From an uncultured candidate division Zixibacteria bacterium (GTDB lineage Bacteria > Zixibacteria > MSB-5A5 > UBA10806 > 4484-95), in NCBI GenBank assembly GCA_963668625.2, contig CAXXKA010000008.1, forward strand, positions 96,001 to 160,000: a stretch of 64,000 nucleotides of DNA, in the 5' to 3' direction. The notes below the pieces were generated by a model. That model made no database searches, was not told the origin of the DNA, and saw nothing but the letters and a program-made list of their open reading frames with translations. How positions within the stretch are numbered: position 1 is the first letter of the stretch; every line of letters starts with the position of its first letter. The position numbers and the translations under genes were made by a program. Shown piece after piece: positions 1 through 64,000 of the stretch.

Positions 1-342
1 GGCTTTCTCGAATCGATTCGGGTAAAAATCCGAGGCCAGCATCGAAAGCGAGGCATCCAGCGCGATTACCACCTCGGTACCGGTGGATTTTATCTTGATG
101 AGTTCTGAGCCGTACTGCGGACGAGCCAACGCGAATATCATCAGGGTAATACCAATCACGGTCAATACTTGTTTCAACCGCCGCCTTCTTCCCGATACGC
201 TTCTGGCGGCAATCCTGGCTATTTGCGCTCCGCCCAGTTTGGCCAGGCGCTCTTTTATCATGCTCGAGCCGATTATGAATATCAACACGATAACCGGTAT
301 CGAAAGCAGAAAATAAAGCATGTTCTCATTAAGGAATCTCAT
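1..342 (-). CDS. VWA-domain BatB-like protein, N-terminal part (runs off window start)
   Basis: Not in ORF track. ATG at 342 overlaps the batA-like stop (ATGA); reads MRFLNENMLYFLLS...ALARPQYG...VVIALDASLSMLASDF, typical of a Bat VWA N-terminus. Confidence 0.8.
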   Translation of the reverse strand, partial: MRFLNENMLYFLLSIPVIVLIFIIGSSMIKERLAKLGGAQIARIAARSVSGRRRRLKQVLTVIGITLMIFALARPQYGSELIKIKSTGTEVVIALDASLSMLASDFYPNRFEKA

Positions 343-1331
343 GGCGCGCTCCTTATTACCGTACTACCTAAAACCAGGGCCAGCCCGATCAAGACCAATC
401 CCCAGCTCAAGAAACCGGTATACATCTCCTCGTACCTGTAATATTCCTTGACCTCTATCTTGGTTTGCTCCATTTCGGAAATCTCATCGTAGATCTCCTG
501 CAGAGCCTCGCTGTTGGTCGCCCGGAAAAATCTACCGTTAGTGATCCCGGCCACCTCCTGGAGTGTCTCCTCATCGATTTCCGATTTGACCTTACGATAT
601 TGCTTGCCGAATATCGGGCTGGTGTAGGGATAGTCAACCAGTCCCTGCTTACCCGCGCCGATAGTGTAAACTTTAATCCCCAACGCCGAAATCGCTTTGG
701 CGGCCGTGATCGGATCTATCTGGCCGGCGTTATTTACGCCATCTGTCAGAAGAACGACTATCTTGCTTTCGGCATCCGATTCCTGCAGATGGTTGCCCGC
801 TATCGCCAGCGCCAGGCCTATTGCCGTGCCGTCATCCACCATATTGAAATCTACCTCATCGAGATACTCGATCAGCAGTTGATAATCGGTTGTCAGGGGG
901 CACTGGGTAAACGCCTGACGGGCGAACACGACCAATCCGATTCTGTCACCCTGTCGGCCTTCGATGAAATTACGTATCACGTTTTTGGATACAACCAGGC
1001 GATTATCGGGCTTGAAATCCTCGGACATCATAGAGGTGGATATATCAAGCACCAGCATGATATCGATACCCTCAGTAAATACCTCCTGCTCTCCGTGCCC
1101 GGCCTGCGGTCTGGCGGCCGCGATTATAGTCAAGCACAGGCCGGCGACAGTTAATACCGGCAGCGCACGATAAACCAATATCCTCCAGGTGAGTTTCGAT
1201 TTAGATAGTAACCTGGTATCGGAATAAGCCAGCGTTGAGGGTTTGATAAACTTGAATATGTAGTACATCGCCAGATAACCCAGCGGTATCACCAGAAGAA
1301 ACAACATATATGGTGAGGCGAATCTGCTCAT
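339..1331 (-). CDS. batA: VWA-domain protein, BatA-like
   Basis: MIDAS motif DISTSM, GTAIG and LLTDGVNNAG; N- and C-terminal TM segments; in a MoxR-DUF58 operon. Confidence 0.85.
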   Translation of the reverse strand: MSRFASPYMLFLLVIPLGYLAMYYIFKFIKPSTLAYSDTRLLSKSKLTWRILVYRALPVLTVAGLCLTIIAAARPQAGHGEQEVFTEGIDIMLVLDISTSMMSEDFKPDNRLVVSKNVIRNFIEGRQGDRIGLVVFARQAFTQCPLTTDYQLLIEYLDEVDFNMVDDGTAIGLALAIAGNHLQESDAESKIVVLLTDGVNNAGQIDPITAAKAISALGIKVYTIGAGKQGLVDYPYTSPIFGKQYRKVKSEIDEETLQEVAGITNGRFFRATNSEALQEIYDEISEMEQTKIEVKEYYRYEEMYTGFLSWGLVLIGLALVLGSTVIRSAP

Positions 1332-2590
1332 GCGCTCACCTCCTGATTTTTCTCCTCCTCGACTATCTCTCGAGGTTTAGTTTCGACTACGAAATCCTTG
1401 ACCATGCTGAAATCTTTCGGCAAATCATCGGTGTTCGGCTCATGCTTGGCGAACTTTATCATATCAGCCCGGGCTAACATATCGAGAATAACTCGGGTTT
1501 GTTCGCGGGTTATCTCGGGATGTTTCAATATCTTCTTGAGTTCGAATGTAGTCGACTCGGCCGCCGGTATTTCGAACCGGCCATCTATGTATTGACGGAT
1601 GATCTCGGTTAGTTCTATATAGAACTGCTTGAATTTACCCTTACCGGGCAGGTCACGGGAGTCCAGGTCGTTCAAGCGACGGATTGCCACATCGAAAGGC
1701 GGTTCCGGTGGTGTTTCGGGTATCTCGGTTTGCTTTACCCTGTACTTGAAGAAATACCAGTAAGCCGCTGCCAGTAATATCAATACGCCCGCGCTAACCG
1801 CGTATGGCCACCAGATTAACGGTAAGCCTTTCGGCGGTACGATATCGCGGTGATCGAGTGGTTGTTGAAGGGTATCCTGTTGGGCTTTTTCGGGAAGCAC
1901 TGAGACTATCTGGACTGTCTCTATCGGGGCTATTCGCGAGTTCTGATTGCCCTCTTTATCATAATAATAGAACTCGAAATACGGCAGTTCCACCTCGCCT
2001 ATCGTGAAAGCCGCTACCCTGTATTTGTAGATATCGGTTTTCATCCCCCGGCTATCTTTCGATTTTATTTCCGGCTCGCCTTTAACCACGATATCATCGC
2101 TTTCCCTGGTCGAGGGTTTTGTCAGCTCCAGGCTGTCAGGGTAGGTCACGCTGATTGTCACCTCGATATCATCGCCGATTGTGGCGGTATCGGGCTTGAC
2201 CTTAACATCGAACTTGATCGGATCGATCAACTCGATATCGGTAGAGTCAGTCTGCGCCATGGCGGGCAGGCAAAGCACCAGAACCATCAGTAACGTAAAT
2301 AATCCTCTGGCTCCTATCAAACTAACATCATTGCGAGCGACCAAAGGGAACGCAGCGCTCCTGGTTCCAAAAATCCGATTTTGGAATCCCCGTACTTGAG
2401 GAACTTTGTTTCGCCACAGCAATCGTACCATATAGAACAATCCACCCCATAAATCGAAACAGAGTTTCTCCAACACCTGCGTTCCCAAACTCAGTTTGGG
2501 AACGAGATAGCCTATCCCCCCGCTGTCATTGCGAGCGACCGTAGGACGCGTGGCAATCTGAATCTTGGAATTACTGGTACTGCTAATCAT
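1328..2590 (-). CDS. Bat-operon membrane-anchored protein (BatD/DUF4381-like); first ~90 aa are REP-derived, true start uncertain
   Basis: Signal-like segment LLMVLVLCLPAMAQ, one TM helix, C-terminal 'FYIELTEIIRQYI...ESTTFE...ADMIKFAK' typical of this operon position. Confidence 0.7.
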   Translation of the reverse strand: MISSTSNSKIQIATRPTVARNDSGGIGYLVPKLSLGTQVLEKLCFDLWGGLFYMVRLLWRNKVPQVRGFQNRIFGTRSAAFPLVARNDVSLIGARGLFTLLMVLVLCLPAMAQTDSTDIELIDPIKFDVKVKPDTATIGDDIEVTISVTYPDSLELTKPSTRESDDIVVKGEPEIKSKDSRGMKTDIYKYRVAAFTIGEVELPYFEFYYYDKEGNQNSRIAPIETVQIVSVLPEKAQQDTLQQPLDHRDIVPPKGLPLIWWPYAVSAGVLILLAAAYWYFFKYRVKQTEIPETPPEPPFDVAIRRLNDLDSRDLPGKGKFKQFYIELTEIIRQYIDGRFEIPAAESTTFELKKILKHPEITREQTRVILDMLARADMIKFAKHEPNTDDLPKDFSMVKDFVVETKPREIVEEEKNQEVSA

Positions 2591-2692
2591 GTTAACCTCC
2601 GCAGCCGGGTAGAAATCCAGATTACTTCAATCGCTTCGCTCATTCGTAATGACACAATTCCACCGATTCCCAAACTCGAGTTGGGAACCAGA
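2328..2692. repeat. Cluster of nested REP/REPIN palindromes (GTCATTGCGAG...GGCAATCT type and CTCGTTCCCAAACTCAGTTTGGGAAC type)
   Basis: TGTCATTGCGAGCGACCGTAGGACGCGTGGCAATCT (~2524) faces AGATTACTTC...TTCGTAATGACA (~2619-2654); palindrome GTTCCCAAACTCAGTTTGGGAAC at 2481-2503 with variants at ~2363 and ~2667. Confidence 0.75.
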
Positions 2693-2725
2693 TTAGATAT
2701 CTTAAGCCTCATCATATTCATCATC

Positions 2726-3607
2726 TTAATGTCTTGTCCGTTTGGCTCGTCTCTCGAAAAACCGGTACAGCGGTTCGGTGTAATCGCTGTCGGTGCTTAT
2801 CTCAATCGTATCTATTTTATTGCGACGGAAAAACGTTTTCCGCTCGCCTTTGATTTTCTCGGACTGTACGGCTAAATTGCGGCGGGTATCGGCATCGGAG
2901 AAATCCACCAGCATCTCCTTGCCGCTCTCCAGGTCAACCAGGTTGATTACGCCCGTTTTCGGCAGGCGTCGCTCGAGCTGATCGTAAATATCAACCGCTA
3001 TCAGATCGTGCCGTTTAGCCGCTAAACTCAACGAGCGCTGATAATCGCCATCGAGGAAATCAGAGATCAGGAACATCACCGAGCGTTTCTTTATCACCCT
3101 TAGAAGGTAATCCATCGTGCCGGCGATATCGGTTTTCTTACCCTCGGGTTTGAAATACAGCACCTCGCGTATCAGCCTGAGTACGTGATTCCGTCCCTTT
3201 TTCGGCGGGATGAATTTCTCGGTCTTATCGGTGAAAAGTATCAACCCGACCTTATCGTTGTTTTTGGTGGCCGAAAATGCCAGCACGGCGGCTATCTCGG
3301 CGGCTATCTCGCGGCGCATCCGATCACCCGAGCCGAAATCTCCCGAGGCCGAGAGATCGACCGCCAGCATGACAGTTAGCTCGCGCTCCTCGCGGAAGAT
3401 TTTAACATAGGGATGGTTATACCGGGCGGTCACGTTCCAGTCGATAGTCCGGATATCATCCCCCGGCATATATTCCCGTACTTCGGAGAACTCCATACCC
3501 CGGCCGCGAAATATCGAATGATATTCGCCCGAGAAAACATCGTTAACCAGGCGCGAGGTTTTTATCTCTATACGCCTGATTTTCTTGAATAGCTCTTTAG
3601 TCAACAT
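2726..3607 (-). CDS. DUF58 domain protein
   Basis: GRGMEFSEVREYMPGDDIRTIDWNVTAR signature; follows MoxR. Confidence 0.92.
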   Translation of the reverse strand: MLTKELFKKIRRIEIKTSRLVNDVFSGEYHSIFRGRGMEFSEVREYMPGDDIRTIDWNVTARYNHPYVKIFREERELTVMLAVDLSASGDFGSGDRMRREIAAEIAAVLAFSATKNNDKVGLILFTDKTEKFIPPKKGRNHVLRLIREVLYFKPEGKKTDIAGTMDYLLRVIKKRSVMFLISDFLDGDYQRSLSLAAKRHDLIAVDIYDQLERRLPKTGVINLVDLESGKEMLVDFSDADTRRNLAVQSEKIKGERKTFFRRNKIDTIEISTDSDYTEPLYRFFERRAKRTRH

Positions 3608-3609
3608 GG

Positions 3610-4590
3610 TTACGGTACTTCGACACCATCAAATATTTTCTGTACGATATCCTCGGATGTCAGCTCCTCAGCCTCCGCCTCGTAGCTCAGTATTACCCTG
3701 TGACGGAGAACATCGGGGCCGATTGACTTGATATCATCGGGGGTGACAAAAGCGCGCCCCTGCAAGAAAGCGTGTGCCCGTCCCGCCATATTAAGGTAGA
3801 TAGTGGCACGAGGGCTGGCTCCGTAAGCGATAAGATCCTTAATATCGAGATTATATTTATCCGGCTCGCGGGAGGCCATTACTATATCGACGATGTAATT
3901 TTTCACTTTCTCATCTATATAGATTTTGTACACCGCCTCGCGGGCTTTTAAAATCTCCTCGGGTGTGATAACCGGCGTAACCGTCGGTATATCCTTAACT
4001 GTCATCCGCTCCTGGATGGCGTACTCCTCATCCCGACCGGGGTAACCGACTTTGAGCTTGAGCATGAAACGATCCACCTGCGCCTCGGGCAGCGGGTAAG
4101 TGCCCTCTTGCTCGATCGGGTTCTGCGTTGCCAGCACCAGAAACGGGTTGGGCAGTGGATATGTCTGCTCGCCGATTGTCACCTGCCGTTCCTGCATCGA
4201 CTCTAACAAGGCCGACTGCACTTTGGCGGGCGCGCGGTTTATCTCATCCGCGAGGATGAAATTGGCGAAAATCGGGCCTTTACGCGGCGTGAATTTGCCC
4301 TCGGAGAAGACCATGGTACCGGTTAAATCGCCCGGCAGAAGGTCGGGGGTAAACTGTATACGTTTGAACTCGGTCTTGACAGCATCCGATAACGTGCGGA
4401 CTGCCAGTGTCTTAGCCAGACCGGGAACGCCCTCGATCAGGATGTGGCCATCGGCTAGAAGCCCGATTAGCAGGCGTTCGATAAGGTAGCTCTGGCCGAC
4501 AATGACTTTCCCGATCTCATCGGTTAAGCGACCGACAAAGGCGGCCTGTTTGTCGATTAGCTGTTGAATTTCCTCTATCTGTGGGTCCAT
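3610..4590 (-). CDS. MoxR-family AAA+ ATPase
   Basis: Walker A GVPGLAKT, RIQFTPDLLP, Walker B LADEINR, ATQNPIEQEGTYPLPEAQ. Confidence 0.95.
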   Translation of the reverse strand: MDPQIEEIQQLIDKQAAFVGRLTDEIGKVIVGQSYLIERLLIGLLADGHILIEGVPGLAKTLAVRTLSDAVKTEFKRIQFTPDLLPGDLTGTMVFSEGKFTPRKGPIFANFILADEINRAPAKVQSALLESMQERQVTIGEQTYPLPNPFLVLATQNPIEQEGTYPLPEAQVDRFMLKLKVGYPGRDEEYAIQERMTVKDIPTVTPVITPEEILKAREAVYKIYIDEKVKNYIVDIVMASREPDKYNLDIKDLIAYGASPRATIYLNMAGRAHAFLQGRAFVTPDDIKSIGPDVLRHRVILSYEAEAEELTSEDIVQKIFDGVEVP

Positions 4591-4897
4591 TGCACCTCCG
4601 TGTTTATCATCTTAGGCAGTTTTTTACGCCCCGGGCGAATTTTTGTGCCCGGCGGCGTAATAATGCCATCCGGGAACGAGTTTTAAAGCCGGTTGCTCAT
4701 TTTATTGGAATTTTTACCCAAAAACCCGCCCATGAGTTCCAATACAGGGATGTTAAAATATGTTAAATGGGGGAAGGTGTCAAGGGGGGAGAACGCGGGA
4801 AGTAAATTGCTAGTATCTAAAATGATGTTACCCCCTCAATATTAAATCAACTACCGAAAATCAATGTCCCCGCAAAATAGGGAGATAGAGGGGCTGC

Positions 4898-5085
4898 GGT
4901 AACCCACCAGTAGGGTGGGTAGTCCCGCATGGTTGATGGCTAATGATGTAAACGCACAAAGGTTATAATACTTGACATCAAGGAATAAATATTCTATATA
5001 GAATTTAATATTGTGGCTAGATATGGTGATAAAGGATAAACACGGGTGGTAATTCTTTACCTTCCCACCCTACTGGTGGGTTACC
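4898..5085. repeat. REPIN: two inverted copies of the GTAG-type REP GGTAACCCACCAGTAGGGTGGGT
   Basis: Forward copy 4898-4921 and reverse copy 5064-5085; same REP flanks both RAYT genes. Confidence 0.85.
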
Positions 5086-5122
5086 CGTTGACTGATTTGA
5101 AAATTCTTACTAATAATAAGTT

Positions 5123-5863
5123 ATGTTTAACGCATTTTTAAAAGAGAGCTTTAAATATATTTCATCCATCGTATTAATTGGGGCAATTACTATCTGTTTT
5201 TACGGGTATGCATCGATACACGCATACTTAAAGCAAGTCTCAGTAGCAAGTAATATGGTAGAATTCGACTATATGTACTACTATGTGAATTCAGTTTATT
5301 ATTTAGCCTGTTTAATTCTAATGATGATTTTTTACTCAATCAGATATATAAAGATAGCAAATCATGTTGCAGCAGGAGTTGTAAAAGTATTATCAATACT
5401 AATTACTTACTTTATCCCTGTTGGTTTTTGGTTACTATTCATTAGAGAATTTATTGAATGGGAATGTTTTTGGAGATTATTCTGCTTAGGTTGTATTGTG
5501 ATTATTACTATTATTGATATTTTTCTTAGTGATAAAATTCCTTATCCGGAAATGAATAAGGCAATTGCAAGAATAGTTATATTTATGATTATTATTGGAA
5601 CAGTAGCCAGGATTCATGGAATTGCACGAGGAAATGAAGTGTTAAGAGGGGGAAGTGACATTAATCGGATAAGTTTTAATTTAAAAGAGGATAATACGGA
5701 AATCGATGAAAATAAAGTATTCTTATTAATTACTTATAACAAGGGAAGGTATTTCTTCATTGATGAAAACGGTGAAGAAATAGAAGAGCGCAAATTATAT
5801 GTGCTATCGGAAGATGAAATATTTAATGCAAAAATCACAAAAGGAAAAGCAAATAGTAAATAG
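5123..5863 (+). CDS. AT-rich hypothetical multi-pass membrane protein
   Basis: 246-aa ORF with about 5 hydrophobic segments; visibly AT-rich; lies between REP copies. Confidence 0.7.
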   Translation: MFNAFLKESFKYISSIVLIGAITICFYGYASIHAYLKQVSVASNMVEFDYMYYYVNSVYYLACLILMMIFYSIRYIKIANHVAAGVVKVLSILITYFIPVGFWLLFIREFIEWECFWRLFCLGCIVIITIIDIFLSDKIPYPEMNKAIARIVIFMIIIGTVARIHGIARGNEVLRGGSDINRISFNLKEDNTEIDENKVFLLITYNKGRYFFIDENGEEIEERKLYVLSEDEIFNAKITKGKANSK

Positions 5864-5875
5864 ACTTGAAAAACA

Positions 5876-6536
5876 GGTAACCCACCAGTAGGGTGGGTAA
5901 GCCCGATTTTACCTGACAATAAAATATCAGGCAGTGACATAGAAAAACCTGAAAGCATTATGAAATTAAAGCACTATGATAATCTAAACCAAGCGAGGTT
6001 TATAACTTTCTGCACCCATCAAAGTATGCCGCTTATTACGAATAACAAATACCGGCAGATTGTAATTGATTCTATAAAAGCAGCCAAGAACAAGCTCCAT
6101 TTCAAACTCATAGGCTATGTACTGATGCCGGAACATGTTCATCTGGTAATCCTGCCCGATCAAGGCACCAGAGCCGGGGCGATCATCGGCGAGATCAAAC
6201 AGGTATCATCAAAAAAGATTCACGAAATACTGGATACATCCAAATCGCCGCTTCTTGAAAAGCTGACAGTGCGAAGAAATCATCTGATGCGATTTACATT
6301 CTGGCAACGGCGATGCTATGATCATAACTGCCGGGATGAGGAATCTATGTGGGAGAAAGTGAACTATTGCCATAATAACCCCGTTAAACGGGGGCTGGTA
6401 AAATCGCCTTTGGATTGGCGCTGGAGCAGTTATCGTTATTACAATGGCTATGATGACTATATGCTGGAAATGGATAATATTGGATAAGACAGCAGACTGC
6501 TAATTCTTTGCCCACCCACCCTACTGGTGGGCTACC
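5876..6536 (+). mobile_element. REPtron copy 1 (RAYT flanked by inverted REPs)
   Basis: REP at 5876-5899 and inverted REP at 6514-6536 bracket the transposase. Confidence 0.8.
5960..6487 (+). CDS. REP-associated tyrosine transposase (RAYT, Y1 HUH family)
   Basis: FITFCT, HUH motif MPEHVH, FWQRRCYDH, catalytic-Tyr region YCHNNPVKRGLV, WRWSS. Confidence 0.93.
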   Translation: MKLKHYDNLNQARFITFCTHQSMPLITNNKYRQIVIDSIKAAKNKLHFKLIGYVLMPEHVHLVILPDQGTRAGAIIGEIKQVSSKKIHEILDTSKSPLLEKLTVRRNHLMRFTFWQRRCYDHNCRDEESMWEKVNYCHNNPVKRGLVKSPLDWRWSSYRYYNGYDDYMLEMDNIG

Positions 6537-6570
6537 GCTTGAATCATAAGCGCTTTGCTATAAAAACAAA

Positions 6571-6596
6571 AAAGCCCCCGCGAATACGGAGGCTTT
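6571..6596. terminator. Intrinsic terminator-like hairpin (repeated at 7318-7343)
   Basis: AAAGCCCCCG-CGAATA-CGGAGGCTTT preceded by an A-run; the second copy follows the minus-strand cupin gene. Confidence 0.6.
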
Positions 6597-6622
6597 CAGG
6601 ATTATCTCATATTCTCTAAACA

Positions 6623-7283
6623 GGTAACCCACCAGTAGGGTGGGTAAGCCCGATTTTACCTGACAATAAAATATCAGGCAGTGACATAGAAAAACCTGAA
6701 AGCATTATGAAATTAAAGCACTATGATAATCTAAACCAAGCGAGGTTTATAACTTTCTGCACCCATCAAAGTATGCCGCTTATTACGAATAACAAATACC
6801 GGCAGATTGTAATTGATTCTATAAAAGCAGCCAAGAACAAGCTCCATTTCAAACTCATAGGCTATGTACTGATGCCAGAACATGTTCATCTGTTAATTCT
6901 ACCCGATCAAGGCACCAGAGCCGGGGCGATCATCGGCGAGATCAAACAGGTATCATCAAGACAGATTCATGAGATACTGGATGCAGCTAAATCACCGCTT
7001 CTTGGAAAGCTGACAGTGCGAAGAAATCATCTGATGCGATTTACATTCTGGCAACGGCGATGCTATGATCATAACTGCCGGGATGAGGAATCTATGTGGG
7101 AGAAAGTGAACTATTGCCATAATAACCCTGTTAAACGGGGGCTGGTAAAATCGCCTTTGGATTGGCGCTGGAGCAGTTATCGTTATTACAATGGCTATGA
7201 TGACTATATGCTGGAAATGGATAATATTGGATAAGACAGCAGGCTGCTAATCCTTTGCCTACCCACCCTACTGGTGGGTTACC
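6623..7283 (+). mobile_element. REPtron copy 2 (tandem duplicate, 747-bp period)
   Basis: REP at 6623-6646 and inverted REP at ~7261-7283. Confidence 0.8.
6707..7234 (+). CDS. REP-associated tyrosine transposase (RAYT), second copy
   Basis: Same motifs as 5960-6487; 6 amino-acid differences. Confidence 0.93.
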   Translation: MKLKHYDNLNQARFITFCTHQSMPLITNNKYRQIVIDSIKAAKNKLHFKLIGYVLMPEHVHLLILPDQGTRAGAIIGEIKQVSSRQIHEILDAAKSPLLGKLTVRRNHLMRFTFWQRRCYDHNCRDEESMWEKVNYCHNNPVKRGLVKSPLDWRWSSYRYYNGYDDYMLEMDNIG

Positions 7284-7362
7284 GCTTGAATCATAAGCGC
7301 TTTGCTATAAATACAAAAAAACCCCCGCGAATACGGAGGCTTTCAGGATTATCTCATAATCT

Positions 7363-7767
7363 CTAAGCGAGGGCCGCTGCTTTATCGCCTATATGATCGT
7401 ATACCTCTTTCAGTTCATCTTTCGGGCTGAATTCAACGAAAGCGGTGTCCTCATCCACCCAGACAGTGTGACCGGACGGCCAGTAAAATGTCTCACCGAC
7501 TTTGCATACCTCCTCCTTACCGTCAGTGTAGCGCACGTGAATAGCGCCCTTGAGCATATAACCCCAGTGCGGACACTGACATTTATCATCGGTAAGCCCC
7601 TCCAAAAGCGGGGTCGCATCCGCACCCGCTTGCAGCTCGACATACGCCACCGACATCTTATCCCAATCAGTGACACGAAATTTCGCCACCGGTAACTCCA
7701 GAGCGATAGGCATGTCTTCTTTGCGTAGCTTCATAGCAATATCTCCTTTAATGAGATGTCCCGACAA
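7363..7767 (-). CDS. Cupin-domain protein
   Basis: CQCPHWGY...G.I.V.Y.DG.EE....GE.FYWPSGH cupin pattern; likely start at MKLRKED (AAGGAG upstream). Confidence 0.8.
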   Translation of the reverse strand: MSGHLIKGDIAMKLRKEDMPIALELPVAKFRVTDWDKMSVAYVELQAGADATPLLEGLTDDKCQCPHWGYMLKGAIHVRYTDGKEEVCKVGETFYWPSGHTVWVDEDTAFVEFSPKDELKEVYDHIGDKAAALA

Positions 7768-8068
7768 TATGGCAACACCCCGGTTTGAGTTATCTTAGTA
7801 TATCGTAGGATACCTGAGGGGTAACCGGGGGATATTGATATCGGTTCCCAATTTCATAATCTAATCAGGATTATATATTTTCTATAAATAGGGTCGATAA
7901 AAGTCTTTTTCGTTGTGCTTATTACGAGGTTGATATTATTCCACGTTCGGTTGACTCTCAGGATTGGGAAATCTCCCGTGGGTGTGTCGGGGATATAGTC
8001 TGTTTAGCCCCCATACCCTTCCGATCCTGAAAGAATCGGAGCAATCAAGCGGCATTCTTAATCAGCTA

Positions 8069-8719
8069 CTACAATCGCATCTTCTCGATATCCTCCTGCT
8101 TGCCCAGTACCACCAGGATATCCGCTGTGTTTATCTCATACTGCGCTTGAGGGATGAAATTGAACTTGCCCGTATCACTATTTTTAATCGCGATGACATC
8201 AATGTGAAATTTTTGTCTGAGTTTCAGTTTCATGATCGATTTACCGATGAATTTTTCCGGCGTGATAACCTCGGCAATCGAGTACTCATCACTTAAGGGC
8301 AGGAAATCCACGACATTCGGGCGGGCTATGGTGTGAGCCAGCTTTACCGCCATCTCTTCCTCGGGGATAACCGACTCATCCGCGCCGACTTTCTTGAGTA
8401 TGCGGGAATGGTCGTGCGAGTTGGCCTTGACTATTATCCGTTTGGCATTTAGCTCTTTCAAATACAGGGTCACCAGTATCGAGGCATGCGAATCCTCACC
8501 GGTCGAGACTACGAAACAATCGAAATTTTCCACATGCAGATTTTCCAGGAAATTATGATCGGTGGCATTGCCCAAAATCGCCAGTTCGACATAATCCTGA
8601 GCCTCCTGGACTTTCGTTTTATCTATATCGACAGCGGTGACCTTACCGCCTTTTTCGGTCAACTGCCGGGCAACGGTCGAACCGAAATTTCCCAGACCGA
8701 TCACACAGAATGAACTCAT
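8069..8719 (-). CDS. ktrA: Ktr/Trk potassium uptake RCK subunit (KtrA/TrkA)
   Basis: Rossmann VIGLGNFG; TrkA-N plus TrkA-C organisation; next to membrane subunit. Confidence 0.9.
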   Translation of the reverse strand: MSSFCVIGLGNFGSTVARQLTEKGGKVTAVDIDKTKVQEAQDYVELAILGNATDHNFLENLHVENFDCFVVSTGEDSHASILVTLYLKELNAKRIIVKANSHDHSRILKKVGADESVIPEEEMAVKLAHTIARPNVVDFLPLSDEYSIAEVITPEKFIGKSIMKLKLRQKFHIDVIAIKNSDTGKFNFIPQAQYEINTADILVVLGKQEDIEKMRL

Positions 8720-8780
8720 TATCTAACCTTCTTTACCAAAAACAAATACTATCACACCCGAATATATTATCGGTTCTCCT

Positions 8781-10148
8781 CTAGCCGGTCATTACCGGTT
8801 CCTCGGCATAAACCAGTTCGCCTTTTTTCGTCGGCCTGATAAGCGAAAATGCTAAGGTAAGAAGACCGACCCGACCGGCGAACATGGCTATTATAATTAT
8901 TACTTTACCCAGCCCGGATAAGTTCGGAGTCAAACCCAGCGACAGGCCAACCGTACCGAACGCCGAAATCACCTCGAACAGGCTCTCTCCCAGCCAGCCA
9001 TGAGCGACATAATGGGAGATTGGTCTCTCCTCAGCGAACATGAGAAGGCTGAGCACGACAACTACCATCAGGGAGGACATTATGAATACGGTTATCGCCC
9101 GCGTAACGGACTCATCGTTGATGGTTCTCTTAAACACTACTACATGTGTGTTACCCCTGAATTTGTTGTATGCCAGCAGAAGTATCAATAGAATAGTCGT
9201 AATCTTTATTCCACCGGCTGTCGATCCGGGGCAGGCCCCGATAAACATCAATATAGTCGTAATCAGCAAACTGAATTCGGTCATCTCGGCTTGAGGAATC
9301 ATGTTAAACCCGGCCGTGCGACTGGTGACCGACTGAAAGAACGAGTTGAAAATACCCTGGATAAGGCTATGCTCGGTGAAAGTGTTTCTGTATTCGGCAA
9401 CCAGAAAAGCCACGGTACCTATTACCAGGAGCACGATCGTACCGGTCAGGCAGAGTTTAGTATGGAGTGAAAAACGTATCTGCCTGTTTTTAATTTTCTC
9501 GAATACCTCCCGGATGACCGCGAATCCCAGTCCCCCGGCAATAATCAGAGCCGAGAATATCAGAATGGTTGGGATATCGTGCTGGTATGATTCCAGGCTG
9601 TTGGAAAACAGCGAGAACCCGGCGTTACAGAAAGCCGAGATCGAATGGAAGACAGCATAGTAAGCCGCCCGGTCGACCGGGTATTGGGGGTAGAATCTGA
9701 AAAATAGCAATATCGCTCCTACCAATTCGACCGAAAGTGTCGTGAATATAACCGCTTTAAGGAGTGATACATGCTTGCCTCTATCATCGGCTAAAAAGCT
9801 TTGTGAAAGCCCGAGACGTTCGCTGAATGACAGCCTGGACCCGAGGGCGGTGAATAAGGCGGTGGCAAATGTCATAATGCCCAGCCCGCCAAGCTGAATA
9901 AGCGCCAGGATGATGAGTTGCCCGACCAGGCTGAAATCCTTGCCGGTATCGACAACGACCAGACCGGTTACACAAACCGCCGAGGTGGAGGTGAAAAGCG
10001 CATCCAGAAAGCTGATATCTTTACCGGAACCGGCGATCGGCAACGACAGGAGTATTCCGCCTATCAGTATAGCGAATATGAAATATAAGGCGATACGCCT
10101 GCCGGGATTTACACCGAAAATTTGCATGTTTAAATATAGATCAATCAA
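8781..10148 (-). CDS. ktrB: Ktr/Trk potassium uptake membrane subunit (KtrB/TrkH)
   Basis: SAVCVTGL, SAFCNAGFS, RTAGF, SAFGTVGLS pore motifs. Confidence 0.93.
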   Translation of the reverse strand: MIDLYLNMQIFGVNPGRRIALYFIFAILIGGILLSLPIAGSGKDISFLDALFTSTSAVCVTGLVVVDTGKDFSLVGQLIILALIQLGGLGIMTFATALFTALGSRLSFSERLGLSQSFLADDRGKHVSLLKAVIFTTLSVELVGAILLFFRFYPQYPVDRAAYYAVFHSISAFCNAGFSLFSNSLESYQHDIPTILIFSALIIAGGLGFAVIREVFEKIKNRQIRFSLHTKLCLTGTIVLLVIGTVAFLVAEYRNTFTEHSLIQGIFNSFFQSVTSRTAGFNMIPQAEMTEFSLLITTILMFIGACPGSTAGGIKITTILLILLLAYNKFRGNTHVVVFKRTINDESVTRAITVFIMSSLMVVVVLSLLMFAEERPISHYVAHGWLGESLFEVISAFGTVGLSLGLTPNLSGLGKVIIIIAMFAGRVGLLTLAFSLIRPTKKGELVYAEEPVMTG

Positions 10149-10203
10149 AAAGCCAAAAGCAAGTGATTACATGTTTGCTGCATATCGGAAATCCGTGTTA
10201 TTG

Positions 10204-11313
10204 TTAGCCCAGATGCGATTTCATCATAGCCCGAAGATCGACCTCGAATTCGCCCTCGATTATACCGCGACGAGTGACTTGCTGGATACTGATTTGATCC
10301 CAGCCGAAATTACCCTCGATTATCACCGGCCCTTTATCGGATATCGCTATATCCCAGCCTATTGATCTCAGGTGATGGACTTTCGAATGGGCTTCTTTAG
10401 CTATCTCAACGGCCTCATTATAGTAGGGTAATGTTTCACCCTTTATGGGGGCATCGGTATCCGGATGGTTTTCGAAAATGATGATATCATTTTTCTGAGG
10501 TGAAACAGCCGCCTCCATTACGCCGTCAGGATTGACCCTGGCTCCAATATTCGAGATAGCGACATTATCCACGGCGCTGCCCCAGCGGGCTATTTTAAGA
10601 AGCGTTGCCAGCACCTGGATTTCACCGTTACTGGTGATATATGTGACGGTGCGTAATGTCTGGGCGGTGGTATCGCAGTATTTATCGAGAAATGGATGCT
10701 GGCAGACTGCCTTTTCTACGATATAAGAATCTTTAACGTATCGTTGCTTGCTATAAGATGAGTCGGATAAGCGTTTGTGAAGCTCTGCTATGCTCATTTC
10801 GCCCTCGCCTACTACTCGAATATTGCCTTCACCGATGAATTTGCACCTTAGAACACCCATCCCTTTATACGAACTGATGGGCTTGATTACGAACGTTGTT
10901 TCCGGATATTTACCGAACATGAGGTTGAGATCATCCTCGGTTCGAAGAGTTCCCTTGCTTAACGTATAGCCGAAATGAGGCTCGAACACGCCATACATAC
11001 TGGGAACGGGCAAACCGATAGCGCTGCCGAACAGGCTGAATATCATCTTATTAAGCGCGCCAACATCTTTGCGTGGATTTACCCTGCTTTCCATAAGATA
11101 GTACTGGAACTGGCTTAAAAAGCGTGTCTTCTCCTCCCAGCTTAAATCATCCTTATAGAGGTGGTAACAATGGTATTCCTCAGGCTCCAGGTAATTCAAG
11201 CGGCGAAGTTTATACATCTCCTGAAATTGCTTTAAAAAACCGAGACTGGTACAGGACCGACTTTTTTTCCAGATATTATATGCTTTTTTCAAGAAACGAT
11301 GATATTTCAGCAT
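10204..11313 (-). CDS. ATP-grasp protein (sugar-transfer-associated type)
   Basis: VIKP...G.GV, QHP, TLRTVT, VDN and IGWDIAISDKGPVIIEGN motifs. Confidence 0.8.
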   Translation of the reverse strand: MLKYHRFLKKAYNIWKKSRSCTSLGFLKQFQEMYKLRRLNYLEPEEYHCYHLYKDDLSWEEKTRFLSQFQYYLMESRVNPRKDVGALNKMIFSLFGSAIGLPVPSMYGVFEPHFGYTLSKGTLRTEDDLNLMFGKYPETTFVIKPISSYKGMGVLRCKFIGEGNIRVVGEGEMSIAELHKRLSDSSYSKQRYVKDSYIVEKAVCQHPFLDKYCDTTAQTLRTVTYITSNGEIQVLATLLKIARWGSAVDNVAISNIGARVNPDGVMEAAVSPQKNDIIIFENHPDTDAPIKGETLPYYNEAVEIAKEAHSKVHHLRSIGWDIAISDKGPVIIEGNFGWDQISIQQVTRRGIIEGEFEVDLRAMMKSHLG

Positions 11314-11504
11314 CTACGCTCTTGCCTTTCGATTTAATAATTAAGTCGACCGAATCGCTTAAATATAGATAGCTTATGTTAAAAAAATCCAATAAAAATT
11401 TTACTGATACAGGTAAAGGTATGGTTTAACGGCGTTATGATATTGGAGTCAGGCTATTGCATAATTATTGACATTTATAATATCAATGCCAATATTATCT
11501 ATAA

Positions 11505-12326
11505 TTGGATTTAACAATACAATTGGAAGGAATAATGAGTAGAGCAAGTTATATCATTAGTATCACCGCCATAATTTTTCTGATATTTTCCGCATCAGGT
11601 TTTGCCGATTCAGGAATAATTCGACCGCAGTACAAAATCTCGGTCTATGGCGGCTGGGGTGGCTATAACCTTGGTGAGATTTATAATGCTGACTCACTCT
11701 TTCTTCCCTATCTCCAGGGTTATCTTGACGATCCCGAAAGTGTTGATGTGTTGACAGTTCCAGTAAATCGTTCGAATGGAATTTTTTTCAACGCGAATTC
11801 CCCGGAGTTCGCCGGGCAGTTTAGTCTGGGGGTTCATTTAAAAGGCCCCTGGTATGTAACCGGAGGCTTTCATTACGAAAAATGGCAGGAACTACAGAAT
11901 CATTCAAGAACGAATGATTGGGCAGGCCGCACTGTTGTCACCCGGTTAGGGCAAAGCTTTTTCGAAACTACCGCAATCATTCCTTTCATAGCCATCGAGT
12001 ACACCGATAGATTCTGGAAATTTAATTATCAATCCAGCATAGGCATTGCAAATTGCCATACTAAAATGAATGTCAGGTACCGGGCGTTTACTGATGATGA
12101 AATCGATCTCGGGCGGTATAAATACAACTCTATCGGTATCATACTGGCCGGCGGACTGTCATACGATATGTTCGGTTTCACCTCGATAAATCTGCAGGGC
12201 GGCTATCGCATATTCGGCGGGAATAGACTGGAGCCCGACGAGCGTAATAACGATATCGATATGGATTTCGATTACTCAGGAGCGTTTTTCGGTGTTGGCA
12301 TGAGCTATGGGTTCGGGACGTTGTAG
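11505..12326 (+). CDS. Putative outer-membrane beta-barrel protein
   Basis: Signal peptide; C-terminal alternating strand DYSGAFFGVGMSYGF. Confidence 0.65.
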   Translation: MDLTIQLEGIMSRASYIISITAIIFLIFSASGFADSGIIRPQYKISVYGGWGGYNLGEIYNADSLFLPYLQGYLDDPESVDVLTVPVNRSNGIFFNANSPEFAGQFSLGVHLKGPWYVTGGFHYEKWQELQNHSRTNDWAGRTVVTRLGQSFFETTAIIPFIAIEYTDRFWKFNYQSSIGIANCHTKMNVRYRAFTDDEIDLGRYKYNSIGIILAGGLSYDMFGFTSINLQGGYRIFGGNRLEPDERNNDIDMDFDYSGAFFGVGMSYGFGTL

Positions 12327-12419
12327 CCTGCCCCAGGAATTAATCGCAAATAATTCATAAATTCATTCGCATATCTAAAATATTCATATAAATTCTCGAC
12401 TTTTTAAAATATTTTACGT

Positions 12420-13034
12420 ATGGGAATTACTATGAATTATAAGCAAAATGATCTACTGGAAAATGCCCGCATATTACAATGTAGCGCATATGATGTCATC
12501 GAGAAAATTGAGTTGCTGGCTAATTGGCGGAAGATAGGCAAGCCTGAATTGGTTGGCTCTATGTGTTTTGGGTTAATGGGTTCGCATAATATCGATCTGG
12601 AGGTTTACACCGAGGCGCCGGATATCAGGGAGGGTTTCGATGTCATAAAGGAGATCGCCGCCTGCCCGGGTATCGAGAAAATCGAATACATGAATTTCAT
12701 GGGTACCTCCGATCCCGGCCTGTACTGGCGTATTGATTATCGCGACGGCAAGGGCGATCTCTGGGATATAGATAATTGGCTGGTACCGTATAGCCACCCG
12801 AATGCAGGGCAAGCCGGCTCGCTCGCCAAAACGATGGAGCAAGCATTAACCGATGAGACCCGCCTCGCGATACTGGAGATAAAATCACAGCGCACGAAAG
12901 ATTCAGGCGCCCGAGGCATAGATATTTACCGAGCGGTGATAGAACACGGCATTCGCGGTTATGAGGATTTTTGCAAGTGGCTGGCTAATAACCAGTGCGA
13001 GGGGATAGACACCTGGCTGCCTAAATATCTTTAA
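12420..13034 (+). CDS. Hypothetical protein, possible nucleotidyltransferase-like fold
   Basis: VGS...NIDLEV and WDIDNW resemble a pol-beta NTase signature. Confidence 0.55.
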   Translation: MGITMNYKQNDLLENARILQCSAYDVIEKIELLANWRKIGKPELVGSMCFGLMGSHNIDLEVYTEAPDIREGFDVIKEIAACPGIEKIEYMNFMGTSDPGLYWRIDYRDGKGDLWDIDNWLVPYSHPNAGQAGSLAKTMEQALTDETRLAILEIKSQRTKDSGARGIDIYRAVIEHGIRGYEDFCKWLANNQCEGIDTWLPKYL

Positions 13035-13139
13035 CCAGCTTTTACTCACTTAGCAGAAATAATTTAATTCAGGTACTTCCAAAAAGTTTTTGATTATATG
13101 GAGTAAACCGCGCAAGAGATGGAATGAGGTTTCTTTTGG

Positions 13140-13345
13140 GCCCTCTCCCTGGCCTCGATGGCTGTCGAATTTCTCGATTGTCGGCAAAACAAGCAAATAC
13201 ACGGGAAAATACCGATTCTCTGGGGATATCAGAGACACTCTCCCAACCGCAGAGCCGCCGAAGGTTCGGGGTTGACCGCAAATAGTCGAGCAACTGACGA
13301 GTCGTGGTTAAATTGTATACCGACTTGGCGAATTTTGCAAAAGGC
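13140..13345 (-). pseudogene. Transposase fragment (IS5/ISNCY-like N-terminal region)
   Basis: Reads AKSVYNLTTTRQLLDYLRSTPNLRRLCGWESVSDIPRESVFSRVF; no DDE domain follows. Confidence 0.7.
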
Positions 13346-13369
13346 TCGTTTATATATTATTAACTAATA

Positions 13370-14368
13370 TTATATCCCTAAATACGGCACTGCATTCAAA
13401 TCCAGCTCCGAATGAATTCCTCGCTCCAGATAATACGCTCCCGCCATGGCTATCATGGCGGCATTGTCTGTCGAAAGATTCGGGCCGGGGAAGAATGTCT
13501 CGATACCGTGCTTGTCGGCAAGCTCTTTGGTCATCTCCCGCAGACGTGCGTTCATCGACACGCCGCCGGATACCGAGAGCTTATCGATACGGTTTTTACG
13601 GCAGGCGGTTATCGCTTTCACCGCTAGCACCTCGCATACCGCCTCCTGGAACGAGGCCGTGATATCCGCCAGGTGCTCCTGTATGTAATCCTCGGTTTTA
13701 TCGCGAAGGTATACCGCTACGGCAGTTTTAAGGCCGGAAAACGAGAACTCGGATGAGTCTTTGCCCATAAAAGCGCGGGGGAATTTGAAAAACTTCGGAT
13801 CGCCACTCAGGGCTGCATTTTGTATAGCGGGGCCTCCGGGATATGCCAGCCCCAGCACCTTGGCAACCTTATCGAACGCCTCGCCGGGAGCGTCATCCCG
13901 CGTTTTGCCCAGAAGCTCGTAACTGCCCCAGTCGTTTACTTTCACCAGGTTGGAATGCCCGCCCGATACCAACAGCGCGATAAACGGTGGTTTGCAGTTT
14001 TCGTGAGAGAGGTTGTTGGAAAATATATGCCCCTCGAGATGGTTAACCCCGATAAACGGTTTGCCAGAGGCCTGCGCCAGTGATTTGACGAATGTCAGGC
14101 CGACAAGAAGCGCACCCACCAGCCCGGGGCCGTAAGTGACAGCCAGAGCGTCGATATTATCAAGTGAGCAATTAGCATCTTTAAGAGCTTTATCTACTAT
14201 GCCGGTGAGACGTTTTATATGTTCTCGTGAGGCCAGTTCGGGCACCACGCCGCCGTACCGTTCATGTTCCAATTGCGAATGGATTATATTGGAAATCAGG
14301 TTACGCGGATATTCCAACACCGCCGCCGCTGTTTCATCACAGGAGGTTTCAACGCCTAATACGAGCAT
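13370..14368 (-). CDS. tsaD: tRNA N6-adenosine threonylcarbamoyltransferase
   Basis: LGVETSCDET, GGVVPELASREH, NHLEGH, DDAPGEAFDK, TDNAAMIA; start trimmed to MLVLG. Confidence 0.97.
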   Translation of the reverse strand: MLVLGVETSCDETAAAVLEYPRNLISNIIHSQLEHERYGGVVPELASREHIKRLTGIVDKALKDANCSLDNIDALAVTYGPGLVGALLVGLTFVKSLAQASGKPFIGVNHLEGHIFSNNLSHENCKPPFIALLVSGGHSNLVKVNDWGSYELLGKTRDDAPGEAFDKVAKVLGLAYPGGPAIQNAALSGDPKFFKFPRAFMGKDSSEFSFSGLKTAVAVYLRDKTEDYIQEHLADITASFQEAVCEVLAVKAITACRKNRIDKLSVSGGVSMNARLREMTKELADKHGIETFFPGPNLSTDNAAMIAMAGAYYLERGIHSELDLNAVPYLGI

Positions 14369-14369
14369 T

Positions 14370-14780
14370 TTATAATCGGGTTGAATCGGGTTGAAAGCTT
14401 TCCAGTTCGAATTCACAGGCAAGCGGCGCGATGAATTTTATGGCAACGCCGTTATTACCGCCGGGTATCGCCAGGTGATCCTCGGTAAATTCCAATGAGT
14501 ACTCGCCGGCATGGGTAAAATCCGATAAGTTTATAATCAGCTTAGGCTCCTCGAAATAGAGAATTTTCAACAGGCTCTTACCATCGGCGGTGAGTTCGAC
14601 TGTCGCCGATTTCTGGCTGTTCTTACCCATCGCCATTCCTCTGGGAATGCCCGTATACTCTATATCGAGGGTTATCTCCTGATGGTAACTCTGTTGTGTG
14701 GTCAGATGAAACCACAAGAACAAAGCCAGCAGGAGTCCGCCGATTTTCCAGCTAATATTTCTGAATATTTTTCTACGCAC
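14370..14780 (-). CDS. YbbR/CdaR-like membrane-anchored protein
   Basis: N-terminal 'RNISWKIGGLLLALFLWF' anchor typical of YbbR proteins. Confidence 0.6.
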   Translation of the reverse strand: MRRKIFRNISWKIGGLLLALFLWFHLTTQQSYHQEITLDIEYTGIPRGMAMGKNSQKSATVELTADGKSLLKILYFEEPKLIINLSDFTHAGEYSLEFTEDHLAIPGGNNGVAIKFIAPLACEFELESFQPDSTRL

Positions 14781-14796
14781 TATTTTAGGTGTCGGT

Positions 14797-14985
14797 TTAT
14801 TTGTCGGAGAACTTCAGGATTCTACCGAAAGAAACCTCTCCGTTATCTATTCTTATGGAGAAGCCACAATCGGGATTCGTGCACACCCAGGCTTTGAAAC
14901 GAATTTCCGAGCCATCCCGCCCATAATCTGAAAGCGGTACCAATAAACCCTTGCCACACTTTAGGCATTCTGGATATTTGTCCAT
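14797..14985 (-). CDS. Small zinc-ribbon protein
   Basis: CLKC...CTNPDC; GGGAGG RBS; co-oriented with ybbR-like and tsaD. Confidence 0.75.
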   Translation of the reverse strand: MDKYPECLKCGKGLLVPLSDYGRDGSEIRFKAWVCTNPDCGFSIRIDNGEVSFGRILKFSDK

Positions 14986-15198
14986 TATTGCCTCCCATCA
15001 TTAAAAAGCTTACCGGAATATAGATATCAAAGACTCAGGTTGCTGTCAAGCGAAATTGATTGAAGTAATTGACTTTAAATCATTATATCGGTGGTAATGG
15101 TGAGACCGGAAATTAAAATGACTATTTTGATGACCTTATATACTCACAGATGGTATAATAAATAAAAGGTGAAAAACCAGGTATAAAGGATAACCCGC

Positions 15199-15978
15199 TT
15201 GAAAAAGCACCGCCCATATTGGTTCTATATAGTAATAGTTACCTTATTGTTTGTTATAGGCATAGTTACAGCCTATTCAAATACGATAAATACTTATCGG
15301 GATGCCCAGAGAGTTAAAAGTATAATTAACAGCAATCATGAGAAAGCAGCAAAGTTATTCAGAACCAAAGGGATGACTTATCCTGCCGATCGTATTTTTA
15401 TCAGGATATTAAAATACGAGCGGGAGATTGAATTATGGGCTAAGTCTGAAACCGATTCGGTATATTCGCATATTGTAACTTATAAAATGACAGGATATTC
15501 CGGTAAACTTGGTCCAAAAAGAAAGCAGGGGGATCGCCAGATACCGGAGGGGTTTTATCTAATAGACAGGTTTAATCCCTGGAGCAACTTCCATCTCTCG
15601 CTGGGTATAAACTACCCAAATAAATCCGATCGTATATTGAAATCAGGCGGAAATCCCGGCGGTGATATATTCATTCATGGAGGCAAAGTAACTATCGGTT
15701 GCGTGCCTATCGGTGATGAGGCTATAGAACAATTATACACGATCTCGCTTGAGATATATAGCAACGGAGGAAAGGATATTCAGGTTCATATTTTCCCTTG
15801 CAGAATGGATGATATTTCCAACAATTATATGCTTAAGACTAAATCATTCGGTAAGGCCAAACTGTCTAAATTCTGGGATAATATTAAAACCGGATATGAA
15901 TATTTCCAGAAACATAAAAAGCTGCCGTCATATACGATTAATAGCAGTGGGGCCTATAAATTCAATATCTCGCCTTAA
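15199..15978 (+). CDS. YkuD-family L,D-transpeptidase-like protein (YafK/DpaA-like)
   Basis: GPKRKQGDRQIPEGFY, SLGINYPN, catalytic IFIHGGKVTIGC. Confidence 0.88.
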   Translation: MKKHRPYWFYIVIVTLLFVIGIVTAYSNTINTYRDAQRVKSIINSNHEKAAKLFRTKGMTYPADRIFIRILKYEREIELWAKSETDSVYSHIVTYKMTGYSGKLGPKRKQGDRQIPEGFYLIDRFNPWSNFHLSLGINYPNKSDRILKSGGNPGGDIFIHGGKVTIGCVPIGDEAIEQLYTISLEIYSNGGKDIQVHIFPCRMDDISNNYMLKTKSFGKAKLSKFWDNIKTGYEYFQKHKKLPSYTINSSGAYKFNISP

Positions 15979-15993
15979 TTTTATACATTAACT

Positions 15994-16248
15994 CACTAGT
16001 GTCCGGTGTTTTTCGGTAAATTTTCAAATTCTCCTTGGAATTGTTAGTGAAAGATGTTTTCCGATATAATTATTATATTCAGCGTATCATGCATCCTGAC
16101 ACGCCCTGTCGATGTTAGGCTAAGTTCCCTGGTTTCCAAGCGCTGCCTGGCAACCTTCTTGTGTCATGTAGAATGCGCATTCTGCCGGCAAACAAGCCAC
16201 GTTGCGAAGCAGCGCTTCGCAACGAGATGGAAAGGCCGGACAGTGGTG
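15994..16248 (+). mobile_element. MITE family A, full copy (255 bp)
   Basis: TIR CACTAGTGTCCGG / CCGGACAGTGGTG; 9-bp flanks ACATTAACT / AAATTAACT; internal palindrome CGTTGCGAAGCAGCGCTTCGCAACG. Confidence 0.9.
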
Positions 16249-16365
16249 AAATTAACTGATAAATCTAGATAAATCGACAATAGTAATTGCCACATTTATA
16301 ATATTTATGTATAATATTTATGACACGGTTCAACAATAAAATTCAATATCAACCGGGAGAATTAC

Positions 16366-16866
16366 ATGACTATCGAGGAAGCTATCAAGCTGGCGCTTGA
16401 ATATGAGGTCAGGGTCCGGGATGCCTATCTTCAGGCGGCTAAAAACTCCAGTGATGACACCGGAAGGAAAATTTTCAAAGTGCTCGGGCAAGAGGAACAA
16501 ACCCACGTTAATTACCTGCGCGAACGCCTTCAGGAATGGCAAAGTACTGGCAAAATCAATACCGAAAAGCTCGATACGCTAGTGCCATCCCCCACGAAAA
16601 TTGCCGAGGGTATGGCAAAATTAGAGCCTAACCTTTCCGGGAAAGTATCAGGTTCCGAAAGAGATTTTCTGGAGAATGCCCTGGCACTGGAAAAGGAGAC
16701 CTCCGCATTTTACGAGAGAATGGTTGCCGAGATGGGCAAAGACGGCGAGGTATTCAACCGCTTCATGGAGATAGAAAGAGGCCATGTGGCAATCGTTCAG
16801 GCCGAGATGGATTACATGAACCAATCGGGCTATTTCTTCGATTTTCAGGATTTCGCGATGGTGTAA
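16366..16866 (+). CDS. Ferritin-like/rubrerythrin-domain protein
   Basis: Two ExxH-type diiron half-sites (EEQTH, ERGH). Confidence 0.85.
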   Translation: MTIEEAIKLALEYEVRVRDAYLQAAKNSSDDTGRKIFKVLGQEEQTHVNYLRERLQEWQSTGKINTEKLDTLVPSPTKIAEGMAKLEPNLSGKVSGSERDFLENALALEKETSAFYERMVAEMGKDGEVFNRFMEIERGHVAIVQAEMDYMNQSGYFFDFQDFAMV

Positions 16867-17153
16867 AACGACTATAAAGAGTTTCATGTTTTCAGATATG
16901 CTATTAATTTATATAGTACTATATAATACTAACCACCTCTTATTCAGATACTAATTTAGTTGATAATCCATTGCCTATCAACTGAATACGTGCGCCTCTT
17001 ATATCCTGATCAAATCAGTTGGTATAAGATATCCACCATCATTTTCAGACTGAAACATAAAGCGTTCACTCCAGAATAGAATAACCAATTGTCAAGCAAC
17101 CAATAGCTCAATCCTCCGATACTCTGACAAAAGCGATCAATTAAGGAGGAGTT

Positions 17154-17417
17154 ATGATTTATTGGGGAATTATGCTATTTGCGTTGGGCATGCTCGCGCT
17201 TGCCGATTTCACGGTGACTGGCGGTGAAATATTCGGTTCGATCAACTCGATTATCTTCCTGGCCCTGTCATTCGCGGTATTAATAAGGGTAAGGAATAAA
17301 CAGCGTGAGGGCCAGATCGAGAGACTGAAGTCTGAAAACCAGGAATATAGACGGATACTGGGCCAGCCCGAATCAAGTCAGGAAAATAAGCCAAAAGCCC
17401 AAGAGGCGATGTTTTAA
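17154..17417 (+). CDS. Small two-TM membrane protein
   Basis: AAGGAGG RBS; two hydrophobic helices; terminator downstream. Confidence 0.75.
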   Translation: MIYWGIMLFALGMLALADFTVTGGEIFGSINSIIFLALSFAVLIRVRNKQREGQIERLKSENQEYRRILGQPESSQENKPKAQEAMF

Positions 17418-17445
17418 GTCATCCGGGCAATGAGGGTGAAAGTTT

Positions 17446-17472
17446 AAAAGGCGCTCAACAGGGCGCTTTTTT
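17446..17472 (+). terminator. Intrinsic terminator
   Basis: AAAAGGCGCTC-AACA-GGGCGCTTTTTT. Confidence 0.7.
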
Positions 17473-17840
17473 ATTTCCCTCTGCGGCCTGGTGGAACACC
17501 GGATATGCAATACAGGGTCATATGAGAGGAGATTTTCCGTAGGCAGACAGATTACCACGTCACCTTTGGGTTTCCCCGCTCACTCTGATTCGTTCCGGAA
17601 TATCAACCATACTTTCACCTACTTCGATGACAACCTCAGGACACGACCAAAGCACTCTGATTTTCAATTAAAACTATTACGTTGTATCAGGACATTCCAA
17701 TCGACCACGATCCATCCGAATGAAATAAGTGGACTTGTTGCCGGCTATAAATAAATCGGGATGTATTCGAACTTTTATAGGGAACTTAGGATCGATCATA
17801 CAAAGTATTTATACTGAAAATGCAAATTCAAAAGGAGTAA

Positions 17841-18545
17841 TTGATGAACTCTTATAATAAGACCGCAAAAATCGCCGGGTTTGGTTATCTGATTATAATA
17901 ATAGCCGGCATATTCTCCGAGTTTTTCATTCGCTCGAGCCTGATCATTACAGGTGATGCCGCGACTACCGCCGCTAATATATCAGCCTCCGAAAGTCTGT
18001 TTCGTATCAGCATTGGCGGTGATCTTGTCATGTTGCTGTTTGATGTCATTCTAGCCCTGGCGTTGTATGTACTGCTCAAACCCGTTAATAAGGGGCTGGC
18101 GTTGCTGGCGGCATTTTTTCGTCTGGTTCATGCAGCCATCTATGGTGCGAATCTTCTGAACCTGTATTTTGTCTCTCGACTGGCAAGCGGCGCTACGTTC
18201 ATGCAATCATTCGATACCAGCCAAATTCAGGAACTGATAATGCTGTTTTTGAATGCCCATAGTTTCGGCTATGTCATCGGCCTGGTGTTTTTCGGGATTC
18301 ATTGTTTGATACTGGGTTACCTTATTTATGAATCAGGCTATTTTCCGAGAATATTGGGGGTGCTAATTCTGCTTGCCGGCCTGGGTTACCTCATAGACTG
18401 CTATGCCAATATACTGATGTTAAACTACGCCCGTTATGCCGATATTTTCGCTATGATAGTTTTCATCCCGGCAGTCGTGGGTGAGCTTTCTCTAAGCTTG
18501 TATCTATTGATAAAGCGGATAAACATTCCCGAAATTCAGACGTAA
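17841..18545 (+). CDS. DUF4386-family membrane protein
   Basis: GDAATTAANI, YVLLKPVNK.LALLAAFFR, SGYFPRILG, GEL motifs. Confidence 0.85.
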   Translation: MMNSYNKTAKIAGFGYLIIIIAGIFSEFFIRSSLIITGDAATTAANISASESLFRISIGGDLVMLLFDVILALALYVLLKPVNKGLALLAAFFRLVHAAIYGANLLNLYFVSRLASGATFMQSFDTSQIQELIMLFLNAHSFGYVIGLVFFGIHCLILGYLIYESGYFPRILGVLILLAGLGYLIDCYANILMLNYARYADIFAMIVFIPAVVGELSLSLYLLIKRINIPEIQT

Positions 18546-18777
18546 TATCAGCCATCCAGATATTTGAGAGAATCCGAATTTGTGTTCTTAAAAAATCCAT
18601 TTTTTCGGGTTGATTTTGACACCTTTATTTGGCTTATTTAGTTATATGGTGAATGTGAATAATTTCTCAAAGATGGATGGCCGGAGGTATCTCCACAGGG
18701 TTTCAGGGAACGATTTCACCGAAGACATTGTAAATGCGAGCCGCTAAAACCGGCGTAAAAATAAAGGGAATAAATAG

Positions 18778-19980
18778 ATGAAAGCACATGCCGTAAAGCT
18801 TACCGATAAAGTTTACTGGGTAGGAGCAATCGATTGGAGCCTGAAAGAGTTTCATGGCTACGATACGCAGGGCACTACTTATAACGCATATCTTATTCTA
18901 GCCGATAAGATCACACTGATCGATACGGTCAAAGCCGAATTCAAAGATGAACTTCTGGCGCGAATCTCCTCAGTAATCGAGCCCGAGAAGATCGACTATA
19001 TAGTATCCAACCATGCCGAGATGGATCATTCGGGCAGCTTACCGGAGATGATACAACGTATAATGCCCGAAAAAGTATTCGCCTCCAAAGAAGGTGTCAA
19101 AGCCTTAATCGAGCATTTCGAGCTACCGGTGGAGGTAAACGAGGTCAGCGCCGGGGATGAGCTAAGCCTGGGCAACCTCAATCTGTCGTTTATCGAAACC
19201 CGGATGATACACTGGCCCGATTCGATGTTTACCTATCTCAAAGAGGAGGGTGTGCTGTTCTCGCAGGATGCTTTCGGGATGCATCTGGCCTCGACCGAGC
19301 GTTTCGACGATCAAATCAAACCCGGCAAAATCGAATATGAGGCGGCAAAGTACTACGCCAATATTATTAACCCGTACTCCAATCTCGTTGCCAAGCTGAT
19401 GGATAAACTACCGGGATTGAATCTCGATATCAAACTGATCGCCCCCGATCATGGGCCGGTATGGCGTTCGCATATCGAGGATGCTTTTAAATGGTATCGT
19501 CAGTGGTCGAAACCCGAAAGAACGAAAAAGGCGCTGGTGGTGTACGAGACGATGTGGCATTCCACCGAGAAGATGGCCTCCGCTATAGCAGAGGGCTTGA
19601 TAGAAGGCGGCGCGATTCCGAAAATAATGCCGCTCGATACTTTCCACAGCAGCGATATCGTCACCGAGCTTCTGGATGCCGGCGCGCTGGTGCTGGGTTG
19701 CCCGACATTTAACTCGGCTCTTTTGCCACCGGTAGCGGCATTCCTGGAATACGCCCGGGGTTTGAAATTCCGGCACATGATGGGAGCCTCGTTCGGCTCG
19801 TACGGCTGGAGCCCGAAATCGGTGAAACTGATGAATGAAGCGTTCGAAAACATGCGGATTGAATTGGCTCACGAGGGGATGCAAACCAAGTATGTCCCCA
19901 ATGATGAGGCGATGCAGGAGTGTTTCGATATGGGGCTGGCGATTGCGAAGAAGTTAACTAATACAACACAGGAGGGTTAA
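18778..19980 (+). CDS. fprA: Flavodiiron protein (FprA/NorV type)
   Basis: [30 protein letters not shown]-terminal flavodoxin domain (FGSYGWS). Confidence 0.95.
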
Positions 19981-19984
19981 AAAT

Positions 19985-20140
19985 ATGTACGTATGTACGA
20001 TCTGCGGTTACCTTTACGATCCCGACACCGGCGATGTCGATCATGATATCTCTCCCGGCACTCGTTTCGAGGACTTACCCGAGGACTGGAAATGCCCGCG
20101 CTGCGGAGCAACCAAGATGGATTTCAAATATTTGAAATAA
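19985..20140 (+). CDS. Rubredoxin (51 aa, missed by ORF track)
   Basis: [17 protein letters not shown]...[21 protein letters not shown]; GGAGG upstream; directly after fprA. Confidence 0.95.
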
Positions 20141-20157
20141 AGTTAACGAGTACCGCA

Positions 20158-20188
20158 CGGTCGGCCAGAATTGGCCGGCCGTTTTTTT
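20158..20188 (+). terminator. Intrinsic terminator between convergent genes
   Basis: CGGTCGGCCA-GAAT-TGGCCGGCCG followed by T7. Confidence 0.75.
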
Positions 20189-20198
20189 ACTTGGCCAA

Positions 20199-21269
20199 TC
20201 ACCGGGGCAGATTCTCGTCCCAGTTCATCACATTATACTTATTACAGATTTCGATCGCCCTGTCGATCGGCAAAGCCTCAACCCTGTTACCGTTAAACCC
20301 TATCGTGGTGGTAGCCATCACAAGCGAGTTATAAATAGCCTCCTCGGTGGACTCTACACAGGCTAAAAATAGAGGGTTCATCATATCGTTACTTAACCGT
20401 GAGGCGGTTCGCCCGGCGGTGGAAAAAGCTATCACGTAATCACCGCTACCGTTGGCGCAGAACGAACCTGTTCGTGCCATACCAAGAATAGCTCGTTTGG
20501 CCAGACGTTTCAAATTACGGCTTCCCAGGGGAGCATCGGTAGCTACAATTATCATACAGGAGCCATCCTCCGTATTGGGCTTGTCGGCCGGCTTATGGAA
20601 CCGGTTTAACTCGCGACCGACCGGCGCACCGTTAATTTGGAGTATACCGCCGAAATTGGTTTGAACCAGCACACCCAGTTTATGGCCGCCTATTCGCGAG
20701 GGCGTAACTCTCGAGGCTGTTCCGATGCCGCCTTTGAATCCGAAACAAACGGTACCGGCGCCCGCTCCAACACAGCCCTCCTCGACCATCCCCGGTCGCG
20801 CGTTCCTGATCGCCTCCGCCACCTCCTCGGATCCCAGTACTCGCTGTCGAATATCGTTAAGCAGGCTGTCATTGGTTTCACCGATCACCGGATTTACGGA
20901 CCGTATATGCTCGTTGCCAGGCAAGCTGAGCATAAACTCGACCAGGCCATCGGCGACCCTACCAATGTTTAACGTGTTGGTCAGGAGAATCGGCGTATGG
21001 ATTTCGCCGAACTCCTCGACCTGGGTGTAACCGAGAAGTTTACCCCGGCCGTTTTCCGCGTGAACCGCTGCTTTCACGGGTTGGGCGTGAAGGTTACCCG
21101 AGTGAGGAAGTATGGCGGTTATTCCGGTTCTGATATTTTCTCCCCGGAAAGCGGTGTAGTGACCTACCTCCACTCCCTCTATATCGGTGATAGCATTGTA
21201 TTCCCCGGTCGGTAATATGCCCGTAGCAATGCCCAGTTCGCGAATTCTCCTTTTATTATTATTGGTCAT
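20199..21269 (-). CDS. DmpA-like aminopeptidase (P1/S58 family)
   Basis: NAITDI.GV.VGH, GFKGGIGTASR, autoprocessing DG/SC, NGSGDY. Confidence 0.92.
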   Translation of the reverse strand: MTNNNKRRIRELGIATGILPTGEYNAITDIEGVEVGHYTAFRGENIRTGITAILPHSGNLHAQPVKAAVHAENGRGKLLGYTQVEEFGEIHTPILLTNTLNIGRVADGLVEFMLSLPGNEHIRSVNPVIGETNDSLLNDIRQRVLGSEEVAEAIRNARPGMVEEGCVGAGAGTVCFGFKGGIGTASRVTPSRIGGHKLGVLVQTNFGGILQINGAPVGRELNRFHKPADKPNTEDGSCMIIVATDAPLGSRNLKRLAKRAILGMARTGSFCANGSGDYVIAFSTAGRTASRLSNDMMNPLFLACVESTEEAIYNSLVMATTTIGFNGNRVEALPIDRAIEICNKYNVMNWDENLPR

Positions 21270-21785
21270 ATCTCACTTCCTGCTTCAGATATTTTGTCTT
21301 ATTTAAATTTCTTTTCTAATATGGATTAAACCGGTAGAATCGTTCAGTTTCAAATAGAAAAATGCCTCCCTACTTACCTCGATCCGTAACCTGGAGCAGC
21401 ATTACTGTTTAGCAAATAATAAGGGTAGAGGTGATAACGGTCAAAGTATCTTTTGAGTTAATACTCGATGGTTGATGCATTTTTTCAGTCAGCAGATCGA
21501 GCCGGGAAATAAGCTTGATATATATTTAGTGCTTGTTTTTTAGCAGCGATTTATTATTTTATACACAACAAACGAATAAATCAGCGATACTCTCGCGGAT
21601 TTTCAATGGGGCATTAACCGGGGAACCAGAGAAATAAACTTTACAACGTTAAGGAGCCCTTTTTAACTAACAGTTAAAGTATCTTAAAAAAACAATCTAT
21701 AATTTTTACCTCTGAGGCTTATAGCATCAACGGTATTGCATCTGTGGGGAGTTTCTCGGGGGAAACCTGATATTGAGGTTTACCC

Positions 21786-23033
21786 ATGAGTCATGCTGTA
21801 AAGTCTAGCGCATATAGTAGTTGGGTATATTCAACTCGTTTACATGTGTTCATGTATTCGATGTTGTTAATTGCTACACCATTTATCTTATTACGGAATT
21901 ATCTCGTACAGGGTATAGCTCTGTTCTCCGACTCATCGGCTACGTTTCTCGGTATAGAATTCAAGATCGTACCGGTGGCGGCGGCTATAGCATTGGTCAC
22001 ATTGCTCATAATATTCAAAGCTCGGATCACGAAACTGCGTGCATTATCTTTAGGGCTTGCAATCGTTATCATTGCGTTGGCGCAGCAGATAACGGACTAC
22101 TACTTCGGCCATAAATTTTACGATCTCCAACAGAACTGGCATTATCTCGCTTACGGAATCTACTCTTATATTATCTATCGCGATCTCGCGCCTCGCGGTA
22201 TGCCGTTGTATAAAGTGATTCTTATCACCTATTTCTCCGCCATGGTGTTGTCATCTTTCGACGAGATAATCCAGGTGTTTATCAGTAATCGGATTTTCGA
22301 TGTTTGCGATATCGGCAAGGATGTTACGGGCGTTTACATGGGCATGGTAATGACTTATTTCGGTGGAATATATTCATCCACGTTCTTAAAAGATTGGCGT
22401 AACATCCGCCATAAAAACGCGAAAGGTTACTACCGTCACCCGTTCACCTCGATGATGTTATTGTTCGTATTAACATTCATATTTCTCGGTTACGGTTCGA
22501 TACTCAGTGATTCGCAGTACTGGCTTTTGGTAGTAGGCTTGACAATCGGGACATTTTCGATATTTCTGGGAATACTCCATCTCAGTCAATATAAAAAAGC
22601 AGCTTATACCATGATAACGATAGCCATCGTTCTGGTGTCGGTTCAGGGCTTTTTCATAGTCAAAAACCTCGACAGGGGCATAACCTATAACCGCTATGGC
22701 TTAACCGTGTACAAAGGTATTCCGATACCTTTTTTCGATGTAATGATTTTTCCCAACGGTATGTTTCGTCCGGTCGACAAGAAACATTATTTCAACCAGC
22801 GAGATCGTGAATTTCTGATGAAGCAGAAATCCGATATTATTTTAATTGGAAGCGGGATGTACGGTAAAGGCGGCAAAGGCTTCAACAGCAAAGAACTCGA
22901 ATTTATCTATAATCCCAATACCAGGAAAGCTACACAGGTAATCATTCAGAAAAATACGGATGCATATAAAACTTTCAATCGCTTAAAAAGAGAGAACAAA
23001 AATGTTTTGTTTATTTTGCACAATACCTGCTGA
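21786..23033 (+). CDS. Multi-TM protein with VanZ-like segment and C-terminal Mth938-like domain
   Basis: H...YG...DEIIQ...R.FDVCD (VanZ-like); IILIGSG...A...FN...LHNTC (Mth938-like). Confidence 0.6.
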   Translation: MSHAVKSSAYSSWVYSTRLHVFMYSMLLIATPFILLRNYLVQGIALFSDSSATFLGIEFKIVPVAAAIALVTLLIIFKARITKLRALSLGLAIVIIALAQQITDYYFGHKFYDLQQNWHYLAYGIYSYIIYRDLAPRGMPLYKVILITYFSAMVLSSFDEIIQVFISNRIFDVCDIGKDVTGVYMGMVMTYFGGIYSSTFLKDWRNIRHKNAKGYYRHPFTSMMLLFVLTFIFLGYGSILSDSQYWLLVVGLTIGTFSIFLGILHLSQYKKAAYTMITIAIVLVSVQGFFIVKNLDRGITYNRYGLTVYKGIPIPFFDVMIFPNGMFRPVDKKHYFNQRDREFLMKQKSDIILIGSGMYGKGGKGFNSKELEFIYNPNTRKATQVIIQKNTDAYKTFNRLKRENKNVLFILHNTC

Positions 23034-23961
23034 GGATAAAAGCGAAAAAAATAATAGTCGTAAAACGAAAAAAAAATCGGTTATGAGATCGCTGGTGACC
23101 TGGTCCCTGGTATTTATCTGGGTCTTTCTAATCGCCTTTGGCCTGGTATCGGCAACCAGCCCCTCGTGGTTGGATGGTTTTGCCAAACATGGCCGGGAGG
23201 GCGAATCTCGTCAGATAAAAGATCGCGGCGACTTCTTATTGAGAGACAGGAATTACCCGTTAGCATTGGCTCAATATCGGCGGGCTCTGGAGATAAATCC
23301 CGACTTCACGGGCGCTATAGTCAATTCTGCGATTGCTTTCAATAAAAGCGGTGAGCCCGAAAAGGGTATAAAACTTCTCAGAGAGGCAATCAAAAACGAT
23401 CCTAATCATCCCGGTATGATTTATTTCAATATAGGTGAGATCTATCATGACATGAAGCAATACGAAAAAGCAACCGAGTACTATTACAAAGCTCTCGGCG
23501 CGGACTGCGATCCGATCTTGACATTGAAAAAACTTCTCATGCTTTACATGCAGACCAAGCAGCATGATAAGTCACAAGAAACGGCACGCAAATTATTAGA
23601 GTATCAAAACGATCCCTTAACCCCATACAAGAGTATGCTATATAAGTATTCAACTATTTACGAAAATAAATCCGAGCATTACGAGTTTTTCGAAAATCTT
23701 CGCGAAAACGGGATTACTGCCGACCAATTAGCGGAATACGATTTGGAGGTAATCAGAGACTTGAGCAGCAGCGACCCCGAAGTAGCGAAAACTCATAACA
23801 ACCTGGCCTTCATTTACGCATTAAGCGGAGATATCGATAAAGCAATCGAACATTTCGAGGAATCAGAGCGTATCTGGCCCGGCAATAGAGATGCCGTAAA
23901 GAATCTAAAATACCTGAGACATGCGAAAAACAACGAACGCCTGGCGACGACATCGAAATAA
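23002..23961 (+). CDS. Membrane-anchored TPR protein
   Basis: N-terminal TM; TPR motifs (YRRALEINPD, YFNIGEIY, HNNLAFIY); real start probably at MRSLVTW. Confidence 0.82.
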   Translation: MFCLFCTIPAEDKSEKNNSRKTKKKSVMRSLVTWSLVFIWVFLIAFGLVSATSPSWLDGFAKHGREGESRQIKDRGDFLLRDRNYPLALAQYRRALEINPDFTGAIVNSAIAFNKSGEPEKGIKLLREAIKNDPNHPGMIYFNIGEIYHDMKQYEKATEYYYKALGADCDPILTLKKLLMLYMQTKQHDKSQETARKLLEYQNDPLTPYKSMLYKYSTIYENKSEHYEFFENLRENGITADQLAEYDLEVIRDLSSSDPEVAKTHNNLAFIYALSGDIDKAIEHFEESERIWPGNRDAVKNLKYLRHAKNNERLATTSK

Positions 23962-24148
23962 AATGGTTTTTCGTTTTTGATTTCAGTAGAGGTGTTATTG
24001 TTTTCAATAATCATTTTCCCGATTTTAACTCCGTAAAATAATTACAATAGCAAATCGATCACGGAAATCAGCAAATTATTTTTCGATGATATTACTATTG
24101 CATGTATATCATTTTTATTATTTCCGGTTCTACGTGTATATGGTTTTT

Positions 24149-24347
24149 CACTACTGTCCGGTTTTTTTCGGTCTATTTTAAATTTCTCATTGGGATTAGT
24201 AGTGAAAGATATTTTCCGATATAATTATATATTCATCGTATCATGCATCCAGGTATATCCTGGCGATGCCAGGCTCGGTTCCCTGGTTTCCAAACGCTGC
24301 CTGGAAACCTTCTTGAGTCATGTAAAATGCGCATTCTGGCGGTAAAC
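24149..24347 (+). mobile_element. MITE family A, truncated copy
   Basis: Starts CACTACTGTCCGG and follows the consensus to GCGCATTCTG; palindrome and right TIR missing. Confidence 0.82.
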
Positions 24348-24530
24348 GCGGGGCAACCGCTTACTCGCAATATGATGAGTAACTCTATAAGAGGATTCAA
24401 GTACAATGGCTTGAACCGCTCTTTAGATTTACGTATCGCGCGTTTACGCAAAAAGCCAGGTGATAGCGGATGTCAACCGCGCCTGATTAAATCCGTCAGA
24501 AGTGTTGGCTACATGCTGGTTCGCGAGTAA
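24348..24530 (+). pseudogene. Orphan C-terminal winged-helix fragment of an OmpR-family response regulator
   Basis: GQPLTR...RSLDLRIARLRKK...PRLIKSVRSVGY with no receiver domain; abuts the truncated MITE. Confidence 0.75.
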
Positions 24531-24890
24531 TGGTATACTGATAACTTTGCTCATGAGCAATTCCTATAATCTCCTCGTTTGTGATAATACTCCTATATGA
24601 GATAAAAACACCAATAATCAAGCGTCCTGAGCCCGGGTAACCGACTAAAACCATATCATGGCTATTAATATTCTTCGCTGAATGAAACCTGCACAAATGC
24701 ACACAATAACACATGTCCACGAATATCCGGAACCGGCAGTTCATGATTCCCGTATCTGTTTTTCTAACCTCTTATTAATTAACATATTAGGAATTAAAAT
24801 ATTTTAAGAAAAGCTTGCATTTTAAGCTAATATTTGGTATTATTATCTTTTGCCTTATGGAGGTAATGTCACGGGTGTGACTGGAATTTT

Positions 24891-25181
24891 GTGGCTAAAG
24901 AAAACGTAATTAGAATTGGCGATCTGCTGAAAAAGACCCTGCAATCGGCTGGTATAGCCGAGCGGGTCGACCGTCAGGCCGCCATTGTTTTCTGGGAGGA
25001 GATCGTCGGGCCAAAGCTGGCCGAAAAGACTAAAGCGTTACGAATAGAGAGGGATGTGCTGAAAGTCAAGGTCGTATCAGCGCCCTGGCGTAACGAGCTG
25101 ATCTTTTTTAAAGAGGACATTTTAAGGAAAATAGCCGAGAGAATCGGCGAGGGAAAAGTAAAGGATATCGTTTTTTACTAA
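24891..25181 (+). CDS. DUF721/DciA-family protein
   Basis: WEEIVG...L.V.V.SAPWRNEL; directly upstream of gyrB. Confidence 0.85.
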   Translation: MAKENVIRIGDLLKKTLQSAGIAERVDRQAAIVFWEEIVGPKLAEKTKALRIERDVLKVKVVSAPWRNELIFFKEDILRKIAERIGEGKVKDIVFY

Positions 25182-25331
25182 TAGGGCTAAAAGGAACAAT
25201 ACGGATTAACACGATCACTAAAACTATGGAATATCCGGTCCGCGAAAGCGATTTCTCTCGATGGGAGAATTGCTGATAGCTGAAAGGCCAGGTTTAGCGA
25301 GTTGTTTTACCGCCTGATAGCGAGGAAATAG

Positions 25332-27287
<1,956 letters not shown>

Positions 27288-27491
27288 ACAGCGGGATATT
27301 ATCGCGGAGCTGTAGCGTATTAAGTTCTCGCATTAACATCTGTTATATTTTCATATAGTATAAGATATTTTGATATTCGTATTAATCCGGTTTCATTTCG
27401 GATAAAGGTCATAGTTCTTTTAAATCGGGTTTGCTGATATACCGAAACAGTAACAGGGGGAAAATTATACAGAACATGATTATTAACATCC

Positions 27492-27941
27492 GTGGGTAAT
27501 TTAAATATGATTTTCAAGTGGTCCGAAAAACTTATTTGTGGTAATCCTATAATCGATTTCCAACATCGTTTTCTGTTCAAAGTTATGGATAATGTCAAAC
27601 ACGATATCAAAAAAGGCAAATCGATCGAAGCCGCCAAAGAGATGATCCATTTTCTCAAAGTATACTTCATCGAGCATTTCGGTGATGAGGAGCAAATAAT
27701 GGCTGAAACCGGGTACCCGAAAATCCGCGAACATAAGACTGAGCATAGAAAAATAAGGTCCGAAGCTTTTCGGATGATTCGATTACTGGAAAAGTCAAAC
27801 TACAGCGCCAGCCGCGTGTACGATACTTTCTTGTCCGCTCGGGATTGGCTGCAAATTCATTTAAAGGATTACGACCAGGAATTGATAGATTATCTGCAGA
27901 AATACTACGATGAATACCATAGAAGCAAGCAATTGAAATAA
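27492..27941 (+). CDS. Bacteriohemerythrin
   Basis: G...ID.QH, HF.DEE, H..EH, HL...D iron-ligand pattern. Confidence 0.88.
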   Translation: MGNLNMIFKWSEKLICGNPIIDFQHRFLFKVMDNVKHDIKKGKSIEAAKEMIHFLKVYFIEHFGDEEQIMAETGYPKIREHKTEHRKIRSEAFRMIRLLEKSNYSASRVYDTFLSARDWLQIHLKDYDQELIDYLQKYYDEYHRSKQLK

Positions 27942-28119
27942 TCCATCCTTGCCTTAATAGGATCTTACATAAATTGATTTCACAGACAAATGTTGCAAAA
28001 TTTATCGGCTCTTTAATTGCAAATATAATCCCGCCCGCAATAATTACCGTTTTCCTCAGTTGCCTTGGATGTTAACCGATTAAATAAATGATAAAATAAT
28101 CTATCCTTGATTATTCAAA

Positions 28120-28590
28120 ATGGGAGGAGTATCGATGTCAACCGGCTGGTCAGGCGCATTAATGTCCGGAAATCCAATTATCGATTTCCAGCATAGAATG
28201 GCGCTCGAGATGTTCAAAAAGCTAATGGTCGATTTCCAGTCCGGCGGCAATAAATTCACTCTAGAGGAGGCGATCACATTTTTCGATTGTTATTCCATAG
28301 AACATTTTGGAGATGAGGAGGATATCATCTCCCGTCACAAACTGCCTGATATAGATAAACATGCAGAAGAACATCGCCGCACGAGAAAGAACGTGATTAC
28401 TTTCAAAGAGACAGTCGCCTCCAAGGGGTATTCCCGCTCCCTGACCGCTGAACTTCTCGCCCTTATAAGCGGATATCTAAGCGAACATTTTCAAAAGTCT
28501 GATAAATCCATTATTATCAATTTAAAAAAGATTTACACGCCGTACAAACAAACCAGTAAAATACAAACAGTCAGTGTCATTAAGACTTGA
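28120..28590 (+). CDS. Bacteriohemerythrin (paralogue)
   Basis: GNPIIDFQH, EHFGDEE, HAEEH, HF..SD. Confidence 0.85.
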   Translation: MGGVSMSTGWSGALMSGNPIIDFQHRMALEMFKKLMVDFQSGGNKFTLEEAITFFDCYSIEHFGDEEDIISRHKLPDIDKHAEEHRRTRKNVITFKETVASKGYSRSLTAELLALISGYLSEHFQKSDKSIIINLKKIYTPYKQTSKIQTVSVIKT

Positions 28591-28624
28591 AACCCTTTTA
28601 ACTACCAAATCAATTATTCATGAT

Positions 28625-28878
28625 CACTGGTGTCCGGTGTTTTTCGGTCAATTTTAAATTTCTCATTGGCATTATTAGTGAAAGATATTTTCCGACATAA
28701 TTATATATTCATCGTATCATGCATCCTGATATGTCCTGTCGATGCTAGGATTAGTTTCCTGGTTTCCAAGCGCTGCCTGGAAACCTTCTTGAGTCATGTA
28801 GAATGCGCATTCTGCAGGCAAACAAACCACGTTGCGAAGTAGCGTTTCGCAACGAGATTGAAAGGCCCTACGCTAGTG
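28625..28878 (+). mobile_element. MITE family A, full copy
   Basis: CACTGGTGTCCGG ... CGCTAGTG; colinear with 15994 copy; decayed flanks ATTCATGAT / ATTCAGTCT. Confidence 0.88.
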
Positions 28879-28995
28879 ATTCAGTCTAATACATCAAAAT
28901 AGCTAATCGCCGGTTATAGCGTAAAGGCACAATACCGCAGAACCGATAATTAGAGTGGTATGCTTAATTAAGTTATAATCAGAAGGAAAAACCTG

Positions 28996-29535
28996 ATGTC
29001 TGTCGGTTCCGAACTATTGCGCGTTCTGATCAATATAGTCATTCTTTTAGTCGCAGCCGGTATGTTGTATGAGTTTATAAACTGGTTTATCAGAAATATG
29101 TTTTTGCCGATCACCGATCTCAATAGAGAATTGAATAATGTACCCGAACTTCTAACTAAATTCGCTCAAGCCTATTCGGCAACCGGTAAACCCAACCGTC
29201 AGAATTTATCCACGGTATCCAATCAAATTAAAGTGCTGGCGAGTAGAATAATAGGCGGCAGGGACACGATCCCGGTATATGATTTTCTATCTAAACTCGG
29301 GATAGTACATAATCGCGAGGTTATCGATGATATTGTCCGCAGTTTAAATTTCCTTGCGGCGGCCCTTTTCGAAACGAATTCATCACAATCGACTATAGAT
29401 ATCGTACAACAGAAAATAATCAAACTCGAGGAGAGCCTGGGGATAGCGAAACTATCCGCCCGGCGCATAAAAGTAGAGCAATCCGCTCCCGAAACTTTAC
29501 CTGAAGAAGAAGCCGAACCGGAAAATCAAGTTTAG
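28996..29535 (+). CDS. Hypothetical protein with N-terminal TM
   Basis: 179-aa ORF with AAGGA RBS. Confidence 0.65.
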   Translation: MSVGSELLRVLINIVILLVAAGMLYEFINWFIRNMFLPITDLNRELNNVPELLTKFAQAYSATGKPNRQNLSTVSNQIKVLASRIIGGRDTIPVYDFLSKLGIVHNREVIDDIVRSLNFLAAALFETNSSQSTIDIVQQKIIKLEESLGIAKLSARRIKVEQSAPETLPEEEAEPENQV

Positions 29536-29621
29536 TCGCTTATTGTTTATCTTGCCATAATCCAAAAATTATCGTAATTTATAATGAATAGATTTCGGGC
29601 ATAAAAGCGGGATATTATATT

Positions 29622-30722
29622 ATGTCGAGATTATACTGTTTATCATGTGGAAAAGAATATAGCCTCGAAAATATTATCTGGAGATGTGCTTGCGGCGGGC
29701 TTCTGGATATCGATACAGGCGTGCGATTCGATACGAACATGATCGCAACCCGAAAACCGGGCCTGTGGCGGTATCGCGAGGCTATACCTATTGCGGATGA
29801 CCGAAACATAGTATCGTTCAACGAGGGCTTAACTCCATTACTCGAAATAGAAATCGAATCGCGGCATGTACTGGTCAAACAGGATCATATCTTCCCGACC
29901 GGATCATACAAAGATCGCGGCGCCTCGGTGCTTATCAGCAAAGTCAGGGAACTTGGTATTGATCATGTCGTGGAGGACTCCTCGGGCAATGCCGGAGCCG
30001 CCATCGCCGCCTATTGCGCACGGGCCGGTATAATCTGTGATATATACGTGCCATCCTCGATCCCTGCAGGAAAACTTAAGCAAATAGCTGCCTATAAAGC
30101 CGTGATACATAAAATCGAGGGAGGCCGGGAGAAGGCGGCGAAAGCCGCTTTGGAGGCCGCCGGGCAATATTATTACGCCAGTCATTGTTGGAATCCGTAT
30201 TTCATCCAGGGAGTCAAAACATTCGCTTTCGAGATTTGTGAACAGTTGCGCTGGCGCTCACCCGATACGCTGGTGCTACCGGCAGGTAACGGGACACTGG
30301 TACTGGGCGCATATATCGGGTTCGATCAATTGAAAAAAGCGGATATAATCGACAGTATTCCTAAAATCCTAGCTGTTCAGGCTGAAAATTGCGCTCCGCT
30401 GTATCAAGGATTCCATAACAAATCATCCGAAATACCGTATATAAAAACCAGACCCACGATTGCCGAGGGCATAGCCATCGCCGAACCTGTCAGAGGTAAA
30501 CAAATAATCGAGACCGTTCGAGCCACGGGCGGGGAATTTCTGAAAGTAAGCGAGGATGAAATTACGATCGCTTTAAAAGAGATGCATTCGAAAGGCTATT
30601 ATATAGAACCTACATCAGCCTCAACCATTGCCGGGTTGAAACAATACCTGAAAAAATCCCGAGGTGACAGAATAATAGTATCGACATTCACCGGTCATGG
30701 ATTGAAATACAGTGGCAAGTAA
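29622..30722 (+). CDS. Threonine synthase-like PLP enzyme (fold type II)
   Basis: N-terminal CxxC, PTGSYKDRG, SSGNAG, PAGNG, EPTSA, TGHGLK. Confidence 0.88.
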   Translation: MSRLYCLSCGKEYSLENIIWRCACGGLLDIDTGVRFDTNMIATRKPGLWRYREAIPIADDRNIVSFNEGLTPLLEIEIESRHVLVKQDHIFPTGSYKDRGASVLISKVRELGIDHVVEDSSGNAGAAIAAYCARAGIICDIYVPSSIPAGKLKQIAAYKAVIHKIEGGREKAAKAALEAAGQYYYASHCWNPYFIQGVKTFAFEICEQLRWRSPDTLVLPAGNGTLVLGAYIGFDQLKKADIIDSIPKILAVQAENCAPLYQGFHNKSSEIPYIKTRPTIAEGIAIAEPVRGKQIIETVRATGGEFLKVSEDEITIALKEMHSKGYYIEPTSASTIAGLKQYLKKSRGDRIIVSTFTGHGLKYSGK

Positions 30723-30743
30723 GAGGGTAACAAAACAAGCAGC

Positions 30744-31487
30744 ATGAGTGTCTATTCGAAGAGTAATGGTGATGGCCGGTTTTCATGGAAAGGCAAGAAA
30801 TTCGGAGTGGAGATTTTACATTCCCGCGCCGGATTAGCCCAGCAGATATGGATTGAAAACGAAGATCGGGCGATTTTGGTAGACTGCGGCGACGGTTGCC
30901 TTCGCGATATAATAAATAACGATCTCGACCTGGCGAAACTCAACGCTATCCTGATAACACACGGGCATTTCGATCATATGGGCGGCCTTCATACCCTGCT
31001 GGGATTTTTGCGAATGACAGGCCGCAGGCAAGATTTGATTATCGTAACACCTGATGGTTGCCCGGAGGTATTAGCGGTAATAGGAAGCTTTCACTTCCTT
31101 TACCGTGGCAGTTTGCCTTTCGAAATCGAGCATAACAATTTGCGGGATGCCGGTACTTTAAATATCGGTGATATAACGATCACGCTCAGGGATATGATCC
31201 ACTGTGGCAGTGTCGAGGGCGGGAAGATACTCGATAGAATACCGGCCGCCGGTTATTGCCTGGTTACCGAGGGAGAAAAAGTGGCGATATCGGGAGACAC
31301 CGGCTTGAACGATAGCTTGAGAGAGATGGTTGTTGATGCCGATCTGGCGATAATCGAGGCAACTTATGAAAATAGCGGCAAAATCGATAACGAGTTAATC
31401 AACCGTGTTCATCTGGCCGAGGATATCGCTCATGATCTGGGCGGAACGGCCAAGAACTATGTGCTGGTGCATAAAGGTAAACGATAA
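30744..31487 (+). CDS. Metallo-beta-lactamase-fold hydrolase (RNase Z-like)
   Basis: LVDCG, THGHFDHMGG, SGDT, EATY. Confidence 0.85.
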   Translation: MSVYSKSNGDGRFSWKGKKFGVEILHSRAGLAQQIWIENEDRAILVDCGDGCLRDIINNDLDLAKLNAILITHGHFDHMGGLHTLLGFLRMTGRRQDLIIVTPDGCPEVLAVIGSFHFLYRGSLPFEIEHNNLRDAGTLNIGDITITLRDMIHCGSVEGGKILDRIPAAGYCLVTEGEKVAISGDTGLNDSLREMVVDADLAIIEATYENSGKIDNELINRVHLAEDIAHDLGGTAKNYVLVHKGKR

Positions 31488-31501
31488 ACAAAGGATTTGA
31501 T

Positions 31502-31876
31502 ATGGAGAAGCATATTTCGATACTGGGTATTATCTACATAGTCTATTCGGGTATTTTCCTGGTAGTGGCCGGGTTACTGTTTTTCACGGTTGCCGGCGCC
31601 GGCGTGCTATCCGGGGATGGTGATGCTATCGCCGTCACGGCTATCGTAGCAACCGCGGTATCGGCGTTTTTCGTGGTTGTTGCCTTGCCGGGATTGATCG
31701 GTGGAATCGGCTTGCTCAGCTATCAACCGTGGGCCAGATGGTTACTGGTGATACTCGGCTTCTTGAATCTGATTAATTTTCCCATTGGTACGGCGCTGGG
31801 GGCGTACACGATCTGGGCCTTGATGAATGCTGATATGGAGGCTCACTATAAAGCCAGGATGTCGGGAGTCGCTTAG
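31502..31876 (+). CDS. Small membrane protein
   Basis: Three to four TM helices; FPIGTALGAYTIW motif. Confidence 0.78.
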   Translation: MEKHISILGIIYIVYSGIFLVVAGLLFFTVAGAGVLSGDGDAIAVTAIVATAVSAFFVVVALPGLIGGIGLLSYQPWARWLLVILGFLNLINFPIGTALGAYTIWALMNADMEAHYKARMSGVA

Positions 31877-31950
31877 TTAATAACGTTTTCTGATAGATTC
31901 CATTTCGGGGAACATCGTTCATAAAATTACCTATAATCTATATATATATT

Positions 31951-32205
31951 CACTACTGTCCGGTCTTTTCATCTCGTTGCGAAGCGCTGCTTCGCAACGT
32001 GGCTTGTTTGCCGGCAGAATGCGCATTCTACATGATTCAAGAAGGTTTCCAAGCAGCGCTTGGAAACCAGAAAACCAAGCCTAACATCGGCAGGATATGT
32101 CAGGATGAATGATACGCTGAATAAAATAATTATATCGGAAAATATTTTTCATTAACAATTCCAAGGAGAAATTTAAAATTTAACGAAAAACACCGGACAC
32201 TAGTG
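31951..32205 (-). mobile_element. MITE family A, full copy
   Basis: CACTACTGTCCGG ... CCGGACACTAGTG with perfect 9-bp TSD ATATATATT. Confidence 0.92.
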
Positions 32206-32237
32206 ATATATATTGAACCTTTAGTGAAGGAGTATCT

Positions 32238-32993
32238 ATGCTAATCCTGAGAAAGCCTTTCGCGATCGTATTCTCTTTAGTTATCATGATGGCCGTAACG
32301 GCATCCGCAGAAGGGACTATTAAAGTAGAGGGCAAATCCTCGGTGAAATTCGCGCCGGATGAGGTAACGATTACCGTGGTGGTGGAAAATTTCGATGATA
32401 ACCTTACAACAGCCAGGCTACAGACCGACAAACAGGTGGCCGGTATTTTAAGTGTAGTGCAGGATTACAACGTAAAACCCGGACACGTACAGACCAGCCA
32501 TTTAAACATAAACAAGAGCTATGAAAATTATCAAAAGAAAGATAAAGTCGAGGGTTACCGGATAGCCAAGACTATCTCGATAACTATAACCGATATGTCA
32601 CAGTTCGATAAAATCATCACCGATATACTCGGACTTGGAGCCGAGCAGATTTTCAATATGAAATTCAAATCCTCCCGTTTTCATGAATATCGGAAAGAGG
32701 CTGTAACACTGGCGGTGCGGTCGGCAAAAGATAAGGCTACGGCGATGATCGCGGAACTGGGTAAAAGCCTGGGCGAACCGGTTAATATAACGGAAAATTA
32801 CGCCGAGCTGGTCGATAATAATCCGATGCCATTGAGCTCGAGATACCGTTTTATGGATGATGGCCTTATGATGGGTGGAGCATTCAATGCGGTGTCCAGC
32901 CATGGCGAGAATCAATCATATGGAACGGCCAGTATGGCTTCCGGGCAGTTGGTAATTAATGCCTCGGTGACAGTTGAGTTTTTGATAGAGTAA
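32238..32993 (+). CDS. SIMPL (DUF541) periplasmic protein
   Basis: Signal peptide; I.V.G......PD, A...AK.KA and V.V.F motifs. Confidence 0.88.
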   Translation: MLILRKPFAIVFSLVIMMAVTASAEGTIKVEGKSSVKFAPDEVTITVVVENFDDNLTTARLQTDKQVAGILSVVQDYNVKPGHVQTSHLNINKSYENYQKKDKVEGYRIAKTISITITDMSQFDKIITDILGLGAEQIFNMKFKSSRFHEYRKEAVTLAVRSAKDKATAMIAELGKSLGEPVNITENYAELVDNNPMPLSSRYRFMDDGLMMGGAFNAVSSHGENQSYGTASMASGQLVINASVTVEFLIE

Positions 32994-33019
32994 CAGATCA
33001 CTTTAGAACCATACCATCA

Positions 33020-33166
33020 GGGCTTGTTGAGAAGTCCTTATTAAAGACTTGAGGTGGCAGGAATCATTTCCTGCTGCCGGCTATTATGCAGTATGTCGCC
33101 GGGAAAGGATGAACAAAGGACTTCGTCCGCCCAGCGACGCGTGTAAATAGGCTTTTTCAACAACTC
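33020..33166. mobile_element. MITE family B (~145 bp)
   Basis: Ends GGGCTTGTTGAGAAG / CTTTTTCAACAACTCC; two internal hairpins; homologous to 41136-41283. Confidence 0.8.
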
Positions 33167-33168
33167 CA

Positions 33169-34158
33169 TCATGTTCGGTTTTCACGATTAACATTGATTA
33201 TCACTTTACCCCGGGCATGTCCCTCTATGAGATACCCGATAGCCTGTGGCACCTCCGCTAACGAATAGCGTTTGTCTATAACCGGTTTTACTTTGCCGGT
33301 TTCTAAAAGCTCTGCCATGAAATTCAGATCATCCCCGTTAGGATGTTCCACGAACGTTCTCATCCTCTTACCGCCACTGATCGAAAGCAGTGGCGCGAGC
33401 GCTATTGCTTGAAACATCTGGGCTCCGTCGCCACCCGACATGACATATATGCCGTTATCGGTTAAAGCACGCCTGTAGCGCCATAAAGGCTGAAATCCGT
33501 TGACAGCGTAAATGATATCGTAGCGCTGGCCGCTCTCGGTGAAATCAGTTTTAGTATAATCGATCACATGATCCGCGCCGAGTGAACGCGCCATCACTAA
33601 TTTCCCGGTGCTACAAACAGCGGTAGTTTCAGCCCCGAATACTTTAGCGAGTTGCACCGCAAAAGTACCTACTCCCCCCGAGGCGCCGTTTATCAACACT
33701 TTCTGCCCTGGCTTTATACGCGCCTTATCGCGTAGCCCCTGGAGGGCCGTGAGCGCCGCCATCGGTACGGCAGCCGCCTCCTCGAAAGTGATACCGGCAG
33801 GTTTCAATGCCAGTAATTTCTCGCTGGTACAAGCGTACTCGGCAAATCCCCCGATTCCGCGAATGGAGGTATCTCCGAAAACCTCATCCCCCGGCTTGAA
33901 TTTCGTGACCTTTGCTCCAACCGATTCGACCCGACCGGCTATATCGGCTCCCAGTATTTGATACTTGGGCTTGAACAAGCCAAATCCGCTGAGACGAACG
34001 AGAAACGGATCGGCTTTTAACACATGCCAATCGAACGCGTTTACCGAGGCCGCTTGAACTTTCACCAGTATCTCATCAGCTCTAGGAGTTGGCCTTACTC
34101 TCTCCTCAAGCCTGAGCACATCCGGCGAACCGTATTTATGATAGACAATTGCTTTCAT
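33169..34158 (-). CDS. NAD(P)-dependent MDR oxidoreductase (quinone reductase-like)
   Basis: YGSPDVL, VLINGASGGVG, GADHVIDY, GHARGKVII. Confidence 0.92.
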   Translation of the reverse strand: MKAIVYHKYGSPDVLRLEERVRPTPRADEILVKVQAASVNAFDWHVLKADPFLVRLSGFGLFKPKYQILGADIAGRVESVGAKVTKFKPGDEVFGDTSIRGIGGFAEYACTSEKLLALKPAGITFEEAAAVPMAALTALQGLRDKARIKPGQKVLINGASGGVGTFAVQLAKVFGAETTAVCSTGKLVMARSLGADHVIDYTKTDFTESGQRYDIIYAVNGFQPLWRYRRALTDNGIYVMSGGDGAQMFQAIALAPLLSISGGKRMRTFVEHPNGDDLNFMAELLETGKVKPVIDKRYSLAEVPQAIGYLIEGHARGKVIINVNRENRT

Positions 34159-34621
34159 GATCTTATTCTACCTTTTATTAAGTAATACTTACTGTTTCAT
34201 TACTCATATTTACCCCGGATAAGTTCCTGTGTAAGCCATATTTGGCATGGTAAATAATACTATGCAAATAGTACATATTCGTCAAACAAACGAAGTTATT
34301 TATTTATCTTTTCTTGACGAAATACTGCATGAATATATCAGGCAGGAAAGGATTCCTTCCTGCTCAGTGAATTACTATTATCCGGCCATTCTTTCTCGTT
34401 GCGAAGCGCCGCTTCGCAACGTGGCTGGCATGCCGGTAAAAGACGCATGTTACATGACTCAAGAAGGTTTCCAAGCAGCGCGTGGAAAGCATGAGAAATT
34501 AAGCGTTGGCGCGGTGGCAGGAAAGTAACTATGTTATCAAAAGCTTGAGCCTCAGTCATTCGGATTGTATTGTTATTTTGACAAACATTCAACAATCAAC
34601 ACGAACAAACAGGAGGCTCAA

Positions 34622-35680
34622 ATGCCATGTTACAACAAAATCGAGCGTGAAGCCAACACTATTTACGTTGGTATTGACGTTCATAAGCGGAGTTGGCATG
34701 TAACAATGCGAACAACTGAGCAAGAGTTATGGAAAGGCAGTATTGCAGCTGATTGGGAAGTATTGAAAAAAGTATTGGGGCGTTATTCCGATTGTGACAT
34801 TTCGGTAGTTTACGAAGCCGGTTTTAGTGGTTTCTGGTTATATGACAAACTGGTAGCCTGGGGAGCGTCATGTATAGTGACTCCGCCGAGTTTGATTCCT
34901 TCTGAATACGGCAATCGGGTCAAAACTGATCGCCTCGACAGTGCCAAGCTTGCTTTACTACTTTCCCGTAGTATGCTCAAGGCAGTATGGGTACCTGATG
35001 TCGAAGCGCGTGGTCATCGCCAGGTATTGCGTCGCCGTCGCCAGTTGGTCAGCGACCGGGTCCGTATTCAATGCCGTATCAAGAGTGAGTTAGCCTGTTT
35101 CGGTCTATCTCTGCCGACAATTAGCGGCAAGTGGACGGAGACATTCGAACAGCATTTATGGCAGTTGCGTTTTAGTGATCGCTGGCAGACAGAGAGTTTT
35201 CAGAGGTTACTGACACAGTATCGGCTGGTGAGTGAATTGATTACTCAACAGACACGGTTATTGAAAGAATTGTCAAAACTGGATCGTTATCGGGAAGCGG
35301 TTGAGCGTCTACGTAGTGTTCCGGGCATCGGCTTGTTAACGGCGATGGAACTATTATTGGAGTTAGGGGACTTCAGCCGATTTAGTCGAGGAAGCCAATT
35401 GGCCGCCTACGTGGGCTTGACTCCAAGCCAATATTCCTCCGGTGACAAGGTTCGACTAGGACGAATCACCAGGATCGGCAAACCGCAGTTACGGTCGAAT
35501 CTGATCGAAGCCTCCTGGATTTTGATCAGGAAGGATCCGGCCCAGGCTCAGCGTTATCAACAGCTCAAGTGGCGGTGTGGTTCCAAACGAGCCATTGTGG
35601 CCAGTGCCCGCCGTCTACTGTTAATCGTACGGCGTCTGATGCTTGACCATCAGAGCTATCGAATCCAAACCGCAGCATAA
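34622..35680 (+). CDS. IS110-family recombinase/transposase
   Basis: DEDD residues (GIDVHK, YEAG, KTDRLD), VPGIG, GLTPSQYSSG serine loop; AGGAGG RBS at 34611. Confidence 0.96.
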   Translation: MPCYNKIEREANTIYVGIDVHKRSWHVTMRTTEQELWKGSIAADWEVLKKVLGRYSDCDISVVYEAGFSGFWLYDKLVAWGASCIVTPPSLIPSEYGNRVKTDRLDSAKLALLLSRSMLKAVWVPDVEARGHRQVLRRRRQLVSDRVRIQCRIKSELACFGLSLPTISGKWTETFEQHLWQLRFSDRWQTESFQRLLTQYRLVSELITQQTRLLKELSKLDRYREAVERLRSVPGIGLLTAMELLLELGDFSRFSRGSQLAAYVGLTPSQYSSGDKVRLGRITRIGKPQLRSNLIEASWILIRKDPAQAQRYQQLKWRCGSKRAIVASARRLLLIVRRLMLDHQSYRIQTAA

Positions 35681-35704
35681 AAAAGAGATAATTAGTTTAC
35701 AATA

Positions 35705-35905
35705 TCTGAGTTTGGAGAATGGCGAAGGAATCCTTGTGGCTTAACAACAGACCGCGCAGGAAAGGGTGTCATCTCCCCTGGTAATAATCTCGGATTGATT
35801 AATTGTGGCTGTGTTTGAGGGCCAGACCACGAATAGCAGGGTGACTATTATCGGCAATGTCTAACAGTGGCAGCATGTTGTAGTTTAAACATGGGTATTC
35901 TGCGT
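35705..35905 (+). ncRNA. Candidate bridge RNA / seekRNA of the IS element (ends approximate)
   Basis: Two parallel modules TTGTGGCT-loop-AGACCRC-[9 nt]-GGTG; the 9-mers match the target left flank (GCAGGAAAG, 9/9) and the donor junction (ATAGCAG, 7/9). Confidence 0.8.
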
Positions 35906-35957
35906 TTTATTAAGAAAAGGAGAAATCGATATAACAATACTAACCGAACAATATCAC

Positions 35958-35963
35958 TTGACA
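35958..35963 (+). promoter_or_regulatory. -35 half of circle-junction promoter (pairs with -10 TATGTT at 34530-34535)
   Basis: TTGACA + 13 nt right end + 4 nt left end = 17-bp spacer to TATGTT. Confidence 0.8.
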
Positions 35964-36102
35964 TGATACATAGCAGGATTTTTGCCACCACAGAGTTTTT
36001 TTCAACATTCGCAACGAGAAGATTAAGTCCGGGCACGAGTGAAAACATGATGAATATAGTATGGATCGAGGATTTAGAAATACAGTCAATTCGAATACGA
36101 TT

Positions 36103-36942
36103 CTAAGATAGCGACAGCACTCTAATCAGATTTTCGCAACCGCCGTTAGCGATATATTCCGAATGTTCGTTTATAGAATTAAAACTGCGTCCGCATATCT
36201 CGCGACACAATATTTTTTGGTTGGTTTCATCATAAAACGCTTTTAAAATATTCTCCGCTTCCTGATTCCGAATTGCGGACTTATCATTTCCCTGCTCTCT
36301 GTACAGGCCAAGAGTTTTTAACCATAAAGTTGCCGCCAGTGCGCCGCACCCGTTACCACTCAAGCCCATGCCTCCGGCAAATCCGGAAACCATGGTTCTC
36401 TCCTCATCACTGGCTCCCATCTTCGTAGCAATCTCGGAGGCGCAGCTTACGGGCGGCTGAGATAAATTATCAGGTATACTTGATAAGCCCTCATAGGCGG
36501 CCTCGATTGCCTCCGGGGCCCATTTCTCGGACAGGTTGGAACAGTTACGGAATTTGCCGGTTATGAAATATTTTACGATACTGAGCTTACTCGACCAATT
36601 ACAGCCAGTGATATCAAGACAATCGGAGCTGCTTGTTCTTTGCACGAATGATTTCATGAGATTTTGAGTGGCTGCTATGGCGACAGCAATCGCCTGTCCG
36701 CGATTATCGTACCTTCGATAAGCCTCCGCTCCCACGGCCAGACTCGTACCCCAGAGCATCCCGCACTGATATCCTTTCTTCATGATTCCTCCGGCAAGCG
36801 AATCTGCGGCATGTTCCTCCTCCTCTTTTGGATAGCCGAATTCGCGGTTGAGTATGTAAAAGAAAGTGCGCGAGCAGGTACCTAATTTCTTGAATGTTTT
36901 TTTTACGTCTAGAAGTGCAGTCGTTGAATCGTTTTTACTCAA
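36103..36942 (-). CDS. C-GCAxxG-C-C family putative redox protein (two tandem domains)
   Basis: CS...GG....G.QCG...C and CA...GG.G.SGNGCGA...C...C repeats. Confidence 0.85.
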   Translation of the reverse strand: MSKNDSTTALLDVKKTFKKLGTCSRTFFYILNREFGYPKEEEEHAADSLAGGIMKKGYQCGMLWGTSLAVGAEAYRRYDNRGQAIAVAIAATQNLMKSFVQRTSSSDCLDITGCNWSSKLSIVKYFITGKFRNCSNLSEKWAPEAIEAAYEGLSSIPDNLSQPPVSCASEIATKMGASDEERTMVSGFAGGMGLSGNGCGALAATLWLKTLGLYREQGNDKSAIRNQEAENILKAFYDETNQKILCREICGRSFNSINEHSEYIANGGCENLIRVLSLS

Positions 36943-37046
36943 TTGTGCCGCCTTAATATTAGTTTATTTTGGGTTTTAATCACATATCGATTAAACATTC
37001 GATACGATTATAAGTTCCTTGTCTGTAATTATCAACATAATTGTTT

Positions 37047-37525
37047 TTAACCGGCATCCCTCATATTCAAACATTCAAGCCAACCGATATCGAACCTTTT
37101 CGATATCCTGATCGCCTTTGTCGGGCATGCGTTTATGCAGGTATTGCAGAGTATACATCCCGAGGACAGAACTTGTTTGTTGATTTTGGCGTATTCCAAC
37201 AAGCGGATATCCATCGAACACTTTTTCTCGCATAATCCGCAGTTGTTGCATTTATCGAGATCAATCTGTTGTTTCATCATCGATGATCAGCCGGTAATTT
37301 TCTGCGTAACAGGTATCGGGCAGAGGTATTTGCAGAATGCTCCGTTATCTTTAAAAACAATCGCCAGTACTATAGCCGAGATATAATAAAACGCATTACC
37401 AATTTGTAGCCAGGCCGATTCATCCTCGTGATGTTGTTATGTGCCGTAATCATATATGTATAGAAGTGTTGCTATAATTGTTACAACGATCGCGAAATGA
37501 ACGTATCTTATCAATCCGAAATAGG
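37047..37525 (-). pseudogene. Degraded 4Fe-4S-binding membrane protein (NapH/polyferredoxin-like C-terminus)
   Basis: AFCKYLCP, then in-frame TGA, then CNNCGLCEKKC and CILCNTCINACP; upstream frameshift and missing 5' part. Confidence 0.8.
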
Positions 37526-37786
37526 GTCATAATGCAAATTCCGGGAGTTATAGTAAACAGCTTATTTTTAGATTTAACCTGTAGCTCGTTAATTCGATTT
37601 TAAGACAAATAACAACATTAACATGTTAGTATACGATACGACATATCATTAAAAAGGTTTTAGCAAATAATTCGGTGATGATCAAACTTTTAGCATCTGC
37701 TAGTATCGCTTGGATTGAAACATGCTTTTTGGTTTACATTATAGTAATGTTTATATTAATTACTCTATCATGGAAGCTAATGATAA

Positions 37787-38638
37787 TTGAGTTACGGAGA
37801 AATACGAAATCGAGGGATTCCAATGAGTGTGACTAATCCATACATAAACCAGTTGATCGTGTTCAACCCGCTTATTAAACCGATCATCGAAAAAGCGATT
37901 AAGGCTCTGGATCTTCCCCAGGGCAGCCATGGGCTTGATGCCGGCTGCGGAGCTGGTTTGCATACGGTGTTGTTTTCAAACGCTGTCGGTAATTCTGGTC
38001 GTATAACCGGTCTGGATATATCTCCCGAGTTCATAGCATTTGCCGAAGATTATATAAAAGATCGCGGTCTTTCACGGAAAATATCGTTCAAAGTTGGGGA
38101 TGTTGCCAATCCACCATTTGAAAACGATACATTCGACTGGGTTTGGAGTTCCGACTGCGTGGGCTACGCGCCCTCCATTGAACCATCAAGGACGCTGGCG
38201 GAATTAGTACGGGTAACTAAGCCGGGCGGCGTCATCGCATTATTCGCCTGGTCATCGGAGATGTTACTGCCGGGCTATCCGAGACTCGAGGCCAGGTTGA
38301 AAGCCACAACCTCCGGTATCGCCCCTTTTACCGATGGTATGTCCCCGGACAGGCATTTCTCTCGCGCTATTGGCTGGTTTTCAGAACTCGGATTAAGGGA
38401 TATTAAAGCTCGGTCTTTCATTTATGATTTCTCGGCGCCCCTCGGTGACGATATTCGGAAAGCCCTGGTATCGCTTTTCGAGATGCGTTGGGCCGGCGGG
38501 GAAAAAGAGCTTTCGGAAAAGGACAAGCAAGAATACCAACGCCTGTGCTTACCGAACTCACCCGACTTGATCTTGAACGATCCTCATTATTACGGTTATT
38601 GTATCTGCACGATGTTTACCGGTATTGCGCCCCGGTAA
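37787..38638 (+). CDS. Class I SAM-dependent methyltransferase
   Basis: LDAGCGAG, GLDIS, FDWV, RVTKPGG. Confidence 0.9.
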   Translation: MSYGEIRNRGIPMSVTNPYINQLIVFNPLIKPIIEKAIKALDLPQGSHGLDAGCGAGLHTVLFSNAVGNSGRITGLDISPEFIAFAEDYIKDRGLSRKISFKVGDVANPPFENDTFDWVWSSDCVGYAPSIEPSRTLAELVRVTKPGGVIALFAWSSEMLLPGYPRLEARLKATTSGIAPFTDGMSPDRHFSRAIGWFSELGLRDIKARSFIYDFSAPLGDDIRKALVSLFEMRWAGGEKELSEKDKQEYQRLCLPNSPDLILNDPHYYGYCICTMFTGIAPR

Positions 38639-38792
38639 TATTTAAAGATTTGCTCGTTCTATATAATAAATCATCTTTACGATTATATTTACCAATAAGT
38701 TAATATCAACGGATTTTGAAACATCACTTTTTTATTCACCTAAACGCTTGCCCTGCCGATAATTAGATTAAACGAATTCGCAAGAGGAGAGA

Positions 38793-39092
38793 ATGGAACA
38801 CAAACTTATAGATTCCGGCTGGAGTTCACCGGAGGAGCTGCGCGATCTTATCAAAGGCCAGGAGCCGGAGGGCTGGAGCGTGGCGGCTATCGGGGATTTA
38901 TTCGGCGAGGACATCATGGTTATGGTTCGGTTCAATGAGACACCATCCAACCATGAGGTTATCCCGGTGGATGTCAGTTCGATGCCTGAACTGAAACTGG
39001 TGATCGCCGAGAAAATAGCCGAGGGGTACGAATTCTGTGCTATCGGCGAATGTTCCGGTAAGCCGATTATTGTTGCCAAGAAAAAAGAATGA
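38793..39092 (+). CDS. Hypothetical protein
   Basis: GAGGAG RBS; 99 aa; internal repeat EGW..AAIG / EGY..CAIG. Confidence 0.7.
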   Translation: MEHKLIDSGWSSPEELRDLIKGQEPEGWSVAAIGDLFGEDIMVMVRFNETPSNHEVIPVDVSSMPELKLVIAEKIAEGYEFCAIGECSGKPIIVAKKKE

Positions 39093-39201
39093 CGGTATAA
39101 TAATATCGGATTTCGCTGATACAAACCCGCATCACAAGCTGCCTTATATTTTTTAAATAACTGCTTTATAATTTATGTTGTGTTAATATTATCGGTAACC
39201 T

Positions 39202-39822
39202 TTGACGAGGAGTAGTGAGATGCGAAAGTTTTATCAAAACAGGAACGTCATATTATGGTCGGCTGTATGCGCGTGTGTCGCTTTAAGCCTGGTATTATCA
39301 AGCTGCCAGAACGAGGAAACATCCCCGGAGAAACTGGTAAAAAGCCGATATGACACCAGCCCATCCAAATCGCAGGAGATAGAATATAACATGACCGATA
39401 CTCAGTGCGGTATCGAGATCGATTCGATCAGCGATTGCCTGAATATGGGAATTGAAGCTGATATTATCGATATACCTTTCAATCTCGATTGTATCAAATG
39501 GGGATACACCAGTGATAAAAAGCTTCACTTTCATCACGCGAACGCCGGATTCAACTGCTGTCCAGAGTTGGATAAAACAATCGAGATACACGCCGATACG
39601 ATTGTGATTACGGAGATCGAACTGAGCGGCGATTGCGACTGCCTGTGCTTATTCGATTTATACTATACTATATCAAACCTGAGAGTCGGCGTGTATCATA
39701 TCAAGGTGATCGAACCCTATGTAGAGGAGAGAGATGAGCCGCTGGAATTTACGATCGACCTGAGGCATAATAACGATGGTGATTTCTGTCTCGAGCGAGA
39801 ATATTATCCGTGGGGAGAATGA
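39202..39822 (+). CDS. Cys-rich putative lipoprotein
   Basis: Lipobox LSSC; FNCC...CDCLCLFDL motif; likely ATG at 39220 (GAGGAG upstream). Confidence 0.72.
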   Translation: MTRSSEMRKFYQNRNVILWSAVCACVALSLVLSSCQNEETSPEKLVKSRYDTSPSKSQEIEYNMTDTQCGIEIDSISDCLNMGIEADIIDIPFNLDCIKWGYTSDKKLHFHHANAGFNCCPELDKTIEIHADTIVITEIELSGDCDCLCLFDLYYTISNLRVGVYHIKVIEPYVEERDEPLEFTIDLRHNNDGDFCLEREYYPWGE

Positions 39823-39961
39823 ATTATTAAAGCTGAAACGCAGGTTATGTAGAATAATCGTTCTCTAAGCTTAATTAAGCCTCCATATTAAATTTCAGGC
39901 GAAATAAGCCGAAAACTATTTTAGTAGGATTAATAGGGTATACCTTTAAATTGGGGAAATA

Positions 39962-40384
39962 ATGACAGTCCACGCGATTTCGGCAAAATACTATGAACTT
40001 CTGGTTAAGGTTTATCAAAATATCAACAACGATAGCATCAAATGGACTCAGGCCACGAATGCCGACTATTTTACGGCTGAGTTAAATTATCGTTTTAAGA
40101 TAAGGATTTACAAGACTATCGGCAACCTCACGCAGAGGTACATATTTAAAATGTTCGATGACGGCGGACTTAAGGTTTTCGAGGTATCCTCGGATAAAAA
40201 CGGCCGTGATGAGGTGGATGTCGAAGGCGAGAAAGTCAGGGTAACGGATATTCTCGAGGAAATTTACGAATGGGCCAGGGCATTTTCGCTCGATATTATA
40301 GAGAAGGTCGATAAAGCCAGCCAGTTGCTTGATGATATGGCGCGGGATATCGAGGCGACTAAAAACGTGCCCCCGTTCAAATAA
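39962..40384 (+). CDS. Hypothetical protein
   Basis: 140-aa ORF with GGGGA RBS. Confidence 0.68.
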   Translation: MTVHAISAKYYELLVKVYQNINNDSIKWTQATNADYFTAELNYRFKIRIYKTIGNLTQRYIFKMFDDGGLKVFEVSSDKNGRDEVDVEGEKVRVTDILEEIYEWARAFSLDIIEKVDKASQLLDDMARDIEATKNVPPFK

Positions 40385-40447
40385 GATATTTCGTTTAATC
40401 AATTGCTTTTTTATCTCTATATCTTAATATTATATACCTGTTGATAA

Positions 40448-40945
40448 TTGATTTACTCTATCATTAACCGCGAGGATGTGATGATTTCAAAATTAGTTGG
40501 ATTTTTTTCGGATAAGATAGATTTGCAAAAAGACCAGACACCGGCAAACGAGAAGAGTTCGATACGGATCGCAACCTGCGCCCTGCTAATCGAGATGGCC
40601 TCCATCGATGAGGAATTCGACGATGTCGAACGTAAACGTATAGTCGATTATTTCAAGAGCGAATACGGCCTCCCGGATAGCGATATCGAGGAGTTGTTTG
40701 ATTTATCACGCAAGCAGTTGGATAGCAGTATCGATCTCTGGGGATTTACGAACCTGATAAATAAACATTACGATAAGGACCAGAAAATCAAGGTAATCGA
40801 GATGATCTGGGAGGTGGTTTACGCCGATGGCAAGCTTTCGGCGCATGAGGACTACCTGGTGCATAAATTTTATAAGATGCTGAATCTGGCTCACGGCGAT
40901 ATGATAGACGCCAAAATGAGAGTATTGGAGAGATCTAAGAAATAG
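40448..40945 (+). CDS. TerB-family protein
   Basis: ALLIEMA.ID, FT..IN, W.V.YADG....E motifs. Confidence 0.88.
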   Translation: MIYSIINREDVMISKLVGFFSDKIDLQKDQTPANEKSSIRIATCALLIEMASIDEEFDDVERKRIVDYFKSEYGLPDSDIEELFDLSRKQLDSSIDLWGFTNLINKHYDKDQKIKVIEMIWEVVYADGKLSAHEDYLVHKFYKMLNLAHGDMIDAKMRVLERSKK

Positions 40946-41135
40946 TATTCGCGCCCGAGCCGCCGCTGTCATCTTTCTTTAGGATCGTAAAAAGGGTGTA
41001 CTGGTTACAAAACTCCGATTTTATAACCCACCGTTTTCTAAAAACTTTATTCTGTCTCCCCTATATATAAGATAACTAAAGAGAAATAGAGTTAAGTGTT
41101 ATAAAAAGAAAGGGCCGTACCGGATTACCTCCTCC

Positions 41136-41283
41136 GGGGTTGTTGAAAAAGTCCTTGTTGGATGACGGTGGTGTCAGGAATCCATTCCTGACACCTGATT
41201 TCATGCGGCATGTCGCCGGGAAAGGATGAACAAAAGACTTCGTCCGCCCAGCGACACATGAAAAAGGCTTTTTCAACAACCCT
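41136..41283. mobile_element. MITE family B
   Basis: TIR GGGTTGTTGAAAAAG / CTTTTTCAACAACCC; hairpins GGTGTCAGGAAT..ATTCCTGACACC and TGTCGCCGGG..CCCAGCGACA. Confidence 0.85.
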
Positions 41284-41488
41284 CTCGAGGCAAGGGCAGA
41301 TATACGATAGTGCCACTATTGAGAGAATCAGTCGTCGCTGTGGATAATATAATTTACTGCAAATGTTTCGCTTTAAACGTACACACCGGCTAAACCGATG
41401 GTTTTTGAGACCAAATAAAAAAGCGGGATATGTGCTCCCGCCTTTCTTGAGGTATCTTTTATCCTTATGGATATTTATTTCATCAACA

Positions 41489-41752
41489 TCATTCTGCCGG
41501 TGAGGATGGCGTTGAGATATCTATAATCTGCAAGCCGGTGTCATAGACAGCCACGTAGGCATAACTGCCGGAGATCTCGATATCGTATGGATAAGAATCT
41601 AGAGCGATACTGCCAACCTGTGATGGACTGGAGGGATTTGATATATCGACAATATCCAATGTCTGGTCATGATTGGTAATATAAGCATACGAACCAGAAA
41701 CAGTTATACTCGTAGGATTGACAATGGTGTAATACTTACCAGCCTGAATCAG
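41489..41752 (-). pseudogene. LVIVD-repeat protein fragment (not in ORF track)
   Basis: Open frame: ITVSGSYAYI..LDIVDISNPSSP..VG..IEISGSYAYVA..GLQIIDISTPSSP; no ATG or RBS. Confidence 0.8.
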
Positions 41753-41857
41753 TGTATTTCGCTAATATATAGAACCAGGATTTGGATGTATAAAATAGTA
41801 AAACCCGAAAAGGCCAAATTACCTCTCCGGGTTATCAACTAACGGAAAATTTTAATC

Positions 41858-42370
41858 CTAGAGCAGCTCTTTAACTTTCGCCAGTACCTCATCGTAATCC
41901 GGTTCCGAGGCTGTCTCCTTCACGTACTGGATATAAGCCACCTTGCCGGCCTTGTCTATCGCGAAAATCGTGCGGGCCAGAAGGTGAAGCTCTTTAATCA
42001 ATACTCCATAGGATTCGGCTAACGAGCGGTCTTTGTAATCGGAGGCTAAATGTATGTTTTTAACATCCTCCTCCTCCGACCAGCGTTTTTGGGCGAACGG
42101 CAAATCCATGCTGACAGTCAGGAACTCGACACCATCGAGCTTTTTGGCCTCATCATTGAAATGCTTGGTTTCGATCGAGCAAATCTGGGTGTCCAGCGAG
42201 GGCACTGTCGAGAGCACAACAACCTTACCTTTGTAGTCGGATAATTTCACCGGCTGCAGGTTAACATCTAGTGTCTCGAAGTCAGGGGCCATATCGCCGA
42301 CCTTGATCTCGGTACCGATCAGGGTAAGCGGTTTGCCTTTCATTTCGATTATTCCGGTTCTTTCGGCCAT
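41858..42370 (-). CDS. tpx: Thiol peroxidase (atypical 2-Cys peroxiredoxin family)
   Basis: VPSLDTQIC, SMDLPFAQKRW, LLAR, EPDYD. Confidence 0.95.
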   Translation of the reverse strand: MAERTGIIEMKGKPLTLIGTEIKVGDMAPDFETLDVNLQPVKLSDYKGKVVVLSTVPSLDTQICSIETKHFNDEAKKLDGVEFLTVSMDLPFAQKRWSEEEDVKNIHLASDYKDRSLAESYGVLIKELHLLARTIFAIDKAGKVAYIQYVKETASEPDYDEVLAKVKELL

Positions 42371-42397
42371 GATAATTTACACCTTTCGTGCTTACGC

Positions 42398-42536
42398 GGA
42401 AGTTGAAAAGTCATTCTGAGGTGGTAGGCGAACGAAGCCCTTTGTTCATCCTGTCCTGCCACCGGAATTCATGAAGTATGTCGCCGTAGAAAAATTTCCA
42501 GCGACATTTTTAACCACAGGTTGTTTTTCAACAATC
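42398..42536. mobile_element. MITE family B, rearranged variant
   Basis: GTTGAAAAG ... TTTTTCAACAA ends; carries the family's 25-nt internal motif in reverse orientation. Confidence 0.7.
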
Positions 42537-42540
42537 AGTT

Positions 42541-42993
42541 TTACGCGTAGGGGTACATACCGCCTTTGATTTTCTCCAACTCATTGAGGACCTTATTGTG
42601 TTTCTCCTCATCATGGAGAAGATAGTTCAAGAGATACTCCTGAACCAGCATTTTCTTACCCTTCAAAGCTGTTAAGGCTTCCTCGGCCAGTTCCACGGTT
42701 TTCTTTTCGAGCAGTATGTGTTTCTCGATTAGGTCCCATACCTCGCCAAGCTCATCCGGGCTTAAGGCAACCGCTTTACTCTGCAGGCTGTCGGCAATGA
42801 ACTCCTGTACACGGTAATGGAACTGGGAATCACGCTGAATGATCTCCATAACCATACGGACTACGGGATTGTTGGTTTTCTCGATAATCTGGCCCGTTGA
42901 GGCCACTGAGGCGTTTTCTATTTTCTGCCAGCGCTTCATGTTGGATACGATTTGTTCTTGAATCTCTTTAGTCGACATCTGGAATTCCTCCAA
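42541..42993 (-). CDS. Ferritin-like helical protein
   Basis: E...DS.FH and E...DEEKH diiron-like pattern. Confidence 0.72.
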   Translation of the reverse strand: MEEFQMSTKEIQEQIVSNMKRWQKIENASVASTGQIIEKTNNPVVRMVMEIIQRDSQFHYRVQEFIADSLQSKAVALSPDELGEVWDLIEKHILLEKKTVELAEEALTALKGKKMLVQEYLLNYLLHDEEKHNKVLNELEKIKGGMYPYA

Positions 42994-43033
42994 TTGGTAA
43001 TTTAATTTTTCCTACGACTCGTTAATCAGAATA

Positions 43034-43474
43034 TTATTTCTTATCGTTGTTATTACAATTTTCGCACAAACCCACCAATTCGAGCCTGTATCCGCTTACC
43101 CTGAAACTCCCGGTCTGCTCGGCCCGACTCGTATCGATTACAACGTCGCGTGACGGTATATCTATCAGTTTCTGGCAATTGATACAGCGCATGTGATAAT
43201 GCTTGTTGAGGTTGCCATCGAACATTTTCTGATGCCCTGCCAGTTCGATCTTATCTATAAAGCCATGTTCGGACAACACCTCGAGATTGCGATAAATTGT
43301 CCCCAGGCTTACTTTCGGGATGCTTTTCTTAACCCGGTTATAAACCTCATCTGCAGTTAGATGAGTATTTGCTTTCTTGAACTCATCCAATATAACTCTC
43401 CTCTGACGGGTTATACGCAGGTCCAGGCTTTTTAATGTCGGTTCCGGGTTTTGCATAGTGGTAATAGTAACCAA
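43034..43474 (-). CDS. Fur/PerR-family transcriptional repressor
   Basis: RITRQR, HLTADEVY, SLGTIYRNL, HYHMRCINC, GLCENC. Confidence 0.93.
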   Translation of the reverse strand: MVTITTMQNPEPTLKSLDLRITRQRRVILDEFKKANTHLTADEVYNRVKKSIPKVSLGTIYRNLEVLSEHGFIDKIELAGHQKMFDGNLNKHYHMRCINCQKLIDIPSRDVVIDTSRAEQTGSFRVSGYRLELVGLCENCNNNDKK

Positions 43475-43767
43475 TACTAATCTTAAAGTGTTTCCGATTT
43501 CTACAATTGTTATATTTAATTATTTAACAGCCGGAATTGGCCGGGGGTTTCGTCTATTATAAATACGTTTCCAATACTATATGATGTCATCACAGCACCA
43601 GAACCATAACCATATATCACTGGAGTCAGGACTTTACCTTCTCCTTGCATAAAGCTGCTTCGCAATGTAGTATGCTTGGTATTAAGGGCGCCCCAACAAT
43701 GAATTTACACGGATTTTACTTAAAAATACTACAAAAATGATCCTTTTTATGGGGTTTTTCTTGATTT

Positions 43768-44979
43768 TTGTGTTTACTATTTTTGTTAATTATATATCTT
43801 ATGCATAGAATGAGATATTTGACTACGACATTATTAATCGCCGGTATGATTTGCATGTGCGTAATCCCGGCTCAGGCGCTGGTAAACCCTCGCGGTACCG
43901 AGGATACATTCGAGATCGCCACCTGGAATATCGAATGGTTCCCGCTTCAGGGGCAGGGTACGATTGACACCCTGGCTATTCTGATACAGGATTTGCAATT
44001 GGATGTGATAGCGTTTGAGGAGATATCCGACACCACAGCATTCCGGAATCTTCTGTCTCTACTCCCCGGTTGGGATGGTTTCTTCTCGCCCGATATCACC
44101 AGCCCCAGTTCCTACCAGAAAACAGGTATCATCTACAGAACCGATCAGGTAAGCCTGCTTTCCTGGGAGCCGATATTCTGGAACGAGAGCAATGCATTCC
44201 CGCGGCCGCCGATTCGGGCCACCCTCGAGGCACATCTGCCGACAGGGACATTCAGTTTCTACCTGATTGTCATGCACTTGAAGGCTTATGATGATTCGGA
44301 GAGTCGTGCCAGACGATTCGCTGCTATGACAATGCTCAAGCAGTACCTCGATGTTCTAGTGCCGTTCCTGCCCGATCACGATTGGATGGTGGTCGGCGAT
44401 TATAACGATGAGATAGACGATCCGCAAAGTCTTAACATATTCTGGGATTTCCTGGAGGACAGCACCGATTACACGTTCTTAACCGAACCACTGGCAGGCA
44501 ACTCATATTGGGCCTCGTACCCCTCGTATAACTCGCTGATCGATCATATTATGGTTACCAGTGATTGCCTGGATGAGTACGGCGAAAATGGCCTGACCGA
44601 AACTCTTCGTCTGGATGATGAATACTCCAGCTACTCTTACCGGATATCAGATCATCGCCCGGTGATGACCAGGTTTACCGATTTCCCCACAGGTATAGAG
44701 GAGGCTGAGGTATTACCCGATGATATCGGTTTAAACTCTTACCCCAATCCGTTTAACGCCTCCACGAACATATCATTCAGCCTGGTTCAACCCGGTAATG
44801 TTCAGCTCGAGATTTACAACACACTGGGGCAGCTTACCGATATCCTGGCTGATGAACATTACGAGGCCGGTAATTATACGGTAAGATTCGAGGCAGGTGA
44901 TTATTCCTCCGGCGTATATTTCCTGCGCCTGGTCACTGATGATAATGTCTCGGTGAAAAAACTCAATTTGATCAAGTAA
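43768..44979 (+). CDS. Secreted endonuclease/exonuclease/phosphatase-family protein with T9SS-type C-terminal domain
   Basis: ATWNIEWF, HLKA, GDYND, IDHI, SDHRPV; YPNPFN tail. Confidence 0.88.
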   Translation: MCLLFLLIIYLMHRMRYLTTTLLIAGMICMCVIPAQALVNPRGTEDTFEIATWNIEWFPLQGQGTIDTLAILIQDLQLDVIAFEEISDTTAFRNLLSLLPGWDGFFSPDITSPSSYQKTGIIYRTDQVSLLSWEPIFWNESNAFPRPPIRATLEAHLPTGTFSFYLIVMHLKAYDDSESRARRFAAMTMLKQYLDVLVPFLPDHDWMVVGDYNDEIDDPQSLNIFWDFLEDSTDYTFLTEPLAGNSYWASYPSYNSLIDHIMVTSDCLDEYGENGLTETLRLDDEYSSYSYRISDHRPVMTRFTDFPTGIEEAEVLPDDIGLNSYPNPFNASTNISFSLVQPGNVQLEIYNTLGQLTDILADEHYEAGNYTVRFEAGDYSSGVYFLRLVTDDNVSVKKLNLIK

Positions 44980-45384
44980 GCAAACCGAAACAACAATTCT
45001 TATTTCCGCTTGCCAGTTATTGCATTATAGGTATGGTAAAAATGATACCGAGCCCACCCTATGGAAATCGATGCAAAGCTGTAGCCGGATAAACCCGGGT
45101 AAGGATTGTGCATCTAAAAGTGTTACCTTACCAGGAAAGTAGCAGGCACAAAATTACCTGTTTGCTGAATTACTTAATCGAATCCATTTTCAGCATATAG
45201 CTGAATGTACTGGCACATAGGTAACAGAATAGACCGGCGACATGGATAACACTTTCTGAAAAATCATCTTGGGCTGGTAGTTTTAATTTTTAGAATAGGG
45301 AATACTGCTTCTATCAACCGTGAAGATTGCTTATCTGCTACCGGTTGATAGCCTAATTTTTTCTTCTGTGATGTTGCATTAATA

Positions 45385-45462
45385 ACATCCAGCCATGCCG
45401 GATTACCCACCCTGCTGGTGGGGTACACCATCTTTTCAACCTCCCTTTTTTGCGGGGGCATT
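45385..45462 (-). repeat. Solo degenerate copy of the RAYT-associated REP plus flanks
   Basis: Reverse complement AATGCCCCCGCAAAAAAGGGAG...CCCACCAGCAGGGTGGGTAATCC parallels 4863-4930. Confidence 0.7.
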
Positions 45463-45551
45463 AGAAATTTGACAGAACGTTGTTGTTACAAAAAAAGGGA
45501 CGCTCTATCGAACGTCCCCGCAAATATACCATAAATCCGATTTTAAAATAT

Positions 45552-46520
45552 CTACTCCATATCCGCTTCGAGATATTCATGCGTTACCTTGCGACGCGCT
45601 AACTCCTCAGATAACCTCTGTACGAATTTCTCGGCGGCGTTTTCACCATAGACTTTTAGCATATGGTTCATGCTTATCACCTCTGAGATAACAGTAATAT
45701 TCTTGCCCGGCGATACCGGTATCGTTACGACCGGTATCTCCACGCCCAGAAGCGTCGTATAGTGATCCTCGATACCCAGGCGATCGTATTCGATCTCATC
45801 ATCCCAGAGTTCCAGCCTGACCTCTACCTCGATACGTTTCTGCATCCTGATAGAACGTATACCGAAAAGCTTTTCGACATTGATAATGCCAACGCCCCGT
45901 ATCTCCATATGATGTCCCAACCGCTCATCGGCCTCGCCCACTATGACATCCGGGGCTTTCTTGACCACCGTCACGACATCATCAGCCACCAGGCGATGGC
46001 TTCGTTCGATCAAATCCAGGGCGCATTCCGATTTGCCTACGCCGGACTTGCCGGTATAAAGCAAACCGACTCCGTAAACATCCACCAGCGTGCCATGAAT
46101 CTGTGTTCTCGGAGCGAATATATTATCGTAATACGTCGAGATACGCATCATGATTTCTGTAGTGGTGAGGTTGGTTTGAAGCACGGGTACGTTATTGGCG
46201 GCCGCCTCGATTATGAAATATTGCGGCGGTTTTTGCCCCTTGGTGATAATCACCAGCGGTATATCGAACGAGAAAAACTGCTTGAGACAAATCTCAAGCT
46301 CTGTCGGTGGCAGACTTTCCAGGTATGAAAGCTCGGTTTCCCCGAGTACCTGGGTTCTGTGATGCGGGAATCTCTCGGTAAATCCGGCCAACGCCAGGCC
46401 AGGGCGAAATACCTGATTGTTGGGAATCTCCTGTTTCAGGCAATTCCCGCCGTTTAACACGTATAGCTCGAGAAATTCCTTCTTTTCGCTTAATAGCTTT
46501 TCAATTGTTAGCTGAGGCAT
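45552..46520 (-). CDS. hprK: HPr kinase/phosphorylase
   Basis: RPGLALAGF, GKSGVGKSECAL, LVADD, EIRGVGII. Confidence 0.97.
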   Translation of the reverse strand: MPQLTIEKLLSEKKEFLELYVLNGGNCLKQEIPNNQVFRPGLALAGFTERFPHHRTQVLGETELSYLESLPPTELEICLKQFFSFDIPLVIITKGQKPPQYFIIEAAANNVPVLQTNLTTTEIMMRISTYYDNIFAPRTQIHGTLVDVYGVGLLYTGKSGVGKSECALDLIERSHRLVADDVVTVVKKAPDVIVGEADERLGHHMEIRGVGIINVEKLFGIRSIRMQKRIEVEVRLELWDDEIEYDRLGIEDHYTTLLGVEIPVVTIPVSPGKNITVISEVISMNHMLKVYGENAAEKFVQRLSEELARRKVTHEYLEADME

Positions 46521-46526
46521 AAAACT

Positions 46527-46898
46527 TTAGTCGAATTCCTCGATCTCCTCGAATTCATCATCTCCCGACTCCGCTACCGGTCGAGTTTTCGGCGGTGATT
46601 TTCTGGCGCCCTTCTTGTCTTTCAGCTTCTCTTTGTAACGCTTGATCTGTGTTTCCATCTTGGCAATGACCTGTTCTATCGCCAGGTACATATCATAGGT
46701 TTTGGCCTTGGCTGTCAGCGTGGTGCGGTATACCCTGACTGAAAGTTCGGCAATCTGACGGTTTTTCTCTATCGTCATCGTCAGGTCGGCATCAATTATA
46801 TTATCGAAATATTTCTCGAGTCTTTTTATCTCATCATGCGCGTAAGTATTCAAATTCTCACTTAAGTCAAAATGACGAGCGGTAACTTTAACCTTCAT
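46527..46898 (-). CDS. hpf: Ribosome hibernation promoting factor (RaiA/HPF, short type)
   Basis: TARHFDL...RLEKYFD...DMY.AI......E.Q...YKEK; downstream of rpoN. Confidence 0.92.
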   Translation of the reverse strand: MKVKVTARHFDLSENLNTYAHDEIKRLEKYFDNIIDADLTMTIEKNRQIAELSVRVYRTTLTAKAKTYDMYLAIEQVIAKMETQIKRYKEKLKDKKGARKSPPKTRPVAESGDDEFEEIEEFD

Positions 46899-47329
46899 GT
46901 TGCACTCCTTTTAAAATAGAGACCTTATGGGAGTAATACAGCGGTTCGACAACACTGAACAAAGCACACATTCTACCCCTCCTAAACAACTGCCCATCGT
47001 TGGTTATTCTTTGTCTCCTGGTTGAAAGTTTACGGCGATTACAAAGTTTCATCATTCTATCTATATTATACTTCCCTCAACTTTAAAAAGATTCTACCGG
47101 TTTTAAATCCGATACAAAATACCCTATCTTTTTCTACAGGGTATAGTTTATCCGAAAAATACTATTTATACAATACCTTTCTAGCCGGTTGGACATTAAC
47201 GATAAACTTTATTATCAGCCATGTAAGACTATTAATTTCCCTCATTTCTCTATAAAAAGATAATTCTTAGCTGGTATTGAAGCAAGATAAATTTAGCCAC
47301 CCCCCTGACAAAGTAGACTAAAAAATATA

Positions 47330-48757
47330 TCAAAAATTCCGGGCGACTTGCTTACGGTATCGCGCCGCCTGAATGCCCAGTTCCTCGCGATATTTCGTAA
47401 CCGTGCGCCGGGCCAGTTTGATTCCCTGCGCTCCCAGAAGTTTGGCGATCTCCTGGTCGGAGTACGGTGTTGCCGGATTCTCGTTCTTGATTATATCATC
47501 GATTTTGGTTTTAACCACGCGCTTGGGTAAATCATCCCCGGAGGCCGTAGCTACGCCTGTATTGAAAAAGTATTTGATCTCGAACATGCCCAGCGGTGTT
47601 TGCACGTATTTGCCATTGGCCACGCGCGAAATAGTGGCGACATTCATGCCGACCTTTTCGGCGATTTGCTCCATTGTCAGCGGCTTAAGATGCGACTCGC
47701 CGTTATGGAAGAAATCCTTCTGCTCCTCAACGATCGCCTCCATGACATTTATCATGGTATTGCGGCGCTGGTTGATCGCATTTATAAGCCACCTGGCCTG
47801 TTCGAGTTTATCCTTGATATACACCTTCGTGGTTTCGGGTGTCTTATTGCCGCGGCGGATCAGATCCCGATACGATTGGTTTATGCGAAGTTGGGGCAGA
47901 TTCCGATCGTTATGGAAAACAAAAAACTCCTCGCCGATTTTATCGACGATCAGATCGGGCACTATATGCTGTGCCGCCGTGACGAATTTACCGGTTGCCG
48001 GTTTAGGCGCCAGATTGCGTATTATCTCCATGGCCATCTGAACACGCTCCGGAGCTGTTCCCAGGATTTTCGCAAGCTGCATCTGGCTTTTCTTCTCCAG
48101 CCCGTAAATATGCTCATCGATAATAACCCAGGCCAGCGAGCCTTTCAAGCCATGTTCCTCGAGTTGCGCCAGAAGGCATTCGCGAAGGTCTTTGGAGCCA
48201 ACACCGGTTGGATCGAATTTCTTGATAATTGCCAGCACTTCCTCGACAATCGGTTGCTCTATATCCAGTTCTTTGGCAATTTCATCGACTGGCACACGTA
48301 GAAAACCACCCTCATCGATATTACCGATTAAATATAAGCCGATCTCATGCTGTTGGTCGGTCAATTTGGCAAATCCGAGTTGCTCGGCCAGGTGATCGAA
48401 TATCGATTTTTCCGAGGCGGTTATTGTCTCTCGTATAACATCATCCGCCGAATGCGAAAAATCACGATAATTATTAGCGAAACTGTACTCGTGATCCTCA
48501 CCGAGATACTCCTGCCAGTCGATTTTCTCCTGGTTCTCGCGGTTCTCACGCTCCAGTTCCTCGATACTCTGAACCTTATCGGCCTCGCCCTCACGTTCGA
48601 CTTCCTCTAACAGGGGATTATCGGAGAGCTTTTGACGGAGTATTTGTTCCAGGTTTAAAACAGGCTCCATCAATAATTTAAGTGACTGGATCAGATCGGG
48701 CCTGACTACCAGTGTTTGTCTTAAACCAACCTGTGGTATTATTTTTAGTTCTGCCAT
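47330..48757 (-). CDS. rpoN: RNA polymerase sigma-54 factor
   Basis: NPLLE, ATISRVANGKY, RpoN box ARRTVTKYRE. Confidence 0.97.
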   Translation of the reverse strand: MAELKIIPQVGLRQTLVVRPDLIQSLKLLMEPVLNLEQILRQKLSDNPLLEEVEREGEADKVQSIEELERENRENQEKIDWQEYLGEDHEYSFANNYRDFSHSADDVIRETITASEKSIFDHLAEQLGFAKLTDQQHEIGLYLIGNIDEGGFLRVPVDEIAKELDIEQPIVEEVLAIIKKFDPTGVGSKDLRECLLAQLEEHGLKGSLAWVIIDEHIYGLEKKSQMQLAKILGTAPERVQMAMEIIRNLAPKPATGKFVTAAQHIVPDLIVDKIGEEFFVFHNDRNLPQLRINQSYRDLIRRGNKTPETTKVYIKDKLEQARWLINAINQRRNTMINVMEAIVEEQKDFFHNGESHLKPLTMEQIAEKVGMNVATISRVANGKYVQTPLGMFEIKYFFNTGVATASGDDLPKRVVKTKIDDIIKNENPATPYSDQEIAKLLGAQGIKLARRTVTKYREELGIQAARYRKQVARNF

Positions 48758-49086
48758 AACGTTAACTATTGCAACATGTTAGATGTTTACTTTCTATTTA
48801 TACTATCGGCTGTAAACAAGCTGGTCTTGATGAATTTAACCCGCTGTTGCAGTCTTAATATTTATTATACGAAGAAACAGTATAATTGCAAGCAAAAACT
48901 GCTCCGAAAGTGTTAATAAATTGTAATTATTTTAGAAACAGTATCTTACGAGCCAAAAATAGCCTTGCTTTTAACTATCAGCGAACGTTATAGTCTATTA
49001 TAACAGGTTGAAATACAAAATTGTCTGAAATGACATTATTTCAGGTTTAAACTGGATAAAATTAGCTAATTTAGCAAGGAATTGAT

Positions 49087-49578
49087 ATGGACAAGCCGCT
49101 TTCATGGGAGGAGTATTTCATGTCACTGGCATTGGTGACCTCGCTTAAATCGAAAGATCAATCAACGCAGGTCGGCGCAGTAATAGTAGACAACAAAACC
49201 CGCAAAGTCGTATCCTCAGGCTATAACGGTTTCCCGCGCTATCTGGATGATGATAAAGTGCCGACTAACCGTCCTGAAAAATACCTGTACGTGGTTCATG
49301 CCGAATTAAACGCTATACTTCACGCCGAGAGAAACCTGACCGGCTGCACGCTGTATGTGACAGTCTTTCCCTGCTCCGATTGCATGAAAGCTATGATTCA
49401 GACCGGGATAAAGCGGGTGGTATATCTTAATGAACTTGGCGGCGAGGACTGGGAGATGTCTAAAGCGGCCACGATGAAACTGGCGGAGTTAGCCAGGGTA
49501 GAGGTGCACAAATTCGAGGGCGATAACGAGATTATCGAGTATTTGCTGAGCAAGGTAAATATCCGCGGCCGGGCGTAA
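49087..49578 (+). CDS. dCMP deaminase family protein
   Basis: SKD.STQVGA, GYNG, HAELNA, PCSDC. Confidence 0.93.
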   Translation: MDKPLSWEEYFMSLALVTSLKSKDQSTQVGAVIVDNKTRKVVSSGYNGFPRYLDDDKVPTNRPEKYLYVVHAELNAILHAERNLTGCTLYVTVFPCSDCMKAMIQTGIKRVVYLNELGGEDWEMSKAATMKLAELARVEVHKFEGDNEIIEYLLSKVNIRGRA

Positions 49579-49734
49579 ATCATGGATATCATTTTCCCGA
49601 AGTCACTCTCATCCGCCCCCGGGCTGTCATGCTCGTGAAAATCCTATTACACATGCGTCACCTATTCTGGCTCATTCATTTATTTGAAGGCCTAAGATAT
49701 TTTTCAAATATTATTGGACGCCAAATCAATTCGC

Positions 49735-49822
49735 GTAGGTCAACACCCTGGGGACTTGATGTGTGATGGAATGAACTGAAGGTGCAATTAACGCGCTCGA
49801 AACCACAGAGATTTCAATCTAC
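49735..49822. repeat. Degenerate GTAG-type REPIN; related palindrome at 57504-57532
   Basis: GTAGGTCAACACC... and ...TCGAAACCACAGAGATTTCAATCTAC; compare CGGTCGAAACCACAGGGGTTTTGACCG. Confidence 0.55.
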
Positions 49823-49864
49823 CAGGTTTATTCATAAATTTGCACGGGAAAGATTCGCTGAAAT

Positions 49865-51442
49865 TCAATCGCCGCGGCCGGGATCGTTCCAGAAAAAGCG
49901 AATCAGGCCCTCGCTGGTACCTAGCCAGAAATAGTCGCCATCAGGTACCAGGGAGTTAACCGCGTTAGCCGGCAAGCCATCCTCGATAGTATATAGATAA
50001 GTATATTGATCACTTCTGCGGTATTTCCAAAGCCCGATATCGGTGGCGGCCCAGATATGTTTATCATCAGCGTAAACCTCGTTTATTTTCCAACCGGTGG
50101 AAAAACTATGCTCGGTAGCGATCGTTATCTCCTCCGTATCGGGATCGTATATGGCCACGCCGAACCTGGCCCCGAAATAGAGACTAATGCCATTTCCGAA
50201 AATATCATATACGCCGTATCCCAGATCGCCAATCGGGTTATCGATTGCATGGAATCGATTGGCCCGGGCGTCATATGAATAAACCTTTCGGTCGGTTGCG
50301 ATATAGAGAACATCCTTAAATACGCATAAATCGTAAACAACCTGTCCGCGAAGGTACAAATCATCCGGCAGGGGCGCCCTGAAAGCCGAGTCGGGTACAT
50401 TGCCGGTAGCGGGCAGTACGGTCAGGCCGTTATCCGTACCGATATACAGGTAACCGCCGTAATTTGCCAGCGAGTATATTTCAGTTGATGGCAGGTTGAC
50501 ATAGTTGCGGTAGGTGGTAAATCTATCACCTTTATCGATCCTGATAAGGCCAGTTGAGGTTCCCAGCCAGATATAGTCGCCTGCCTGTACTCCCGAGGTA
50601 ATTTCGGTATTATCCAAACCGTAGACGAACTCGGATCTGTAGTAGTTCCATTCGTTTCGATACCTGTCGAAACGCGTAATGGCTTTATCGGAGACACCGA
50701 ATTCGGTACCCATCCATAAATCATCACCGATCTCTATAACGCGGGAGATATTCTTATCATATAGGCCGAATCGTAAAATCGTATAATCGAAATGATCGGT
50801 GTTTATCACGGCCGCGCCCATACCCCAGGTACCTACGTACATCCTGTAGAAATCGCCGTCCTCGTAACCGACCGTTACCTTATATCGCCGGCCATCGGGA
50901 TCGGTGATAACACCATTCGAATAATTATAGCGAAACGGCATGAACATATCCGAAAATCGGGAGGCTCGCCAGTCGTTCTTGATTTTTTCTGACGGGAAAT
51001 CGCTATCATTATACCAGCTTTCGAAAGTGAGATTATACTTGCCGTTACCGCGATCGGTGCTGACCCATAGCTCGTTATACTGGATATCATAAACCAGCGC
51101 TTCGATATTACCGGAGGGTAAACCATCCGCGGTTGTTATAGGCGTAAGCCAGCTATCGGTCATGGTATCATAACGCGTAATGCCTCCGGTCGTGCCGAAA
51201 TAAACAACCTGTTGATCGGCGGCTATCGAGGTGACATATCGAAATTCGCTGAAATTTACCCAGTCGCCCTGATCGTAGCGAACGGCGCGAGCACTACTTG
51301 TAGGTATCAGAATTATTATTAAAAGTACGAGTAGTAAACTAACAGCAACGACGGTTTTCATCGAAGAATTATAACAAAACGAAACACGATTGGCAATTGA
51401 TTTGGCAATTCTCGGACTCCGTGGAACGTGTAGTTTAAACAT
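49865..51442 (-). CDS. Secreted beta-propeller protein
   Basis: Repeated W.GT..GL and DGLP.N blades; signal peptide from MKTVVAV (likely true start ~51361). Confidence 0.82.
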   Translation of the reverse strand: MFKLHVPRSPRIAKSIANRVSFCYNSSMKTVVAVSLLLVLLIIILIPTSSARAVRYDQGDWVNFSEFRYVTSIAADQQVVYFGTTGGITRYDTMTDSWLTPITTADGLPSGNIEALVYDIQYNELWVSTDRGNGKYNLTFESWYNDSDFPSEKIKNDWRASRFSDMFMPFRYNYSNGVITDPDGRRYKVTVGYEDGDFYRMYVGTWGMGAAVINTDHFDYTILRFGLYDKNISRVIEIGDDLWMGTEFGVSDKAITRFDRYRNEWNYYRSEFVYGLDNTEITSGVQAGDYIWLGTSTGLIRIDKGDRFTTYRNYVNLPSTEIYSLANYGGYLYIGTDNGLTVLPATGNVPDSAFRAPLPDDLYLRGQVVYDLCVFKDVLYIATDRKVYSYDARANRFHAIDNPIGDLGYGVYDIFGNGISLYFGARFGVAIYDPDTEEITIATEHSFSTGWKINEVYADDKHIWAATDIGLWKYRRSDQYTYLYTIEDGLPANAVNSLVPDGDYFWLGTSEGLIRFFWNDPGRGD

Positions 51443-51624
51443 CCTGGTATTATTAACTCCCGAGGATTCGGAATGTTGCCGGACTATCGAGATTTTCTAA
51501 ATACATCAGGAGGAAACAACCGATTGAATGAAAAACATCGGACCGTAGTTATATCATCAAACGAAATCCTCTTGATAATAGTAAAATCCTAATGGCGGAT
51601 TGAAACCAAATTTCTATCTATTTA

Positions 51625-51878
51625 CACCACTGTCCGGCCTTTCCATCTCGTTGCGAAGCGCTGCTTGGCAACGTGGCTTTTTGGCCGGCAAAATGCGCAT
51701 TCTACATGACACAAGCAGGTTTCCAGGCAGCGCTTGGAAACCAGGAAACTAAGCCTAACATCGACAGGGCGTGTCAGGATGCATGATACGCTGAATATAT
51801 AATTGTATCGGAAAACATCTTTCACTAACAATTTCAGGAAGAAATTTAAAATTTATCGAAAAACACCGGACACTAGTG
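51625..51878 (-). mobile_element. MITE family A, full copy
   Basis: CACCACTGTCCGG ... CCGGACACTAGTG; flanks ATCTATTTA / ATATATTTA. Confidence 0.9.
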
Positions 51879-51935
51879 ATATATTTATAAAACAATACGC
51901 CGTGCTATTTAGTTATTGAACCAGGAGGAAATAAT

Positions 51936-53324
51936 ATGGAATTTAGAATAGAGAAAGATACACTGGGCGAGGTTAAGGTACCCGCCAACGCTTATTACGG
52001 CGCACAAACGCGAAGAGCCGTGGAAAATTTCACTGTCAGCGGTATGACACTTCAACCCCAATTCGTGCTGGCACAAGCGATAATCAAACGCTCGGCGGCG
52101 CTGGCCAATAGCGATGCAGGTTGGCTTGATAAAGAACTCAAGGATGCCATCGTACAAGCAGCTGATGAGGTCATCGAGGGGAAACACGCATCACAATTCG
52201 TCGTGGATATTTACCAGGCGGGGGCTGGCACCTCGCAGAACATGAATGTTAATGAAGTGATAGCCAACCGCGCCAATGAGATATTGGGCGGCAAGCTCGG
52301 TGACAACCAGCCGGTCAATCCCAACGATCATGTTAACATGGGGCAGTCGACAAACGACACGATTCACACCGCAATTCATATCGCCGCCTACATGGAAATC
52401 GCGGATAAGTTATTACCGGCGGTTAAAAACCTTCAGAAGGCGCTCGAGCAAAAGTCAGCCGAGTTCGATCATGTCTTGAAGACCGGCAGAACTCATCTTC
52501 AGGATGCCGTACCGGTTCGCTTGGGGCAGGAGTTCGGCGCGTACGCCACCATGATGCGAAAAGACCACGCTCGTATCGCTCACGCTGCAGAGGGGCTTTT
52601 AGAACTGGCGATCGGTGGCAGCGCGGTAGGCACGGGATTGAACACCTCGCCCGACTATAAAAAGAATATCACCCACCATATATCGGAATTGACCGGCCAT
52701 AAATTCACCGCCGCGAAAGATATGTTCGAGGCTATGATGAGTTTCGATTCAGTGGTGGAGCTATCCGGAGCGCTGCGTGTGCTGGCCACCGGCCTGAAAA
52801 AGATCGCTGATGATTTCCGGCTGCTCTCCTCGGGGCCTCGTACCGGGTTGGGCGAAATTACTTTACCCGCCGTACAACCGGGGTCCTCGATAATGCCCGG
52901 CAAAATTAATCCGGTCTTGCCTGAGATGCTCAACATGGTAAGTTACCAGGTGATGGGTAACGATACCACTATAGTCAACGCCGCCCAGGGCGGACAACTA
53001 GAGCTGAATGTCATGATGCCGGTAATCGCCTTTAATCTTATTCATGAGATACGGGTGTTAGCCGGTGGCATGGATAATTTCACCGAACGTTGCGTTAGGG
53101 GAATAGTAGCCAACGAGGATATCTGCCTGGCCTATGCCGAAAAAAGCCCGGCTCTTGCCACCGCTCTCAATCCGAGTATCGGCTATTACAAAGCCGCTGA
53201 GATTGCCAAGGAGGCGCTGGCCAAGGATGTCACTATCCGTGAATTAGTCAAATCCAAAAAGATTTTGGATGAGGCCAAAGCCGATGAAGTACTCGATATC
53301 AGGCGCATGACTGAGGGCGGTTGA
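51936..53324 (+). CDS. fumC: Class II fumarate hydratase / aspartate ammonia-lyase family
   Basis: GRTHLQDA, GQSTND, signature GSSIMPGKINP; fumC versus aspA not fully resolvable. Confidence 0.85.
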   Translation: MEFRIEKDTLGEVKVPANAYYGAQTRRAVENFTVSGMTLQPQFVLAQAIIKRSAALANSDAGWLDKELKDAIVQAADEVIEGKHASQFVVDIYQAGAGTSQNMNVNEVIANRANEILGGKLGDNQPVNPNDHVNMGQSTNDTIHTAIHIAAYMEIADKLLPAVKNLQKALEQKSAEFDHVLKTGRTHLQDAVPVRLGQEFGAYATMMRKDHARIAHAAEGLLELAIGGSAVGTGLNTSPDYKKNITHHISELTGHKFTAAKDMFEAMMSFDSVVELSGALRVLATGLKKIADDFRLLSSGPRTGLGEITLPAVQPGSSIMPGKINPVLPEMLNMVSYQVMGNDTTIVNAAQGGQLELNVMMPVIAFNLIHEIRVLAGGMDNFTERCVRGIVANEDICLAYAEKSPALATALNPSIGYYKAAEIAKEALAKDVTIRELVKSKKILDEAKADEVLDIRRMTEGG

Positions 53325-53529
53325 TATACCATTAAGAGGTAATATAAAGTAAAACTGTAGTGATATAATATCAGATATTTAGTGGTTTAATGTTTATATA
53401 TAACTAAATATCCTCTTGTCGTTTTACGAATTACATTAAAATTGTAATAAATAGCTCATAAACACAACAATTCATCCGATAAAATGTATATTAAAGGATG
53501 AGCACAGGGGCGCTGTAGTTTACTTAATT

Positions 53530-54168
53530 GTGATGGTGAAATTGAAAAAGATAATTAAATTCGCGGTTTATTGCCTGATATATTTATTAGTGTTGCCATC
53601 GGGTTTAAGCGCCAGGCTATTGCATTTGATCTTCAAGTCTCAGGTTTTGTATCATCTGTTCGCGCAATTTTATAGCCTGTTCCCCGGTATAATCGGGACA
53701 GTCACGCGATCCTGCTATTACAAGCAAACATTGAGTCAATCGTATTTCGATTTGGATATCGGGTTCGGTAGCTACATATCGAAAATCGAGACCTCTATTG
53801 GCAGAAACGTGCTGATAACCGGCGGTACATCCCTGGGTAATGTAAAAGTCGGCGACCGTGCGGTGATTGCCAATCATGTTTCGATTCTTTCCGGTAAATA
53901 CCAGCATAACTTCACCGATCCGAATAAACCGATACTGAGTCAAACAAATAAGTTCGAGCAATTGAATATCGGCGAGGATACATTTATCGGTGATCGCAGC
54001 GTCGTAATGGCTGATGTCGGCAGTAAATCGATAGTTGGAGCGGGCAGTATCGTTATCAAGGATATACCCGATAATGTCGTGGCCGCCGGCAATCCCGCCC
54101 GGGTACTCAAAAGCCGAATCGCTGATCCTCAGGATAATTTAACAACGGATAAACAGCCATCCGTCTAA
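53530..54168 (+). CDS. Hexapeptide-repeat acyltransferase
   Basis: IGEDTFIG, VGAGSIV, AGNPARV. Confidence 0.88.
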   Translation: MMVKLKKIIKFAVYCLIYLLVLPSGLSARLLHLIFKSQVLYHLFAQFYSLFPGIIGTVTRSCYYKQTLSQSYFDLDIGFGSYISKIETSIGRNVLITGGTSLGNVKVGDRAVIANHVSILSGKYQHNFTDPNKPILSQTNKFEQLNIGEDTFIGDRSVVMADVGSKSIVGAGSIVIKDIPDNVVAAGNPARVLKSRIADPQDNLTTDKQPSV

Positions 54169-54253
54169 GATAATCTTTACTATCGAACAAAACATTTAAT
54201 ATTTACTTATCGTTTATTGAAATGTATTATTGATCTCATTATAAAAACGAAAG

Positions 54254-55288
54254 GTGTGGGCAGTGCGACAGACAAACGTTGCTTTCATATTCCAGCCGGC
54301 GGATGACTTGAGGCGTTATATCGAAAACGCCTTAAGCGATCTCGAAAAAGTGAATCTCATATATGCAGGCGAGGAGTCCGAACGGGAATATCTGCGGATA
54401 TGTGATGAGGCAGATATCATAGTCGGCTGGCGACCGAGCATGGAGCTATTGCGAAATTCCAAACGTTTCAACATGATGATATTCCCGGGCGCGGGCGCGC
54501 ATAGTATCGCCGCCAAGATCGGGGAGCTAAACAGGCGGCCTAAACCTGTTCTGATAAACGGTCATGGCAACTCGTACCTGACAGCCCAGCACACGGTCGC
54601 GATGCTTCTGAGCCTGACAAACAAAATCATACCGCATCATAAGTGGATGATCGAGGGCAAGTGGCGCACCGGGGATGACGAAGGCGCGACCATTCCTCTA
54701 CGGCATCGCCATGTTGGCCTGCTGGGATACGGCGCGATTGGCAGCACGGTGCACAAATTCCTCTCGGGATTCGATCTGGATTTTTCGGCTTTGCGCAATG
54801 ACTGGAACAAGCAGGATACGCCAACACCGACAGAACTGGATAAATATAGCCGGTCCGAGCTTAACGAATTTCTAACCGCGATTGATATACTGATAATCGC
54901 CGTGCCGGTCACCTCCGAAACTGACAACCTGATAGGCGAAACCGAGATTAATTTACTGGGTGAAAATAGCTTGCTGGTAAATATAGCTCGTGGCCGGGTT
55001 GTCGATCAGGCGGCGTTATACGGCGCACTCGAGCAGCGCTATCTCGCCGGGGCCGCCATTGATGTCTGGTACGATTACGCGCCGGAGTCCGATGACAAAG
55101 GGCTTTTGTATCCCTACGATAAACGTCACCCGTTTCACGAGCTGGACAACGTGGTGTTATCACCTCATAGGGCGGCCTCGCCGTTTAACGATTTGGAGCG
55201 CTGGGATGAGGTAGTGGAAAATATCAAACGATACGCTAAGGGTCGCGATGATTTTCTGAATGTTGTTGATTTGGATAAGGGGTATTGA
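54254..55288 (+). CDS. D-isomer-specific 2-hydroxyacid dehydrogenase family
   Basis: GYGAIG, NIARG, AAIDVW, SPH. Confidence 0.9.
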   Translation: MWAVRQTNVAFIFQPADDLRRYIENALSDLEKVNLIYAGEESEREYLRICDEADIIVGWRPSMELLRNSKRFNMMIFPGAGAHSIAAKIGELNRRPKPVLINGHGNSYLTAQHTVAMLLSLTNKIIPHHKWMIEGKWRTGDDEGATIPLRHRHVGLLGYGAIGSTVHKFLSGFDLDFSALRNDWNKQDTPTPTELDKYSRSELNEFLTAIDILIIAVPVTSETDNLIGETEINLLGENSLLVNIARGRVVDQAALYGALEQRYLAGAAIDVWYDYAPESDDKGLLYPYDKRHPFHELDNVVLSPHRAASPFNDLERWDEVVENIKRYAKGRDDFLNVVDLDKGY

Positions 55289-55305
55289 TTAATTGCAAAA
55301 AGTAC

Positions 55306-55333
55306 TTGACATTTTTTAAAAAATAGCGATAAT
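55306..55333 (+). promoter_or_regulatory. Sigma70-like promoter with no downstream + strand ORF
   Basis: TTGACA-N16-GATAAT. Confidence 0.65.
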
Positions 55334-55339
55334 GTAAGT

Positions 55340-55399
55340 AATCCACGTTTGTGGAGGTGGATGGTTGTATGGCCATCGCCCCCGTCAGGGGGTTTTTTT
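55340..55399 (+). ncRNA. Candidate DUF3800-associated small structured RNA
   Basis: Three consecutive hairpins (TCCAC-GTTT-GTGGA; GATGG..CCATC; GCCCCC-GTCA-GGGGGT + T-run) between the promoter and the DUF3800 stop codon. Confidence 0.62.
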
Positions 55400-56186
55400 A
55401 TGGAAGCAATTTCCTTCCGTAGCCATCGATTTTACCTGCAGGACTTCGATCATATTTAGAATCGTTTAGGATCTTTATTATTTTTTGACCGAATTTTTCT
55501 TGACTATATATAATCTTTTTGTTTTTGCTTAAAATCTCTTGTCTGCTTGGATGAGCGATTAAATCTGCTATTTGTAAAGCAGCAATATTGGAAGATTTAG
55601 GTTTAATTTTAAGCTGTTTACTAGTTAAAACCTTCGTAAATCTATCCTGAGCCACATAGTCAGTCCCCCTATTAAATAGCCTGAGGAAGGAATCTTTTAA
55701 TCTTCTGTCCTCCCTACCACCCCTAGATTCAGCCATAACATCACCTACAGACCCACCACCTTCAAGAAAACGAATATATCTTTCTGTAAGATTAGCAAGA
55801 CAATAATGATAAGGTTCATAATGCCAACGACTATATCTATTTAGATGCTCTAATTTATCTATAACGATCGTTATAACCTTAAAATCGATATCTTCGAATA
55901 ATTGCAGCAAGTCGACATTAAAAGATTTTTCAATCTCGTGTTTTTTTAAACAATCAAAAGGTGGCTTTTTATTAATTATTTCCTTTCTGTGAAATATGAT
56001 TGGTTCATCATATTCTATTGAAAAATATTTTCTTTTCAAATTATCTAATTTCGGCGTTAGTACATTTTTAGACTCCTTTAAATCAACGATTACCCCTGTT
56101 AATCCAAGATATCTATGCAATTCGTTTTCCGAGCTTTTTAAGTCTGAATTACCAGTTTCATCAATATACATACGATACTTAAGCAT
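55398..56186 (-). CDS. DUF3800-family protein
   Basis: YIDETG, H..EI, ESRG..ED, LQIADLIA, C-terminal GYGRKLLP. Confidence 0.88.
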   Translation of the reverse strand: MLKYRMYIDETGNSDLKSSENELHRYLGLTGVIVDLKESKNVLTPKLDNLKRKYFSIEYDEPIIFHRKEIINKKPPFDCLKKHEIEKSFNVDLLQLFEDIDFKVITIVIDKLEHLNRYSRWHYEPYHYCLANLTERYIRFLEGGGSVGDVMAESRGGREDRRLKDSFLRLFNRGTDYVAQDRFTKVLTSKQLKIKPKSSNIAALQIADLIAHPSRQEILSKNKKIIYSQEKFGQKIIKILNDSKYDRSPAGKIDGYGRKLLP

Positions 56187-56282
56187 TGTAGAATTATAAC
56201 ATAATTAACCTATTATAGCAAATATTGTTTTATTAAAGGTGTTGGTTGGGTTTTATTGGCAAGCTTAACTTAGCATTAAATT

Positions 56283-56537
56283 CACTCGTGTCCGGCCTTT
56301 CCATCTCGTTGCGAAGCGCTGCTTCGCAACGTGGCTTGTTTGCCTGCAGAATACGCATTCTACATGACTCAAGAAGGTTTCCTAGCAGCGCTTGGAAACC
56401 AGGCAACTAAACCTAACATAAGCAGGACATGTCAGGATGCATGATACGCTGAATAAAATAATTATATCGGAAAATATCTTTCACTAACAATTCCAAAGAG
56501 AAATTTAAAAATTACCGAAAAACACCGAACACTAGTG
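56283..56537 (-). mobile_element. MITE family A, full copy
   Basis: CACTCGTGTCCGG ... CCGAACACTAGTG with perfect TSD CATTAAATT. Confidence 0.92.
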
Positions 56538-56539
56538 CA

Positions 56540-57406
56540 TTAAATTATTAACTCAATAAAATTAAGCTTAAACTCGTTTTCATCTTGCACTGCTTTAAAT
56601 ATTTTTCCTTTATAATTTTGTTTTTTCAACTCAAACAGAATATTAGATGTATTAGCTTTTGATATTCTGAGTCCGAGGTAAACTTCTTTTATTACATCAA
56701 TTGGTAATTGTACTGTTCTTTGATAAAGAGGCTCGTTTTGATTTACAGCAAGTCTCCACTCTTGTTCATATTCCCATCCACTAAATTTAATTTCTAGTCT
56801 TTTAAAATATTCAAAAGGATTACCCATTTCAGTACTTGGAATGTTTTCTGGGTAATCGCTTTTGTATCTACATTCAAAATAATCTATATATTTAGTTTTA
56901 GGAGGAAATTCGCTGTAGAAATTCTTTATAAAATCACGTAACAAAGCTTTATCATACCCAATACAAACTCCTTTGTGTGAATTTGCATAATGTGACCACA
57001 TAAGTAAGTTATCTTTAATTTTAGATAGAGAAAATATGCCAATATTGTTCATAAAATGAGAGTTCTGATTATTTGTGATTCTATTTAATGCGTTTTCATG
57101 ATTCGTTTCAAATTCATGAATTTCAAAATATAATTTTTCTGCAGCAATGTTTAAATCTTTTTCAGTATGCTCGGGATATTTATTTATAAAGTCTTTATAA
57201 TAAAGTTCTGTCCATTCATTCTGAGACCACAAATCATATCTTGACTTTACTGTACAATCATACGGATCATTAAAATCCGCGGGCGAGGATAAATAAACCT
57301 CAGGTGAAGTTATCAACCTCTTATGATATTCGTTATCCCAATCTGCATATTTATACAGAATATCAGGAGCAGGCTCTGATTCTGTTTCATTCTTTTCGGA
57401 AGTCAC
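56540..57406 (-). CDS. DUF2971-family protein
   Basis: LYKY, FNDPYD, LMWSHYANSHKGVCIGY, K...WEYEQEWR, VYLG. Confidence 0.9.
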   Translation of the reverse strand: MTSEKNETESEPAPDILYKYADWDNEYHKRLITSPEVYLSSPADFNDPYDCTVKSRYDLWSQNEWTELYYKDFINKYPEHTEKDLNIAAEKLYFEIHEFETNHENALNRITNNQNSHFMNNIGIFSLSKIKDNLLMWSHYANSHKGVCIGYDKALLRDFIKNFYSEFPPKTKYIDYFECRYKSDYPENIPSTEMGNPFEYFKRLEIKFSGWEYEQEWRLAVNQNEPLYQRTVQLPIDVIKEVYLGLRISKANTSNILFELKKQNYKGKIFKAVQDENEFKLNFIELII

Positions 57407-57535
57407 AATTACCCCTTGTTTATTTTCTGCTATCAGTTAACGTTTTGCACATGCGTCAGGAGGGAAAGCGAAGCGTCATCCTAACGCTGGAATTGCTCCA
57501 CCACGGTCGAAACCACAGGGGTTTTGACCGACTCA

Positions 57536-57952
57536 TCAGCCAAGCCTCTTCGCCCGCTTGTCCGTATCTATCACCTCGATATTCAATCCCATCTTGCCGA
57601 ATACGAACGCTATGTTCTCGTTGTCGAACGCCTCTCCCGGCTGCGGCGGCGCGATTATCCGTAAACCTTTCGCCTTTAGCTCCACCAGTTGATCATCGAG
57701 GTCATCGCATTTGAAACACAGGTGATGAACGCCCTCACCGGTGGCAAGGAACTTGTTAAGAGGCGAGTCCTCCCCCGACGGCGAGATGAGTTTAATCTGC
57801 AGTGAGTTCGCTTTTTCCATGAACGCTACTTTAACTTTCTGACTGGTGTTAACCACGACCTCGGTGGCCTGAGTATAACCGAAAGCTCTCTCCCAATGCT
57901 CTATGCCTTTCTCGATCGATTTCACCGCAATGCCGATATGATCAATAACCAT
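57536..57952 (-). CDS. VOC-family protein (methylmalonyl-CoA epimerase-like)
   Basis: IDHIGIAV, EGVHHLCF, NIEVI. Confidence 0.88.
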   Translation of the reverse strand: MVIDHIGIAVKSIEKGIEHWERAFGYTQATEVVVNTSQKVKVAFMEKANSLQIKLISPSGEDSPLNKFLATGEGVHHLCFKCDDLDDQLVELKAKGLRIIAPPQPGEAFDNENIAFVFGKMGLNIEVIDTDKRAKRLG

Positions 57953-58024
57953 AATTACCTCACGCTTAAAATTATATTAGTTTTCTAAAATATGATTATA
58001 GGGGTTCGATTATGTTTCTACAAA

Positions 58025-58056
58025 GCAAAAACCCCTGGTAAACCAGGGGCTTTTGC
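58025..58056. terminator. Intrinsic terminator after Rrf2 gene
   Basis: GCAAAAACCCCTGG-TAAA-CCAGGGGCTTTTGC hairpin. Confidence 0.65.
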
Positions 58057-58078
58057 ATCCCATCTCATTACGTCTTAA

Positions 58079-58498
58079 TTATTGGGCGTGTGTGTAATGC
58101 TTGGCGTAGTTAATCGAGTCGAGCTTTTTCTCGGCCAGACTATCCTCCACCGAGGCGTATAACTTCTCCCAATAATTGTAAGAAGCACCCTCGTAGATCT
58201 TGTTTTCCTCACCGGGACCGGGGTTTCTAATCTTGTTAAAACGTTCCTGTACGGCCTCGATAATATCGAGGAACGAAACCTCACTCTCGGGCTTGGCGAG
58301 TTTATAACCACCCTGGACTCCACGGTAGCTTCTTAAAATACCTCTTTGAGTAAGCTCTTTAAGAATCTTGGCTAAAAACTCTCTTGGTACCCTTTCGTTC
58401 TCGGCTATCTCGGTTATCGTACAGAGTTTGTTGCCCTTGTGCGATGCTACGTAGATAGCCGCTTTGATGGCGTAAATTGCTTTGTAAGAGATTTGCAT
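58079..58498 (-). CDS. Rrf2-family transcriptional regulator
   Basis: FLAKIL..L...G...S.RG..GGY.LAK; lacks the three-Cys cluster motif. Confidence 0.92.
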   Translation of the reverse strand: MQISYKAIYAIKAAIYVASHKGNKLCTITEIAENERVPREFLAKILKELTQRGILRSYRGVQGGYKLAKPESEVSFLDIIEAVQERFNKIRNPGPGEENKIYEGASYNYWEKLYASVEDSLAEKKLDSINYAKHYTHAQ

Positions 58499-58670
58499 TT
58501 TGCCCTCCTGTTTATACCATTACTCAGCAAAATTCCTTCACAAATTGAATTGATCTACTTACCTAATTTATAATATAATTCCAACAAATGCAAGTACATT
58601 GCTGGCTTTTAGATAAACGATTCAACGATTTGATAAGTTCTGTAAATGTTACAGAAAGTAAGGGGAATCC

Positions 58671-59108
58671 GTGATGAAGCAATCAATAATAACATTTGTG
58701 TTAATGTCTTTTGTGTTATTTTCTAACTGTTGTTTGTTCAACAAATCGTGCCCTCAGGATAAAAGTAAATCCGATCCCGGGTACGATTTGTTAGTTGAAA
58801 AAGATGCCGATGGTAAGACTTTTTCAGTCAAGTCCGGGGAGGTAGTCGCAGTGAGGCTAGAGTCAAATCCCTCCACCGGTTATGCCTGGGAAATCGTCGA
58901 AAACGATTCGGAAATTCTCACTTTAGTTGATAAGAGTTTTACGAGCCACAGGAAAGCGGAAAAAATGGTTGGAGTTGGCGGAACGGATACATTCTTTTTT
59001 AAGGCAGATAAAAAAGGAACCGCCAACGTAAAATTCGAATACCACAAAGCATTCCCGAGTGAAGGGGATACAACTGAATATTTCCAGTTTAAGATTACCG
59101 TGAAATAA
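58671..59108 (+). CDS. Chagasin-family (I42) cysteine protease inhibitor, putative lipoprotein
   Basis: NPSTGYAW and VGVGG loops; signal peptide with Cys. Confidence 0.9.
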   Translation: MMKQSIITFVLMSFVLFSNCCLFNKSCPQDKSKSDPGYDLLVEKDADGKTFSVKSGEVVAVRLESNPSTGYAWEIVENDSEILTLVDKSFTSHRKAEKMVGVGGTDTFFFKADKKGTANVKFEYHKAFPSEGDTTEYFQFKITVK

Positions 59109-59210
59109 TTTTCGATTCATGATTAATTTTCGGTAATGGATCAACTTTCGGGATACGCTATATCACGACCCGTAAAAACCTGATAGGGATTCGAGACCGT
59201 TAAATAGATA

Positions 59211-59240
59211 AAGCCGGATCCAGCGAGGCAAGATCCGGCT
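59211..59240. terminator. Hairpin between convergent inhibitor and protease genes
   Basis: AGCCGGATC...GATCCGGCT. Confidence 0.55.
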
Positions 59241-59291
59241 AATAATCAGACTCAGGTAAGGGCCTGACTTAAGATGAGATAATTTCTTCCT

Positions 59292-60986
59292 TTATTTAAG
59301 CAACAGCATATTTCCGACACTCTCGGAATTATCCGTAACAACCTTATAGAAATAATATCCCGAGGGTCTGCCGTCGGAATTCCAGGAGGCGGTATGGTAA
59401 CCCGCCTGATAGTAACTATCGACGAGTATCTCAAGTTGACGGCCGAGAATATCGTAAATTACCAGGTTAACATGCGAAGCGGTTGGTATACCGAATTCGA
59501 TCGTGGTCGTACTATTGAACGGGTTGGGGTAGTTCCTCGCAATCAGCGTTTTGACCGGCAACTCGATTCCGGTGTCATCTATTCCTATCGTGGTCGATGT
59601 CCTGATACGAACGGCAACATCATTGACATACCCTGAACCCAGATCGGCCCAGGTGCCATCCCCGCCGCTTGAGCTTATATAGGTAGTAGCGGTTTCAATA
59701 GTGGCCTCGTCATCGGCGACTATCGGGTAAGCCGCGCTGCTGTTTTCGATTTTCACTTTCACATAGATAGCATCACCTGAGGTTAAAGATATCGGCGTTG
59801 CCAGGGCAACCGAATGATAACCGGGGGTGCTGAATGTCGAATTGTTCTGGCTGCCTAATAAGGTGGTCAGATCACTACCGTCGAAATCATCGTAAACCTC
59901 AATATCGAAATCAACAATAGCATCATTAGACCAGAACTCGACTCGTTTCAAATAGGTATTTTCACTCGGGGTAAATTTAGAGAGCGCGTAACCGATCGTA
60001 GCCGAGCCGTAGCCAAAGGTATTGGTCCAACCGCCCTCATCGTAAAAATAAATGTCTCCATTGTCATCGTAATTTTGCCAATCGCTCATATACGAGGAGT
60101 AATAGCCGATCAATGCCGAGCCGTATGCGATTGTGAAATAGCCGGCCTCTGCGCCATAGCCACAGGTGCCGCCCCAGCCAGTTCCCCAACTATTTTTCAC
60201 GATCCAGGCGCCTTGCCCGCCGCTGTGCGAAAGGGTGTCATCCCAACCGACGATCAACACGGCATGATTGGTTGCCGAAGCACCGGTATGATAAAGAGTG
60301 TATGAGCCGTCATAAGAGCCAAATTCCGAATTCCATGTCGGATCGGTGCCATCTCCGGCCCAGATAGAGGTGTACACCGCGCCGTATGTCTGAAGGGCGG
60401 TCTTTATATCATCGGTGGGCGCGACTGCTCCACCGCTAATGACTTCCCAGCCAAGCAGCGTTTTGATATAAGGGCAACTCGAATTACAACTAACATCACT
60501 GGCAACATACGGATCGCAAGTTTCCAGGACTGTACCATATTGGGAAAAGAAGCTAGCCATCTGGTAGAAATTACCGCCACCGCAACTGCCTTCGTAATAA
60601 TTACACTCTTTGGCATTGTTTTCGGAAAAGTCGAAAGTCCCCGCGCCATCAACCAGCATTCTCGATTCGATATTGCCCAGGGCGGCGAAAGAGTAACAGG
60701 CTCCGCAAACGCTCTGATTACGGATAGCGGTTATATCGCCGGATTCACGCAAATCGAAACGGGAGGGAAAATCTAAAATCGACGTTTGCATATCGCGATC
60801 ATAACCATCGATATGAGATAAATCCATTGGCGGCGGTATGAAACCCTTTCCCGGCTCAGGCTCCGATTGGATTTGTTCCAATCTTGGCCCCCGGGTCAAT
60901 TCAGTCTGGTCGGCAAATACTGTGACTATACCGAACACCAATATTATAGCTAAAGTTAATCCGGTGAAAACGGAATTTTTATTCAT
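59292..60986 (-). CDS. Secreted papain-family (C1A) cysteine protease with accessory beta domain and T9SS-type tail
   Basis: Q..CGACYSF, NHAVLIVGW, KNSWG; YPNPFN C-terminal domain. Confidence 0.92.
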   Translation of the reverse strand: MNKNSVFTGLTLAIILVFGIVTVFADQTELTRGPRLEQIQSEPEPGKGFIPPPMDLSHIDGYDRDMQTSILDFPSRFDLRESGDITAIRNQSVCGACYSFAALGNIESRMLVDGAGTFDFSENNAKECNYYEGSCGGGNFYQMASFFSQYGTVLETCDPYVASDVSCNSSCPYIKTLLGWEVISGGAVAPTDDIKTALQTYGAVYTSIWAGDGTDPTWNSEFGSYDGSYTLYHTGASATNHAVLIVGWDDTLSHSGGQGAWIVKNSWGTGWGGTCGYGAEAGYFTIAYGSALIGYYSSYMSDWQNYDDNGDIYFYDEGGWTNTFGYGSATIGYALSKFTPSENTYLKRVEFWSNDAIVDFDIEVYDDFDGSDLTTLLGSQNNSTFSTPGYHSVALATPISLTSGDAIYVKVKIENSSAAYPIVADDEATIETATTYISSSGGDGTWADLGSGYVNDVAVRIRTSTTIGIDDTGIELPVKTLIARNYPNPFNSTTTIEFGIPTASHVNLVIYDILGRQLEILVDSYYQAGYHTASWNSDGRPSGYYFYKVVTDNSESVGNMLLLK

Positions 60987-61343
60987 TCTTTCCCTCCATC
61001 AATAAAGGTATTATTCTTTTATAGTATTAAAATCGGAGGCATATATCCGCGCTTTAAAACAAACGCCTTAAAATACAGCGAGTGTTTAACTAATCGCTAA
61101 AATTGAAACCACTAAACGCTTTAATCAATACTCACGGTATTGATATTAATAGACTTGTATATATTATTATAATTATATTAATAAGCCATTAGTGACTATA
61201 TATAAACAAGTTAGTTATATTATTGAGGGGTTATGTTATTTATTGACTATTAGAAATTACCCTGTTATGTTATCTGCGGTTTTTGAGTGTTTCGGCATTA
61301 TGCCGAATTAATATTTCCCAGCTTTTGGTAGGCCGGGTTAAGG

Positions 61344-63033
61344 ATGACTAAGCCCTTAAAGAGTAAACAATCATCCTCAGAGTTTCTGCCTTACGGCAAG
61401 AAACACTACAGCGATTTAAAGCGCCGTAACATAATCAGGCTTTTACTTACCTATACCGCCCCCCTGGTCATCCTGACGATACTCTTTTATTTCCAATATA
61501 ATTCGCTGATATCAGAAAGCCAGCGTCTTCACTTGAAATCCATAGCCGAGAACCAGGCCAACACGCTCGATTTGTTTTTAAGCGAACGCGTGGTTAACCT
61601 TTCCAACCTGATTTACGATCCACGGCTGCAACTGCCGCCCTCCTCGCGGGGGTATGCAGGAATTTCTAGAGCAGCTCAAGATGAATAGTGAGACATTCGT
61701 CGATATCGGTTTTTTCGATCAGGCTGGTGTGCAGGTTGCTTACGCCGGTCCTTTCCCCTCGCTGGAAAAGCGTAACTATAGCTCCGAGGAATGGTATGCA
61801 TCATTAAAGGAAAGCGAGAATGATTATATCATCACCGATATTTATCTGGGTTTTCGTCAAGAGCCGCATTTCACGATTGCGGTTAACCGCGTTATCGATA
61901 AGAAGTACGTGGTGTTGAGGGCAACGTTAAGCCCGGATAAGATGTATGATTACATTCGTACCCTAAGCGGCGCTAACGAGGTTTTCACCTCTATCGTTAA
62001 TGATGAGGGTTACTACCAGTTGGTTACCCCGCACATCGGTACGCTTCTGGATTCCTCCTCGCTTGTTCCTCCCAAGGAGCCGTCACTGGGCGCTGAAAAA
62101 ATCAAGATCAAAAGGATATCGATTAACTATGCGTACTCGTGGCTAAGAAGCGCCTCCTGGGCATTGATAGTACAGTATTCGACCGGCCAGGAGACCGGAA
62201 GGTTTTGGAGTTTCGGTTTCATGATTATTTTTTCGGCGCTGGTGATTATCATTGTCACGTTTTTCATAATCATATCGCGCGCCAATAATATAGTTGCCAT
62301 GCAGTTGGAGGCCGACCGTACGCGCGTACAGTTGGAGCATGCCGCCAAGCTGGCCTCGGTGGGAGAGCTGGCGGCGGGCATAGCCCACGAGATAAATAAC
62401 CCGCTGGCGGTGATAAACGAAGAGGCCGGACTAATAAAGGATTTGATGAATCCTGAGTTTGGGGAGCAGCTCGGCCCGGAGGAGATGCAAGCGAGGCTTA
62501 CCACTATTCAACAATCGGCATTCAGGGCTCGCGATATAACTCGTAAGTTGCTCGGGTTCGTTCGCAAAACCGATATTAATCTTCAGGTACGGGATGTACA
62601 TAAAATAATAGATGCTGTCGTGGATGGTCTTCTGGGGCAGGAACTGGTAGTTTCCAACGTTGAAATCGTTAAAAAGTACGACCGCTCGCTGCCGCAAATA
62701 ACCACGGATGACAATCAGCTTCAGCAGGTGTTTCTGAATATTATCAATAACGGTGTCGATGCTCTGCAAGGTAAATCCGGTCAAATAGTAATTGTGACTT
62801 TTCAAAGAGACAATATGTTGGCTATCGCCATTAAAGATACGGGATGCGGTATAACGCCCGAGAATTTGGAGAAAATATTCATGCCGTTCCATACCACCAA
62901 AGAAGTAGGTAAGGGAACCGGCCTGGGCTTATCGGTAAGCTATGGAATCATAAAAAGTCTGGGAGGCAAAATAGAGGTGGAAAGCGCCCCGGAGCATGGG
63001 ACGACATTCACTATATCCCTTCCCATCAAATAA
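61344..63033 (+). pseudogene. Cache-domain sensor histidine kinase split by a +1 frameshift (ORFs 61344-61688 and 61654-63033)
   Basis: TM1 in first ORF; sensor domain, TM2, AHEINNPL, N/G boxes and GTGLGL in second; removing one G from G5 at 61648-61652 joins the frames. Confidence 0.8.
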
Positions 63034-63092
63034 TACGTGAAATGAATGAATAACGATCGGGATCAGTATCACTAAAGTATATCGGAGAATGA

Positions 63093-63650
63093 ATGAATAA
63101 AAGAAAAGTAAAAGATTTGATGATACCGCTTTCGGAATACGCCGTAGTACCCGAAAACGCTACCCTGATGGAGGCCATAACCGAGCTCGATAAAGCTATC
63201 TTGAAACTGCCTCCCGGCCGTCAAAAGCATCGCGCGGTACTGGTTGCCGACAGCAACAAAAAAATCGTTGGTAAGATAGGGCATCAGGCCTTTCTCAAAG
63301 CGCTCGAGCCGAAATACAAAGTGCTGGGAGATCGGGAGACACTCGACCGTGTCGGTCTTCAGGATGAATTCGTCGAGTCGATGATGCAACACTACCAGTA
63401 CTTCCAGGATGATTTATCGGATTTGTGTAGCCGCGCCTCTAACATGAAAGCCCGTGATGTCATGCATCATGTTTCCGAAAGTGTCGATGAGGATGACTCG
63501 CTGGCCGAGGGCGCGCATAAGCTTATCATCAATCATGCGCTTTCTATTCTGGTAATACGTGATGAGAAAGTCGTGGGCGTGCTAAGAATTTCAGATTTAT
63601 TCGAGGAACTCACCAGTGAAATGAAGCGGCTCGCGGAAGCCGGTCAATAA
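63093..63650 (+). CDS. CBS-domain protein
   Basis: VKDLM.P...Y..V, ARDVM, VVGVLR.SDLF. Confidence 0.85.
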   Translation: MNKRKVKDLMIPLSEYAVVPENATLMEAITELDKAILKLPPGRQKHRAVLVADSNKKIVGKIGHQAFLKALEPKYKVLGDRETLDRVGLQDEFVESMMQHYQYFQDDLSDLCSRASNMKARDVMHHVSESVDEDDSLAEGAHKLIINHALSILVIRDEKVVGVLRISDLFEELTSEMKRLAEAGQ

Positions 63651-63667
63651 CCGAATGGAGCTTCAGG

Positions 63668-64000
63668 ATGCCTAAAGTATTACTTGTAGATGATGAACAT
63701 GAGTTTCGGCAGTCACTGGCCAAACGGTTAAATCTTCGCGGCTATGAAACCGTGGATGTTGACAATGGCGAGGACGCCATAAAACAAATCCGTCAGGAAA
63801 GCGAGATAGATATCGTTCTGCTCGATCGACAAATGCCCGGCATGGATGGCGAGCAGGCATTGAGAGAGATGAAAAGTTTCCGACCCGAACTCCAGATAAT
63901 AATGCTAACAGCACACGGTTCGATGGAGTCGGCGATGGAAACCGGCCGTCTGGATGCATACTCCTATTTGCAGAAACCGGCCGAGTTCGAAGACCTGGTG
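63668..64000 (+). CDS. Response regulator receiver domain (runs off window end)
   Basis: Not in track: MPKVLLVDDE...IVLLDRQMPGMDG...MLTAHG...YLQKP. Confidence 0.92.
   Translation, partial: MPKVLLVDDEHEFRQSLAKRLNLRGYETVDVDNGEDAIKQIRQESEIDIVLLDRQMPGMDGEQALREMKSFRPELQIIMLTAHGSMESAMETGRLDAYSYLQKPAEFEDLV

Follow-up and report, generated by a model that had tools for sequence, protein, structure and literature searches.

An insertion sequence of the IS1111 type with a probable two-loop bridge RNA whose target and donor guides co-vary with their DNA partners

The stretch of 64,000 nucleotides analysed in this study (hereafter the window) contains, at 34526–35976 on the + strand, an insertion sequence that is very probably an RNA-guided element of the IS1111 type: its DEDD recombinase gene is followed, in a long right end, by what would be a two-loop bridge (seek) RNA of about 140 nt. 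As judged by sequence comparison across about 60 homologous elements, all four guide segments of this RNA, two in a target-binding loop and two in a donor-binding loop, co-vary with the DNA that they would pair with. The element is a well-supported further example of a published system plan, with a target that is new and a protein that is distant, and the known mechanism is unchanged by these results.

Bridge/seek RNA recombinases, whose mechanism was described in 2024, are under development as programmable tools that avoid double-strand breaks, and mechanistic work has centered mostly on IS621 and ISCro4, both of the IS110 type. The present element offers a clean natural example of the IS1111 type, with five near-identical copies and a readable target of 16–18 bp, along with some 60 relatives among which the target loop has split into 43 classes and the donor loop is almost constant. 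In an IS1111-type clade, co-variation is seen for both donor guides (with the element ends) as well as for the target guides, and this bears on the two ways in which these RNAs have been described, namely as seekRNAs with target matches only and as bridge RNAs with matches to both target and donor.

An Intact IS1111-Type Element in Five Copies

A blastn search of the genome with window positions 34200–36100 recovered five full-length copies of the element, on contigs C8 (the window), C6, C5, C4 and C1. Four of them are identical over a shared segment of 1460 nt, and the fifth has one substitution, at 35770, by which a G-C pair in a basal stem of the RNA becomes G-U; the transposase reading frame is open in all five. 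Alignment of the copies at their edges, where similarity begins and ends at identical bases, set the left junction at 34525|34526 (GCAGGAA-AG|TAACTATG, also written ...GAA-AG|TAACTATGTTATC) and the right junction at 35976|35977 (CATAGC-AG|GATTTTTG, also written ...GATACATAGC-AG|GATT...). Since AG alone is common to both junctions, it constitutes the core, just as an initial annotation of this region had proposed: all five insertions read ...GAA-AG|...|AG-GATT..., with AG at both junctions and the conserved motif interrupted at an equal position. With the core included the element measures 1451 bp (1449 bp plus one AG copy at 35975–35976) and is of the IS1111 type within the IS110 family. Paralogous empty sites are present in the genome. 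By all appearances it is an intact and recently active jumping gene of the IS1111 type.

In three public runs the contigs that hold the element break at its edges (34521 and 35971/35980), and neither a circle junction nor an empty site was seen in these contigs, which are silent on expression and excision. The three holders, all from one sample of one study, are contigs, and none of the runs on record as RNA holds the element.

Subterminal inverted repeats frame the element: CTATGTTATCA (34529–34539, + strand) lies 3 nt in from the left end, and TGATACATAG (35964–35973, + strand) leaves an end extension of 1 nt on the right. The former matches the reverse complement of the latter at 10 bases with one extra T, an indel because of which a repeat finder overlooked the pair and gave another repeat further inside. 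Non-coding sequence spans 96 nt from the left end (34526) to the ATG (34622) and 296 nt from the stop codon (35680) to the right end (35976). We also observed a longer inverted repeat of 23 nt (34559–34581 and 35926–35948, 83% complementary) about 30 nt inside each end, and a pair resembling it is visible in the relative L002. Separately, a solitary 64-nt right-end fragment (G000:C6:578611-578674, equivalent to window 35914–35976) lies about 2 kb from the full copy on C6, with an intact REP-like hairpin before it and GATTCCCACCACC after it.

The recombinase gene (34622–35680, + strand) encodes a protein of 352 aa from an ATG that follows GGAGG. That it codes for a recombinase of the IS110 family, as the initial annotation had surmised, was confirmed by profile searches: PF01548 (DEDD_Tnp_IS110) matches at 59.7 bits, PF02371 (Transposase_20) at 95.5 bits and the NCBIfam model NF033542 (‘IS110 family RNA-guided transposase’) at 238 bits (cut-off 140). 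In its C-terminal domain the protein matches ISCro4 and IS621, two transposases of solved structure (E about 4e-9; 4.9e-9 for IS621). Four residues that are invariant in seven homologs, D19, E65, D103 and D106, are by analogy the putative catalytic DEDD set; likewise invariant among the seven are G265, L266, P268, S272 and G274 of the motif GLTPSQYSSG, the IS1111 group being marked by GL-P----S(t)G in the C-terminal domain according to the published description (PMC11187229). The closest plasmid-borne relatives, ISSso6-family elements included, share 36–39% protein identity with it.

Upstream of the gene, TTGAGCCTC (34544–34552, near the left end) is complementary to GAGGCTCAA (34613–34621), a segment that includes the transposase gene’s Shine-Dalgarno sequence; both are conserved in L001–L003 and L005–L007. 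A stem formed by the two could mask the ribosome-binding site in read-through transcripts; transcripts from the predicted junction promoter considered below would start at about 34542.

A Two-Loop RNA Maintained by Compensatory Changes

Downstream of the gene the initial annotation had described two parallel modules, and all of its motifs lie where it had placed them. The first comprises GAAGGAATCCT (35724–35734), TGTGGCT (35735–35741), AGACCGC (35749–35755) and GCAGGAAAG (35756–35764), followed by GGTG; the second comprises TGTGGCT (35804–35810), AGACCAC (35824–35830) and GAATAGCAG (35831–35839), again followed by GGTG. Co-variation supports both modules as helix-loop-helix units of an RNA core of 140 nt with two loops (35714–35853, + strand throughout), 3′ of the transposase gene. 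In the target-binding module (35714–35776), basal stem 1 (35714–35723 with 35768–35776) and apical stem-loop 1 (35735–35756) enclose the 5′ strand (35724–35735) and the 3′ strand (35756–35767) of loop 1. In the donor-binding module (35782–35853), basal stem 2 (35782–35788 with 35847–35853) and apical stem-loop 2 (35804–35831) enclose the corresponding strands of loop 2 (35789–35804 and 35832–35846).

The relatives used in this analysis comprise seven from genome contigs (L001–L007, 52–77% protein identity) and 80 from metagenome contigs (34–63%). On an alignment of the window with L001–L007 we marked four helices, i.e., a basal and an apical stem for each internal loop; here, 94.5% of the 201 cells are paired and 16 of the 26 pairs have changed on both sides. 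None of 500 shuffles reaches the pairing and compensatory values of this eight-sequence alignment, and sliding the partner columns by 1–3 lets pairing fall to 27–55%. Given no structure, RNAalifold recovers three of the four helices; for the fourth it proposes instead that an invariant GAG pairs with CTC in CTCGG, an arrangement made of invariant bases that competes with one basal-stem pair of loop 2.

A covariance model (R1), built from the same eight sequences, was run against 88 sources: 62 contain one + strand match just downstream of the transposase match (50 of these with E < 0.01), and the remaining 26 contain none at E up to 1, the 69 distant loci L008–L076 (about 30% identity) having been left out of this search. 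In the source genome it finds the RNA exactly five times. In the alignment of the 62 sequences, which was fitted to the R1 model, 92.3% of 1473 cells are paired and compensatory changes are seen in 25 of the 26 pairs, among them all seven basal pairs of the donor-binding module. Thus, all four helices are kept by compensatory changes, which is a signature of a folded single strand. Further, no variation is seen 3′ of the core complement (U, then GUGG), at the positions that would bear on handshake guides of the IS621 kind.

Folds of the single sequence are no more stable than those of shuffles (z of 0.17 for 35681–35978 and of 0.15 for 35705–35905). The minimum-energy fold was rejected as the active form: in it the two target guides pair with each other, as the target is a palindrome. 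An Rfam scan of 34100–36200 with E up to 10 returned unrelated families outside the RNA region, with best E values of 0.86–8.8.

The Target Loop Matches a REP-Like Hairpin

The right target guide, GAAGGAATCCTT (35724–35735, + strand), is complementary to the top strand A-AG-GATTCCTTC, and the left target guide, (G)CAGGAAAG (35756–35764, + strand), has the top-strand sequence of the left target plus core and would pair with the bottom strand. As the initial annotation had read them, the guides of module 1 match both target strands and overlap at the AG core, and we further find that they co-vary with the host flanks. Jointly, they specify CAGGAA-AG-GATTCCTTC (also CAGGAA-AG-GATTCCTT), a sequence that forms a REP-like hairpin loop. 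The left target plus core at the actual left junction (GCAGGAA-AG, 34517–34525, + strand) is identical to the guide at 9/9 positions, and the right target of the window copy, GATTTTTGC (35977–35985, + strand), matches at 6/9. Over the five copies, the left target plus core agrees with the guide at 35756–35764 in 9, 8, 9, 5 and 7 of 9 positions, and the right target agrees with the reverse complement of 35724–35735 in 6, 7, 9, 8 and 8 of 9. The joined flanks of the copies, e.g., GTGGCAGGAA-AG-GATTTTTGCCAC, GTGTCAGGAA-AG-GATTCCTGACAC and CCGGCAGGAA-AG-GATTCCTTCCGG, each form a palindromic REP-like hairpin loop.

On one point the earlier reading has to be revised: the contiguous 18-nt match at 34342–34359 (+ strand) is not the insertion site but a second, unoccupied perfect target (GCAGGAA-AG-GATTCCTTC) in a REP-like hairpin loop, which precedes the element by about 170 bp. 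At the junction itself, GCAGGAAAG is found at 34517–34525. This 9-mer occurs three times in the window (at 34342, 34517 and 35756), a count that none of 100 shuffles reaches (shuffle mean 0.32), and AGGATTCCTTC occurs exactly at 34349–34359 and, on the minus strand, at 35724–35734. When the genome was searched with the 16-nt guide-specified target (AG core), one exact, unoccupied site was found, along with 21 that have a single mismatch and 18 that have two, and such target-like sites lie almost all in hairpins of the form NNNNNCAGGAAAGGATTCCTGNNNNN. The family of REP-like hairpins (loop GGAAAGGATTCC) is represented in the window at 34342–34363 and at about 40 genomic sites, mostly unoccupied.

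The first guide base after the stem is usually mismatched; hence, the left target guide effectively works with 5 nt plus the core, a length that equals that of the left donor guide. The 5′ target guide of the window element lies in a register shifted by one base (CTT before GTGG, as against CT in most relatives), which is shared by L087, L091, L097 and L121. The 43 guide classes among the 62 RNAs suggest that natural retargeting has taken place.

The Donor Loop and the Element Ends

The left donor guide, AATAGCAG (35832–35839, + strand), carries in its last 7 nt the sequence of the right end plus core (ATAGC-AG, 35970–35976). The donor match that had been ascribed to the left guide of module 2 thereby holds over seven contiguous bases, and this guide co-varies with the right end. 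The right guide of module 2, for which a weak match to TAA had been claimed, also stands: in the right donor guide TTAAT (35799–35803, + strand), TTA pairs with TAA, the first three bases of the left end, in the correct register, the family usually having 3–5 nt here, and the guide co-varies with the left end. Of its two core positions, only one pairs in the window (U), which leaves the core G mismatched. The C that would pair with this G is likewise absent from 8 of the 36 listed loci; in most of the others the C is present but one extra base stands between the C and the U, and core pairing by this guide is imperfect in most clade members. Such interrupted pairing recalls the discontiguous RDG pairing that the published accounts describe for IS621 (PMC11208160, PMC11208158).

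When the 5′ strand of loop 2 was screened for longer complementarity to the 30 nt flanking the joined ends on each side, nothing consistent beyond 5 nt emerged. Donor-loop sequences are almost invariant in close relatives. Farther afield, an ISSso6-family element on an E. coli plasmid (36% protein identity) has a weak R1 match (11.5 bits, E 0.008), which corresponds to its 3′ non-coding region; there, the loop has GAATATCAG and the end CATATCAG, so the donor pairing is kept with a different sequence. As a separate observation, L005, L086, L093 and L107 have ATAGCGG at the right junction and ATAGCAG in the guide; thus, the core in these loci would be GG or be devoid of the A.

We mention with reserve, and consider rather unlikely, the idea that the donor loop has an asymmetry unlike the IS621 paradigm, with the right end read by a fixed 7-nt guide and the left end by only 3–5 nt with imperfect core pairing, along with a 5′ target guide in either of two registers. 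If true, this asymmetry could give the reaction a direction in which insertion prevails over re-excision; another consequence could be a minimal donor requirement and, with it, a compact scaffold that is easily re-targeted via loop 1 alone.

Co-Variation of the Guides with Their DNA Partners

Co-variation of guides with flanks across homologous elements had been set as a test before this analysis, and it was found for the target guides and the host flanks. The four loop strands were taken from the 62 RNAs and each was compared with DNA located independently of that guide, with guides from other loci (mismatched pairs) as the control; only loci with uniquely placed ends were used (37, 18 and 40 of the 62).

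To test the right target guide, we positioned the right end with the donor guide, which gave a unique placement in 37 of 62 loci. In the 31 loci that had played no part in forming the hypothesis, the target guide matches the next 8 nt of host at 7/8 or better in 19 and at 6/8 or better in 26, as compared with 15 of 2257 mismatched pairs at 7/8 or better, and the 19 loci matching at this higher level carry 19 different guide classes. Nine of the 37 fall below 6/8, including the window, L001 and L003 at 5/8 as well as L083 and L148 at 2–3 of 8, in which the end has probably been misplaced. The test of the left target guide relied on the motif AG-NNN-YTATR-NT to position the left end, which it did uniquely in 40 of the 62 loci (with 36 scorable); the guide matches the 6 nt 5′ of AG at 5/6 or better in 14 of 29 independent loci and in 18 of 2016 mismatched pairs.

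On the donor side, the left donor guide was compared with right ends placed from the right target guide alone (18 loci), a shift of −1, 0 or +1 being allowed for true and mismatched pairs alike. It matches the end at 7/7 in 10 of the 18, at 6/7 or better in 15 and at 3–4 of 7 in three, whereas none of 204 comparisons with left donor guides of other classes reaches 7/7; the guide variants ATAGAAG, ATAGGAG, ATAAGAG and GTAGAAG are each mirrored by the element end. The test of the right donor guide set positions 4–7 of the reverse-complemented 5′ strand of loop 2 against the opening 4 nt of the left end, giving a mean of 3.12/4 against 1.59 for mismatched pairs and full 4/4 agreement in 10 of 40 loci against 21 of 2252. 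The variants TAA, TTAC, TTC(C), GTAT and GTGAT are each found on the guide side and the end side alike.

Shared descent of the element cannot explain the co-variation between the target guides and the host flanks. As donor guides and ends lie within one element, the donor co-variation is more open to such an explanation.

Proposed Mechanism and Competing Explanations

We advance the following scheme. The RNA would be transcribed, processed and bound by the recombinase, and the guides of loop 1 would select CAGGAA-AG-GATTCCTT in the loop of the REP-like hairpin, of which the genome has about 40 copies. In both loops the left guides have the top-strand sequence and pair with the bottom strand, the right guides pair with the top strand, and the core lies within the pairings. 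The guides of loop 2 pair with both ends; hence, this loop would recognize the joined ends of an excised circle, its 5′ segment (TTA plus part of the core) pairing with the first bases of the left end. Strand exchange at the shared AG would then insert the element with no further duplication. The joined ends would also create a promoter, TTGACA-17 nt-TATGTT, reading into the recombinase gene and the RNA, with a predicted −35 element in the right end (35958–35963, + strand) and a predicted −10 element in the left end (34530–34535, + strand); the pattern TTGNNN-17-TATNNT spans the joined ends in 21 of the 26 relatives with both ends placed. Junction promoters are known in this family, and the predicted one fits. 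The element may also be programmable.

A competing explanation confines the guiding function to module 1, acting as a seekRNA of about 60–90 nt, with the recombinase reading the ends via the subterminal inverted repeats and module 2 serving as a protein-binding scaffold or as a part of the precursor that is processed off. The subterminal repeats do exist, the right donor guide amounts to just 3 nt and half a core, and the near-invariance of the donor loop renders it uninformative among close relatives; moreover, the published text on ISEc11 has an 82-nt short seekRNA with target matches only that, in the assay used there, is sufficient and more efficient than the 154-nt form (PMC11187229). We nevertheless hold this explanation to be improbable, given that the 7-nt left donor guide tracks the right end in distant relatives (10/18 vs. 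0/204), that changes in the first 3–5 nt of the left end are accompanied by changes in the 5′ strand of loop 2, that loop 2 has the architecture and register of loop 1, and that the ISSso6-family element pairs GAATATCAG with its end CATATCAG.

It is very hard to sustain the notion that the motifs act as DNA, i.e., as internal copies of the target and the ends that serve as recombinase-binding sites or pseudo-ends, with the helices being incidental. The left guides are indeed direct repeats of recognized DNA, as DNA-level duplicates would be, but compensatory changes keep the four helices (25/26 pairs, 62 sequences) and none of the five copies ends at an internal pseudo-end. Further, each loop has one reverse-complement and one direct guide around a stem-loop, as in the RNAs characterized in the published texts (PMC11187229, PMC11208160). 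Finally, the shortness of the motifs and the insignificant thermodynamic z-score might invite the view that these are chance matches in an ordinary 3′ untranslated region, which has next to no probability: it is effectively refuted by the failure of all 100 shuffles to reach three copies of the 9-mer and by host-flank co-variation in 19 independent guide classes.

Relationship to Published Systems

The favored reading, a recombinase with a two-loop bridge RNA, places the element among published systems. It presents the features of the IS1111 group, i.e., the DEDD N-terminal and Transposase_20 domains, the GL-P----SG motif, a longer 3′ non-coding region, subterminal inverted repeats (range 7–17 bp) with short extensions at the termini and sequence-specific insertion with no duplication beyond the core. 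It likewise presents those of the bridge/seekRNA systems: a structured two-loop RNA in the long non-coding end; loop strands that are complementary to both target strands, overlap at the core and co-vary; and a second loop complementary to the joined ends (in the window over 7 nt at one end and over 3 nt plus one core base at the other).

In the portions of the seekRNA study that deal with them, ISEc11, ISPa11, ISKpn4 and ISPst6 resemble the window element in having a DEDD transposase of about 340–350 aa with GL-P----SG, a long non-coding region 3′ of tnp, subterminal inverted repeats and a specific target, and ISPa11 too targets a repeated palindrome (PMC11187229). The IS1111 seekRNAs are described there as located 3′ of the gene, with the top-strand match 5′ of the bottom-strand match and the two overlapping in the target; the window RNA has its segments in the same arrangement (PMC11187229). 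Unlike in those elements, the transposase is only distantly related and the target sequence is different; further, guides for the donor ends are absent from the seekRNA description in these portions of the text, whereas the second loop of the window co-varies with both ends (PMC11187229). Right-before-left order, 3′ location and two pseudo-symmetric loops have all been published for IS1111 RNAs (PMC11187229, PMC11208160, PMC11208158).

The four-guide scheme was described for IS621 (PMC11208160, PMC11208158), together with the strand rules for guides and core (PMC11208160). As far as these accounts describe IS621, the window element shares with it the two pseudo-symmetric loops, the pairing of the left guide with the bottom and of the right guide with the top strand, a purine bulge beside the apical stems, a REP-type target, a homologous C-terminal domain and a comparable right donor guide, which here pairs over a short stretch with the core G mismatched and in IS621 pairs discontiguously (PMC11208160, PMC11208158). 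In contrast to IS621, whose RNA is in the left end, the window RNA lies 3′ of the gene in the right end, its guides run right then left along the RNA, the core in gene orientation is AG rather than CT, the right target guide is long (11–12 nt) and each left guide has 7 nt (PMC11208160, PMC11208158). Read on the other strand, the element would have a CT core and a left-then-right order as in IS621, which would amount to the same RNA–DNA geometry with the gene cassette inverted.

A bridge RNA has been predicted in 93% of IS1111 elements by the models of Durrant et al. (PMC11208160). Among these, ISCARN28, ISAzs32 and ISPa11 are like the window element in having a predicted bridge RNA in the right end with target and donor loops; this set was compared by legend and text, and the present clade and scaffold may be among theirs (PMC11208160).

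Other Mobile Elements in the Genome

Another IS110-family element, 1290 bp long, is present in the genome as 11 near-identical copies (e.g., G000:C8:555108-556397), none of them in the window. Guide-like modules, ..GACCTCG-TAAAGGAG-ATT.. and ..GACCTTG-AATAGGAG-TTT.., lie 5′ of its transposase gene, and on the right the element terminates in CATAGGAG. Every one of the 11 insertions is found directly after AAAGGAG and 5–7 nt before an ATG, and thus between a Shine-Dalgarno sequence and a start codon; in eight of the 11 the first ATG opens a reading frame of at least 116 aa, and the element’s own AGGAG restores the Shine-Dalgarno site. Our literature search for IS110-family elements targeting Shine-Dalgarno sites returned nothing relevant, a statement limited to that search.

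A MITE-like repeat of about 255 bp with terminal inverted repeats CACTACTGTCCGG...CCGGACACTAGTG is present in the window as a full copy (31951–32206) and a truncated one (34371–34504), with further copies near 16259, 24331, 28883, 51633 and 56291. In an Rfam scan of 31880–32260 with E up to 1 it had no match (weak unrelated ones at most). With a 201-nt probe, 113 blastn matches to this repeat were found in the genome, many of the copies being nearly identical.
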